The notes under the pieces were generated by a model. It did no database searches and was not told the DNA's origin. It saw only the letters and a program-made list of their open reading frames with translations. 64,000 bases of DNA, from contig NW_027192202.1 of the NCBI RefSeq assembly GCF_041956535.1, positions 33,259-97,258 on the forward strand. The letters run 5' to 3'. The position numbers and the translations under genes are program-made. Below are positions 1 to 64,000 of the stretch, piece after piece. This DNA is from Calcarisporiella thermophila CBS 279.70 (Eukaryota > Fungi > Calcarisporiellomycota). How positions within the stretch are numbered: the first letter of the stretch is position 1; the number at the start of each line of letters is the position of its first letter.

Positions 1-119
1 TACCAGGGATAGTCCACTACACTAACCCTCCCCCTTATTAGTAAAAAAAAACTCAATATTTCGAATCTCAGAATTCTATAATATATACTTTTCCAAAACC
101 GACATCCTAACCTAATTAA

Positions 120-230
120 GCTCCCGTAGCTCAGTTGGTTAGAGCGTGATGCTTATGGGAGTTCGGATTGGTGGGAAAACACCTATTTGGAGTCACATCA
201 AAGTCGCGGGTTCGACTCCCGCCGGGAGCA
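120..230 (+). tRNA. tRNA-Ile (anticodon UAU) with 37-nt intron (158-194)
   Basis: Acceptor stem GCTCCCG/CGGGAGC plus discriminator A; D-arm TAGCTCAGTTGGTTAGAGC; anticodon stem TGATG/CATCA with TAT at 154-156; intron after position 37; T-loop GGTTCGACTC. Confidence 0.95.
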
Positions 231-235
231 TTTTT
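231..235 (+). terminator. Pol III oligo-dT terminator of the tRNA
   Basis: TTTTT immediately after the discriminator base, followed by a further T run. Confidence 0.8.
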
Positions 236-447
236 AGTTTTTTTTATTCGGAACATTTTCGCTAGATTTGAAGAGTTGTATATCATTTGTTTATTATTAA
301 AAAAGGCAGATATATCCAATAATGCAATGTAAACTATCAAATCATTGAAATACTAAACATTATAATAGCTTATTACTTTTAATAGCGCAACTATGTTCTC
401 ATTATGTATGCATTCAAAAGATTAATATGCAAATATACGTCTAATCA

Positions 448-1352
448 TTACTTTTCTTCTTCTTCGAGTAGCTGAGTCAGAGTGCCACTATCGCCTCCAC
501 TGTTTTGTGTCCGGTCCACATTGCCCTAATCAATAATAAAGGGCAAGAGTAAATCTCTATCTACCTGAGACTTGATTTTTTTTCAGATAATTTACCACCC
601 CGATTTGTTGATCGCCGCTCACCCTGTTACTCCCACCGATAGCAATACCCCGTTTGTTTTTAGGCTCTTTTAACTCAGCTATATTCTGGTTCATACTGCC
701 GCTAGCAATGCCGTGATTTTCAGTCTTGGAGATTTCATTCTGTAGTGCAAATTAGATTCGATTAGTGAACACCTTCACTATTGCTTAGTTTCTATTTAAA
801 CTTACCGTGCCAATTTGCTCATTGCCACCAACAAGATTATCGCCATTGAAGTTGATGCTGCGCTTTTTCTCTTCCACTGTGTTCAGGTTTTGGTTCAAGC
901 TTCCACTGCCTGTACCAGAGTTATTTGACTGGGCTATTTCGTTCTATTTGGTCAAAAATGATTTTTAGTATTCAAGTCTGTTTCTTTGAAGTGGCCCGCA
1001 TGCTTGACTTACGGAGGCAATTTGCTGGTCCCCACCAATCTTATTATCCCCATAGATACTAATACCGCGCTTGAAATTGAGACCTTTGTCACGCATATCT
1101 TGATTTAGACTGGTTCCAGTTCCACTGTTAGAGAGATTATTCTAAAAAATAAACAATTCGTTGTTAATCCAACGCTTCCTTCTGGCTTGAAAACACTCTT
1201 ATCCTTTTTTTACTTACAGAGCCGATCTGCGTGTTTCCAGCAATGTTGTTGGGACCCGCGATTTGAATACCGCGTTCAATTACTACCGGCGCCGGCAGGG
1301 CAGAAACACAGACAGCAGCAATGGAGATTCCAATAAAAGAGGTGAATTTCAT
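448..1352 (-). CDS. Secreted Kex2-processed repeat protein (207 aa, 5 exons: 1352-1218, 1141-1013, 943-806, 739-596, 525-448)
   Basis: Manual splicing at four GT..AG phase-0 introns gives an open frame: signal peptide MKFTSFIGISIAAVCVSA, then four repeats starting after ER/KR/KR/KR, ending LLEEEEK-stop. Confidence 0.9.
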
Positions 1353-1450
1353 GATGTATATGTGTTAATATTGAATGAATGTGCTGGGGAGAAAATCCTT
1401 AATGAAAGTTGATGTTGAATTAAAGGGATTCAGGTCAACTTTGAACGCCT

Positions 1451-1458
1451 TTATATAT
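1451..1458 (-). promoter_or_regulatory. Putative TATA box of the repeat-protein gene
   Basis: ATATATAA on the minus strand about 100 bp upstream of ATG 1352. Confidence 0.5.
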
Positions 1459-2503
1459 CTTTGCCTGATATCTTCCAGGTCAAGGCGAAGAGTTGGTTTT
1501 ATCCAATAGCTTCAAGAAACTCCAAGACATATTATGTTCTAGTGTTCCCCAAATTAAAGTCATATTTGTCGAAATCCCTCATGGTTTTCAATTTATTATC
1601 CGAGATCTACAATGATTGCCTAAAGATGGCAAAAATCGGAGGGGATATCACATGTGTGTATAAGCCACCTTGTTGGGACAAAGAGAGATTCGTTGCACTG
1701 GTAAAACTTAGCATGTGCCGTGGTGAAAAGGCAAGGCAGAAACGCGGCTAATCTTTACAAAAATAGAGGATCATGAAGGGAGTGTCCTTTATAGCATATT
1801 TAGAGCTGTTAGATCCTCCTATAGAAAAAAAACAACCCGAGCTATGAAACTGGCAGGGCTCAGTTAATTTTAATGGCAACCGAATACAGCCGAGGGCTTT
1901 CTAAAACTGGCACACACAATCAGTAGAATCTGGATGGTGCTTGATTCATTTATTCTGACTTGCTTCGAGTAAAAAGATTTCGCGATTTGAGGACGTACTA
2001 AGGATGCTATTAAAGTCCCTGAGTACAATGGTTTTAGTTTTTCATTATTTTTCTTCAGGTTCTTGACCTGAATGAGAAGATAACAATTGAGGTATAAACA
2101 TCATTAGACGTTATTGAATACGAGCTTTGCCATGGGAAAAAGTGCATTTCATATGATTTGGTTTCTCTGACTGATATCAGCGTGCAGTTCCTTAAAATAT
2201 TCTTCAACAGGAGTGCACTACCAATGATACTAGTTTTTGGAAAAACCAAAGAAATCATAACTCTCTTTTCCGTAGCAATTTTAATATGATATTATTAATG
2301 TAGAGCTTTGTTGAATTAGTATAAGTCTCTTCAACTCTTTGTGAATGACTAGTCAATAATGCCTACTTCAAAGGTTTAGACGCGATGGTATTGTTAAATA
2401 AGCAAACCAAATAGTTATGGTATTTGGGGTCTGTTGAATTGAGAGTAATACAGTAAAACACAAAATTATTAAAGTTTGTATATATATCTAGGTGTCTATT
2501 GCT

Positions 2504-3010
2504 CTATGAATGTGCCTGCTCAGCACTCATTGTATTTTCCCTAGCCTCGACTTTTGCCTCCCCATCACTCCATATCCGCTTGGTTTCTTGCTTTAATTCC
2601 CATAGTTGTCCCACTTGCTCATCGGATAGTTTCTCTATGACCTCTGGATCTATCTTACTGCCCAAAAATGAGCCCTCTCTCACCTGTGCCTCAAGCATCT
2701 GGGCGTACTCTAGCCAATGTGAGAGAAAACTATAGATATGAAGTGGATTGGTTACATCGCGATGTCGCCTAAATTCGTCCTTGACATATCCATCCCCCAT
2801 GTAACGGAACTCGGGTGGTAGTTGTCGATGTAGCCGTAAAATTCGGCGGTAGAGAGTAAGTGGGGCTAGCTCGGGTGGATTTTGACCGTCTTCATTGGGT
2901 AAATTTGGCGAAGATAGTAGAGAAGTGGTTGAAAAACTAGACCTCAACCAATTCAAGGTCCTCGGTGCAAGTTGCCAAACAGTAGATCTTGTAGCGATTA
3001 ATGTTTGCAT
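2504..3010 (-). CDS. SDH7: Succinate dehydrogenase assembly factor 3 (Acn9/Sdh7), LYR-motif mitochondrial protein
   Basis: LYRRILRLHRQLP..RYMGDGYVKDEFRRH and EKLSDEQVGQLWEL motifs; Ser/Thr/Arg-rich presequence; first ATG at 3010. Confidence 0.9.
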   Translation of the reverse strand: MQTLIATRSTVWQLAPRTLNWLRSSFSTTSLLSSPNLPNEDGQNPPELAPLTLYRRILRLHRQLPPEFRYMGDGYVKDEFRRHRDVTNPLHIYSFLSHWLEYAQMLEAQVREGSFLGSKIDPEVIEKLSDEQVGQLWELKQETKRIWSDGEAKVEARENTMSAEQAHS

Positions 3011-3171
3011 AGTATGTTCAATTAGCTGAATCCGATCCAAAGACCTTTAAACACACCTATTATCACTGAAATTAATCTGAAGTTTTGGCGCAGTTATTCA
3101 ATTTCGCTTGAGAGTCACGATCGCGTATTTTTTTTATCTTTGCGGACCACCATTAAACCCATTATTGGATT

Positions 3172-3891
3172 ATGTCTCCAACCTCCCTTCGCAATGGTTT
3201 CGCTCTTATAGCCGCTGCAACCGAAGAGCTAGGCATTGGACTAAATAATGACCTACCCTGGCGGTTACCTCGAGAAGTCGCTTATTTCGAGCGGGTCACA
3301 TCAAAGATCCCAGCGTCATTTCTTAAATCTACACCTGGACAAGAAGAAAATGCAAATGTCAAAAACGCGGTGATTATGGGGCGAAGAACATGGGAATCCA
3401 TTCCGAAACGATTACGGCCCCTGAAAAATAGATTCAACATTGTGATATCTCGCGATTCAAGCTATGCAAAGTAAGTTCATTATTATACTGAGACTCTATT
3501 TGTAAGCTGCAACCTCCTCCCCTTATTTTGCTGACAAAAATAATGTCTTCATAGAAACGAAATGCCTAATCCGGACATTTGTCATGTCACTTCACTCGAA
3601 CAAGCCCTTTCTGTTATCGACGAAACTCGCCATCCTCGTACATTTATTGTTGGAGGCAGTCAGATCTACGACATAGCTATGCGCTTACCCCTCTGCCACC
3701 ACATTCTTCTTACACGCATCTACGCAAAAATTCAGTGCGATACCTTCTTCCCGGTGGTGGATGAGGCCAAATATAAGCTTGCTTCGCATGAAGAGCTGGA
3801 GCAGTTTGTAGAGGATAGTGTACCTCGCGGTAGAGTGGAAGAGAAGGGGATTGAATATGAGTTCACTATGTACACAAGGGTCGCAGAATAA
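3172..3891 (+). CDS. DFR1: Dihydrofolate reductase (2 exons, intron 3471-3554)
   Basis: GIG.NNDLPWRL..EVAYF, NAVIMGRRTWESIP, RPLKNRFNIVISR, FIVGGSQIY and CDTFFP motifs; the intron restores the frame. Confidence 0.97.
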
Positions 3892-4302
3892 AGTAGTCTC
3901 GCTTATTGTTTATATTGAGGTTACTGCCAGTGTTTTATCTTTAGATATTTAGAAGTTTACAAACTCGACCATATTTGAGAACTCTATCCATCGAGGATAC
4001 TTGGACCTATGGCGAGCTCAGAATCGTGGCTTCTTGCACTCACAGTAAAAATGCTCTGCCCGACGCTAAACTTTTGGCGTATCCATCGGTATTTCGGCTA
4101 TTTGAAATGTAAAACGCATTTGCTAAATGCATGTGAGATACGATTTACTCTCTATATAAGTGAATAATAATGGTATATTCTTTGATGGGTGGACAAAATT
4201 ATAATACATACATGTATAAAGTGTACACATATTAGAGGAAATACAAATAAACAACATAGGTAGGCAAGGCCCTCTATAACCATAGTATATAGGAATAAAT
4301 AC

Positions 4303-8605
<4,303 letters not shown>

Positions 8606-9025
8606 CTTGCAGAATTACAATGGAAAAGAATGGACCTGCCACTTCCCCTCAAGTCATTTTCAAATTTCCCTAATTTTTTTTGCCACCGGTCACATTATAA
8701 GTCAGCTGGTTGCATTAAATTCGATCGACTTAGCCGGGACTGAGGAAATTCACTCCGCTCCTCCGTTAATCTTTTTCTTTGCCTGTCCGCTGATGCCGAT
8801 TACCGCAATTAAGGACGGGTTTAGGTCACTATTTCTAGGAGACCACGTTCAAGATGAATCTGATATTTGGCAGAGGAATAATCAAGAAGAGAATATGTAT
8901 AATGGGATTTTGTTTATATTAAATACATATCGACTGCTCCCCCTCCCAAAAAAAAATATACCAATAAGAGCATGCTACAATAGAATGAAGTTGCATTGAT
9001 TCAGCGTTTTATTTTTCTTTCGCTA

Positions 9026-10381
9026 TCAGAGATTGCGGATAATCTCGTTAGTGAAATCTGTATTGGAAGCCTTGCCGCCCAAGTCCCCAGTCAGTACCCG
9101 CTTTTCAGCAATGGTCTTGAGCACCGCGTTTTCTATGCGTTCGGCATGATGGTTGAGCCTCATGTGTCTAAGCATCATGATCGCCGACAAGAGCAGTGCA
9201 GTTGGGTTGGCCTTGTCCATGCCAGCAATGTCAGGGGCGGTTCCGTGGACCGCCTCGAAAATCGAAGCATCCTGTCCAATGTTGCCCGATGGAGTGAGGC
9301 CCAGCCCCCCGATCAATCCCGCACACATGTCAGACAAGATGTCACCATAGAGGTTAGGCATCACCATGACAGTGTCCTTGTAGAGGGATGGATCTTGCGA
9401 GATGTGAAGGCATGCGCGATCCAGAAGCACCTCGTCAAATTTGATCGCCGGGAAATCGCGAGAAACGCGTTCGCATGCGTCCAAGAACATTCCGTCCGAC
9501 ATGCGCATGATATTTGCTTTATGGACGGCCGTCACCCGCTCCCTCCCGATCTCTCTGGCGTAAGTGAAGGCGTAACGCGCTACACGCTCCGAAGCCTCTT
9601 GGGTGATCAGCTTAATTGACTGGACCACGCCATTGACGACCTCGTGCTCGATCCCAGAATACTCGCCCTCCGTATTCTCTCGGATGAGTACTGTGTCGAC
9701 GTTATCGTATAATGTCTTGAAGCCGACGATGGACTTGCATGGACGGACGTTGGCATAGAGATTGAACGTGCGGCGCAAAGTGAGGTTAAGGGAAACGTGC
9801 CCTTTACCAATGGGTGTTGCAAGCGGGCCTTTTAGGGCAACGGTGTTCTTTCGAACAGACTCAATCGCCTGCTCGGGTATAGTCGTTTTGCCATCAATAA
9901 TAACCGGCGTGACGTCCACTGGCTCCCAGTCAATTGGCACCTGATAAAATGACAATCGAAATTACTTTCAAATTTACGAAATAAAAATACATCGGGTAAC
10001 CTACATCGGCACTCTTGAAAATTTTGACAACTGATTTCGAAATCTCTGGACCAATACCATCTCCGCTAATAAGTGTAACCGCATAGTTTCCCTAAAAGAA
10101 AAATAGTCATGTTCATCGCGTTCACACCGATTATATATAGGTTAATACGTACATTGTCATTTTTTTGTCCCTTGAATGCCTCCGTCAGATCCTCGTTGTG
10201 TGAAGGGAATGCATCAGTAGCGGAAACAAATGCTCGGAATTGGTTCTAATCAATTTTGCAAGGCGCAATAAAGTCAGAGGACACTTCGAGCATATTGAGC
10301 TATTCAATATAGCCGAGGTTCACTTATGTTTACCCGAGGTCTCAAAGAGCGGAATGCAGCCGACGATCTAGCAAGAAACAT
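9026..10381 (-). CDS. IDH2: NAD-dependent isocitrate dehydrogenase catalytic subunit, mitochondrial
   Basis: [46 protein letters not shown] and [13 protein letters not shown] motifs; short 5' exons from ATG 10381 encode a presequence. Confidence 0.93.
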
Positions 10382-11940
10382 GTTTGCAAATGCAAGAATC
10401 CCTTTAGAAGGTAGGGGGAGTAGACTTACGATTCATTAACGTCATGAATGGTGGCTTATTAGATGCGATTGAATCCAAGCTTGCTACGGCATTCAGACTG
10501 AAGGGTTCTCATCCCCTCCAGACTGCAAAACCAGACATACAGAGATGATATTATATCTCCATACAGAGAAACCAAGCAACCTGTGCAACAGCGCCTTAGC
10601 ACGAGGCCCGAATGAAGGTGGCAGCATCGTCGCCATCTATACGCAAGGGTGCTTGATATAGGATAATTGAAGTCTTGGCTCGACTTCACCGCGTCTGCGA
10701 GATTTCTGGTGCACCCATCCGTATTTTGATCCCCCTCGCCAAGAGCGTTGAGCAAACTGGGCCATATCCCATTGGACAAAGACGCCTTCTTCCTTGTGCC
10801 CATAATAGGCCCTTCTTTGGCATCGCTTGATCTAGGTTTCAGATCCATTTGCACTAAGCCTCGAACAATAGAGTTCAATCTGGATTGAGAGCGTAAATGA
10901 TCCCATGATGCCTTAATCAATTCCGAACCTATTACCCAACATGGTTGCCAACAATATGGTTAGATGGGGTGCGACTGGCACAATAGATAGGAGCTCACGT
11001 GCCTCGACCATTTCAGGATATCGAGCTATCTATACCGAGTAAATATTCTCGCGAAACTCTTCATCTCCATGCACCAGCCGTCTGAAAAATCTTCCTGATA
11101 ACCTGCATTCAACCCCACCATGGCTGCCATCTCCCCGCCATGTTGAAGGTTGAGAGTAGGCGCAAGGGCACGATCACAGAATTCCATATTGTAACTGCTT
11201 CGACATCGAAGTATTACATAACAACGCTAATCAGGATGCTCGCTTGGTCGCGATTTTGGATAGGTTAGCCTTACGTCGCGTTGGCCCTTTGACTTTGCAT
11301 TCTCTCACTATGCAACTCTCTTTTCGCTATTCTAATCTGGTTGCGTAATGGAGCACAAAAAGATGTATATACAGCTGCAATGGTGCGGAGATAATGTTTT
11401 GCGTGGCACGGCGCACAAATCCCCCGCATCCACAGGCATTCAGAGCAGAGAGCCCTTGGGCAGACCTTGTCGGGAAATCCTTGCCCCCACCCCACCCCCC
11501 CCCATTAGAGACCTCCTCCTATAAGCCGGTAACGAAAGTTTAAACAATACCCCGTTATCAGCCCATCACTTTAAACTCCTAGGCTGGAGATAAGATACTA
11601 TCGTGCGGTGTGGGAAGCAATATCTTCAATAGTCGGGGGAATCAGATGCAGGATCCCCCTCGCCGTGACGACTTCCCTTGGTCCTCTTGTTCCCTATGGA
11701 GGATAGCAGCTCTCAGCTGTCACGCGAAACTGCTCGGCCTCGTTGAAGGGGAGTGCGAATTGCACTCCCATGAGAATAGAGTTTTACGCTAGCTGGGCAT
11801 TCAAGGTGGGAATAGGCGACGGCTGGAGTGAGAAGAGTACAGGTCTTGATAAGTTTCTGTATCCCGTGGTTAAGAAGATTTTTAAGGTTGTGGAGATGGT
11901 TCCATTTGTACACATGCCAGAAATTGGCCTGCGAATTTAA

Positions 11941-11948
11941 TATATAAA
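11941..11948 (+). promoter_or_regulatory. Putative TATA box of the MFS gene
   Basis: TATATAAA about 80 bp upstream of ATG 12022. Confidence 0.5.
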
Positions 11949-12021
11949 CTTGGTGATTCACGCCCCCCCCCCCCTTTTTTTCCCCACCATCCTTCCAGTT
12001 CAAATCAAAACACGGGAGAGA

Positions 12022-14093
12022 ATGAAAGATAGGGATGTGAAGGTGCCGAGCAACTTGGATGCTGGACAAAAGGTGGAAATCGATGAACAACAAAAGTTCG
12101 AACTGTTTGAGCTAGAAGCAGTCGAGAAACAGAACGTGTTCGATGAGGTCAAACTGAAGCGCATTCTGCGCAAGGTGGATGTGCGCATCATTCCGGTAAG
12201 TGACCCTATTCTGAGGCCATTGGTTCCAGGGCTGGATGCCAGCTCAAATCGTTGAACAATATGTTCGCTGTGATAACTGCGATCTTGCATGAGCATCTGC
12301 ATTAATTTTTTATGGCATTGTTTATGGTAGACTATGATGGTTCTGTATTTCCTGGCCTATCTTGATCGCTCCAATATTGGAAATGCTCGACTAGCCAACT
12401 ATGAGGCCGACTTGAACCTGAATGAAGACCACTTTTATTGGTCGTTGCAGGTGTTCTATTTTGGATGTGAGTTGCTTGATTTATCCCTTCTGCTTTTCTC
12501 AGCAAGACATCATCGCCTCGCTTTATTTAACTCTGCTTCTTGGATTGCTCGGATAGATTCTCTTTGCGAAATACCCGCCAACTACATGTTGAAGAAGCTC
12601 CGACCAAGCAGATGGATCGGCTTGATCATGCTTTTGTGGGGAATCACCTCGACTTGCCTTGCTGCCTGTTGGAATTTCGGTAGTCTCTTTTCCGCGCGAT
12701 TGTAAGTCCTGTTAATTCTGGACGGCTCTATAGCCATATTCCGGTAACTGGAAACTGCATCCAATCGATTAGGCTCCTTGGGATATTCGAAGCGGGTCTA
12801 TTCCCAGGAATAGTGTTCTGTAAGTATAAGCAATCCAATATTGGTATATATATAAAAAAACAACTCCCTTAATAAATGCATTTTTAATCAGACCTTAGCT
12901 TTTGGTATTCGAAAAAAGAAATGGCCTTTCGCATGGCCCTCTTCTATTCTGGCATGTCCATGTCCGGTCTCCTGGGCGGTCTTATTGCCTTTGGGGTAAT
13001 GAGAATCGAGGGCCATTTACGAGCTTGGCAGTATCTCTATATCATTGAAGGTGTTCCCACCATCCTCGTCGGGGCACTCACCTTTTTCCTCCTCCCAGAT
13101 TATCCTGAGACCGCCAAGTTTCTCACTGAAGAGGAGCGCAACTTTCTTGTGGCCCGACTGCGACATGAGAATAATTCAGACACTGGAACCGAGGTGCAGC
13201 ATGATCATCGCAAAATGATCCTCGAAGCGTTCAAAGAGCCTCGCACCTATTTGTTTGCTATTGCTTGCATTGCGTATTCCCTGCCCGGAGTCGCTCTCAA
13301 TTTGTTTCTCCCAACCATTGTCAAGGCCTTGGGGCATAGCGACGTCAAAGCACAGGCCATGGCTGCTGCTCCATATGCTCCGGCAGCGGTTTGCTCTGTT
13401 CTTTTTGCCTTCTTTTCGGACAAATTTACACAGCGTGCCTATTTCCTGATGCTGGTCGCAGGTTTGGCAGTCGTCGGCTTTTTGCTACAACTAGTGCTCG
13501 TCTCTCCAGATGCTCAAGTAAGTAGTTTCGGTGGTTGGTTTCCAAGCGTCCCGCTGAATCACTTTCGCCCCACCAATAGTATGGTGCTATGTTCCTAGTG
13601 GCCATTGGCCTATGGTCGATGGCGCCGTTATGTATGGCCTGGGTGGCGACCAATTTTGCCCCTGCAATGAAGCGTGGGATTGCAACGTGAGTATCCTTCA
13701 TCTCACTTATGATAATACTTATCTCTGAATGATGTATGACTTTCTATATTACTTTTTTTCGTTCATCCAGAGCATTTATCATCGCGTGTGGCAACCTTGT
13801 AAGCTCGTTTGGCTCCCAAATGTATCGCAATGACGATAAACCTCGCTTCGGTTAGTATGCATTGGATGGATCTCCCCCCCATTTTCAGAGCTCTCATTCC
13901 TTTCCATTGGATAGTGCGTGCCAATTCCATTAATTTAGCCATATGTGCAGTGCTCTTTATATCTTGTGGCATTTTGCGCTGGCACCTTGCAGCCGAGAAC
14001 AAGAAGCGCGACAAAATGCTGGCCGAAGGAAAATACGACCCCAATCGTACGGCGGATCATGACCGAGATCCAGTGTATCGGTTCACACTATAG
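12022..14093 (+). CDS. MFS transporter, anion:cation symporter (Dal5/Tna1 allantoate-nicotinate permease) family, multi-exon
   Basis: RKVDVRIIP..LYFLAYLDRSNIGNA, EIPANYMLKK.RPSRW, WQYLYIIEGVPTI and LPDYPETAKFLT motifs; exons join in frame. Confidence 0.93.
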
Positions 14094-14264
14094 AGCAAAG
14101 CAAGTAGGGATTCCAAGCTGATTTCGTGCTTTGAGAAATTAGGCGTTAGGGTCTTAGCAAATACACCATATAATAATTTAGCTTGTTCTATTTTTTTTTT
14201 TTTACATATGAATCTATAAACTTCGAGTATATATAAATAAATACAACATCTATCTATAACGAGG

Positions 14265-14678
14265 CTATGCCAACTCGCCATCATCGATCTTGTGACCCGC
14301 TTTAGTGAGAACTTCTCTGGCCTTGGTTACATTTTCGTTTTTAACGAGAACGTAATCGGTATCGAATGTACTGATAACGAAGAGAGGCACACGCGCATCC
14401 CGCAGTGGTTCCACCACCTTGGCAAGAATTCCAACTAAAGAGAAATCGAGTTGACCCATCGCGATTTTGAAGCCTCGAAATCCTTGCTCCACCTTGCGAT
14501 CCTGCGACCCAGGAAGAGATGGGAGGACATCGTCGAGGATGAGGAGAGAGAGCTCAGAAGGAGTTCGGGTTATGGAGTAGAATGAACATTTCTCGAGGAG
14601 TTTTGAATCGAGGGCATAGTTTGCCGGGTAGCGCACGACGGTGAACGTTTCGGGAAAAAGGGTCAGTTGAAGTGCCAT
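14265..14678 (-). CDS. Small intronless ACT-domain protein (ACT_7/CASTOR-GATS-like)
   Basis: FYSITRT.SELSL, LDFSLVGILAKVVEPL.DARVPLFVISTFDTDYVLV signature. Confidence 0.88.
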   Translation of the reverse strand: MALQLTLFPETFTVVRYPANYALDSKLLEKCSFYSITRTPSELSLLILDDVLPSLPGSQDRKVEQGFRGFKIAMGQLDFSLVGILAKVVEPLRDARVPLFVISTFDTDYVLVKNENVTKAREVLTKAGHKIDDGELA

Positions 14679-15653
14679 GAGTTAAGGAGTACTGAATAAT
14701 TTGAGAACGGGATGAGCTATTTTGATTTTTTTATACAACAAGTGAAATTAGACACGTCAATTCATGTCAGGATTAATTGAATTTTTGTCAATAAGATCGA
14801 GACTATCTAATTTTGCCTCTTCATCAATAAATACTTGCTTAGTTTTTCCAAAGGGATTTGTTAAAATAAACTGATAAAAAATGCATTTGTTTTCTCGAAG
14901 ATTCGGTTCAAATGGATCCCTTCCTATTTGGTTATGAAAGGGGGTTGAAGAACTAAGCAAATCTGACCGACTCGCTATTAGCGCGTTTCGGCGTTATCGC
15001 ACATTTTGGGGGAAGGAATCTATACTAGTCAGTAGTTCCGTTTAGAATCTTAACTGTCGAATGTCATCAAGCCCGCGTGAGTCCCTGGCAACCGAACAAC
15101 CCAGCATAGTCGTTTATCATTCGAGGGATGGCACCAGATAAAAGAGCGATTCGGGGCCATCGAGAACGAGTCACAAGATAAGGACGCATGAAAAGATGAA
15201 GCCCCCTCGCTGCCTATATGTGGCGAAATGGAAAGCAGCTTCAACCCCTTACCGCCGGGTGGGAGCCGAGCCCAATGCTCACCTGACGCCCATCCCTGCG
15301 CCTGCTTTCTATTCGACCGGGATTGTGAAATTGGAACCTCTTGCTCTGTCATCGGATAGCCTCGCGCTTTCCCAGCAAGGGTTTGCAATTTCTTGGCCTG
15401 TGTACACGGCAGGTTTCTCGACAAACTTTGCGCGCCTGTCTGGGCCGAAGTATAAGAAGCTTCGACACTTCAAGTTTTGTCAAATAAAGGCACCGGGCAA
15501 GGCGCCAATGAGCGATATAGCTCGGAGTACAAACCTAATTTCTAAAGATATCCGCGTGAATTTTACACAATCCAACGGTGGGCTCGTACGCGGTGCTTAG
15601 GAGCGAGCCATTCCATAGACCTTGCTGCCACAAGAACAGGTTCGCACACCAAC

Positions 15654-17518
15654 ATGAGCTTGACATCAGTGTTCGAGGATGTTAACGAGATTTGGATGAG
15701 GATGGGTGAGCTGGTAGAAGAAATGGATCATATAACAAATGCTGTTGACTATACTCACTCTCGTCTCATCCATTGCATTCCGCTCCCTTCCCAAAGAACC
15801 TCCGGCAATCCGGCTGCAAGTCATCAAACTGAACCTTACGAATGCATTGACACACGCGGCAGCAGCGAGTGTCTTGACAATCACTTGGAGCTAGTGCATT
15901 CTCCAAGGTCCATGTTCAATACCAGTTTGAGAATTCGCATCCACCTTTGCACCATCAACGATTTAAATAGCTTCCTTCGCGGCTATATCAACAGCTGCCC
16001 CTCCACCATAATTCCCTTTTCCCCGCCACGTTTACTGCGACGTCTCGATTTTGAGCGCTTCAGCTCCTCGGAATCCCTCCATGATTCATTCAATAGTGAC
16101 AGAATGGTTCCAGACCGGCTCTCTGAAGAAGCTTTGATCAACAATCCTCATGCACGCTTCCTTTTTCAAACCTATCTTTCTCCCAAATGCTTCCCCAATA
16201 TTTGCCATGTCAATCGGGACCTTATGACGGAGGATTTTCTGTGCGGCAAACTAGAACCTGCCTTTTTATATTCGGCCATCGCTCTCGCTGCCCAGCACGT
16301 CTACTCATGCCATGCAGATGCGGCCTGTAGAGAGGAGCTGCTGCGGGTGGCGGAGAGCTGCTTCGAGGAAGCAAAATACTCAATTCGAGAAATTTTTGAC
16401 GAGCCAACCGAGGCAACCGTATTGGCATCCTACAATTTGTGTATGTATCTGTTTGAGATCTTCTGTGTCCAGGAGGGATATGTCTATCTTGGCCATGCCA
16501 TCTCAATGGCCCGACAGCTCGACATCGACTGGGATAACGCGTCTGAGCAGGATCCCGTACGAAGAGAGGGAAAGCGACGATTGTGGTAATACCAGCTCTG
16601 CCAATTTAATGTCACAATCAGCACCACTTATTCCTTTAACTCTGCTTCCCTATGTTCTCCCCTCGTCTCCGTCTTGATAGGTGGTCACTGTATGCATCTG
16701 AAGTTGCGTATTCTCTCTTTGCTAGAAAAACTCTATCCATGTACGCGCCCGTTAACCTGGAAATCTACCAACCCGAGCCTCTTCCCGGAGAAGGAGAAGA
16801 TGATATGGACTCTTTGGTAAGCAACCTTGATCAAACAGGCTTGTCTACATTTATTACTCAATGACGAAAACTTTTCTCCTGATTCTTTTTTCACTAGCGT
16901 TTCACTATTGATCTGGTAGAATGGTACACTTTACTACTCAATATTCCACCGCTTGACCTTTCAAGACCGGATAGAGACATCCTCACCACCCTATCGTTTA
17001 TCTGCACTTCCCTTGGCCAATATCTCCCTCCCTCTAACGAAAATAACCTCGAAAGACTGACAACGCTCACCCCCCTCGATCTCTTCTTCGAGTCCATTTA
17101 CTGGAGCGCATGGGGAAAGATCTGGCTTAACCTCCTAGATCTCAAAAAATCCGGGCTTGCTCCCGAGCGTCTTAAAACGCCAGTGATACGAGAGCTTCTT
17201 ATTATAGCGATGAATGAGTGTGCCCAGGCGGCAAGGCACATTTCCACCATTCTTCGTGAATCTTCCCGGCGAGATATAGGGTGCTCCATGGTTCCTATTG
17301 GGTCAAATATCATTGCTTGCCAGATCCATCGCTTTGTCATTTTCCATCATCCAAACCCTAAGGCGCGCTTCATTGCCCTCCAGCATCTCGCCGAAACCAA
17401 TCGTATTCTGCATTCAACGCCCTTTTCCCTTCGAAACTGTACACGGGGCCAGTTGAAAACTTTCCAAGGAATCTACCACAATGTACGCGCAAAGTTGAAT
17501 ATCTCTGTAAATTCTTAA
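15654..17518 (+). CDS. Fungal-specific transcription factor domain (Fungal_trans/MHR) protein; no intact Zn2Cys6 domain seen
   Basis: FLYSAIALA, YVYLGHAISMARQLDID and RREGKRRLWW.LY motifs across introns. Confidence 0.75.
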
Positions 17519-18078
17519 CCCTTAATTGTCCTCGCCTATTGTGTATACTTTAATTAATACAAACAAATCGAGAAATCAGTTTCAAATTGGCATTTATTTT
17601 ATCTTCAATACCTCGATAATTTCCAGTAGAGGGTGGATGAAATATTACTATAGCTAAACTAAAGCATCTACCACAGATTTTAGGGATAAACTATCCTGGT
17701 TTAAGATACACTGGCGCATCAAAATTCGAAACTGAGAGGGGTGTAAAAATACACTTTACTATCTTTTTATTTTACTATTCTATCTCTTCTATGGAACTAA
17801 CTATGCCATTTCTAGTGCATATCAGCCCCTGCCTCGATCAATGACTTTATGATTCAAAATAACGATTTGTTGCAGCATCATGTAACGGTGTTCTGCCAGA
17901 CTAATCCTGGATATTTACATTTGTCCCAGTCTCGATAGAAGTCAGAGCTACTTGACTGTACCTGGGCAGCATTTAGCCACGTTAGTTACATAAGCAAGAT
18001 CAACGCCGTGTACTGTCGGCACACTAATCGAATCAACAACATACCCGTTCGACACAGAGCTCAACCGGGTGCTAGACG

Positions 18079-18975
18079 TCATCGTAGGTGGCCGTATTGT
18101 TGCCTTACAATGAGTCGTCTGCCGAAAACAATTGATCTTCTGTCTTCTCTACGCCCGGCCGTCCTAAAAGGCGGATCTAGAACAATATGGCACTGTAAGG
18201 CAGCTGCACGGTTCAGACTGTACTCAGTGCATTCTTGCGGGTGTTGTTCATAGATATGCATACCGCAGTGGATGGCCAAGGCCGTCGTTAGCTGTGTCCA
18301 TGATAAATCACCATATTCAAGCACATAAGTGTTTATTACGCAACCCCCACATAGATCGTCAAACAATTCAGCTCCATAACGTGCGTGATAGCCACCTCTT
18401 GGTTGCTGTAAGCGACCTCCGTGAATGCACGCCTCGCCGGAGTGCAGACGCCCGCCGAATGCTTCTATGGCTGTTGAGAAGACAATTGATCGCCTATCAA
18501 CACTACACACAGCCTCTCCCAAGTCTTCGTGATAAGCCCGATCAAGCTCCTGGCCACTTGTGAATGGGCTCTCACTGTCACCAACGGCAATCATGTCAAC
18601 ACTGGGAGGAATAGATAGTTGGAATTGGACCAATCTTCCCCTTCTTACATCAAATAAACACGCTCATGGCTCGTAGTTTTCTCCCCGGTTATGACACACA
18701 ATCTCCCTGACTATACATTCGCCAGCATTATCTCCATCAGATGTCACGAAGCTGTCATATCCTTGTGCTTTTGCAGTTTCCGCTGAGTCCGCAAGTTTAG
18801 AAATTAGCTCAATAAGAAATGAATTGAATCTAGAATCCTCACTATCCTCAGTGAGAGTGGATGTTTTTGATGTGTATTGACTGGCCGCATCAACCAGCTA
18901 TCGCCACATCCTTCGCTGCTGTTCAATTAATTCGTTGAACAAAGCACAGCTTAACAATGCCTGCTTGGTTGCCAT
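18079..18975 (-). pseudogene. Intronless orphan pseudogene of unknown family (about 298 codons, two in-frame stops)
   Basis: Single frame from ATG 18975 to TGA 18079, broken only by TAG at 18900-18898 and TGA at 18666-18664; coding-like sequence continues in another frame to about 17820. Confidence 0.5.
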
Positions 18976-19169
18976 TGGAGAGTAGTGTGGTATGGTAATG
19001 GATGAATTTACTTGAAGTTTTCTCTGAATAAAGAGTTTTTTGATATACTTTTTGAGATACTGATGAATACTTAGTCACAATAAATTGGAGTAGGCACCGA
19101 TTCTAGCGGCTTCTTCAGAACAGAAAGCCAGAGAGCATGCCAAGGCAGAAGTCAGAATATAGGGAAGTT

Positions 19170-20500
19170 GCGCGGTTTCTTGGCAACTGGGAAAATCTCT
19201 TTTTGTCCCATTTCAGACCATTGAACACATTGGCTCCAGGATCGATACAAAGGAAACGACACTCAGACCTACCAAGGAAGAAGGGAAGAGACAAGCACGC
19301 ACAGCCATCAGATTGTGCAGCACAGGATCCACCACATCCAAGCAACTAGCGACATTCCTTGGAGAATCAAATGCTGCATGCCCTGAGATAATGCTAGGCA
19401 GACAGTTCTCGAGATCGCTCATGATGGCGCACATCAGAGCACTGAAAACCAATCCGGACTGGGTGTAACAGTTCCTAGGACTGTTGTGGATTCGAATTCC
19501 TTAATGAATTCAAGAGAACCGGTGAGGAAATTAATAAAAACATCAGAAATTAAATAAAGATGAATTTCTGGGAAATTACCTTAAAAACTCGTTTGCATGA
19601 ACATGTGATCAGTAAGTATATAAAAGGAAAGTGGTATTAATTATGAAAAGAGATGGAGGCTTGATCGTGTTATACTGGGACTCTCCATTTACCCTTCAGA
19701 GTGGAGCTCTAGAAGAATCGGACTGGTGGATAAAAGAACTCAACAGTAGCTTCAGACAGTGACTGGGGGCGAGTTACCAACCCCAAACCATAGGAGATCC
19801 ATGGTCACCAGTGGAAATTCAACACCACATTAACTGGAAGGAGCTCAAATCGATAGAACTCTGTCTACACTCCTTCTCGGCTTTGAAGGACAAGACACTG
19901 TGGATCAGAACGGACAGCACAACAACTTTAGCATATGTCAGTAAGTTTGAGAGAACACGTTCTCCTCAGCTCGACACACCGGAAAGAGTAGTATGGGCGG
20001 AGCGTCTATCTCAGCGCATTCATTTAATAGCAGAGCATATTCCGAGCTCCCAGAACACTGAGACGAATGTAGCGTCTAGTAAAATAAAAACAAGTCGATC
20101 ATTGTTCATTAACGATAGGGCATTCGCAAGAATCAAGAAACAGTGGGAGCCTCATACAATCGATCTCTTTGTGAACAGACTCGCGAATTGACTTCCTCGC
20201 TTCTTTTCCAGACATCCCAAAACAGGAGCAGCAGCGACGGACGTCTTAGCGCAGTATTGGCAGAAGGGGATCAACCCATATACCAATCCGAATTGGGCGC
20301 TGATAGCACGGATAATCCGCAAGGTAATCATCGAACAAATCAACTTGACAATAGTCACTGCATACTGGCCGCCATTTCAATGTTTCCCACTCTATTACAG
20401 ATGAAGGTAGCAGAACCATTCAAGGTCCGGTGGAAAACCATTTGTCTCGCGACAACTGCAAAGAACCATTCATTGAAGCTCAAATCTTGGTTTTTGACCG
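19170..20500 (+). mobile_element. Degenerate DIRS-type (tyrosine-recombinase class) retrotransposon remnant: RT C-terminus, RNase H and MT-like domain
   Basis: NWEKS.FVPFQTIEHIG..IDT...L..T.KQLATFLG (RT end); ASDSDWGA..W...E..HINWKEL..IRTDSTTTLAYV (RNase H); IDLF....N.LPRFFS..AAATDVL.Q.W....PY.NPNW.LI..II.KV (MT); stops and frameshifts; no recombinase found. Confidence 0.88.
19464..19674. mobile_element. Solo LTR (211 bp) inserted in the DIRS remnant
   Basis: Starts TGTAACA and ends TGTTATA (a decayed TGTTACA); flanked by 5-bp direct repeat CTGGG (19459-19463 and 19675-19679); removing it restores ...NPDW-DSPFTL; internal TATATAAAA. Confidence 0.85.
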
Positions 20501-21102
20501 CTTCCTCCCAGGGAGGAACTTCCCACAAAGGCTTCTTCATTCGATCTCTTCTACCGAAGAGACCGCACTTTCCTCGCTGACGTCTCTAATGTGCTTCTTT
20601 CAACGGAACCTGAGTGCATACGCTAGAGCCTTCTGCATCAGCGTGAAGCATGGACTGCTGATTTTCCTTGTCAATTTCGCTAGGCTTAAGCAAGAATTGC
20701 TAATTTACATGATATTCATCGATGTAAATTCAGAAGAGATTCAAGTAAATTTGACTAAGTGCGACTCTCAAGTCTGAATGTGGATAAAGTAGAGTACATT
20801 TACTAGAAGTGTGTACAAAAAATCAAATGATAAAAGTTAAAAAATTGGTATAAAGTATTTATGTAATCTTAACACAACACGATGAGGTTATCATAACCAT
20901 CAATACCCTTTCAAAACTTGAATTAGGAAAGATACTTATTAGGGCAACTGCGATTAGTAATAGAATAGTACGGAGTAATCTATGTTAAACAAATCTATGT
21001 TTAAACATGAACAATATGCAATTAGTACATTAATAATATTTTAATTAATTTAATATTAGTTTCTTACCACTTCTGGCATGCCTATGGTCATGTAAACTTG
21101 AA

Positions 21103-21261
21103 TTACTTTAAAACTCTCTCCGGCAAATCTGTCTTGATTTTGGCATCTTCGATATTTTTAAATGGTCTTTTGGATGTTATTTGGTCAACGTAAGCTTTCC
21201 AAACTCCTTCCATCCGGAGAAGGTCTCGATACTTTGCCGAATTAATGTCCAAGGGGCATTC
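21103..21261 (-). pseudogene. Helix-hairpin-helix (ComEA/HHH_3-like) coding fragment
   Basis: Translates as ECPLDINSAKYRDLLRMEGVWKAYVDQITSKRPFKNIEDAK, matching the IN.A...L..L.G.......I...RPF..IED pattern. Confidence 0.6.
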
Positions 21262-21294
21262 TACGGCATATATATATGCTCTTCCTGCAAACGG

Positions 21295-22433
21295 TCCACA
21301 AAGCTGGTTTGGATTTCCTTATGGATTTATCTCGGATTGCAGCAAATAGAACGCTAAAAAGGATAAGAGAGGATGAGATAGAGGAAGAGGCTGACGAAGG
21401 GTATGATGGTGAGAGATATATCCAGGTTCGGTATTTGAACGATACAAAACTGAACATCTTTAAGAGATTTAAAATTTCTCATCCCGATTTCAAGATATCA
21501 AAGTCAAAATTTTATTCTCTAATTCCGAAATATTTTAAGAAATCGTGTAAGAAAACGGATATATGTGAGGTGAGCGTCGAAGGCAAGAAGAACTTCGATA
21601 ATCTGTGCCGAATACAGCGAGAAATCCATAATGGTTGCACGGGAAACTGTTTCGCGGGAGATGTAGAGCTCTGTGAATGAGAAGTTACTGAAGAGGATAA
21701 AGGCCGACTCGAGCAGCTGAAGGAGAAAGTTGCTATATATACTTCCCACCAGCGCTTTGTTGAAGCGAGGAAGTCGATATTCGAGAAGAATTCCGGAGAA
21801 CTCAAGAACAAGCGAAGGCTTAAAATGGATTTCAAAGAGAATTTGCAATTGGGAGGCGGGCCAGTTGAGACTGGAGAAACCTTTTTCTCGACGCAACAGT
21901 GTTCTTTTTTGGGCATGGTGTTACTCTCACCCGACGGAAAGAAGAAATACTTTGGCTTCCACGCTTCCACAAAGCGCTGGTGGGAAGTATATATAGCGAC
22001 TTTCTCCTTCAGCTGCTCAAGTCGGCTTTTATCCTCTTCAGTAACTTTTTGTTCACAGTGCTCTACATCTCCCGCGAAACAGTTTCCCGTGCAACCATTA
22101 TGGATTTCTCGCAGTATTCGGCGTAGATTATCGGTGTTCTTCTTGCCTTCGACGCGTACCTCACCCATATCCGTTTTCTTGCATGCTTTCTTAAAGTATT
22201 TCGGAATTAGAGAATAAAATTTTGATTTAAATATCTTGAAATAAGGATGAGAAATTTTAAATCTCTTGATGATCAGTTTTGTATCGTTCAAATACCGAAC
22301 CTGGATAAATCTCTCACCATCATACCTTTCGTCAGCCTCTTCCTCTATCTCATTCTCTCTCTTCCTTTTTAGAGCTCTATTTGCTGCAATCCGAGATGAA
22401 TCCATAGGAAAATCCAAAAAAAGCTTTGGGCAC
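21295..22433. mobile_element. DNA-transposase remnant (Sola-like motifs) arranged as a large inverted repeat
   Basis: Plus-strand frame 21276-21960 (one TGA at 21678) encodes ISKSKFYSLIPKYFKK..KKTD.CE...H...MDFKENL; 21954-22433 is a reverse-complement copy of 21295-21775. Confidence 0.8.
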
Positions 22434-22868
22434 TAAAAAGTCAGGTGTATGAATAAACAAAATACCAATAAGAATTTTCTGAATGAATATTTACCAGGTT
22501 TACGCTTCACTGCTCGTTTTGTTTCTAGAGTGGGAGTTGAACCAATCTGTTTATTCGACTGCTCCCCATTCAGTCGTGTATCATCTGTGTATAATAGATA
22601 ATCGCAAATTAGTAGAGAGCAAGGAATGGTTTATAAACCAGACATTACCTTGCGAAGTAGACGATACAGATTTCGATTCAACTACCCGAGCAGCTCGCGA
22701 TTTGTTATTATTGTGACGGGGGGGTTTTAGTTGGAGAGAAAGATTTATCTCCGTATGATTTATTACAATTTCGAACGTATATATATCATATAAATGATGA
22801 CGTAACTACGTAAACAGAGATTAAGAAGATCTGAAAGTAATATATGTAGCAATTATCAAACCTAAAGC

Positions 22869-23195
22869 TCAGCCACCTAAGAAATTTCCGGGGTTAGGAA
22901 CTACAGAAAACAGCTTTTTTCTTAGCTCACTATTCTCACCTCTCTGTAGCACAGCAAGTTGACTTAGGGTATGACGATAAGGATTATCCATGTGTTCTAG
23001 TAAATGAGTATACAAAAGCATCCCATCTCTGGAATGAAAAAAGAATTGAGCAATGCTATCCAAATGTTCTTTGTAAGCAAGAGAAGATGAGGTAGCCTTT
23101 AAAGTCGCATTGCCATTTTTCCCTGTAGCATTTGGCAAGAAACGAGTCCCAAACTGGGAAATAAAACGAGGAATGGAAGTCGAAAGAGTTGCCAT
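22869..23195 (-). CDS. Hypothetical 108-aa ORF, possibly element-derived
   Basis: Open frame from ATG 23195; no recognisable motif. Confidence 0.25.
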   Translation of the reverse strand: MATLSTSIPRFISQFGTRFLPNATGKNGNATLKATSSSLAYKEHLDSIAQFFFHSRDGMLLYTHLLEHMDNPYRHTLSQLAVLQRGENSELRKKLFSVVPNPGNFLGG

Positions 23196-23285
23196 AATGA
23201 AGATAAAATCACGATATAATAGGTATATAGGCTGGTATAAATTCGGTATACAATTTTTGATATGAAAAATGCAAAGCAAAAGTTA

Positions 23286-23531
23286 TCGAGAAATATTACT
23301 TAACGAATTTTTGAAAGATATATTAACAGTTGCAGAAATTTTTGAAACCCTGATTCTGCAATATCTAAATCTAGTATGTCTGCTCAGGCTTGGAAACTCC
23401 CAAATTTTCGAGAATTATTACTTTAATTAACGAATTTTTAAAAAATACATTAATAGTTGCTGATATTTCTGAAACTCTGATTCTCCAATTTCTAAATCCA
23501 GTATGACTGCTCAGGCTTAGAATCTCCCATA
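23286..23531. repeat. Diverged tandem duplication, two units of about 122 bp
   Basis: TCGAGAA...TTAACGAATTTTT...CTGATTCT..AAT.TCTAAATC.AGTATG.CTGCTCAGGCTT...CTCCCA repeated at 23286 and 23408. Confidence 0.9.
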
Positions 23532-23600
23532 TATCATGTCCACGCTGATATATGAATAGCCTATTCTTTTTCTCTCGCGATCGAAAGATTGTCTATAGAA

Positions 23601-25230
23601 CTATTCCAACACCACTTTCAAAAAGCCCCGAATGGTAGGCCGCACCATCTTCTCATTATAGCGCAAAGCCGTTAACGCAAGGGCAAGCCCACTTGCAAAA
23701 AGGCCAATCTCGCCTCCCTCTCGGACGATGCGATAAAGCACAGGCTGATGCCGCTGGAGCACTGCTAGAACACGGCTCATGAAGGGGTTTGTGAGCAGGG
23801 CGCGATTTGCAACATAGAGCGCCATCTCGCCGCGGCGATGTTTATTCTCTATTAATACGGAGAGACCACACAGCCATGTCCCTAATACTACCCCAGCATA
23901 CTCAAGCCCATCATATTTGAGTCCAAGGACGGGACCAACCCGGGATCGTATTAAGCAAACCCCATACCACGAGAGCATAATGAAGGTGGCCAGGAAAGAC
24001 GAGGATCGAAAGGAACCTAAGAGTACTCGACGGAGTGAATCAATGGGATTCTGGACAAATTTACGGTGTCGGAAGAGAAGGCTTGGTAGAAGGTGCACTG
24101 GCAAATATATCTAATGTTGGTTCCACGTTGAGATTAGGTAACAGCGTCTACACAAATGAACTTGCAAAATGACCCTACCCCTAGCGATTTGATGAACCCT
24201 CGTCCCCAGATATACGCCGCATGTACTTCGCATCCACCCCTCAACCCCCCATGTACGACTCGACAAGACACCTGATCGTGAAGAATTGTATTTGCCAAAT
24301 CCCGCGGCATTCCGCGCTCCTCAGCATAATCACACAGGAATTCTTCAAATCCTGTACGCTGACGATAGCGAATCTTCCCTTTCCGCATTAACCGGAGCGC
24401 CTCTAGGAGACGTACATCCATGTCGGCCATATTCGTGATCCACTTGGAATAAGATCTAAATTGGTGTTTAAAAATTAATACCATAAGCTTGATAGTTGTC
24501 TTATGAAAATATCCATTACTTTGGCAGTCTATTAGGTTCATAAAACCAGGCATACATCACTTCTTGACAACTTAACACCATAGCTATGGGAATAAGTCAG
24601 CATCCATATTAGCATAAGGATGTTTTAATCTGTGAAAATGGAGAGAAATTCACCTGCTGTGTCACCGTGCTCAAGTAACCATCCGGGTATATACCGCCGT
24701 ACCCGTGGCGAATGATATGCCATATGGGCCAAGACATCAAGCCCACGCACCATGGCGAATGTGGTCAACTCAGCCGTGTCTATTCGTCTTTTCAGAAATG
24801 CAAGCCCCACCGCAGCGCTCAGCCAAGCGCTCACAAATGTACGTCCGATGTCGGTGTGAGTCCATTCACGAAGAGTTCGCGCTTTGGACAAATCTATGGG
24901 GATATGATTCCTCTGTTTTAGTAGGAGTTCTAAATAGGTGTAGCCACCAAAAATAATGGACGAGAAGAGGGCGTAGGGCGATACTCCATTAGTTCCGAGA
25001 AGGCCATTGAGGAGAATGCGAAGTATCTGTCGTAGTAGCACTGAGGGGGATTTCCGAAGACGGATGAGGACCCCCAGGATACGTGGAATGGTGGCCGCTA
25101 GATAGCCTATACCGTAGGAACGCAAAAGGGTGCGGAGCAAAATGCGATGTTCATGAGTGAATTTTGATGTGCTCTTGCAAACGGGAGTAGCTGGGGAGAT
25201 AGTGTCTGGGGAATTAGATTCGGACTCCAT
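23601..25230 (-). CDS. TMEM135-family (peroxisomal/mitochondrial) membrane protein, 4 exons
   Basis: ELTTFAMVRGLD, SCQEVMYAWFYEP.RLP.SY.KWI, RSSSFLATFI and IENKHRRGEMALYV motifs. Confidence 0.85.
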
Positions 25231-26139
25231 ACCTCATCAGCTTGAGTGCTCAACCATCTAAATCTACTATGAAGTTTAATGTTGAGATGAAACAAGGTGA
25301 AATAAATTAGCCCCGCCGGAAGATTGGAAACACAAACTCGTGATTATGAATCTGCGTTCTTGAACTAAGCCCATCCAATTTTAATAGTGAATAAATAGTC
25401 ATACTGTGCGGTGTGATATTAGATACTGTCGACGAATTATGCGATAAAAAGGACACTGGCCATCACGCTCCCTTTGTTTAGGAATCTTCTCTGCCCGCTT
25501 CGAGGGCTTGCTAAAATTCGCGTGAGATGTATCAGGATAGCAGTTGTAGGTTTGTTTTGACAGTAGCATCCAAATTAGGATGATATCTGCCCGCTGTATC
25601 ACGTCCAGACATGCTGATGTAAATGTAATAGGGGGGCTTTTGTAGGGAGATCTACTCCATCCTATATTTGAGTTTTTCAATGAAGAGTATAGCCCTCGAG
25701 GCTGACTAATGGTCCCGGCGACTGTAAATTGCAAATGTAAATTAATAAGAATGCTTGGATCTGCCACTGCTTTAGTGGTCACAAAGTGGCATATGCATTA
25801 TAACCATCCCAATAATCTGTTTTATGCTTTCGATCCACTGGACATGATAAAAATGTCCATTTTGTGTATATTACTGGCATGAAGCATGTAAAGCGTCAAT
25901 AATGTGTTCGAATTCAAATCCATCATTTCAAATAAATACATAATATCAGAGTCCCATTTCGATGGGATACCGTGTGAAGTCAGGGTGATTGGCTAGTTAC
26001 TTTAAAGAATAAGGATCAAAGGATTTCCAATATTCGGTTTGAAGAAATATCTCAATAGTCGCTTGGGCTATTCCCAAATTTGCATTGCATTTTTAAAAGA
26101 TTAGCCCTTTAGTAAGAAATAAACAAAATGAAAAATCTG

Positions 26140-29100
26140 TTAAAGAAGCGCAAGGGTTTCTCGCACGGCTCCCAATACGGGCTCCTCGCATCCTTTAGCG
26201 ATTTTCTCAAGGATTGGCCGAGCCTCCATCAAAAGTGCGGCTTCCTTGTTAGCAGAGGCTTGGGATATCTACATGACACCAAATTAAAGTTAAATCAAGG
26301 TATTGTAATGGATTGGCAGGGTAGGATGCATGCTTACCAAAGTTCCGAGAGCGACCACAGCTCTAAATATGTTTTCTGCATCATTTTCGGTCTTTAAAAA
26401 CTATGCGTATTTCAAGAGAGATATTAATGTAGAAAATGTTTCCTGCAGCAATGGTTTACGGCTCTCATTTACCTCTAATATCAATCCCACAAGTTGTAAA
26501 CCGTTCTCATCTTCTCCCTTCTCACATAAAAGTACAGCAATGCTATTAATAATAAAAAGGCAGAATATGGATCAAATAACTCTACAATGAATTATTAAAG
26601 CCGTTGTGCAATATATACTTTAGATATACCGTAGCAAGTGCGAGGCGCGCATTTTTATTCCCAACTCGAGTCCATGCCTCCGCAATAGTATCCAGAAGCT
26701 TTGCGCATTCTTTGTCCACCAATGGTCGAGTTTCAGGAGCGGCAATCAAGTTAGCAATTCCTCTAAGTGCAAGCATCAAATTTGTCTCTTGCTCCTTAGT
26801 GGCCAGCGGTGCAGCTACCTCTTCAAGACCAGCACCGAGTAGGAAGCCTACTATTGTCTTATCACCATGCTGAAAAGTAGCAGCACATTGTGGGAATTTT
26901 GATACGTATAAGCGAAGGAGATCGAGGGCAGGAAAACGCATTGCGATAGGCCAGCTTGCCATCTTAATTAAAAGAGAGAGGTCTTGGTCAGAGGAGTGTT
27001 GATAGGGAGCATTAAGGTTCTTTAGAATTGAACTGAGAGTGGAAACTTCGGATTCAGTCAGTGCAGCATCCGGCTATCAAAATTTAAATTCCTATGAGTG
27101 TCGAGAGGTGTTCATAGAGTAATATTTTTGATTACTTGAGTATTGCGCAACCCTTCGTTCAGCTGAAGAATCTTCTTCTCGATCAACCCTAAGTTCGCTT
27201 GCAAAAATGTAAGATAAGATTTTTGAGGGATCAAGGGCTGGCGAGATTGTGGTGCGGGAGCCTGTGTAATATTGGATCGATAGCTTGCGGCACCTAGAAA
27301 ACAGATGGATTATTTCACAGAAGCAACAAAGAACAAAAAAGCAAAAGACTCACCTGTAAAAGGATCTCCAAAAGCTTGGGTTGTCGGAGCAGGGCCGCTT
27401 GATCTAGGCGTATATCTTGAGCCTCCTGTGAATGGGTCCATACCACTGCCAGCAGCTGATTGAGGTATAGAAGAGGGTGTATAGCGTGATGCACCTGTAA
27501 AGGGATCGACGAATTCGTTTGAGCCGATCGAAGAGACCTGTGCGTTTTTGATGATGAACTCGGCAACTTGATCAAGATAGGATTGTGGAAGCTCATGTTG
27601 GTGCAAAAAACGTTGTGCGGCCGTGTATGGGTTTTCTATTGCACAAAATCCAAGTATTAGTAAAGATACAAAGGAGCCTATAGAAGATCCGCCAAAAAAT
27701 CTCACCCGTTACGTTGTATGGCAGCTTCAAGTGAGGTATGCCCTCTCCGATATCAATGGAAAACACATAATCATATTCTTTCCCTTCGTAAAGCTGCTTG
27801 CGACTCTCCCCAACCGCATCTACAACCTCTCCAATTTTGTGCCACTGCTTATCATTCATGCTCCACTGTTTATGAACACTTCAAATGTCATTAAGGATTA
27901 CAATGTTGAAAATCAAACCATATTCAGACCTGGTAGGCTTCTACTTTATCTCCTGCACGTACCATTGCCACTTCACCCTCCTTCTTGCCGGGGCGGTTAA
28001 GGGTTTCTGGGAGCTCATCTTTTCTCAGATCTCCCACCTGATTTTTGGGAATGGCAAACGAAGATACTAGCTCATTAAAGCGCTATATAAAGCAATCAAA
28101 TCCAAATTTAGCACCCATGATGAATGGCGCTTATTTACATCAAATAGACCTTGATTTCTTCTGCACTCGCCACTCGCTCATTTGCACGAGTGAATACTCT
28201 AATTATAGAATCGCTACCTCCGCACACTATATCACCGTTTGGCAAAGATGATACGGTCCATACAGAAACACAGGGCTGCAACAAGGTCTGAATGCATTCT
28301 CCATCTGGATTAGGATAAAAGGTTAGCGAGAGAGGTAAAATCGAGTACTCTGAATGCGCACAAACTACCTCTCCAAATGCGTACAGAGCGATCCTCTCCG
28401 CTTGACACGAACTCGCCCGTTGAAAGTACGTTGACTGAATATACAAACGAGGTATGCCCGTGAAGCTCTTGTAAGCACTGTCCATTCAGAGACCATACAC
28501 GTAGAGAACTATTGGAAAGTCACTGAATATGTAAATACAATAGGGGACTGTGCAGTATTTTTAAACAGTACCCATCGTTGCTACAAGAAATGAATCCAAC
28601 CCCAGGCACTATAGCTAGTCCACGTACGCAATCGCTGTGACCATTAAAATCGCGGACATGCTTCCCTTCTCGCCAGAGTTTTATTGTCTTATCAGCGGAG
28701 CCTAGAAAATGCTTTTTGAACAATCCTTGTTTTGACACTCCTAACAAATTTTGCTCACCAGTTAATATCTCAGAATCGCTAAGTGCCAAAACTGCCCATA
28801 CTGCGTGGGTATGCCCAGTAATTGTGTAGGCACATTGCCAATTTTTCCAAACTTTAACCGTGCTATTGATATTGGGAAGGAAAATGTTTAATAGAACGAA
28901 ATGTAATAAAAAATCTAGAAGAGTGGATACGCTACTTATCCCACGAGCCCGAGACGATATGCCCAGAAGGTGAAACTGCTAATGCACAGACATTGTCCTT
29001 GTGCCCAACCAGTGTGTAAATGGGCTCTTGAGAACGCTCTGGGTCAAAGATATTCACAACTTTATCACTACCACCACTAACGATTAAACCCTGATCGTGG

Positions 29101-29406
29101 CCAGGCATTGGAGGAACGTAGGCAAGTGAATTAATGAAATTGGTGTGTCCAAGGAATTGGCGTGTCGATTCGAAGCGACCATTGTTAGTATATTTCCAAC
29201 TTCGAACTGTTTTATCACGCGACGCAGAAAGAATGACCGTATCATTAGGTGCTGTAACCGCACGAACCTTGAACGCAATAGAAAAATGGTTAGATATCAA
29301 GATGTGTTTAGTATTAGTTTAAATAGATAATGCAATGTCAAAAATAGCATACATCCTGTTCATGGCCGGTGAGAATAGCGGAAAGTTGGTATTGATGTTG
29401 GCTCAT
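26140..29406 (-). CDS. DOA1: Doa1/Ufd3 (PLAA) WD40-PFU-PUL Cdc48 cofactor, multi-exon
   Basis: YQLSAILTGHEQDVRAV, WD repeats, YEGKEYDYVFSIDI..LKLPYN..ENPY.AAQRFL (PFU), DPFTG repeats, WP...RFPALDLLRL (PUL). Confidence 0.95.
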
Positions 29407-30050
29407 ATTAATCAATTAATTCCTCTTGCCAGGAATTTGCGCGTATCTAGCTGTAAAGTAGAATAAAAGAGGAATTTGAATTGCAAGTCACGCTTACGTA
29501 CCTTACACGTCTCTCTTTGTATTAATGATACTGAGATGAATTCAATTTTCTAGCCACTTCTCTTTGGACATCTAAATACAAGCATCATAGTCGCTGACAG
29601 TCACCCTGACTAGGGTTGCAAGGATTTTCATCTGCACCTAAATTTGTGAGGCTCTTTAGAGCTGGATATATAGTTTGATAATATTACGCTGAATGAAGGC
29701 CATTTGCAACTATCTTTAGCAATCACTACTGTATGCTTTCAGCCCTACAAATATTACAAGATATTAGCTATTCAAGTAAAATATGAGTGAGTAACTTCTG
29801 TACTAAATAGTTAGCCAATATCACCTCGATCTTAAGGATAGTTAGTAGTTACTATCATCATGATAACTCCACCGTTATAATATTGATAGTCTTTGGTCTT
29901 TCTCCGAATCCAAATTCTGAGCCAGTTAGGCAAACTTTGCCACAACTAATTTCTGTGACTTGTAGTCTGGCTGCTGGTGGCAGATTAAGCCATATGCTAT
30001 TCTCCCGACTCTTTCGCCATTCGTAACATTAATAATTCTATATACCACAT

Positions 30051-31034
30051 ATGTCTTCACAACCATCGCCCGATCCAGTCGATAGAGCACGAATTCTCGT
30101 GATAGGTGACGCGGGAGTAGTAAGTTTTTGGCCGAATTTTATTCTGAAATTGTCATGATTTTATGTTCGTTACCTGTCCCAGGGCAAAAGCAGCCTAATC
30201 CACATGCTATGTCATGAGGAGCCTCTACGTGTCCCCTCACACACCGTAGGATTTCATATTGATGTCAAGGTAACCTTCTTGCTTTTGTTTTTTGTGCCTA
30301 TCTTATCTAAGAGGTGCTAATTCATTAAATTGCTTAGATTTATACACCATCATGGGCGAACTCTCGTCCTATCTTTCTTGAGTTTCTTGAAGTTCCCTCC
30401 AATAGCAAACATCCTCAAACATTACAACTGTTACAACATCAGCAAGTCCATGCGGTCATTTTGGTACATGATTGTTGTAATTCCAGGAGTTATAAGAATC
30501 TGTGGAGATGGATTGAGCGGATCAGTAAATGGGTTGGTGTAAGAGACGTTATGGGAGGACAAGAGAGTGAGTATAAATAGTCTATCCACTCTCCACCAGT
30601 TATCTATGTATAATAATGGCAGCAGTGTTGTACTGACAAAGTGAACTTGTTACTACACTATAGGCGACCTTCGGCTCTCTGTACCGATTTTAGTAGTAGG
30701 AACTAAATCGGATCTTGCAGTACGGCTGCAAGAACTTCAGGGTCGTCTTCGTCGCTGCACTGTAGCAAAAAAATTTGGAGGCGATGCTATTACTCTGTGC
30801 GCAATATCGCCTGGGCATTTCACTCCTTCCGCGGGAGTGACTTATGAGAATATAGTAAAGTTTTTCGATACGGTTGTGGAGCATAGATTCGGTGGTAGTG
30901 GAATGAGGAACGGGGTCGGTCGTATTGAACCCGCTGGCATGAACAGAGGCAAAGGGGGATCTATCCATGGATTTTATGCACATTCGGATTCAGTCGGAGC
31001 GCTGAGCAGCAGTTCCAGGCGGTATCCTCTGTAA
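30051..31034 (+). CDS. Rab-like 3 (RABL3-type) small GTPase, 4 exons (30051-30119, 30183-30269, 30338-30566, 30664-31034)
   Basis: Spliced product RILVIGDAGVGKSSLIHMLC..HTVGFHIDVK..AVILVHDCCNSRSYKNLWRW..VPILVVGTKSD; not captured by the ORF track. Confidence 0.8.
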
Positions 31035-31377
31035 AATTTAATAGAACTGTAAATTTCTGTTCATATGACACTTAAAGATGATTGCTATTGTTATGAAATA
31101 AAAGCATGCTAGAAAAGAATAACAACAAGCGAAAGTTCAGCAATAAATTTGGTCAAGAGAATGGGTTGAATGCCAAAGTATACATGTGAAATGGTAAGGA
31201 ATTCCAAAAATAAAAAAAAAGAATTGAGAAATAAAATATGCAGCACAGTCATAAACAATAATATATATATAAATAAAAGATGCTGAAAAAATTCCAAAGG
31301 AAGCACGCGCTCTGTTTGCTTCCCGCTCTATCTACTACACGAAATGTGAGTGTTGTACCTCACTAAAATTGTCTGGG

Positions 31378-32578
31378 TCATTGTTGATTGAAATTATGGC
31401 TGGTCGCTTGAATTCTTGAGCCAAAAGATGGCAGAGTATTGGTGGTCACTGGCCGCACTTCATGCGATTGTTTCCGTACGCCTAGAGGATTCTTCGAAAA
31501 GCTAAGCCGGATTCCGCCGCGAGTGGAGCATTTCAGAATGGTGCCTTGCAGTTCCATTAGAGCTTGCATCGCATATTCTACGTTCTCGAACTCTACAAAG
31601 CACATAGGAGAGTTCCCTTTCGTGCGGAATGAAAGGCGATGATAACCAGGGCTCCGAGAGAAGAGATGGCGAATTTCCTCCTCGGAGGCGTTGGCCGGAA
31701 GATTGCCAACGTAAAGGGTATTGCAGGGTGGATTTTGATCTGCAGGATTGAGCGAAGGGACTAGCCAAGAAAAAGGATACTGATTTTTTGTGGAGGAGCT
31801 GAGGGGGAAGATGGGTGTGACTGGAGAGGGTGGGAGTGCTAAGGAGTTGCAAGCTGCAATATCATCCTTACCGACACTTTTTCCGAGCTCCAAGGCTCCG
31901 AACCCCTTGGTGATACTCCAAATATCACCTGGCGTAACCGATGGAGTGGAGGTGGGTACTGAACGGGATCTTGGGATGCCATTAAGATCATAAGTATCAG
32001 CTTTCAGACTTCGCCTCTGTTCTGTCCCCGACAAACTAGTCGATATGTAATTTGAGCTCGTCTCCGTAAATATGTCGTAGTTATACTCTGTGGGAGATAG
32101 TAAGTCTGCGGGCAAAGAAAGAGGATTCGGATGTAGGTCATATGAGCTTAAACCCCCTGTGGAAGCCGGAGGGCTGGGAAACGGCAAGTGTTCGCCAGAT
32201 CGCTTGATGTGCAAATTCTTTTTGGCCATTTTAGCTTTGAGTATACTACCCCGTTCTACATCGACTCGTCTCCCACTCAGGATACTAAGGGCTTGAAGTG
32301 CCTCCTGCTGAGTGCGAAACTTTGCAAATCCAATCTTGCCAAATCTCATGGTGAATTGAAGATTAAAAGAGCAAGAAAAATTCCAAACTTACTATTTTCT
32401 CCTGAGCCAATTCATTATCCTTTAGTGACGGCAATTTCAGAATGGCAGCTTCAAATCCCGGACAGAATGTAAACATATTCTGGAATTCCCGCTCCTTCAT
32501 ATCCTCTGGAAAACCCACCACGAATATTGTGGATATTTCCTCAGCGTAGTCAAGAGGCAACGAGAGCGGAAAAGACAT
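31378..32578 (-). CDS. Two-RRM RNA-binding protein (Whi3/Scw1/RBPMS-like)
   Basis: [26 protein letters not shown] and [39 protein letters not shown] motifs. Confidence 0.9.
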
Positions 32579-33261
32579 CAAGGGTCTAGTAGGGAAGATA
32601 AGTCAACACATGGTCCAATTTCAATAGCAAGCTTATCTCTGACCTTGTTAATTTACAATGTCGATGTGAACCTTGCGCTCCAAATTTGCAGACTTGGAGC
32701 GCTTCCTTTTACGCTTTGGAGAAAGCTTTTTAATTGTGGCGAAAATTAGTGTACGTCATAGCCATTCGAACCTAAAATCACTCGATAAAGAAAAATCTGC
32801 ATTTGGTGCTGGTTAAAGTATTCTACAAAGCTTAAAGGGAAAAGGAGGGGCAAGCCAGCGGAATAAGGAAGGGGGGTTATCCACTGCACCTGCCCTGTCT
32901 GGAACAGGAATGAGAGGAGCAATGCCGTTGCAGAGTGTTTATCTCTCAAACTAATTGCACTTGAGCAACCTACTTTATATACTATGAATACCAAGCCTAG
33001 GTTAGGTTATTGAATCGGCGCACGGAATAGAACCGTTTTCTGTCCCTGTCTTTTTGTCCCTAGCTCCTCTCTTTTCACACTAAATTTCAACCACCCCCAA
33101 AAATCCGAAACCACAATCTAACATCCCTTTGCGCCTACAACTCTTCCTCTCAACGCGTTTTTCGCAATTTTTTTTCTTCTTTCTGGGCGATTTCGACTAA
33201 ATCCCATTTCCTTGAAAGCAAGAAACACTTCATCTTCTGATTAGATTATCCGTAGAACAAG

Positions 33262-34233
33262 ATGATGCTCTACAAATTAGTTGTTCTGGGTGATGGGGGT
33301 GTTGGCAAAGTTAGTATTAATCTTGATTGCCCATATTCTGAAATGTCCTTATCTAATTTTTATATCATATTTTTCTCATCCCATTTAGACTGCCTTGACA
33401 ATTCAGGTACGCGCATAGATGCTCTGAATTTATGTTCTATTTTACCTATGGTTAATGTTTTTTTTTATACGGTTTAGCTGTGTTTAAATCATTTCGTTGG
33501 TAAGTATTTAAATTTAGAGATGGATCAATCATCTTGATCAGAGATGTCTAAAATGTCCCTGTTCTTGTTTCCCAAAACCTATTTGGTAAACAGAGGTAAG
33601 CATCCACACCCCTCATCATTCGGAAACGCTTATCTTTTGAGCAGTTGTAACCCATGCTTTTTTTAATTGTTGATTCCAGACATATGATCCAACGATTGAG
33701 GACTCGTACCGTAAACAAGTGGTTATAGATGATCAGCCTTGTGTATTGGAGGTGCTCGACACTGCTGGCCAAGGTAATATTGAATGAGCCCAGACCTATA
33801 GAGCAAACACGGAGGTTGATTCTGTATTTTCCCCCCTTTAATAGAGGAATATACCGCTTTGAGAGATCAATGGATTCGTGACGGCGAGGGCTTTCTTATT
33901 GTTTATTCCATCACCTCTCGCTCCACGTTTGAACGCGTAGAGCGTTTCCGTGATCAAATCTTCCGCGTCAAGGACGTCGACCGTGTTCCCCTGATGCTGG
34001 TTGGAAATAAATGTGATAAGGTAACGGAACGCGAGGTATCTCGTGAAGAAGGATACCACATGGCGCGCCGATTGGGCTGCGAATTTATTGAGACCTCAGC
34101 CAAAACTTGTGTGAATGTAGAGCGATCATTCTACTCTGTCGTTCGCATGATACGTGCTAATCGCGAGGGTGCCAACTTCAATAATCGCACAGCAACCAAA
34201 GAAAAGAAGAAGAAGAAGTGCTTGATTCTATAG
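33262..34233 (+). CDS. RAS2: Ras GTPase, Ras2/RasB type; exons 33262-33309, 33389-33406, 33478-33499, 33594-33595, 33680-33773, 33845-34233
   Basis: [57 protein letters not shown]; polybasic CAAX end KKKKCLIL. Confidence 0.96.
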
Positions 34234-35177
34234 AGTTTTTCCAGTTTCTTATATACGGTTAAATTTCCTTTTTATTATTTTTTGGAAGGAGGAAGAGAAA
34301 GGAAGAGCAGAAAGAAATTAGGAGAAATGAACGGAAAATGAGACTAAAAACGAGTGAAGGAAACGGTAGTTAATATCAGTGGCGATACTTTTTCCATTTT
34401 TTTCTTTCTTTTCTGTTTACTCTTCTTGCTTCTTGTATACCTTCTTTCTTTTTTTTTACAATTTCACATATAACTTTTTTTTTTTACTGCGGTCTATCTT
34501 TATTATTCTTTACTATTGTTATCTTTCTCTTCTATTATTTTTTTTTCTTTTTTCATTTTTTTTTCAACCCAATCCCTTTCTTTATTACTTTTCTCTTTCA
34601 ATTTTTCAACTTCAACCTCCTTATTGCCTTATTTTTCTGCATTCTTTCTTTTTTTTTTCAATCGATCTACTTGTTATGTTCCTTATTATATATGTGCTGG
34701 AAAGGGCGACAAAAATTCTGTTTTATTATACTATGTTTTTTTATCTTTTTTTCATGTTTTCTACACTCTGGTAGTAAAGGAGCCGAGACACACTCCATTA
34801 AATAGGAGATTACTTTGAGCAGCAATCATGCATAGAGGAAGTCCTTTGGGTCAAACTCAGAGCAATTCAGAATTCAATGAGACGCTCCAATTTGGTCAAG
34901 GATAAACAAACAATATGAATTTCTTTCCATATGCGATATCGGAGAGAAAAAAAGCACCGTTTCTCCTATCGATATTTCACCAGCTCAGCTCCCTTCCGTA
35001 CGATGCTTCAATTTCTCCTTTCCTATACCCTGAGTTTTCTTTCATCATAGCCTCTCTCTTCATCGTGAATGAGCATCTAGCATTATCCCGTAAGCAGCCC
35101 AAGTTCATTGACGAATTACCCTCTTGATTCTGCAGTTTAGATTAGTGCTGGGTTGAGCAGGAATCAATTCAGTCATC

Positions 35178-37271
35178 ATGGTAGAAATCAACACTATCCC
35201 TCCTTCCCCACAGACAACATGTTCCCCCTTCACCCCACACCCTCCTACCCCCATCCCGCCAAATCCGGCAGATACTCCACCGAACGAAAAGCGATCATTT
35301 TCTGCATGCTCTGATCTCACGGCGACAGACGAATGTACAGATAAGATTGCGGAGCAACCAGAAACTACAGCGCCGATTGAAAGCGACGCTGATCCAGGTC
35401 ACTCAATACCCTACACGTGGTATGAAGGTCGGATGTATTATGACGACGAACGCATAAAAGTATACCGACGCATATTTCTACTTTTGCTTGAAATGTCATT
35501 GAGCATAGTATATGCACAATTTAGTATCCACTTCCTGTCGATGCAAAGGAAATCGGTAGAATGGAGATAGAACATAAAATCGCAAAGGAGGCATTTATGA
35601 CGTATGTATTCTGCTATATTATTTACTCTTCACTCATTCTGACGTCGCCTATAACGCTGGTATGATGTCCTAGGCCACACTGTGCGCCTATTGCCGAAAT
35701 TCTCGAAAAAGGAGGCCGTGTTCTTGATATTGGGTAAGTTTACGAGGGAGTAATTCAATAATTAATTTATGCATGGGATGTTAAAAACCGCTACAATAAA
35801 AAGATGTGGTGCAGCCAACTGGATCCTTGACATGGCGGAGCTCTATCCGAATGCCAAATTTACCGGCTTCGACATCAGTCCTATTTTTCCCCATGGTATG
35901 GAGCGAGATAATGTCGAATTTGTTTGTGGAAACGCACTGGACGCTTTGCCGTTTCCTGATGGGCATTTTGACTATGTATATCAAAGGAGTATGGTGTTGT
36001 CCTATGGTTTGGAAGACTGGAGCCGGGTCATGAAAGAAGTAGTAAGAATCACCAAGGAAGGTGGTTGGGTCGAACTGGTCGAAACGGATTGGGAATGGAA
36101 AAAAGGAGGCGCCACTTGGGAGACTTTTCTGAGCCCAATGAGTAAGTACACGATTTTGTGCCATCGTAGTTGCAATTTTGTAGGTCTACTCTTTCCTTGG
36201 GAGGTGGCTAAATTATGATTCTTTGCAATTACAGTGAAACACGCACTCAAAACCAAAGGGTTTTACACGTCGGTTGCCCACCATCTAGGACCGCTTCTTA
36301 GAGCCCATCTCTCACCACTCCCTAACCCTAACAGTCCCTCCCCCGATACGCCTGCAATATCCACAAGTTCGATACGTTTTGCCTACAAAAGTGTTCCCGT
36401 TGGCCCTTGGGCAGGCACGCTTTCTCAACTCTCTTTTGTCGACCTATTCTCTTTCTTAAGCGCCGTGCGGCCATTCCTCACTACCATTTTGAACTGGTCA
36501 GGGCAGGAATGGGATGAAATTGTGAGAAGGTGCAAATATGAAGGAGAGAAGTCCCTAGGGTATATAGACTGGTATGTCGCTTTTGGATGTAAACCCGCCC
36601 AGGCCACCATTACATGCAAAGAGAAGAGCGATGAGCGAAACACTCTGGCGGAAGAATGGCTGGAGGCGATCCAATCGGAGGCCATGTCTGAGGAGGCCGA
36701 GCGCATGGAAAATAAAGCGGGCGATGACCTTGATCAACTGATCAAACGATTCCACGCGGAAGAGAGGCAGGCGTGGTGGAACAAAAATGGGGCTGGATTT
36801 AGCGAGTCATTCAGATTGCTGCTCCCCTCCGTCTCCATTAGCTCGCACCTCTCTTCGCTGGCAACTAAAATATACACCAAGGATGATCAGGCGAATAAGG
36901 ATGAGCCTGAGCTGAAGTCATCCAAAGCACTCCGATATTCCACCGTGAGAGCCTTCCTATCTCGGCGGTCGGTGTCAATGCCCTCTCTAAGTAGGATTTT
37001 CTTCTCGCGTCAAAACTCGGCGAAGGTAGACAAGGAGCTTGAGAGGGTGGATTCTGGCATTGCCAAGATAGACAGCATCAACGAAAAGTATGCAGCGGAA
37101 AAGATGCGAAAGAAAACTCGGCGGCCGGTTCCAATCAAGTGGTTTGGCACCTTGAGAAATCGAAAGATATCCCTGACCAACGCCAAAATCGCGAAAACGA
37201 CGGCTGCCGGGGCGGACTCCGCATTGGCTAGCGATTTGCTTAAGGCGAGCGATTCTTCATGTGCTGAGTGA
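35178..37271 (+). CDS. Class I SAM-dependent methyltransferase (LaeA-like family) with C-terminal extension, multi-exon
   Basis: YPLPVDAKE..R, RVLDIGCG...W..DMA..YP...F.G.DISP, LPFPDGHFDYVYQR and K.GGWVELVE motifs. Confidence 0.88.
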
Positions 37272-37772
37272 CACGTATATTCCTAAAAAAAAGGTTTATT
37301 GTAATACTGCGTCTCTGTTGTATGACTATTAAGGTTTTTTAATTGTTTTTAAACACTCGGAAATTCAACCTATGCAAACGACTCTTCATTTGTATATTGA
37401 TTTTTTATTATCTACAGAAAGAAAGTAAAATAATAATAAAAATAATAATAGTAAAGAAACATTCACACTGCTATGACTCTAGTTAAAATATTAATATAAA
37501 AAGGGTGGGAAAAAAGAGCATACGAGTTGCACTATTATGATCAACCGCGCATGAAAGGAGTTGAAGTTATTTTAAAAAGGGGGGGAGAAATTAAATGCTA
37601 TTGTTTTTCAGATTCGCACTAGAGAGAAGAAAAAAAAGGGAAGGAGGAGGGAGAGTGGGAGGCAAGGTAAGGAAAAAAGATAAAAAAAATACAAACTAGG
37701 CAATTAGTAAAGTAAAATTGACAGAAGAAAAATCAAATTGAATTACAAATAAAAAAAAATTGAAAAAAAAGC

Positions 37773-40245
37773 TTATATCGCAACCCGCTTCCCAACCTTT
37801 CTTTCGCCCCTTTGCAATTTTTCCTCCTTGTCTCCCAGAATTTCTTCGCCTCTCTTCCGCTTCCGTATTGATTCTTCTGGAGAAGAGTCGAGGGAGAGTG
37901 AGGCTTCCCTATCCTTCTCCTTCTTGACGAGGGCGGGTTTAGCCTCGGACGCTAATCTTTTCCTGTGGTCGGGCCGGGAAGTTGGGCTTTCTTTTGCGCT
38001 GCCGCTAGCGTGGGAATGTGGCGAGGATGCAGAGGGAGAGGGAGAAGAAAAGGAGGGGGAAGAGTGCGAAGAGGTAGATGCTGGGGTAGTGGGCGAGCTT
38101 CTCTCCACTTTCCCTCTTCTTGATTCACGATCTCTCGACTCGCGCCCCTTGTCTCGCTCTCTCTCCTTTTCGGCGGACCTCTCCCGGCCCTTCAACCTCC
38201 CACTGCTCCGGTCTTGTCCCCGTTCCACCAGCAGAGACTTCAACAAGGATTTCTCGACCTCCAGTTTCCGCACCTCCTCCTCCAGGAGTCTCAATCTTGC
38301 CCGGTGCCGGCGCTCTTCTTCCACCTCAGCCTCAAGAGCACGGACCCGCTCCTCAAGCTCACGGTTACGGGCCTCAAGCTCGGGGAGAGATTTAAGAGGG
38401 GGAAGGTCAAGGCACTCCGACTGGTTGTCCGAGGTTGGAGGGTGATGATGGTTGGGGTAGCTATGGTGCCGGTGGTGCTGGTGGTTAAGCAGGCCGCCCA
38501 CCGTGCTTGCAGCGGCTACCGGGGTGGAAGCACTGGCTCCGGGCGGTGGTAGACCGGATGGCGGATAGCATGCCGCGGTACTAGAGGGCGAGACCTCGGT
38601 TGGAGGTCCAATCTGTTTTTGGGTGTGATGAGGAATAATAAGGGGAGCAACCACAGGTTTCCCATCCTTGCTGACAAGGGTTTGCGCGCCGGCGGCAGAG
38701 GCCGAGGTGGCGCTTGTTGGGGACATAGCATTGGCGGTGGTAGGGGAAACTCCAAGCCGGTTCAGTCCGATATTCTGCATGGGAGGGTGATGCGGCTGAA
38801 CCGCGGTTGTGGGCGACTGGGTCGGTCTGATCGCGAATAGGGGGCTGTTCGCCGAGGGGATAGACTCTGCCTTGACTCCGCTTGCAGAATTTGGGACAGG
38901 CGAATAGCCATCATGGTCCTGATGAGGCTGATGGGAATGTGGCTGATGAGAGTGGGTGCTTGGGCTCGCCATGAGTGGGGCGCCGTAGTTCCAGTTCTGT
39001 TCTCCGGACCGCAGCGCAGTGGTAGTGCTCAGCGGTGGAGAGGAGGATGCGCTCGAGGATGAGCTGGCATTGGCCATGGCGGACGTCTGTGAGTTGGAGG
39101 AATCTTGATGCTTGGAGGGAGGCTGGTGCTTGCGCTGAGTCTCCTGGTGGTGCGGCTGCAATCGCTGGCTTTTCTGTGCAGCATTGCATGCACTGCGTCC
39201 CTCAGTGCGCATATGGCGGTTGAGGGCATCGAGCCGAGCAAAGGAGCGATTGCAGGTAGGACATACGTAGGGGCGCTCACCCGTATGCAGCTTCTGATGA
39301 CGTTTGAGATCGTGGTGTCTTCGGAATTGCTGTTTGCACTCTGGGCACTAAATAAATGGTATAATAAACGGCATAATAAACGGCATATTAGTTTAGAGGA
39401 TTTAGGATGGGAAAAGTTAAAGAAACGCATTCAAAAATTCGTGGATACACGGAGTGATGAATCGAATTGATGGGGAGAGGAGAATTTACCTCAAACGGGC
39501 GCTCCTCTGTATGGGTTAGATAGTGTGATTTGAGATTGTGCTGCCGTGTAAAGGTCAACTCACATCGGTCGCACGAGTAAGGTTTGTCTGGGGTGCTGGC
39601 CGTGCTTCTCGGGGGGGCAGGTGACTTCTGTAGCCGGAGAGTTGTAAAAGTCCCTGCGCCTGCCGAGCCAACGGGGGTTAGCGGAGACATGGAAGTGTAG
39701 TGGGAAGGAATGGCGGAATGTGGGACTTGATGTGAAGGATGATCCTGTTGGATGAGGGGGGCAAGCGCAGGCCGCTGCGAGTCAGAAGCGGAGTGGTGAG
39801 GATAGTGGGCCGGGGCGAGTGGAACGTAGCCATTCGCTTGGTGCGAGTGCAGATGTGGAGGGGTCGGAGGCCGGGGCGTGATATTGGTTGGCGCATAGCT
39901 GCGCACAGGCTCCCGCATATTGTTGTTCGGTACAGCGGGAGAGAGGGGGGTCAAGAGATTACCACCCATGACCGATGACGTCGCACTCACAGGTGCAGTA
40001 GCCGAAGAAGAGGAGGAGGAAGCGGTGGAGGGCGCAGTGGTAGCAGGCAAAAAAGCAGATGCAGCAGCGGCGCTGGCGAGTAAGCCCATTGGAGAGAGTG
40101 GGGCTGTGGAGGGCGGATCAAAATGTTCGCTTGGACGTTTGGCAATCGACGAAATTGGGGGGTCCTGTTTAGTAGGGGAGAGAGTCTGGGCAGCCTGATG
40201 CGCATGATCTTCGTTGTGATGTGATCTCTCTTCCATCGTGGTCAT
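37773..40245 (-). CDS. C2H2 zinc-finger transcription factor (three fingers) with C-terminal coiled coil, 2 exons
   Basis: PYSCDRCELTFTRQHNLKSHYLTHTEERPFE joined to CPECKQQFRRHHDLKRHQKLHTGERPYVCPTCNRSFARLDALNRH. Confidence 0.92.
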
Positions 40246-41209
40246 TTTCAATATAAATCAAACAAATCCCAGACGAGGAAGAAAAAACAAGGAATTAAAA
40301 GGCGAATGGATACACAATCGAGCTGATGAATCCGATGCTGAGAAGGACAGGCGGCGGTCGACGGTAAATGGAGGGGGGGTGATGACGAGGGAATAATTGG
40401 ATTAAAAGCAAATTTGTGTTGTGGAGGGGGGAAGTATGGACAAGTGGCGTGGCGTGGATGATGATGGCGGTGAAGAGGGGCGCAGTATTTCATCCCATTC
40501 GTTGTGATCCCAGAACAAATCTATTGTGCCAAGTGGACACGGAAGAGACCCCCATCCAAAAATAAATAAAAAAGGAATCCAGACTCTAGGGAAACACTGA
40601 GCTGCGAGTCAAGGGAGACACCATGTGGCTCCGGTTTCTCATCCCATCCCCTCCCCGTATTTCCCTTCCCTCCACGGCCCAACCCATCCTCCCAAGGGCA
40701 TGCCACATATTCGTGGCGATGAGACTGGCTAATATTTTACCCCATGCATAATGAAGGTTTAATAAATTATTTGGCCGGCACATAATCATGACCTCATCCA
40801 ATCTTGTGCATTATCCGAATGCGATAGCACCCGTGGTTCCTCCTCTCCCCTTCCCCCCTCTCTTTAGCCTCCATCCGTTTTGACACTTGGTCTATTTTCT
40901 TATTTGCGGATATTTTTCCATTCCAAGCCCAAAGATTGGGATTCCGATTTCCCCTCCTCTCTAGCATTAGCCTTATCTTAGTAGGTGGCCGTGTTCAATA
41001 GGGAAAAAAAAAGGCTAAGCATCGGGCAATCGCCATGTATATCCAATTATTCCCATTATTGGCCCGATTGCATCATAGGTGAGCAAATGGGGAGTTAAGC
41101 TCGAGAATTTGGTCCAAAGATATTATATTATGGTTATAAAGATTACAATCCGTTCAGTTCTGCTTGCTATAATGCGCATTTCTACTCAGCTAAATACAAA
41201 ATACATATA

Positions 41210-41929
41210 TCAGGTAACATTGGTCATTGACAACTTAGTTTGCACCCATGCAAGCGGCACATCATCGTCCCCGGTATGATCTAGCTGCAGCGGCAGCAGT
41301 GGCACTGTGAACTCCGGCTGGCAGTCCTTACTAAGTTGTTCGGCGGATAGGACAAGCATCAGGGAAAGAGAAGGTATATGAGGGAGCGTGAGTTTAAACT
41401 CGTCCTCTTTGCTATCCTCGATGTCCTCCATTTTCTCCTCCGTGGTGGACACTAGGGATTCGCTCCCCTTGAACGTTAACACTGCTTTCGTGCGGGAGTA
41501 GGACGGTCGAAGGGCTCTTTGGTATTTGCGCAAGGGCCGGATAATGCGCTTTTCTACGTGCTCTTCTTCGCCCTGATCATCTTCTCCGTCTTCGGATACC
41601 GAGTCGCATAATACATTGTTGGGTTGCAGTTTGGCGAGGAAGAGCCGCAGAACCACGACCCGCTCGAGCGTCCAGCGGCGGCGGTCGCGCAGCTTGTAGA
41701 GCGTCTGATGATAAAGTTTTTGGTCATCCACTGCCCAGGAACGATGCAGCGGGAGTATCTGAGTGTCCGATGGAAGTGGGGAAAAGGGGAGTCGTCTCAA
41801 AGGATGCAGATGCTGGGATGGGGAATCTTGCGTTACTTTTGAAGTATGGGATAAGCGTTTCAGTCTAGTGATGGCCTTGAGTGGGACGGCGATGCGTTTC
41901 CAGAAAGAAGAGGGTTTTTCAGCTGGCAT
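41210..41929 (-). CDS. Hypothetical protein
   Basis: 239-aa ATG-initiated ORF with coding-like composition and a C-terminal DDDVPLA motif. Confidence 0.65.
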   Translation of the reverse strand: MPAEKPSSFWKRIAVPLKAITRLKRLSHTSKVTQDSPSQHLHPLRRLPFSPLPSDTQILPLHRSWAVDDQKLYHQTLYKLRDRRRWTLERVVVLRLFLAKLQPNNVLCDSVSEDGEDDQGEEEHVEKRIIRPLRKYQRALRPSYSRTKAVLTFKGSESLVSTTEEKMEDIEDSKEDEFKLTLPHIPSLSLMLVLSAEQLSKDCQPEFTVPLLPLQLDHTGDDDVPLAWVQTKLSMTNVT

Positions 41930-42522
41930 GGCTCATGGGTACTAGTCAAAGAGAGAGGACGGGCGAGGGATATGGAACGAAGGTATGGAAGGCCAAAGAT
42001 GAAATAAACAAAAGAGGCAACGAAGATGGAAGAAAAGACGAGGGGAAGAGGGAGGTGGGGAGAAGTCCAGCGCTGCAGGCCTAGTTCGGGAATATGTATG
42101 TATATTTCAGAAAAAAACGCGTTTTATTATCATTATTTTTTGTAACTTGTTAAATGAAATTTTGTTTGTTTTTTTCTGCTTTTTATCTGGAGCCGTCCAT
42201 TTTACCTAATGGAGCAGATCACTTAGTGGCAATGGGGGATTTCACGTCTGTGTACAACCTTTACATTGAGATCGAGATCGACGAAAATATCCAGAGCAAA
42301 GCTATGTAGTTGCCATTACAATTTTGTCTCTGCTCAATGTCATTACAATATCCAAATCGATGTTAGTGCATTTTATATTAATTAAAAGGGAAAAAAGTTT
42401 GCGCAAATAGAATGCAATAGGTTGAATATGGAATATACTATACAGTCCACTCATTAAACAAAATGAGAAAACAATCAAGTAAATAAAATGATAAATTGAA
42501 CAAAAAAAAATAACACTGGTTC

Positions 42523-43166
42523 TCATGGTTGTTGAAGTTCCCTAAGAAACGCCGTATCGGTTTCTTGTGTCCGCTCTCTATATTGCATGCCGGTGTTAAT
42601 TTTCTCCTTGAAATTTCGTGAAGGCTAGCGATAAAAAAAAACACATTTAGAAAAGTCTTGCATAGGTATATAAGCAGGTGGTTGCCCAAGTTGCTTTTGC
42701 TCACCGATAGTTTCCACTTCCTAAACACCCATATCCCTATCGCCGCTGCCCCAATGACGCATCCAAGCGCAATTCCCGCTGTAACCAATTGGTTTCCACT
42801 TGTGTCCTCTTTTGGCTGCTGCTGCACTGTAGGCGCAATCGTAGCAGAGAGCAGGGGATCAGGAGATGGAACAACTGTAACATAGGATGTGATGGTTCCA
42901 CTAGTCACTACATGTCGAGAAATCGCTTGCGTTGTTGCAGATGAGGATGCTGGTGGAGGTTTGCTAGTGGAAGAGGCTTTATTCTGGGCAGGTAATTGAT
43001 TGGGATTGGTAGCAGTGGGAGCTGCTGGCTCGAATGCATTGTTGGGTTTCTGCGGATTAGCTAATGGATCCTGTTTTGGTTCGAAGGGTTTGTTGTTCTC
43101 TGGCTGCTGTGGTTTCTCAATGTCTTTGAGTGGAGATAAATTAATGTCAATTCCACGTCGCTTCAT
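42523..43166 (-). CDS. Single-pass membrane protein with Pro/Ser/Thr-rich ectodomain (5' end uncertain)
   Basis: TM LVTAGIALGCVIGAAAIGIWVF followed by RKWKLS; after an intron, PSRNFKEKI..FLRELQQP-stop. Confidence 0.7.
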
Positions 43167-43883
43167 GTTGAATTAGTGATTGCAGAGTACGTGATGAAAT
43201 TGCCCAATGAACAGAACAAAATTATTAGTGCAAGAATATTCAATTACACTCGCGCAATTTGGACGTGTGCAGGTAGGTAACGGTGGGATGGAGGGGATGA
43301 AGAGCGATAAATGTGAACAAATAAAAAAAAAGAACAGAGCAGAAATGAATACTGATGCCGATATTGGAACACTAGAATTAATAAAGATGGCTTCTATATA
43401 TTATTTTTAAGATATTTTTATAATCCCCCCTTTTTAAGCTCTTTCAATTAATGGGACGCGATCTAATTTGCTAAGTAGCAAAATTGGAAAAAATGAAATC
43501 CTATTGATTATACAAGAAAGGATGAATAGTAGAACACGTCAATAGAAAACGTAACCAAATCGCGACTCCCAAAATAATTCTCACTACCTCCCGATATTGC
43601 CAACCCTCTGTCGCTTTAAAATTGTCACTTTCGAGAACAAGTTGCTCATGGAATATTAATAGCCATTTTTTTTTTAAAAAAATATATAGTGGAAGGTGTA
43701 TAGCTATGCGGCAGAGAGACAAATATAAACGTATTTCAACAACAAATTAGAGCATTATGGTGGTTTTGGGTTAAATAATCGCTTAAAATAAAAAGCCATC
43801 CTTGTCCTATTTATGGTGTTCAAAGCACATCCATCTTTTAACAAATTCCGATATCTAGAGTGTTTTTTTTTATGTTGGAATCG

Positions 43884-44503
43884 TTAATCCAAGGGCATTT
43901 TATCCTCGCTCAACTGCTGCGATTTTTCATTGTCCACCTTCACACCCTCGGTCTCCAGTAACATCTGCTTGCTTAGAGTTTTCAGTTCGTTCACTCGCCC
44001 GTGGTTGAGCATCTCGTTGGCCTGTTGAAATATTTGCCTGCCCCAGTCATCTTCGTAGGTGTTGGCCTCCTCAATAACCTCCTTCAACTCCTCCTGCAAT
44101 TGCCCCTCAGCGGCGAGGAGCTCCTGCCATAGTCCATCTCCCACTGCTCCTGACTTCACAAGTTGACTGAGCGCTTCTTTATCTCCACCAATTTGGACAA
44201 GCCGCCATAAATCTGCTTCGGCGCGTCGTAGTAGGGCGCTTTTAAGATGAAGAACAGGCACATCTGGAATATTGAGCAGAGAAACATATTCATCTCGTGT
44301 ATAATGAGGACCAAACCAAGGCTCTTGAGAATCATCTTCATTATAAAGGGAGATTTATAGGTCATGGTCCGATTCTAGATTAGCATAGAAACATAGAAAC
44401 GTGCATTACCTATTTTTCGCCTACGCCAGAAAAAGGAGAAGAGTGCCATAGCACCCACCCATCCCGCAAGATAGAAGACCGGCAATTCAAGTGATGAAAA
44501 CAT
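43884..44503 (-). CDS. SEC66: Sec66/Sec71 ER translocation complex subunit, 2 exons
   Basis: N-terminal TM followed by RRRK; LKSALLRRA..D..R, GAVGDGLW, EEL.EVIEEA....DWGRQIFQQANEM. Confidence 0.88.
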
Positions 44504-45148
44504 TGGAGTTTTTCATTTGGGAAGCGCTAGAGGGAAAAATGACATTAATAGGCAGGCTAACCCTGGAATATAATCTATTTTCGGACATTGAAATCCCAAG
44601 ATCATGATCGGTTTAATACTGACTATATATATGGAGGCTCTCCAAATAAAAAGGCAGAGCATCTCTCTCATGCTCCCACCTACGTGAACCTCCACAAATA
44701 GCCGCAATTTCATCAGGCTAAGAATGAATAAGGCATTATTAGATAATCATCGCGTTTTATCGAAAAAGCTCAAGGTTAGCCATATACAGCTACTTTTAGA
44801 AAAGTCATACTAAAAAGCTATCTTTACTACTGACAATGGGCATTGTATCCAATAGATACTTACAGAATGATATAAACCATATAAAATAAAGTATGTGGAT
44901 GAGATAGAATTGTTAACGCTAGAAGTGAAAGTCAATAGAGCTATTAAATTAGAAAAAAAAAAGGGAAAAAACATTTGAAATATTCTAGCTTTATGATCCA
45001 TTGGTAAAGTGGTTTAGGAATCGAGGATTCCAGGAATGATGAGCAACGCATTAGGCTATGTGGGCTAGAAAAAAAAACTGGGAGGGCATATGAAATAGTA
45101 ATAAAAAAGTATAAGGGTAAATAAGTGTTTGCAGATTTCAACTCTGAG

Positions 45149-47942
45149 TCAAGGCCCGGTTTTTCCTTGGCGAGTATTAACGATGCTGCGCAACATGTGT
45201 CCTAGCTGTTGCAAAGCTGATCGATTGATCATCTTGGGAGGTTTAGAGCTCTCCGTGGTAGTGGTCTCGTTGATTTTAGAGGCATTCGACGAGTCGAATG
45301 CTGTATGCAGTGGCTGGCGAGCTAAATGGTATTGCTCATTGAGTGGTTTCTCCAGAGGAGCTAGGCCACATTCTTTTGCAAGAGCCCGGCGGCCACTTCC
45401 AGCATACTCTTCAGCAACCGTAGGTGTGCTGCACACATTACCCCACCGATCACACGGGGTCCAAGACCTGACAGAGTATCTTCTACGTGCACGAGTGTTT
45501 GCCGTCCCCCCCACTTTTTTCCACTCATTCCCGGGCTCCTCGACGGCATAGTTGCCCGTCTCACGTAGGCTGGTGGAGGGAGTCGAAAGTCGCTTATTCG
45601 TTGCTCCATGGGTATTCAAGTCGCGTTCATTTCCTCCGTCATTTGCAGTCCCGCCTCCTCCAAGTGTGATTCCGGTCACCAAACCACAGCCAGCTCCGAT
45701 TCCCGACATTCCCATCATTGGCCCGTTAAATACGGAAATCGACGCAGACGATGACGCGGTTGATCGGCGGCGGCGGTGCTGATTCGGGTAAGTATAATTT
45801 GAAGGGTTGAGGGCCGAGTTGGTGCAAGAAGCATGGCGTCGATGCTGAGGCTTTTTCGGCTGAGGCTGGGTGGTGGACGAATTCATAACGCAAGAAGCGC
45901 GTCTTCGACTCCGGCTTGTCTGTGCAGAACCATTGGCGACAGCTGCAGTACTAAAGGATTGATCACTATTGCCATAGAAGCTGGCGGAAGATGTTGGAGA
46001 TTGTGGTTGCCACCAGCTGCACCAGTTGCGCCAAGTAGGCGGTGGAGGAGCAAATGGTCGCTTTTCGTAAGCATACGCTCCCACCCCCACGACACAATTG
46101 CCTGTCACATCCTGGTGCTCAAGTGTCGACCATTGTCGATGCCGGGGGAGACGTTGAGGTCGATGGTGAGACGAGAGCCGCTGACGCTGGGAGGAGGGTG
46201 GGGACGAAACTGTGGCCTCGTTAAACTGCTTCCCTTTATCTTTCACATTATTTAGAGATGATCGCTTCCAGAACTTCATGCGCCGGCCGTAATGTGGGCG
46301 AGGTGGGCGCGCATTCTTCGGCACAACTAGCAGTTCGGGCTTCAAAGTTGCCTCTTGGACCGCTTTAGCTGGCTGCTCTTGAGAGTTCTCATCCCCCCCT
46401 CGCTTTTCCCCTTCGTCAGTGGCAAACCCGCTATCGTCATCGCTACGAAGCGCCGATGTTTGCACCCTGTTTTCATCCCTATGGCCCTTGTCTTGTGCCA
46501 ATGGGGAGGATGCACCCAGTTTGTTCCCCAAACCAGCTTCATCCTCAAAAATGATCGGCTTGGAAAAATCCATTTTCCCGGTCGCTTGGGGGCTGCTATC
46601 AATGTCATCTGACCATGAGGGATGATGACCCCTGATGCTGGGCACAGGAGTCTTCGGGGGAGTCATCGGTTGTGGAGTCTTCTCGCGCTTGGCGCGTGGC
46701 GATCCCGCCTTGTGGTGGGTTCGTCTGCCAGAAAGGGTGAGTGTCAGCGCACCCAAGCCAAACAGCCCCTTTCTGCGTTCCTTTTCCGCCGATTTCTCTA
46801 AAGTTGGAGAGAACTCCATCACCCACTCGTCGTCCTCCAATTCCTTTAGGGGATCCATCATCATCTCTACCAAGTCTTCGCACCATCGCTTCCATTCACC
46901 AAGCCGAATTCTTTTCATCTCTCCCCCTACAGGGCAGAAAACCCTCTTGCTCAGAAAACGTGCCATGCGCACGGGCATTCCCTCAAATTGGCTGAGGAGA
47001 TAGTCGGCTCCAAGGCGCTGGAAGGCGGCATACGATGCGCAAGACTCGGGGTGTGGGTCAGCCCAGGGCGAACGATGCCAGAGGAGATTAATCAGGATGA
47101 CGCCGAGGGACCAGATATCGGCCTGGAAGGGGTCGTAAGCATCGCCCGCGTCAGGGTTCCGGCACTCTAGGGATAACTTGAGGTAAGCTCAAATGAATTT
47201 ATAAAATTGAACACCCTTCAATACCATAGCTCATGTAGGGCCTACTGCCACAGTCAAAATCGATACAGATCTCTTCGGAGGTTGCTAGTCCAAAGTCCGT
47301 CAGCAGCACATTATTCTGTCCGTCGATCAGAAAATTTTCAGGCTTCAAATCTCTATGCGCGACCTTCCTTTCATGGATCACCGCCACGGAGTCGAGGCAT
47401 TGGTCGAAGATTTTTGCCACTAGCGCGTAGCGCTCACGCTCTGACAGGCGCCGACCTGTCGCCTGATCGTAATGGTCCTGATTCTGTGTTATAAACCAGT
47501 AGAGGTCACGGCCATTGCAATATTCCAGCAGGAGGAAGAGCCACTGATCACGCCCAAAATAGTCATGAAAAGAAACCAGACGAGGGTGTTTGGGAAGCAT
47601 TTTGTGAATAACAACCTGATCAACAGAGGCAACCAAGGTCAGTTGAAATGGTCCGTTTCCCAATCGGAGGAAGGGGGAGTATTCTACCTCATTCAGTTGA
47701 ATCCGCAGCTGCTCCTCCGTCAAGGCCGCCGTCGACAGGCATTTAATCGTATAGATCTGGCCACTGGTCTTGTCGCGCGCCTTGTACACCATCGCGTAGG
47801 ATCCTTGTCCGAGTGGGGCGAGAAGGTGCAAGGAGTATTTGAAGTCCATGTCCTCAATCACCTCGCCCACTTGAAATGGAAGCCACACTTCAGCTTGCTG
47901 CTGTTGCGGCGAGAGGTCGGTGCTGGAGGCTGAACTGGTCAT
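45149..47942 (-). CDS. Ser/Thr protein kinase, Ran1/Ksp1-like, with long disordered C-terminus
   Basis: LGQGSYA, IKCL, HRDLKPENFL, DFGLAT, CGSRPYMSYEC and ADIWSLGVILINL..RSPW motifs. Confidence 0.92.
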
Positions 47943-49046
47943 TTTGGGGGGAAAGCGTGTTCGAGAGGGAGGCGGCCAGATAAGAGGATAGAATGCGGAT
48001 TAACCAAGTGAAACACCCACAAAAAGCTTATGGGTGAAGAGTAGTGAATAGGGGGGGAAAGGGGAGAGACAAAGTATAGGAATCACTTCAAAAAGAAAAG
48101 CGAGAAAGGTGCAATGGTGGAAGAGTTACAATTGCATAGTTGGGTCATAAAAAAGTAGATAATTAACAAGAGAATTTGGCAATTATTGGCAAATGGTCTT
48201 GGTAAACTAAAAAGGCAAACGCATTGGCTGGGATGGAAAAAATAATCTTCAAGAATCAGAGAGTGCTAATCAAGAAAATCATTCAGCGGTCTGTGGAATT
48301 GTAGAGCTAACGTATAGGGTGCATACCTCGTTTACGCCAAGCAACGCGCGTAAGAGAACATAATACGGAAGAGAGGAGAAGATAAAATTAAGGAGAGATG
48401 CTGACGAGTGAATATGAATCTTTTTCAAAACGAAAAAGAGCAGCACTCCCTTCCTCAGGCACGTCCTCCGTGCGCTAATGACAATGAATTCAAGAGATAC
48501 CCCCCCCCCTTCGAATTACTCGAATAACCAATGCTAAAAGAAAGAGCAACAAAATTAAAAGAAGAATGCAAAACAAGGCGCCATTTAAAGACGCGAAAGC
48601 ACTCTGGGGATATATATAATGAGAGAAGAGAGAAAAAAACCTCTGCTTCTTTTTTGGGCCATTTGCTTGGTAAACCGCTCGAAATAAATCATTCAGAAAA
48701 GAAATCCCAGACATGAATAGGGGGAAGGTCCTGAGCGACTTACCTCTCTAGTGCGGAAGAAAATAAATCAAAACGGGCAAGCGCGCGACCGGGATAGGGG
48801 CTGGAGGGATGGCGATGCTCAGGTTGAAAAATGCTAAACAATGATTTCCATGTCCAACTCACCAGGCTTCAATATTACACGCGGCATGGAAATGAACGGA
48901 GTCGGATTTGGTTAGAACCCAATTGAAATAAGGTTTTCTGAACTGGATCTTGGTGTAAATGGGTTAATTAAGGGCATTAAACTTTATTATGGTAATAGTA
49001 AAAAAATTAGGACGAATGTAAGCAAAGCAAAAGAGGAAAAGACACA

Positions 49047-50882
49047 TTAACAGCACATTAGCCACGACATCACCTGCCTGTCGCCCCATTGCTCCTGCAT
49101 CACCTCCTGCTTCTTCCGCTCCAGCTCGCTCTCGCACGCCGCCCTATCAAGCGCAGCCATAATTGCCTGCTCCAGCGCCTGCCGATCATGCATGCCGACG
49201 ACTGCACTGGCAAGGCTCTCGCGCAATGATTTGAGCAACGGGGCAATCTGATCAACAGTATAACCGCCCTCCGCCGTGTGTCCTCTTTGCTCCGTGACGC
49301 CATTACCAGCCTCCGGCGTGCCCTCCTCTGGCGCAGCCTGAGCGCTCGCCTCTCCGCCTTTCTTGGAGGCTTCCGTCTCCTCCGCCGCGCCCTTCTCCTG
49401 CGCCGCCTCCTTCCGCTTCTCCTTCGCCTCCTTTTGTGCTTGCTCCGCCTCTCGTTTCTTCTCGCTCCATCGGTCCACGCGCTTGGCCTTCTCGGAGCCC
49501 ACGACACGAACCACCCGCGGAGTGTTCTCGAAGATGGCTCGCAGGTCCGCCACCTTCTGAGCCCGATGCACGGTCCCGACGTTGACCGAGGCCTTGGCCG
49601 GGTTATTCGACGTCGTCTCCACCATGCTGGTGGGCCGTGGCCGCTCTCCCATCATCATCATCATCTGGGAGTCGTCGCGCCGCTTGTAGCACCTCGGGTA
49701 GAAGTCGGGCGACGGCAAGGAATCGTCGCTGTCGCTGCAGCTGGGCGTTAGGATCTCGTCGGGTGGCTCGATGACGAAGACGGGAACCGACATGCGCCTG
49801 TTCAGCTCGTCGCTCTTCTTCATGATGGAGCAGTTTCTGTCCACCATGGAGGAGGTCGAGGACGCCGGCGACGAGGACAGCACGTTCTCGGGCTCCATCG
49901 TGCGGAGGCGGTTGGGCGTGAGCGTCACGCGCTTCGTGATGCCGCTCTCCACCACCCGGTCAAAGTTGAGCATGCGCGGATCCTTCCTCGACGACGAGCG
50001 GGAGGACTTTTTGAAGGTGCGGATGCGCGAGATGAAATTGAAGATGCCCGCCGCAGACGACGAGCTCAGCGTGGAGCGGAAGCTGCTCTGGCTGGAGAAA
50101 CTACGCCGGCTCGCCATGGGGGATTTGCTGGAGGTGGCCAGGGAGGAGAGCGAGGGCGAGCGGTCGAGGAAGATGTCGACCGTCTCGTGGATCTCATCCA
50201 GCTGGGGCTGGTCGAGGTCGTCGGAGTCGCACGCCAGTTTCTTCTAGAGAAGGAGAGAAGGAGAAGGAAATCGGCGTCAGAGCCAGCCTGGAACAAGACA
50301 CACTGGTACACAAGTAGCCACCTCGATCGCCTGCTTCACCCGCGTCCGCTCGAAGAACTCGCCCACCTCGCGGTCGCCGCGAAGCGCGTCATACACGTCT
50401 CGCGCCCGCACCCATTCTCCCTCCTCGACCCCGTCGGCCACCGCGCCAACCACATAGTCCGCCAGACACTCCACTATCGTCCCGAGATACCCGATGTATC
50501 CGGGGACGCGGCCCTTTCCTTTCCCCGCGCACCATGTTCTCACCACGCGCTCGGCATCCTCCACCGATAGCATGGGCTCCACGGGGCATCCGTGCTCGAC
50601 CCATGTTTTCCATTCGAGTTCTGCTTCGACTATCGCGCGGCGCCCCAAGTCGTTCGGCAGCAGGCGAGTAGTCACTTGCTTGAAGCGGGCATGCGAGGGA
50701 TGGGCGGAAGTTAGAAGGGAATGAAGAAATTCGTCGAGGAAGGTGTTCACCGCCCGAAGAGCATCGCTTGTGAAATTGAGCCCCGGAGCGGCTGGGAGTA
50801 TTAGTTCTACATGCGAAATGAGGGATTTGGTTACTGCTAGCTAGCACAAGGTCGCCGGCCTCGGTTAGGGCTTACCTGTCAT
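49047..50882 (-). CDS. Hypothetical protein; N-terminal region resembles a histone-fold (H2A-like) module, C-terminus low-complexity/coiled
   Basis: Probable ATGACAG|GTAAG first exon; ALRAVNTFLDEFL and YLGTIVECLADYVV..DVYDALRGD segments; strongly GC3-biased codons. Confidence 0.6.
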
Positions 50883-51920
50883 CGACAGTGTGTTTAAGGA
50901 ATGAAGTACGAAAGCTTAATGAGCGTAATGGATAGTATTATTTACTTGAATGAAAGGATTGAAAAAAAAAAAATTCAAAGAGGTCGTTCATTGTGTCTCT
51001 ATATGTTGCACGGAACCTGTTTTATTTAATCAAGTTTCAGCTTTTTTTTCCGTTTATATGTAATAAGTTGATTTATTGTTAGCGTAAATTAAAGTTTGTC
51101 TCATTAGTGATTGCAAAATGGGATCCCGTGGTAAACCTTGAGGGTCTCGCCCCCTAGCACGGAGGCGGGGGGGGAGCGCGGGGGGGAGGCGAGGCCAGAG
51201 GGCTCCCTCCGGCTAACGAGTTTGGGGCCTTGTTGCTTGACGCCTCGACTCTGATGAGGGCCTCCAACTCAATCCCCATTCTCCCATTCCGCGAGCCGAC
51301 GTCCTCACAAGCTGATTAGCTTATCGCCGCTTTGTCTCTCCGAAGGGGGTTAATAGAATAATCAACGGAAGGATTCGTGCCACAAGGAGTTTTGGGGAGA
51401 AAAATCATAGGAGGCCCATCACTTTTATATAGCAACCCGCAAATCGACGCAATTTTTTCCCTCTTGTGCCTCCCTCAACTCGTTTTTTACGCGTAAAACA
51501 AAAAAGTCATGACGCGTATCCATCTATGGAACCGTGGCGCGTTATTCCGCGTCAATTCGATAAGCCCTACTTTTATTTTCCAAAACAACTTTTTCCACCC
51601 CCCCCCTCTCCTCTCTACAACCCTCCAATTCGCCCCCTTTCCCCAACCCCCTCTACATTTTAAACAAAACCATTGGATTCGCACGACGCGAGTTTACTCA
51701 TCATTGCCGCCCGTGCGCCCGTGTTTATCCTCATTATCAAGGAAAAAACTCTATTTTCCTTGGGAGTGCTTATTTTAGCTGCTAAGTATCATTGTCATTG
51801 AGACACTAACGACCAGCGGAAGAGTGTTCCCATTCTAGCCCTACCTGCGGACACTTTTTTTTTCTATTCCATTTGTATAGCTTTAGACTCTTTGTATCTC
51901 GGTAAAAGCGATTACTCAAC

Positions 51921-53374
51921 ATGCCGATCTTGGGTTTTATACCCGGTCCAAATCTTAAACCGAGGCAGCGCATCATCCACGTACACAATCGCGCGCTTCG
52001 GAAATGCTGTGGGTGCATCCATTTGCGTGCCGGCGGTTTGGTTACGTGTCTCATATGGCTGGTATTGACTTGAACTGTCCTTTTTTAACTCGAGAAGGCA
52101 TCTACAAATCTATGATTGCTATATTACAGGGATTCAGCATTTGGTTTGCGACGCTGGCGTTCATGGGGATTAGCCGTAAATATAAATGGATACGGATAGT
52201 CTACATCCAATCGTGATCAATAACCTCCGCGTTGCTTTATAGCCTTCTACTCCTACTTGAATCCAACTGCGCTGAACTTCTTCGGGGCCGTCTGCATAGC
52301 GTTCGCTTTCGTGTGCTTGTTCGGTTTTTTAACCATTTTCATCGTAAGGAGAAGCTCTACTGCACTCTGGGCGCTATACGGCGCTCTTTTTCTCTTCTCC
52401 TAATCAACCTACTATCCTTTAGGCACACGCAAAGCTTGTGCGAACTTTCTCCCACCTCTCTTGGACCATGGTGGCCATTTTTACCCTCGACAACCTCATT
52501 AACATTGGCATTTTTGCGGATCGAAAGCGAGAGTATATCTCGTGGTGCATGGGCGTCTCGTCACGCAATTTCGACAACATCCAAGCGCAACTTGCCAATG
52601 GAACCACAATTGCGATCAGCTTCAACACGCAGACCGACATCTTCAACTGTAATCGCATGTTTGGCGATGAGCTGAAATTTGGCCTCCTCTCCTTCTTCAT
52701 CTTCATGTTGCTCTACGTAAGCATGGCCTGCTCTATATTTTTTACGGGTTGATCCCAGTTTAGCGCACCCCGGATTTCCTAACTGGCTCCCATTTTTGCA
52801 CTCTGGCTTTCTTCTCTAGTTCTATTGGGCGGCATGTATCTGGTCCTATAGTCACAAGCGTCAACTTTGGTTCCTACATGAACTAGCCACCGCAGTTCCG
52901 CCGCCGCCTCCGCCCCCACCGGCTAACCCTCCTGCGCCGGCTCCCGCCGCCGCTGCTGCTGCCGCCACTGTGCCCCCACCTGCTCCCGCCGTCCCCCCGC
53001 CAGGCCAACCAGCTGCGATCCAGATACAGCTTCCGCCGATGGGAATGGGTGGCATGATGCCGGGAATGATGCCCCAACCGGGATTCGCTCCCGGGATGCC
53101 ATTCATGATGCACAAGGTTTCCAAAAAGCAATCCGGTCACAAGCGTAGGTTCTCCTTCTCGGGGGTGCGGCTAAATCAGCTGGGGGAGGTGGTGGAGACC
53201 CACGGCAAGGGCGAAAAACGCGAGAACAAGAGGGCCTCCGCCCCTCCCGGAACGCTTAAGGATGAGGATGAGGAGGAGCTGATCGGGCTGAATATGGTAG
53301 AAATACCAAAGAAGGCCGCTCTTAAAGAGAAAAAGGTGCGATTCTTAAAGGGGATGGAGACGAGATCCTATTAG
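51921..53374 (+). CDS. Four-TM membrane protein (LAPTM/Mtp-like N-terminal CCGC motif) with Pro-rich tail, multi-exon
   Basis: KCCGCIHLRAG followed by hydrophobic segments; luminal loop with two Cys; family assignment tentative. Confidence 0.65.
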
Positions 53375-55026
53375 TGATGCGACGCTAAAAACAACATCCA
53401 CCATCAATCCGTTTTGTTTTTACCTTTTTTTTATTTCTTTCAAAATACTGTTAGAATATAATATTTTATTTTTATATTTTTTTTCTGATTTTTTATTTTT
53501 CTTTGTCTTTTTATATTTTTCCATATGTTTATTTGGGCCAAGGTTAAAAATATCTATAATGTTATTTTTTATTTTTATTTTTATTCTTTTACTGATTCTA
53601 GAAGGGGGTTGTCAATCGAGCTCCATTTTTGTCCCAAGACTCAAAAAATAGAACTAATGCATTTTTCTCAGTGATTCGCTCAACCAGCTCTGACACTCCC
53701 TCCCAGATGGAGGGTTGTCGAAACCCTCAGACGTGTGTTGCCAATATCCATTTAGCTTGGTTTGTTATTTGTTTTATCAAATTCCCTTGACATGCTAGCT
53801 TGTTTAAAGGTTTTTTAGTAAAGCCCGGCAAAGCAGATGATAAGCTTTATGCAATTCAGGGCCATCTGAGCTTTTGAGATACAAAATTTGCGCTAGACTC
53901 ATTCGAAGATAACGCTTATTCTCATGATTGAAAGCTGGACACTATCCAAACCACGGAAGAACGGATACAAAGAGAAGTACTTAGCTCCGCGGAAGTGAAA
54001 GCCATACTCATTTCTATCAACCACCTTAGCAAATTGAACAAGCGCAAAAAATTACTCTAAACAATGATGAGATTCATTGAGCAAACCGATCATGACTTCG
54101 GACAGATATCAGCCATTGACCTGACAGCTATGAATTGCATAAGATGACTTGGAGGGTTAGTGTACTGACTCCAGTAGATTGCAAATCCGGTTTCCTCGGC
54201 CCTTAATTGTATTAATGCATTTTAAGGTTATGGAACACGAATTAGCCACCGAGGAACACGATAAATTCGATTTCTACTCCAGTTTTTCAAGTTTTCATCC
54301 TCTTTCTCTCATAGTGAAGCAAGAAGACTAAGTTGTTTTAGTCGTCGCTACCACTTTGTTACGAAAGTAATTTTCGACTTCTGGTCTTCTAGACGATTAT
54401 AATAGGAGTGGAGAAGCCGTAAATTACTTCCGTAACAAGGTGTTAGCAATGATAAAAACATTAACCAGTCCTACATGAGAATGAGTATGTCCTACTAATG
54501 AAATGAGAAGAGGCCAGACAAGGAGGCATGTGATCCATCAACTCCATCTCCCCTTCCACCTTGCTAGTTCTGCGACCCGCATATGCACCCACACACCTAG
54601 TTCCACTTTGGTCCTGCCCAAGAGGATCTCTCAATGGACCCATTGTCATGCATTGGTGATGAAATTCGCGATCTGGGCCAAGAGCCGGGGTTGGGGTTCA
54701 ACCAAGCCTTTCAAGGTGTCAGTAACAGGAGCCTTCTGGAGCCCTTTCTGCCACACTACGTGATACCAGTCAGCAGTTTCTAAGATTTGACTCCTAGATG
54801 GCATCATGCCGCTGCTTTTTCTCTGATTAACTTGTAGGCTTCAAAAAAAAAACTGTAATAAAAATAAAAATCAATGCCAAACATTGTAAAACGAGTAAAA
54901 AGGAGTTATAAGCAAACGGTTTGCGAGAAATTACATAAAGATTTTTACCACCATGACTCTTGTCATAAAAAGTCCAAGTTAAAAAAAAGGGGGGGAAATC
55001 ATGGATAAAACAAAGTGAAATGAACA

Positions 55027-58000
55027 TCATTGCAGGTTTTTGATACGAGCGCTAAAGAAGTGGGGTGCAAGCTCCGCAAGCCAGTTGCCGTCGACCGCCG
55101 TCACGTTTTGCATGTATTCCTTGCTTGTGTACACCAATTCGTGGTACACCACATAGTCGGGGGTGTAGCCCAGGCCATAGAGGGCGCTGGTCGGGTGCAG
55201 GTGGCATCGCATGCCGGTGCGCAGATTCACGTACTCGCCAATTCCCTTGATCCTTGCCGCGTGGTGGAAGTACCCCGAGCAGATGCACTTGCGGACCACG
55301 TCCCAGTCCGTGCCGCATGAAAGATACTTCATCTTCTGGGACTTCATGATATCCATCAACTGGCTTCGCACTTCGCGTGCCTTGCGCATTGCCTTAGGGT
55401 GGATGAAGTGCTTGTTGCACCACTCGTCGCGATACCCGTTCGCCTTCCACTGGTTGTACACGTGGAGCAGTGTGAGATGGTCGCTCTCGGGCACAAAGAA
55501 CTTTTCACGGGCCGCGTCCGACTCCTCCATCCGCTCCTTCGGACGGTAGAACACAGATGGCACGGAGAGCATCGACACAATGGTCACTAGCTCGGCGGTG
55601 CACTCGTACTGCTCGGAGACCACCAGCATCTTGCACAACGAGGGGTCCAACGGGAACTCCACCATCTTGCGGCCCAGCGGGGTCAGATTCCCCTGCTCGT
55701 CGAGCGCACTCAGCGTCCACAGCTGGTACATGGAGGTCAAAATGTTGTCCTGGGGCGGGGGGTCCATGAAATCGAACTCGAGAAGATTCTTGACCCCCAA
55801 GGACTTCAGCAACAGCACCACGTAGGACAGGTTGGTTCGCTGGATTTCGGGGATCGTGCTCATAAACATCTCCTGTCGATAGGCCTGCTCGGTGTAGAGG
55901 CGATAGCACACCCCGGGCCCGGTTCGTCCGGCTCGTCCCTTGCGCTGGTTGGCGTTCGCCTGACTGATGGGCGTGATCTGCAGCGCGTCCATACCGATCT
56001 TGGGGTTGAACACCTTCAGCTTGCAGTAGCCCGTGTCGATGACGTACCGGATCCCATCGACCGTCAGCGACGTCTCCGCAATATTGGTGGCCACGATACA
56101 TTTGCGAGCATTATTGGGTGCCTTCTCGAAGATCTTGGCCTGCAGATCCGCGGGGAGCTGCGAGTAGATGGGGAGAATTGCGAGGGGGGGCGGATCGTCC
56201 AGCTGCTCCAAACGCTCACCAAGCACTTGGCAAGTGATCTCGATGTCCTCTTGTCCCGTCATGAACACCAAAATGTCACCGGGAGGGTGCGACAGATGAA
56301 TTGTGAGCGCCTGCTTGACCGCGCTATCCACATAGTCCTCACAGGGGCTCTTGCTGAACATCTCCTCGACCGGGAAGGTGCGTCCTGGAATGTTGAACGT
56401 GGGCGCGTTGCCGAAGAAGGCGGAAAATTTGTCTGCGTTCATTGTGGCCGAGGTCACGATCAGCTTGAGATCGCGGCGTCGTGCGATAACTTTCTTCAGT
56501 AGGCCCAGGAGTAGATCGGTTTGGAGAGAGCGCTCGTGGGCCTCGTCGATGATGATCGCGCTGTAGCGGTCTAGATCGGGCTCGTTCAGCGACTCGCGCA
56601 TGAGCACTCCGTCCGTCATGTACTTGATGATGGTCTTGTCAGAGGTGCAGTCCTCAAATCGGATCGCATACCCCACTTCTTCTCCAAGCTTCACCCCCAT
56701 TTCTTCGCTGACTCGCTTCGCCACCGACATCGCGGCGACACGACGAGGCTGGGTGCACCCAATGATGCCAAACTCGCTGTACCCATTCTCATGCAAGTAC
56801 TGTGTCATTTGGGTGGTCTTCCCGCTGCCCGTCTCGCCCACCACGATAATCACCTGGAACTCTCGAATTTGGCGGAGCAATTCCTCACGCACCGCGAACG
56901 CCGGGAGGAATTGCCGTTGTTCAGCGATGGTCTTTGTACGCGAGAATGCGCTTGCCGCCTCCGCCGTCTTGAGGTGGGAGGCAAACTGGGCATCCTTGCG
57001 GCCCTCCTCATCCTTACCCTCCTTTTCACCGTCGTCACCCGGCTTGGGCGGGGCTTGATCCCCCCCCTCCTCCTCGTTCCCCTTGATGCCCATCACATTT
57101 CCAAGGGCGGTGCCAGCCAGCTCCCACTTGGGGGCCGCTTTCATCCTCTCCGCCTGCTCCCGCTTCTCTCTAACGAGCTTGCTTCCCTTTCTCGAGCAAA
57201 CGGCCAGATCCGAAGTGGGATCCTTCACCGGATTCACGGGCTCCAGCTGTTTGGTGAAGATGGTCTTGCCACTCAAAAATGGCGGCTTCACGTCATGCAC
57301 AAGAATGTGAATCCTTGCCTCGTTATCGTCATCGAAATCAGTGTCGATGTGGCGGCGCTGCGCAATTCCTGACGTGAGCATGCGGTTCGTCTCCCAGAGT
57401 TCGTTGTCCCGATTGTACTGCGCCTGCCGTGCCGTCAGTTTCTTCATTTGCTTCTGGGTAAGCTGCTCTTCCCGCTTGCGGTCAAACTCTTCGTATTCAG
57501 CGAAGGGGTTGTGTTCATCGTCACGCGCCCCATCACCCTCCTCGAGATTGTACCATTCACGGTCCAGCTGCGTTTGTTCCTCTTCCCACCGGTGCCGGTC
57601 ATCGTCATCCCGTAGCACCTCCTCATCTGGATATTCGACGTGAATCTCATCGTAACCTGAGGGGCGAACACGCGGAGTCGCCGCCCACTCCGATTCTCTC
57701 CGAATGGTTTCCGATCCACGCGGGCGCGGGGTGACTTCGCGCCAATTTTCGCGAGGAGTAGAGCGGGCGCGATCCCGGCTGTAGTCGTAATCTCGGTCGC
57801 GATCGTATCTGCTACTGCTTCGACTCCTACTTCGGTCGCGATCTCGGCTCCGATCCCGATCATCATAGCCACGCGAAGAATCTCTAGAGGAACGACTTCT
57901 ATATGACTCGCCTCTCCTGTCGTAATCCATATCGTCTGTTCTCCTTCTGGGTGTTAGTGAGGGGTCCCGAGTTTGAAGCTCAGAATTGAGCCTTTCCCCT

Positions 58001-58991
58001 TTATTGCGTATATAGAGCCCACCTGTGATATATCCAATGTTTAAAAGGAATTGCTTTTTTAGTAACATACTAGCATAAAAGAGAAAACACACTATTGATT
58101 TACCTCTTGGACGCTCTTTTCTAGATTCATTCTGTGATTTATCGTCTGAACCCCTATCGCGTGAGGATGGAGCTGTGTCTGCCTCACTTGATGATGACGG
58201 TCTGGAACCTAATAAAAAGTGAAAATAAAAGATGAGCATTATATAGGCGGTAACCGATATACCGTAAAATACCTTTCTCATCCCTATCCTGTGTGTCTCC
58301 GTTTTCCTTCTTCACATCATCATCCTTCTCATTTTTTGCTACCTCTTTCTCTTCTGCTATATTCCTATTATCACTTCCATCCAGCTTGATTTTCTTTGCT
58401 TCTCGATCTTGTAGGCTTTCTTCCTCATCCTCGTCCTCATCATCGTACACTACTCTCTGTACTTTTTTAGTCCGTCCACTCTCTTTGTTCTTCTTAATTC
58501 CGGTGGGGACTTTGAAAACATGTCGGAATTCTTCTGTCGGCGCACCAATCTTCCCGGAGCCCAATGTGTCACTAGTTTCTCCATTGTTTATCGCTTGTGA
58601 TTTCCCAGCTGGTTTATGATCGGGTATAGCTTTGGTAGTAGAAGCTGAGGAGGAATGCGAGAATTTTAAACGCGAATGGATGTGATCGAAAAGATCATCG
58701 AGAAACGCATCCTTGAATCTTCCAAATCCTTGACATGCTATTAATTATAACGCCATGATCAAACAGAGTAAAACGCCAAATGTCAGTTCTACCGATCAAC
58801 AATATAGCGACGATAAAAAAAAGATCAGGATATTAATCACCTTTTCGGAACTGTGCAGCATCATGGCTATTCTTGGCTATCCCGATTACACTTTTTGCAA
58901 GTATGTCATTGGGTTTTGCATGCCCAAGGGAATCAAGAAGTTTGAGCGCAACATCATGGGTCAGATCCTTGTCCGCATCTGCCATTGTCAT
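55027..58991 (-). CDS. PRP16: Pre-mRNA splicing DEAH-box helicase Prp16 (DHX38)
   Basis: [51 protein letters not shown] and [12 protein letters not shown] motifs; 5' exons start [10 protein letters not shown] at 58991. Confidence 0.96.
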
Positions 58992-59501
58992 TGTCAAAAT
59001 AGATCAAGATCGAATCGACACGCATTTTAATAATAAGAAGGGCAGTCACAATCCCTCAGTTCCAATATCGACTTATGAACTATTGAGGCTCAATTGAATT
59101 GTACAATTAAAAAGTAGCACTATATCCGAGTCGTTTGGTCAACTCTTTCAAGGTAATTTTTTCTAGAGGGGAGCTAGATCATAAGTAAAAACTGCTATGT
59201 TATTATTATTATAAAAAAGAGAACAAAGAAAAAACAAATGTAGAAGAGGGAAGAAAAAGAATGATAGATTCGATTTTCTCTTATGTCGTAATAAACATAA
59301 AATAACAAAAGATTAAATTGGCCTCGAAATAAAGGGGAATTATAAAATCCACTTTAAGAGAAAGATAATAAAAATGCACAAAAAGAAATGATATCCTCAC
59401 CCCGCTCAGAGAAAGATAAAAGGGAAAAGTGGGAAAAAGCGAGCACGTCATTTCGTCCAATGAGACGAAGTCAACCATGTGCTTTCATCCCACCCTCCTA
59501 A

Positions 59502-60918
59502 TTATTCACTGCGCTGCGCAGCAGCAAGCCTAGCCTCCAAGCTTCGAAGGGCCTCTTCCTTGGCAAGCAACTCCTGTCGTTTCTCCATGATCTCACGCTG
59601 CACACGTAATTCGATCTCGCGCAGCTTCTCCTCTTCCTTACGCAGCTGTTCCTCCTTAAGCATCACGCTCTGACTCGCAAGATCATCTGGCTTGAGTGTT
59701 GCGTCCTCTGTGGAGTCATTTCCACGGCTGAGTTTCTCAGTGCGGTAATTTTCGTAGAGGAAGTCGTGTGTAATTTCCTTGAGGTCCTGGAGATGGGTGC
59801 TAGTAGAAGAGTGGAATGACGGGTCAAAAACTCGCCCTGCTAAAATAAACGTATCAAAAATTACTTTAAGAGTGCTGTGCGTAGACGCGCGAAATCAGAG
59901 TGCTTGGGATTATCGACTTCAACTACACCCCATGGATATTGTCGGCCCCGCACAGTACGCCCATTCACGACCACCTCTTCTTCGCTTCCAATAATTGCAA
60001 AGGGAAGTAGTGCCTGTCAAAATTGACAAAACACCTCTTAGCATTGAAAAATTAGATTTTGGATATGGCGCTACCTACCCTCAATTCACTATTCTCCTCG
60101 ATGGTCTCTTCGTCGTCTTCCTCGGGATCGTAAGGGAAATTATAAATGGGAATGTTGTAATACTCGATATCCTCCATGACCTGTTGTCATAAAAAAAAAG
60201 CATTCACATCACCACTTATGATACACTGTGAAAACATCGCAACTTACTCGCTTCTTGAATTCCTTTAGCTCAGAGGGTGTAAACGTATCAGCCTTGCCAA
60301 TAACGGGAATCACATTGACACGCGGGCTCAATCGTCTCATTAGCTGAATATCGATTTCCCTCAATCCATGGAATGTGGGTGTGATGAAGTACAGCAACGC
60401 ATGAACACGATTGTCGCGGAAACGAGGATTACGCTTGATGCGCGACTCTTCGGCAAGGATATCATCATATTGCCGTTCAAGATAGCCCATGATCTCTTGG
60501 AAACAAAATTCATTGTCAATGTTGTCACCAAATCCAGGAGTATCGACAATTGTAAGAGAAATGCGGACCCCATCCTCATCGAGTTCTAACATAATCAGCA
60601 AAAGGTTATGAAAAAATAAAAAATGGGTCATATCACTGAGACATACCAACGGTGACCGGCTTGATCTTAATTCCCTCTTCTACATGGGCTGACTCTGGGC
60701 TTTCAAGCTCCTTGTGCAGCAGGACCTCGGAGCCGCAAAGAGTGTTTACGAATGTCGTGCGTCCGAGGCCCGAGGCCCCTACCACCATGATAGTGAACTG
60801 GAATCCTTTTTTGACGTTCTTTCTGCGGTTGCCAAGCCTCTATAAGCAAGCAAGAAGTCTCATTAGCTATCATGTCGGAAATTTCTTGAAAATGAAAGCT
60901 ACTTACGTGGGCCATCAT
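59502..60918 (-). CDS. CDC11: Septin, Cdc11/AspA group, multi-exon (12-nt first coding exon)
   Basis: [58 protein letters not shown] and RQYPWG motifs; C-terminal coiled coil. Confidence 0.9.
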
Positions 60919-61865
60919 TTGTGCTGATTGAGTAGATGAATCCTACTGAAGAGAACAAAGGTTAAAAATAATCTTTGGAACCAAGCAAGAAAAGGCGAAC
61001 TGCAAGGATTAATGCCCGAAAAAATATCAGGCGCTTTAAGAAAAACAAAAGATGATCATATTTACTGTATAGGCGCTGATGTTAAGATGTCTAGAGTGTC
61101 GTTTTGGGGGGGATGTTCTATGTTCCACAAAAAGCTATTTAAAGGAGATAAGAAAGAGGTGAGATCGTGTCCACAAGACACGCGAAGAGATGATGATATC
61201 ACCACGGAGAAGTGATGTAACGAAAGTCCACGTACCGATTTGATTAGATGGAAAGGACCAACGATTTTATTTTTTCAGTTTTTCAGATGAGAGCTACTTT
61301 GTTCCACCACTTTTTTTGAATACCCACAATTGATTCAGTTCAATGAAAGCGGAAATCGAGATTAGTCACCCCTTTTGGATTTGCCTTTGCCGAGACATCG
61401 ATAAGTGGGGACGGGAGAGTCGGCCTGCGAGGTTGCATTTTTGATGGCCCTACTGCTTGTCTTGGCAACGGGAGCGGGGGATCGGTAGAGCCATTTGCGG
61501 TTTCCCCCTTCTTCCGAACCACATCTTTAGCATACTCTTCCCCACCCGCCCAGTCTAAGAGAGGTAGGATCGGCAACCATTCTTATTCACCGAATGGCCA
61601 ATATGTTTGAAATTTATTTGTTAGCCCGGTGAATAAAAATAGCCGACGTTGGAGCGATCCCAGCTCGTCGGCGGATTTCATTCTCTCGCGAACTATTCTC
61701 CTAGGGCAGCGCCATATAAAAAGGATAGCCCCATTCTGGCCCCGCCTTTTGCCTCTTTTTACTGCAACCGGATATCCCTTTAGCGCGAATACGCCTGCTA
61801 TTCTACTCTCTTACCATCCAAATATCACCCTCTCCAGGACATTTACCCCAACTATCAACACAATC

Positions 61866-62522
61866 ATGAGGTGGATAATGATTTCCTCCCTTATAGCCAT
61901 TGTCATCGGCAGTGCCAACGCGTTCCCAGCCCCTCCAATGCCGGCTTTCAACCAGATCCCCTCCCAGAACGCATATGCCCCTCAAGCACCAGCGCAAGCG
62001 GCGGGCTACCCGCAACAGGCCCCTCCTATGCCATACGCAATGAGAGCTATGAGTGCGCCTGCCTATATGCCTGGAGTCAGTAGGGCGGGATACCCGCCCC
62101 AGGTACAACCCCAGCCGGTGCAACAGATACAGCCGCAGCCGCAGGATCAAGGCTTTGCTTCTGCACTCAATCCTCAACAGTCTCAGCAATTCAATCTAAT
62201 GATGCAGCAGCAGCAGCAGCAGCAACAGCCGCAGGCCACCTCTTATGAGCCAGGAATCCCATCCCAACAGCCGCCTCCACCATCGCCAGCAATGCCACAG
62301 ATGCCTCCACTAATGCAAATGTTATTGAACGCTATTGCGCCAGAGCTCACGCAGGGGGATCCTTCGCAGCCAACGCAACAACCCACTGGACAACCTCCCA
62401 AGCCATTCTTTCCGTTTACAATTCCCGGAATGAAGCCAAAATCTCCGTCTAGCGCCGGAAGGATAGAGAAAAATGTAGTATTGGGCGCCGTGACACTGTT
62501 GGCAATGTTATTCTTGGTGTAG
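61866..62522 (+). CDS. Secreted Pro/Gln-rich, probably GPI-anchored surface protein
   Basis: Signal peptide MRWIMISSLIAIVIGSANA; C-terminal SSAG spacer plus hydrophobic tail VVLGAVTLLAMLFLV. Confidence 0.8.
   Translation: MRWIMISSLIAIVIGSANAFPAPPMPAFNQIPSQNAYAPQAPAQAAGYPQQAPPMPYAMRAMSAPAYMPGVSRAGYPPQVQPQPVQQIQPQPQDQGFASALNPQQSQQFNLMMQQQQQQQQPQATSYEPGIPSQQPPPPSPAMPQMPPLMQMLLNAIAPELTQGDPSQPTQQPTGQPPKPFFPFTIPGMKPKSPSSAGRIEKNVVLGAVTLLAMLFLV
62205..62228 (+). repeat. (CAG)6-CAA-CAG polyglutamine microsatellite
   Basis: Seen directly in the coding sequence. Confidence 0.9.
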
Positions 62523-62725
62523 AGTCAAGCCATTTTCTTGGCCACATTGGCCATACCAATCTATTTTCCCAAGAAAAGAGAAAGCGCTGGTTTCTTTCTT
62601 CTTGTCAGTTATTTATTCCCTTTTGTTTTTGGTATGCTCTTCGGTTTAATTAGAGGAAAACGAATAAAATTAACACGACATAATAGCTACAAAGAAGTTT
62701 ATTTTTGCTGGTAATCGTTCTCTAT

Positions 62726-63880
62726 TCATGAGGAATAGGCCCAAGTGGGTAGCCCTTGCGGCATGATTTTTTCCAGTCCATCATTCTGGGGCGGAGGAGG
62801 CAGCCGTAGGCGTTCAAGCGTATCCGGGGCCAACTCATCAAGCGCACTGAGTACGCGCGAGGCCTCCTCACTCCGATTCAATACCCTCCGCTTTTTTAAA
62901 GGACTTCTACCCGGCTGCAACTGCTGCTGACCCTCTCCTTCGGCATCATTCTCGTCGTCTGTAACCTCGGGGCTCTGAACACGCACGTCCAGTAACTTGC
63001 GAATTTCCTCGATCGGCCGATGGACCCCATTCAGCCCCTCCCTGGAGATGCGATCTGCATTCTCCTCGAGCACCTCCTTCCTTCTCTCCGACTTTAGGTG
63101 GAGTCGAGTATTTCTTCGTTTTCGAACCGTATCCTTCTGCTTCTTCTCATCCGGTTTTAACCGCTCCCGCCTCCTATTATTAAATAGCTTCTCGAGGGCA
63201 AAGGCTGCCTCCTCGTGGGTGACGCTTTCGTTCGAATTGGGTGAGGGAGAACGAGAGATGAGATCGGCAAGAGCATGAAGGGTGGATTGATTAGAGGGAC
63301 TCGTGAGAGGCTCAGTGTAATTCCAAGTGGGGAATGTGGAGTTGGGTGTGACGGCGGCCTTTTTTTCAAGCTCGAGTAGTCTTGTGCGAACGTATTGCTA
63401 CACGTATGATAAAAAAACAAGCCATCTCAGAATGGGCCAAACCCCCTTGGACTCATCAGATAAGTCTACCTGAATACCCTTTGCCCTGTTTTTGGCCTCT
63501 GCGCTGATCTTGTCTCCGCTATCTGCACCCGCAATCGGCAACTGTTGCAAAATCTCGCCACCCTCTCCGAATCCATTATCTATTCCCATAGCCGTATCCA
63601 TCGACACTACTCCTCCCGTGTCCAAATTCATTCCTACATTAGATATTCCAGTTGCTGGATCGGTTCCATCTGATCCGTTGATTCTGATCCCCATTTCTCC
63701 TAGGATCTTCACCACCTCGCCACTCATCCTCTCGAGCTCCGGAATCTGTGCAACCATGCCCTTCAATTCAGCAATCGATTCCTGCTGTCGTTGAAGGACT
63801 TGGCGCAATTCCTCGAGTTCCTGTGATTGTTGCCGAAGTGTATCGCGAAGCGCGGCAGTGTCGAAAGATGGCGGGTTCAT
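62726..63880 (-). CDS. Hypothetical coiled-coil protein with basic region, multi-exon
   Basis: N-terminal heptads LRQQSQELEELRQVL; spliced continuation FNNRRRERLK..RKRRNTRLHLKSERRK. Confidence 0.65.
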
Positions 63881-64000
63881 GAATCGAAAAGAATTGCCAC
63901 CAGTTTAAAGTGATATAATATAAAATGGATAGTAACGTGAGAAGGTGTGGGATACGTAGGGTAAATGAAACACGGGAGTGGCTTGGCTAATTTTCGGGAG

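Follow-up and report, generated by a model that had tools for sequence, protein, structure and literature searches.

A gene on the minus strand of the DNA analyzed here (the window, 64,000 nucleotides from Calcarisporiella thermophila) encodes a secreted precursor of four related repeats, and the same repeat doubles as the single N-terminal module of 15 other secreted proteins of this fungus. By its sequence, the precursor is a Kex2-processed repeat protein (KEP) as defined in PMC6339444, a known class; the second use of its repeat is new here. This distribution suggests that the module is a shared surface tag, one that probably self-assembles. The gene structure, the family, the selection acting on it, the conserved cut site and the promoter motif described below are read from sequence.

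Structure of the precursor gene

The gene model comprises five exons that join in frame into a product of 207 aa followed by TAA (Table 1). All four introns are GT..AG, three of them with GTAAGT donors, and each splits a repeat after residue 18; the joint background frequency of four such in-register donor/acceptor pairs is ∼5e-17, a rough, post hoc estimate. The predicted family junction is used by NCBI models in seven of eight annotated paralogues, at the same codon boundary as in the precursor in six of them and nine bases earlier in the seventh. Hydropathy indicates a signal peptide with a basic residue 2 and a hydrophobic core up to about residue 18. The second half of module 1, in exon 2, is 4 aa shorter than the consensus. 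Protein collections holding eight paralogues returned no record of the 207-aa four-repeat product, and the precursor gene itself, like several paralogues, is probably without annotation. The sequence evidence nevertheless indicates a real gene with predicted splicing, and the in-frame exons, splice sites and repeat scores bear out the preliminary description of a spliced precursor with a signal peptide, four repeats and three KR sites.

The neighboring genes are unremarkable: an intron-containing tRNA, a LYR-family protein, DHFR and a ubiquitin protease. The tRNA, at window positions 120-230 (Rfam RF00005, 58.9 bits), faces the 3' end of the gene and was missed by ARAGORN in bacterial mode.

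Table 1. Predicted features of the precursor gene, in window coordinates.
Feature	Position	Strand	Description
GGCAAA, distal copy	1628..1633	unspecified	-281
GGCAAA, proximal copy	1460..1465	minus	-113, 8 nt upstream of the TATA box
TATA box, TATATAAA	1450..1457	minus	∼-105; predicted from sequence
Exon 1	1218..1352	minus	45 aa: signal peptide (∼aa 1-18), short pro-piece with VIER at its end, module 1 (first half)
Kex2-type site ahead of module 1, ER (non-canonical)	1272..1277	minus	ER also precedes the module in three paralogues
Intron 1	1142..1217	minus	76 nt, phase 0
Exon 2	1013..1141	minus	43 aa: module 1 (second half), linker, KR at 1072-1067, module 2 (first half)
Intron 2	944..1012	minus	69 nt, phase 0
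Exon 3	806..943	minus	46 aa: module 2 (second half), linker, KR at 865-860, module 3 (first half)
Intron 3	740..805	minus	66 nt, phase 0
Exon 4	596..739	minus	48 aa: module 3 (second half), linker, KR at 655-650, module 4 (first half)
Intron 4	526..595	minus	70 nt, phase 0
Exon 5	448..525	minus	25 aa + TAA: module 4 (second half), short acidic tail
AATAAA, candidate polyadenylation signal	290..295	minus	∼155 nt past the stop; predicted from sequence

Repeats and cleavage sites of the precursor

The four repeats are rich in N/G/S/Q, measure 43-48 aa and are separated by three KR sites (aa 69, 115 and 163). All six repeat pairs exceed 5000 shuffles (scores 58-110 vs a shuffled mean of 27.6, sd 5.4, max 54), and the copies are 40-53% identical to one another where measured. 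The first cut site, VIER, is not dibasic and matches the extended Kex2 motif, in which the P1 Arg is invariant, P2 may be Glu and P4 is aliphatic (PMC8528282). The precursor thus combines a signal peptide, three or more internal repeats in the 8-100 aa range and Kex2 sites between them, as KEPs do; on the strict reading of PMC7329392 (at least three repeats, each between KR/KK/RK/RR), only repeats 2 and 3 are canonically flanked on both sides, as repeat 1 starts at ER and repeat 4 ends at the C-terminus.

From established Kex2 biology, we infer that Kex2 cleavage releases four peptides. The predicted products after Kex1 trimming, with N-termini expected at aa 28, 71, 117 and 165, are 41, 43, 46 and 43 aa long (4.2-4.9 kDa, net charge 0 to -4), contain no Cys, and are hydrophilic and acidic, with a GRAVY of -0.6 to -0.9. 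No Ste13-type XA/XP dipeptides follow the precursor cut sites. The genome encodes six kexin P-domain genes, one with the Kex2 architecture; together with the signal peptide, the four repeats and the three KR sites, these genes agree with the Kex2 polyprotein anatomy proposed earlier. The six genes lie on contigs C5, C7, C17 and C19, two pairs being convergent, and the gene on C19 is ∼3.3 kb from the module-only gene. This kexin expansion occurs alongside many Kex2 polyproteins in the C. thermophila genome.

A module family with diverse cargo

Profile searches of the C. thermophila genome (28.2 Mb, 116 contigs) detect 19 copies of the module, distributed over 16 genes; a further copy, on contig 28, is diverged and intronless. 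In all 15 genes other than the precursor, the module is full, single-copy and located at the mature N-terminus. It spans 38 residues, with conserved positions I2, I4, G6, N8, V10, G12, Q14, Q15 and I16 in the first half and N19, N26, G28, G32, L34, N35 and Q36 in the second. Arg immediately precedes the module in 18 of the 19 copies, with K (11), E (4), R (2) or P (1) at P2, all Kex2-tolerated; the one remaining copy has KR two residues earlier.

A phase-0 intron interrupts 17 of the 19 copies at a common position; one copy carries its intron three codons earlier and one has none. The introns of the precursor's four repeats are no longer alignable, and a tree of the modules, with 15 of 16 branches open, is compatible with or without a tandem origin of these repeats. 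In the module-only gene (VTP21DRAFT_4036; L057:1426-1500), the intron sits nine bases upstream of where the family has it, possibly through intron sliding, and two module copies besides this one are without an intron. A paralogue on contig 41 (L027:3682-3810, minus strand) carries a degenerate extra first half-module ahead of KR, a possible tandem-duplication intermediate.

What follows the module varies widely. Five genes are nearly module-only, with tails of 3-24 aa, the smallest precursor (P0009, 66 aa) consisting of a signal, RR, the module and three acidic residues. Nine genes carry tails of 42-300 aa or more with Ser/Thr/Pro-rich, Cys-containing repeats. One gene encodes a complete phage-type poly-gamma-glutamate hydrolase (PF05908, E 6e-43) behind the module, up to 38% identical to Bacillus phage enzymes; hydrolases of this type have been reported in just two fungi (PMC4497714). 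KR or RR directly after the module is absent in nine of these ten cargo proteins. None of the ten, each read to its first stop, shows a GPI-type C-terminal hydrophobic stretch (later exons could add an anchor).

The hydrolase gene (VTP21DRAFT_10800) lies on contig C7 (∼1,228,200-1,229,200; L030:3327-4211), and by eye its product contains motifs resembling zinc and catalytic residues; the same contig holds three module genes inside 12 kb. A two-Cys unit (Cys, 11-13 residues, Cys, often then Thr-Thr/Leu-Tyr-Tyr) recurs in the stalks of four module genes (L034, L031, L033) and has no Pfam match.

Selection and sequence pattern of the module

The module is under purifying selection: across the 16 full-length copies, pS is 0.84 (saturated) and pN 0.32, and pS exceeds pN in all 120 pairs. 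Between the repeats of the precursor, pN is 0.24-0.39 and pS 0.72-0.88. Conservation alternates in the first half (0.88 at even positions 2-16 vs 0.48 at odd ones, p 0.001), and the hydrophobic moment is highest at 180 degrees (1.6, compared with 0.6 at 100). The composition is 59% N/G/S/Q with 0.5% Pro, 0.5% aromatic residues and no Cys (counted in the 16 full-length copies). Beta-arch amyloid motifs are described as marked by N/Q ladders and Gly turns (PMC7885112), and the module sequence is consistent with a beta-arch-like pattern, a pattern being something short of a demonstration. The earlier reading of an N/Q/G beta-arc-like pattern therefore stands, supported by alternate-residue conservation, the 180-degree moment and N/G/S/Q richness. 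N-glycosylation sequons occur in many copies and could hinder stacking. An internal two-fold repeat was rejected, the halves not being detectable pseudo-repeats (1.3%), and AlphaFold gives no structure for a single module (pLDDT 60, pTM 0.15).

A shared promoter motif

The hexamer GGCAAA is found, on either strand, in the 300-nt upstream regions of 15 of the 17 family genes vs 11 of 115 AT-rich controls (Fisher p 4e-11), the controls being ORF-based upstream regions rather than curated promoters and the family promoters being related by descent, though introns and silent sites are fully diverged. It ranks first among all 6-mers, and its p value is matched by none of 2000 random sets. Ten of the 14 TATA-bearing family promoters place it at most 60 nt upstream of the TATA box vs 1 of 62 controls. 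We read this shared motif as a sign of probable co-regulation.

Relatives outside the species and tests of known families

No outside homologue of the module was found in Pfam, NCBIfam, PHROGs or PDB sequences, in ESM Atlas feature searches, in word searches of 5.8 billion proteins, in phages and plasmids, or in metagenome contigs and prokaryote genomes (scans sensitive to close relatives only), all blanks being subject to two limits, a short query of low complexity and the introns of fungal genomes that are unannotated. Among 1.84 billion representative proteins, the module profile, built in its second half mostly from one sequence and less sensitive for that reason, gave nine matches, eight of them C. 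thermophila's own. The module family is so far seen in one species. A match to a characterized family, named at the outset as a refuting outcome, did not appear in the searches run.

The ninth match is a phage tail-type metagenome protein, P0008 (L062:1612-5220), with an S74 chaperone domain and 21-aa repeats that align with the first 19 positions of the module (HHalign 86%); the second half of the module has no counterpart there. The repeat region is predicted to fold as a beta-solenoid (pLDDT 77; Z 9-11 and rmsd <3 Å to several beta-helix proteins). The predicted solenoid also matches unnamed viral clusters (TM 0.85-0.89). P0008 is the best stray match of 1.84 billion, and its score adds up nine repeats of low complexity; convergence and kinship are equally likely, and the modeled fold suggests just that module-like sequence can form a beta rung.

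Membership in four known families was rejected. The curlin repeat signature S-x5-Q-x-G-x-G-N-x-A-x3-Q is absent in 19 of 19 modules and there is no Pfam match. The G-(I/V)-Q-(I/V)-G core of RHIM/PP motifs is likewise absent in 19 of 19, and PF12721 has no match at the module loci. For chaplins, there is no Pfam or NCBIfam match, no Cys in the 16 full-length modules and no hydrophobic character. The precursor lacks the eight-Cys pattern of hydrophobins, its mature peptides having no Cys. No known amyloid family among those searched shows similarity to the module. The genome itself contains three hydrophobin matches (L066:1342-1743, L067:1489-1869, L068), of which the two that were read both have eight Cys and a signal peptide; since C. 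thermophila has hydrophobins, the module need not replace them, which weakens the initial suggestion of a hydrophobin substitute. Two promoters of these matches were checked and both are without GGCAAA.

A model for module function

Assembly, co-assembly and surface location of the module are what we infer beyond the sequence. In the reading that we consider best, and to which we give an even chance, the module stacks into a surface polymer, and the family comprises bulk subunits and tagged cargo, the module being a co-assembling coat subunit and a display tag. The gene product would be a pre-pro-polyprotein. Golgi kexin would cut after VIER and after each of the three KR sites, with Kex1 then trimming the basic ends to leave four peptides of 41-46 aa, while the same kind of cut would expose the module at the mature N-terminus of the 15 other secreted proteins. 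On the hyphal or spore surface, modules would stack as beta-arches, in a cross-beta fibril or an intermolecular beta-solenoid. Free copies, from the polyprotein and the five near-module-only genes, would form the bulk polymer, and tagged proteins would co-assemble with it, displaying Ser/Thr/Pro/Cys stalks and the poly-gamma-glutamate hydrolase without a GPI anchor. That stalks lacking an anchor, an enzyme and peptides free of cargo all bear one tag is best explained by copies binding each other or a common wall target. Against a polymer, the peptides are hydrophilic and acidic, unlike a water-repellent coat. The fuller version, a co-regulated, lineage-specific fiber display in which a Kex2-exposed 38-aa amyloid module builds the bulk fiber and holds tagged cargo on the wall without GPI or covalent anchors, is a tentative proposal that may well prove wrong.

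A non-polymerizing docking tag would account for the family anatomy (N-terminal tag, varied cargo, no GPI) equally well. Here the module, as a monomer or small oligomer, would bind a wall polysaccharide or one wall protein, and free copies would compete with tagged proteins or mask them. The hydrophilic, glycosylatable sequence fits docking somewhat better than a polymer, and the lack of a predicted structure for the single module is in line with it. Most carbohydrate-binding modules contain aromatics or Cys, whereas this module has almost no aromatics and no Cys. Strict alternate-residue conservation with N/Q/G, a stacked beta-arch pattern (PMC7885112), fits docking less well, and bulk supply from a polyprotein is in keeping with a structural subunit; on balance, we consider docking unlikely.

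It is improbable that the precursor stays uncleaved or partly cleaved, its four modules folding together into a single intramolecular beta-solenoid, a nucleus or cap for the polymer. Four tandem beta-arch-like units, a non-canonical first site and the solenoid predicted for the look-alike tandem repeat of P0008 would all suit such a fold, but the three canonical KR sites have stayed in register despite diverged linkers, introns and synonymous sites, and the same kind of site precedes single modules.

We give equally poor prospects to peptides that, once released, act as antimicrobials or diffusible signals in the manner of alpha-pheromone or Ece1 products. The preliminary description had listed a signaling peptide among its possibilities, and both the classic KEP layout (PMC6339444) and the presence in the family of an enzyme against a Bacillus polymer are compatible with that. 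It is disfavored because ten paralogues carry the module on large cargo, nine without a processing site after it; in most long paralogues the module stays fused to 40-300 aa. Moreover, the precursor copies have only the limited identity given above, the peptides are acidic rather than helical-amphipathic, and Ste13-type dipeptides are missing after the sites. For RiPP maturation, a DUF3328/UstYa search gave no match in the genome or beside the precursor, the positive controls in the genome search being silent as well.

A silent or decaying gene, its model an artifact of in-silico splicing, would explain the missing 207-aa record and the 4-aa deletion in module 1, but is very improbable given the open frame through five exons with consensus splice sites, the purifying selection between precursor repeats, and the TATA box with two family promoter motifs.

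Significance

Most KEPs have no known function, and Coprinopsis KEP knock-outs showed no phenotype (PMC9769878). Reuse of the module as a tag at the N-terminus of stalks and of an enzyme, together with the promoter motif, offers a direct and cheap test of the role of one KEP peptide and makes the present case more informative than most KEPs. Should the module co-assemble, it would give an early-diverging lineage of fungi a new way of attaching proteins to the cell surface and would offer a thermophile-derived display tag of 38 aa; the family is known so far from one species, which limits generality. Fiber display, if true, would amount to a natural equivalent, in a fungus, of engineered curli display.

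Comparison with known systems

KEPs share a layout of a signal peptide and at least three internal repeats with KR sites between them, and are common in Mucoromycota at about nine per strain (PMC6339444, PMC7329392). The present precursor differs in that its repeat is also the single N-terminal module of 15 non-repeat secreted proteins, with no outside homologue found.

Like curli CsgA, the module is N/Q/G/S-rich and Cys-free, with an alternating pattern and ∼20-residue half-units. However, the CsgA repeat signature is missing and the profile-profile probability is 0.2%, so that the curli kinship suggested at the outset is not supported, also for want of a Pfam match. The RHIM/PP amyloid motifs (PMC7885112) are loosely alike, with hydrophobic-x-hydrophobic-Gly and then Asn, twice, but these motifs are cytosolic and the module is secreted.

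The Streptomyces chaplins ChpA-H (PMC3079736) are alike in architecture only: a ∼40-aa secreted domain occurs alone in short forms or on longer proteins, in a multi-gene family thought to co-polymerize. Unlike chaplins, the module family has no conserved Cys pair and no sortase anchor, appears to rely on Kex2 release, and has long forms that carry cargo and seem to be without a covalent anchor.

In Ustilago maydis, Kex2-released Rep1 peptides of 34-53 aa form a wall amyloid (PMC3133707). The precursor has four repeats rather than the 12 or 17 of Rep1/Hum3, its peptides are hydrophilic and acidic, and Rep1 is likened to it by architecture, not by sequence comparison, with no Ustilago protein among the module search matches. 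The precursor shares with Rep1 and Hum3 (PMC3133707, PMC4617103) the form of a Kex2-cut polyprotein with peptides of similar size, and Hum3 links such repeats to another domain (PMC4617103). By this analogy, the precursor may work like Rep1, and the family as a whole may resemble both the short and long chaplins and the Ustilago repellents.
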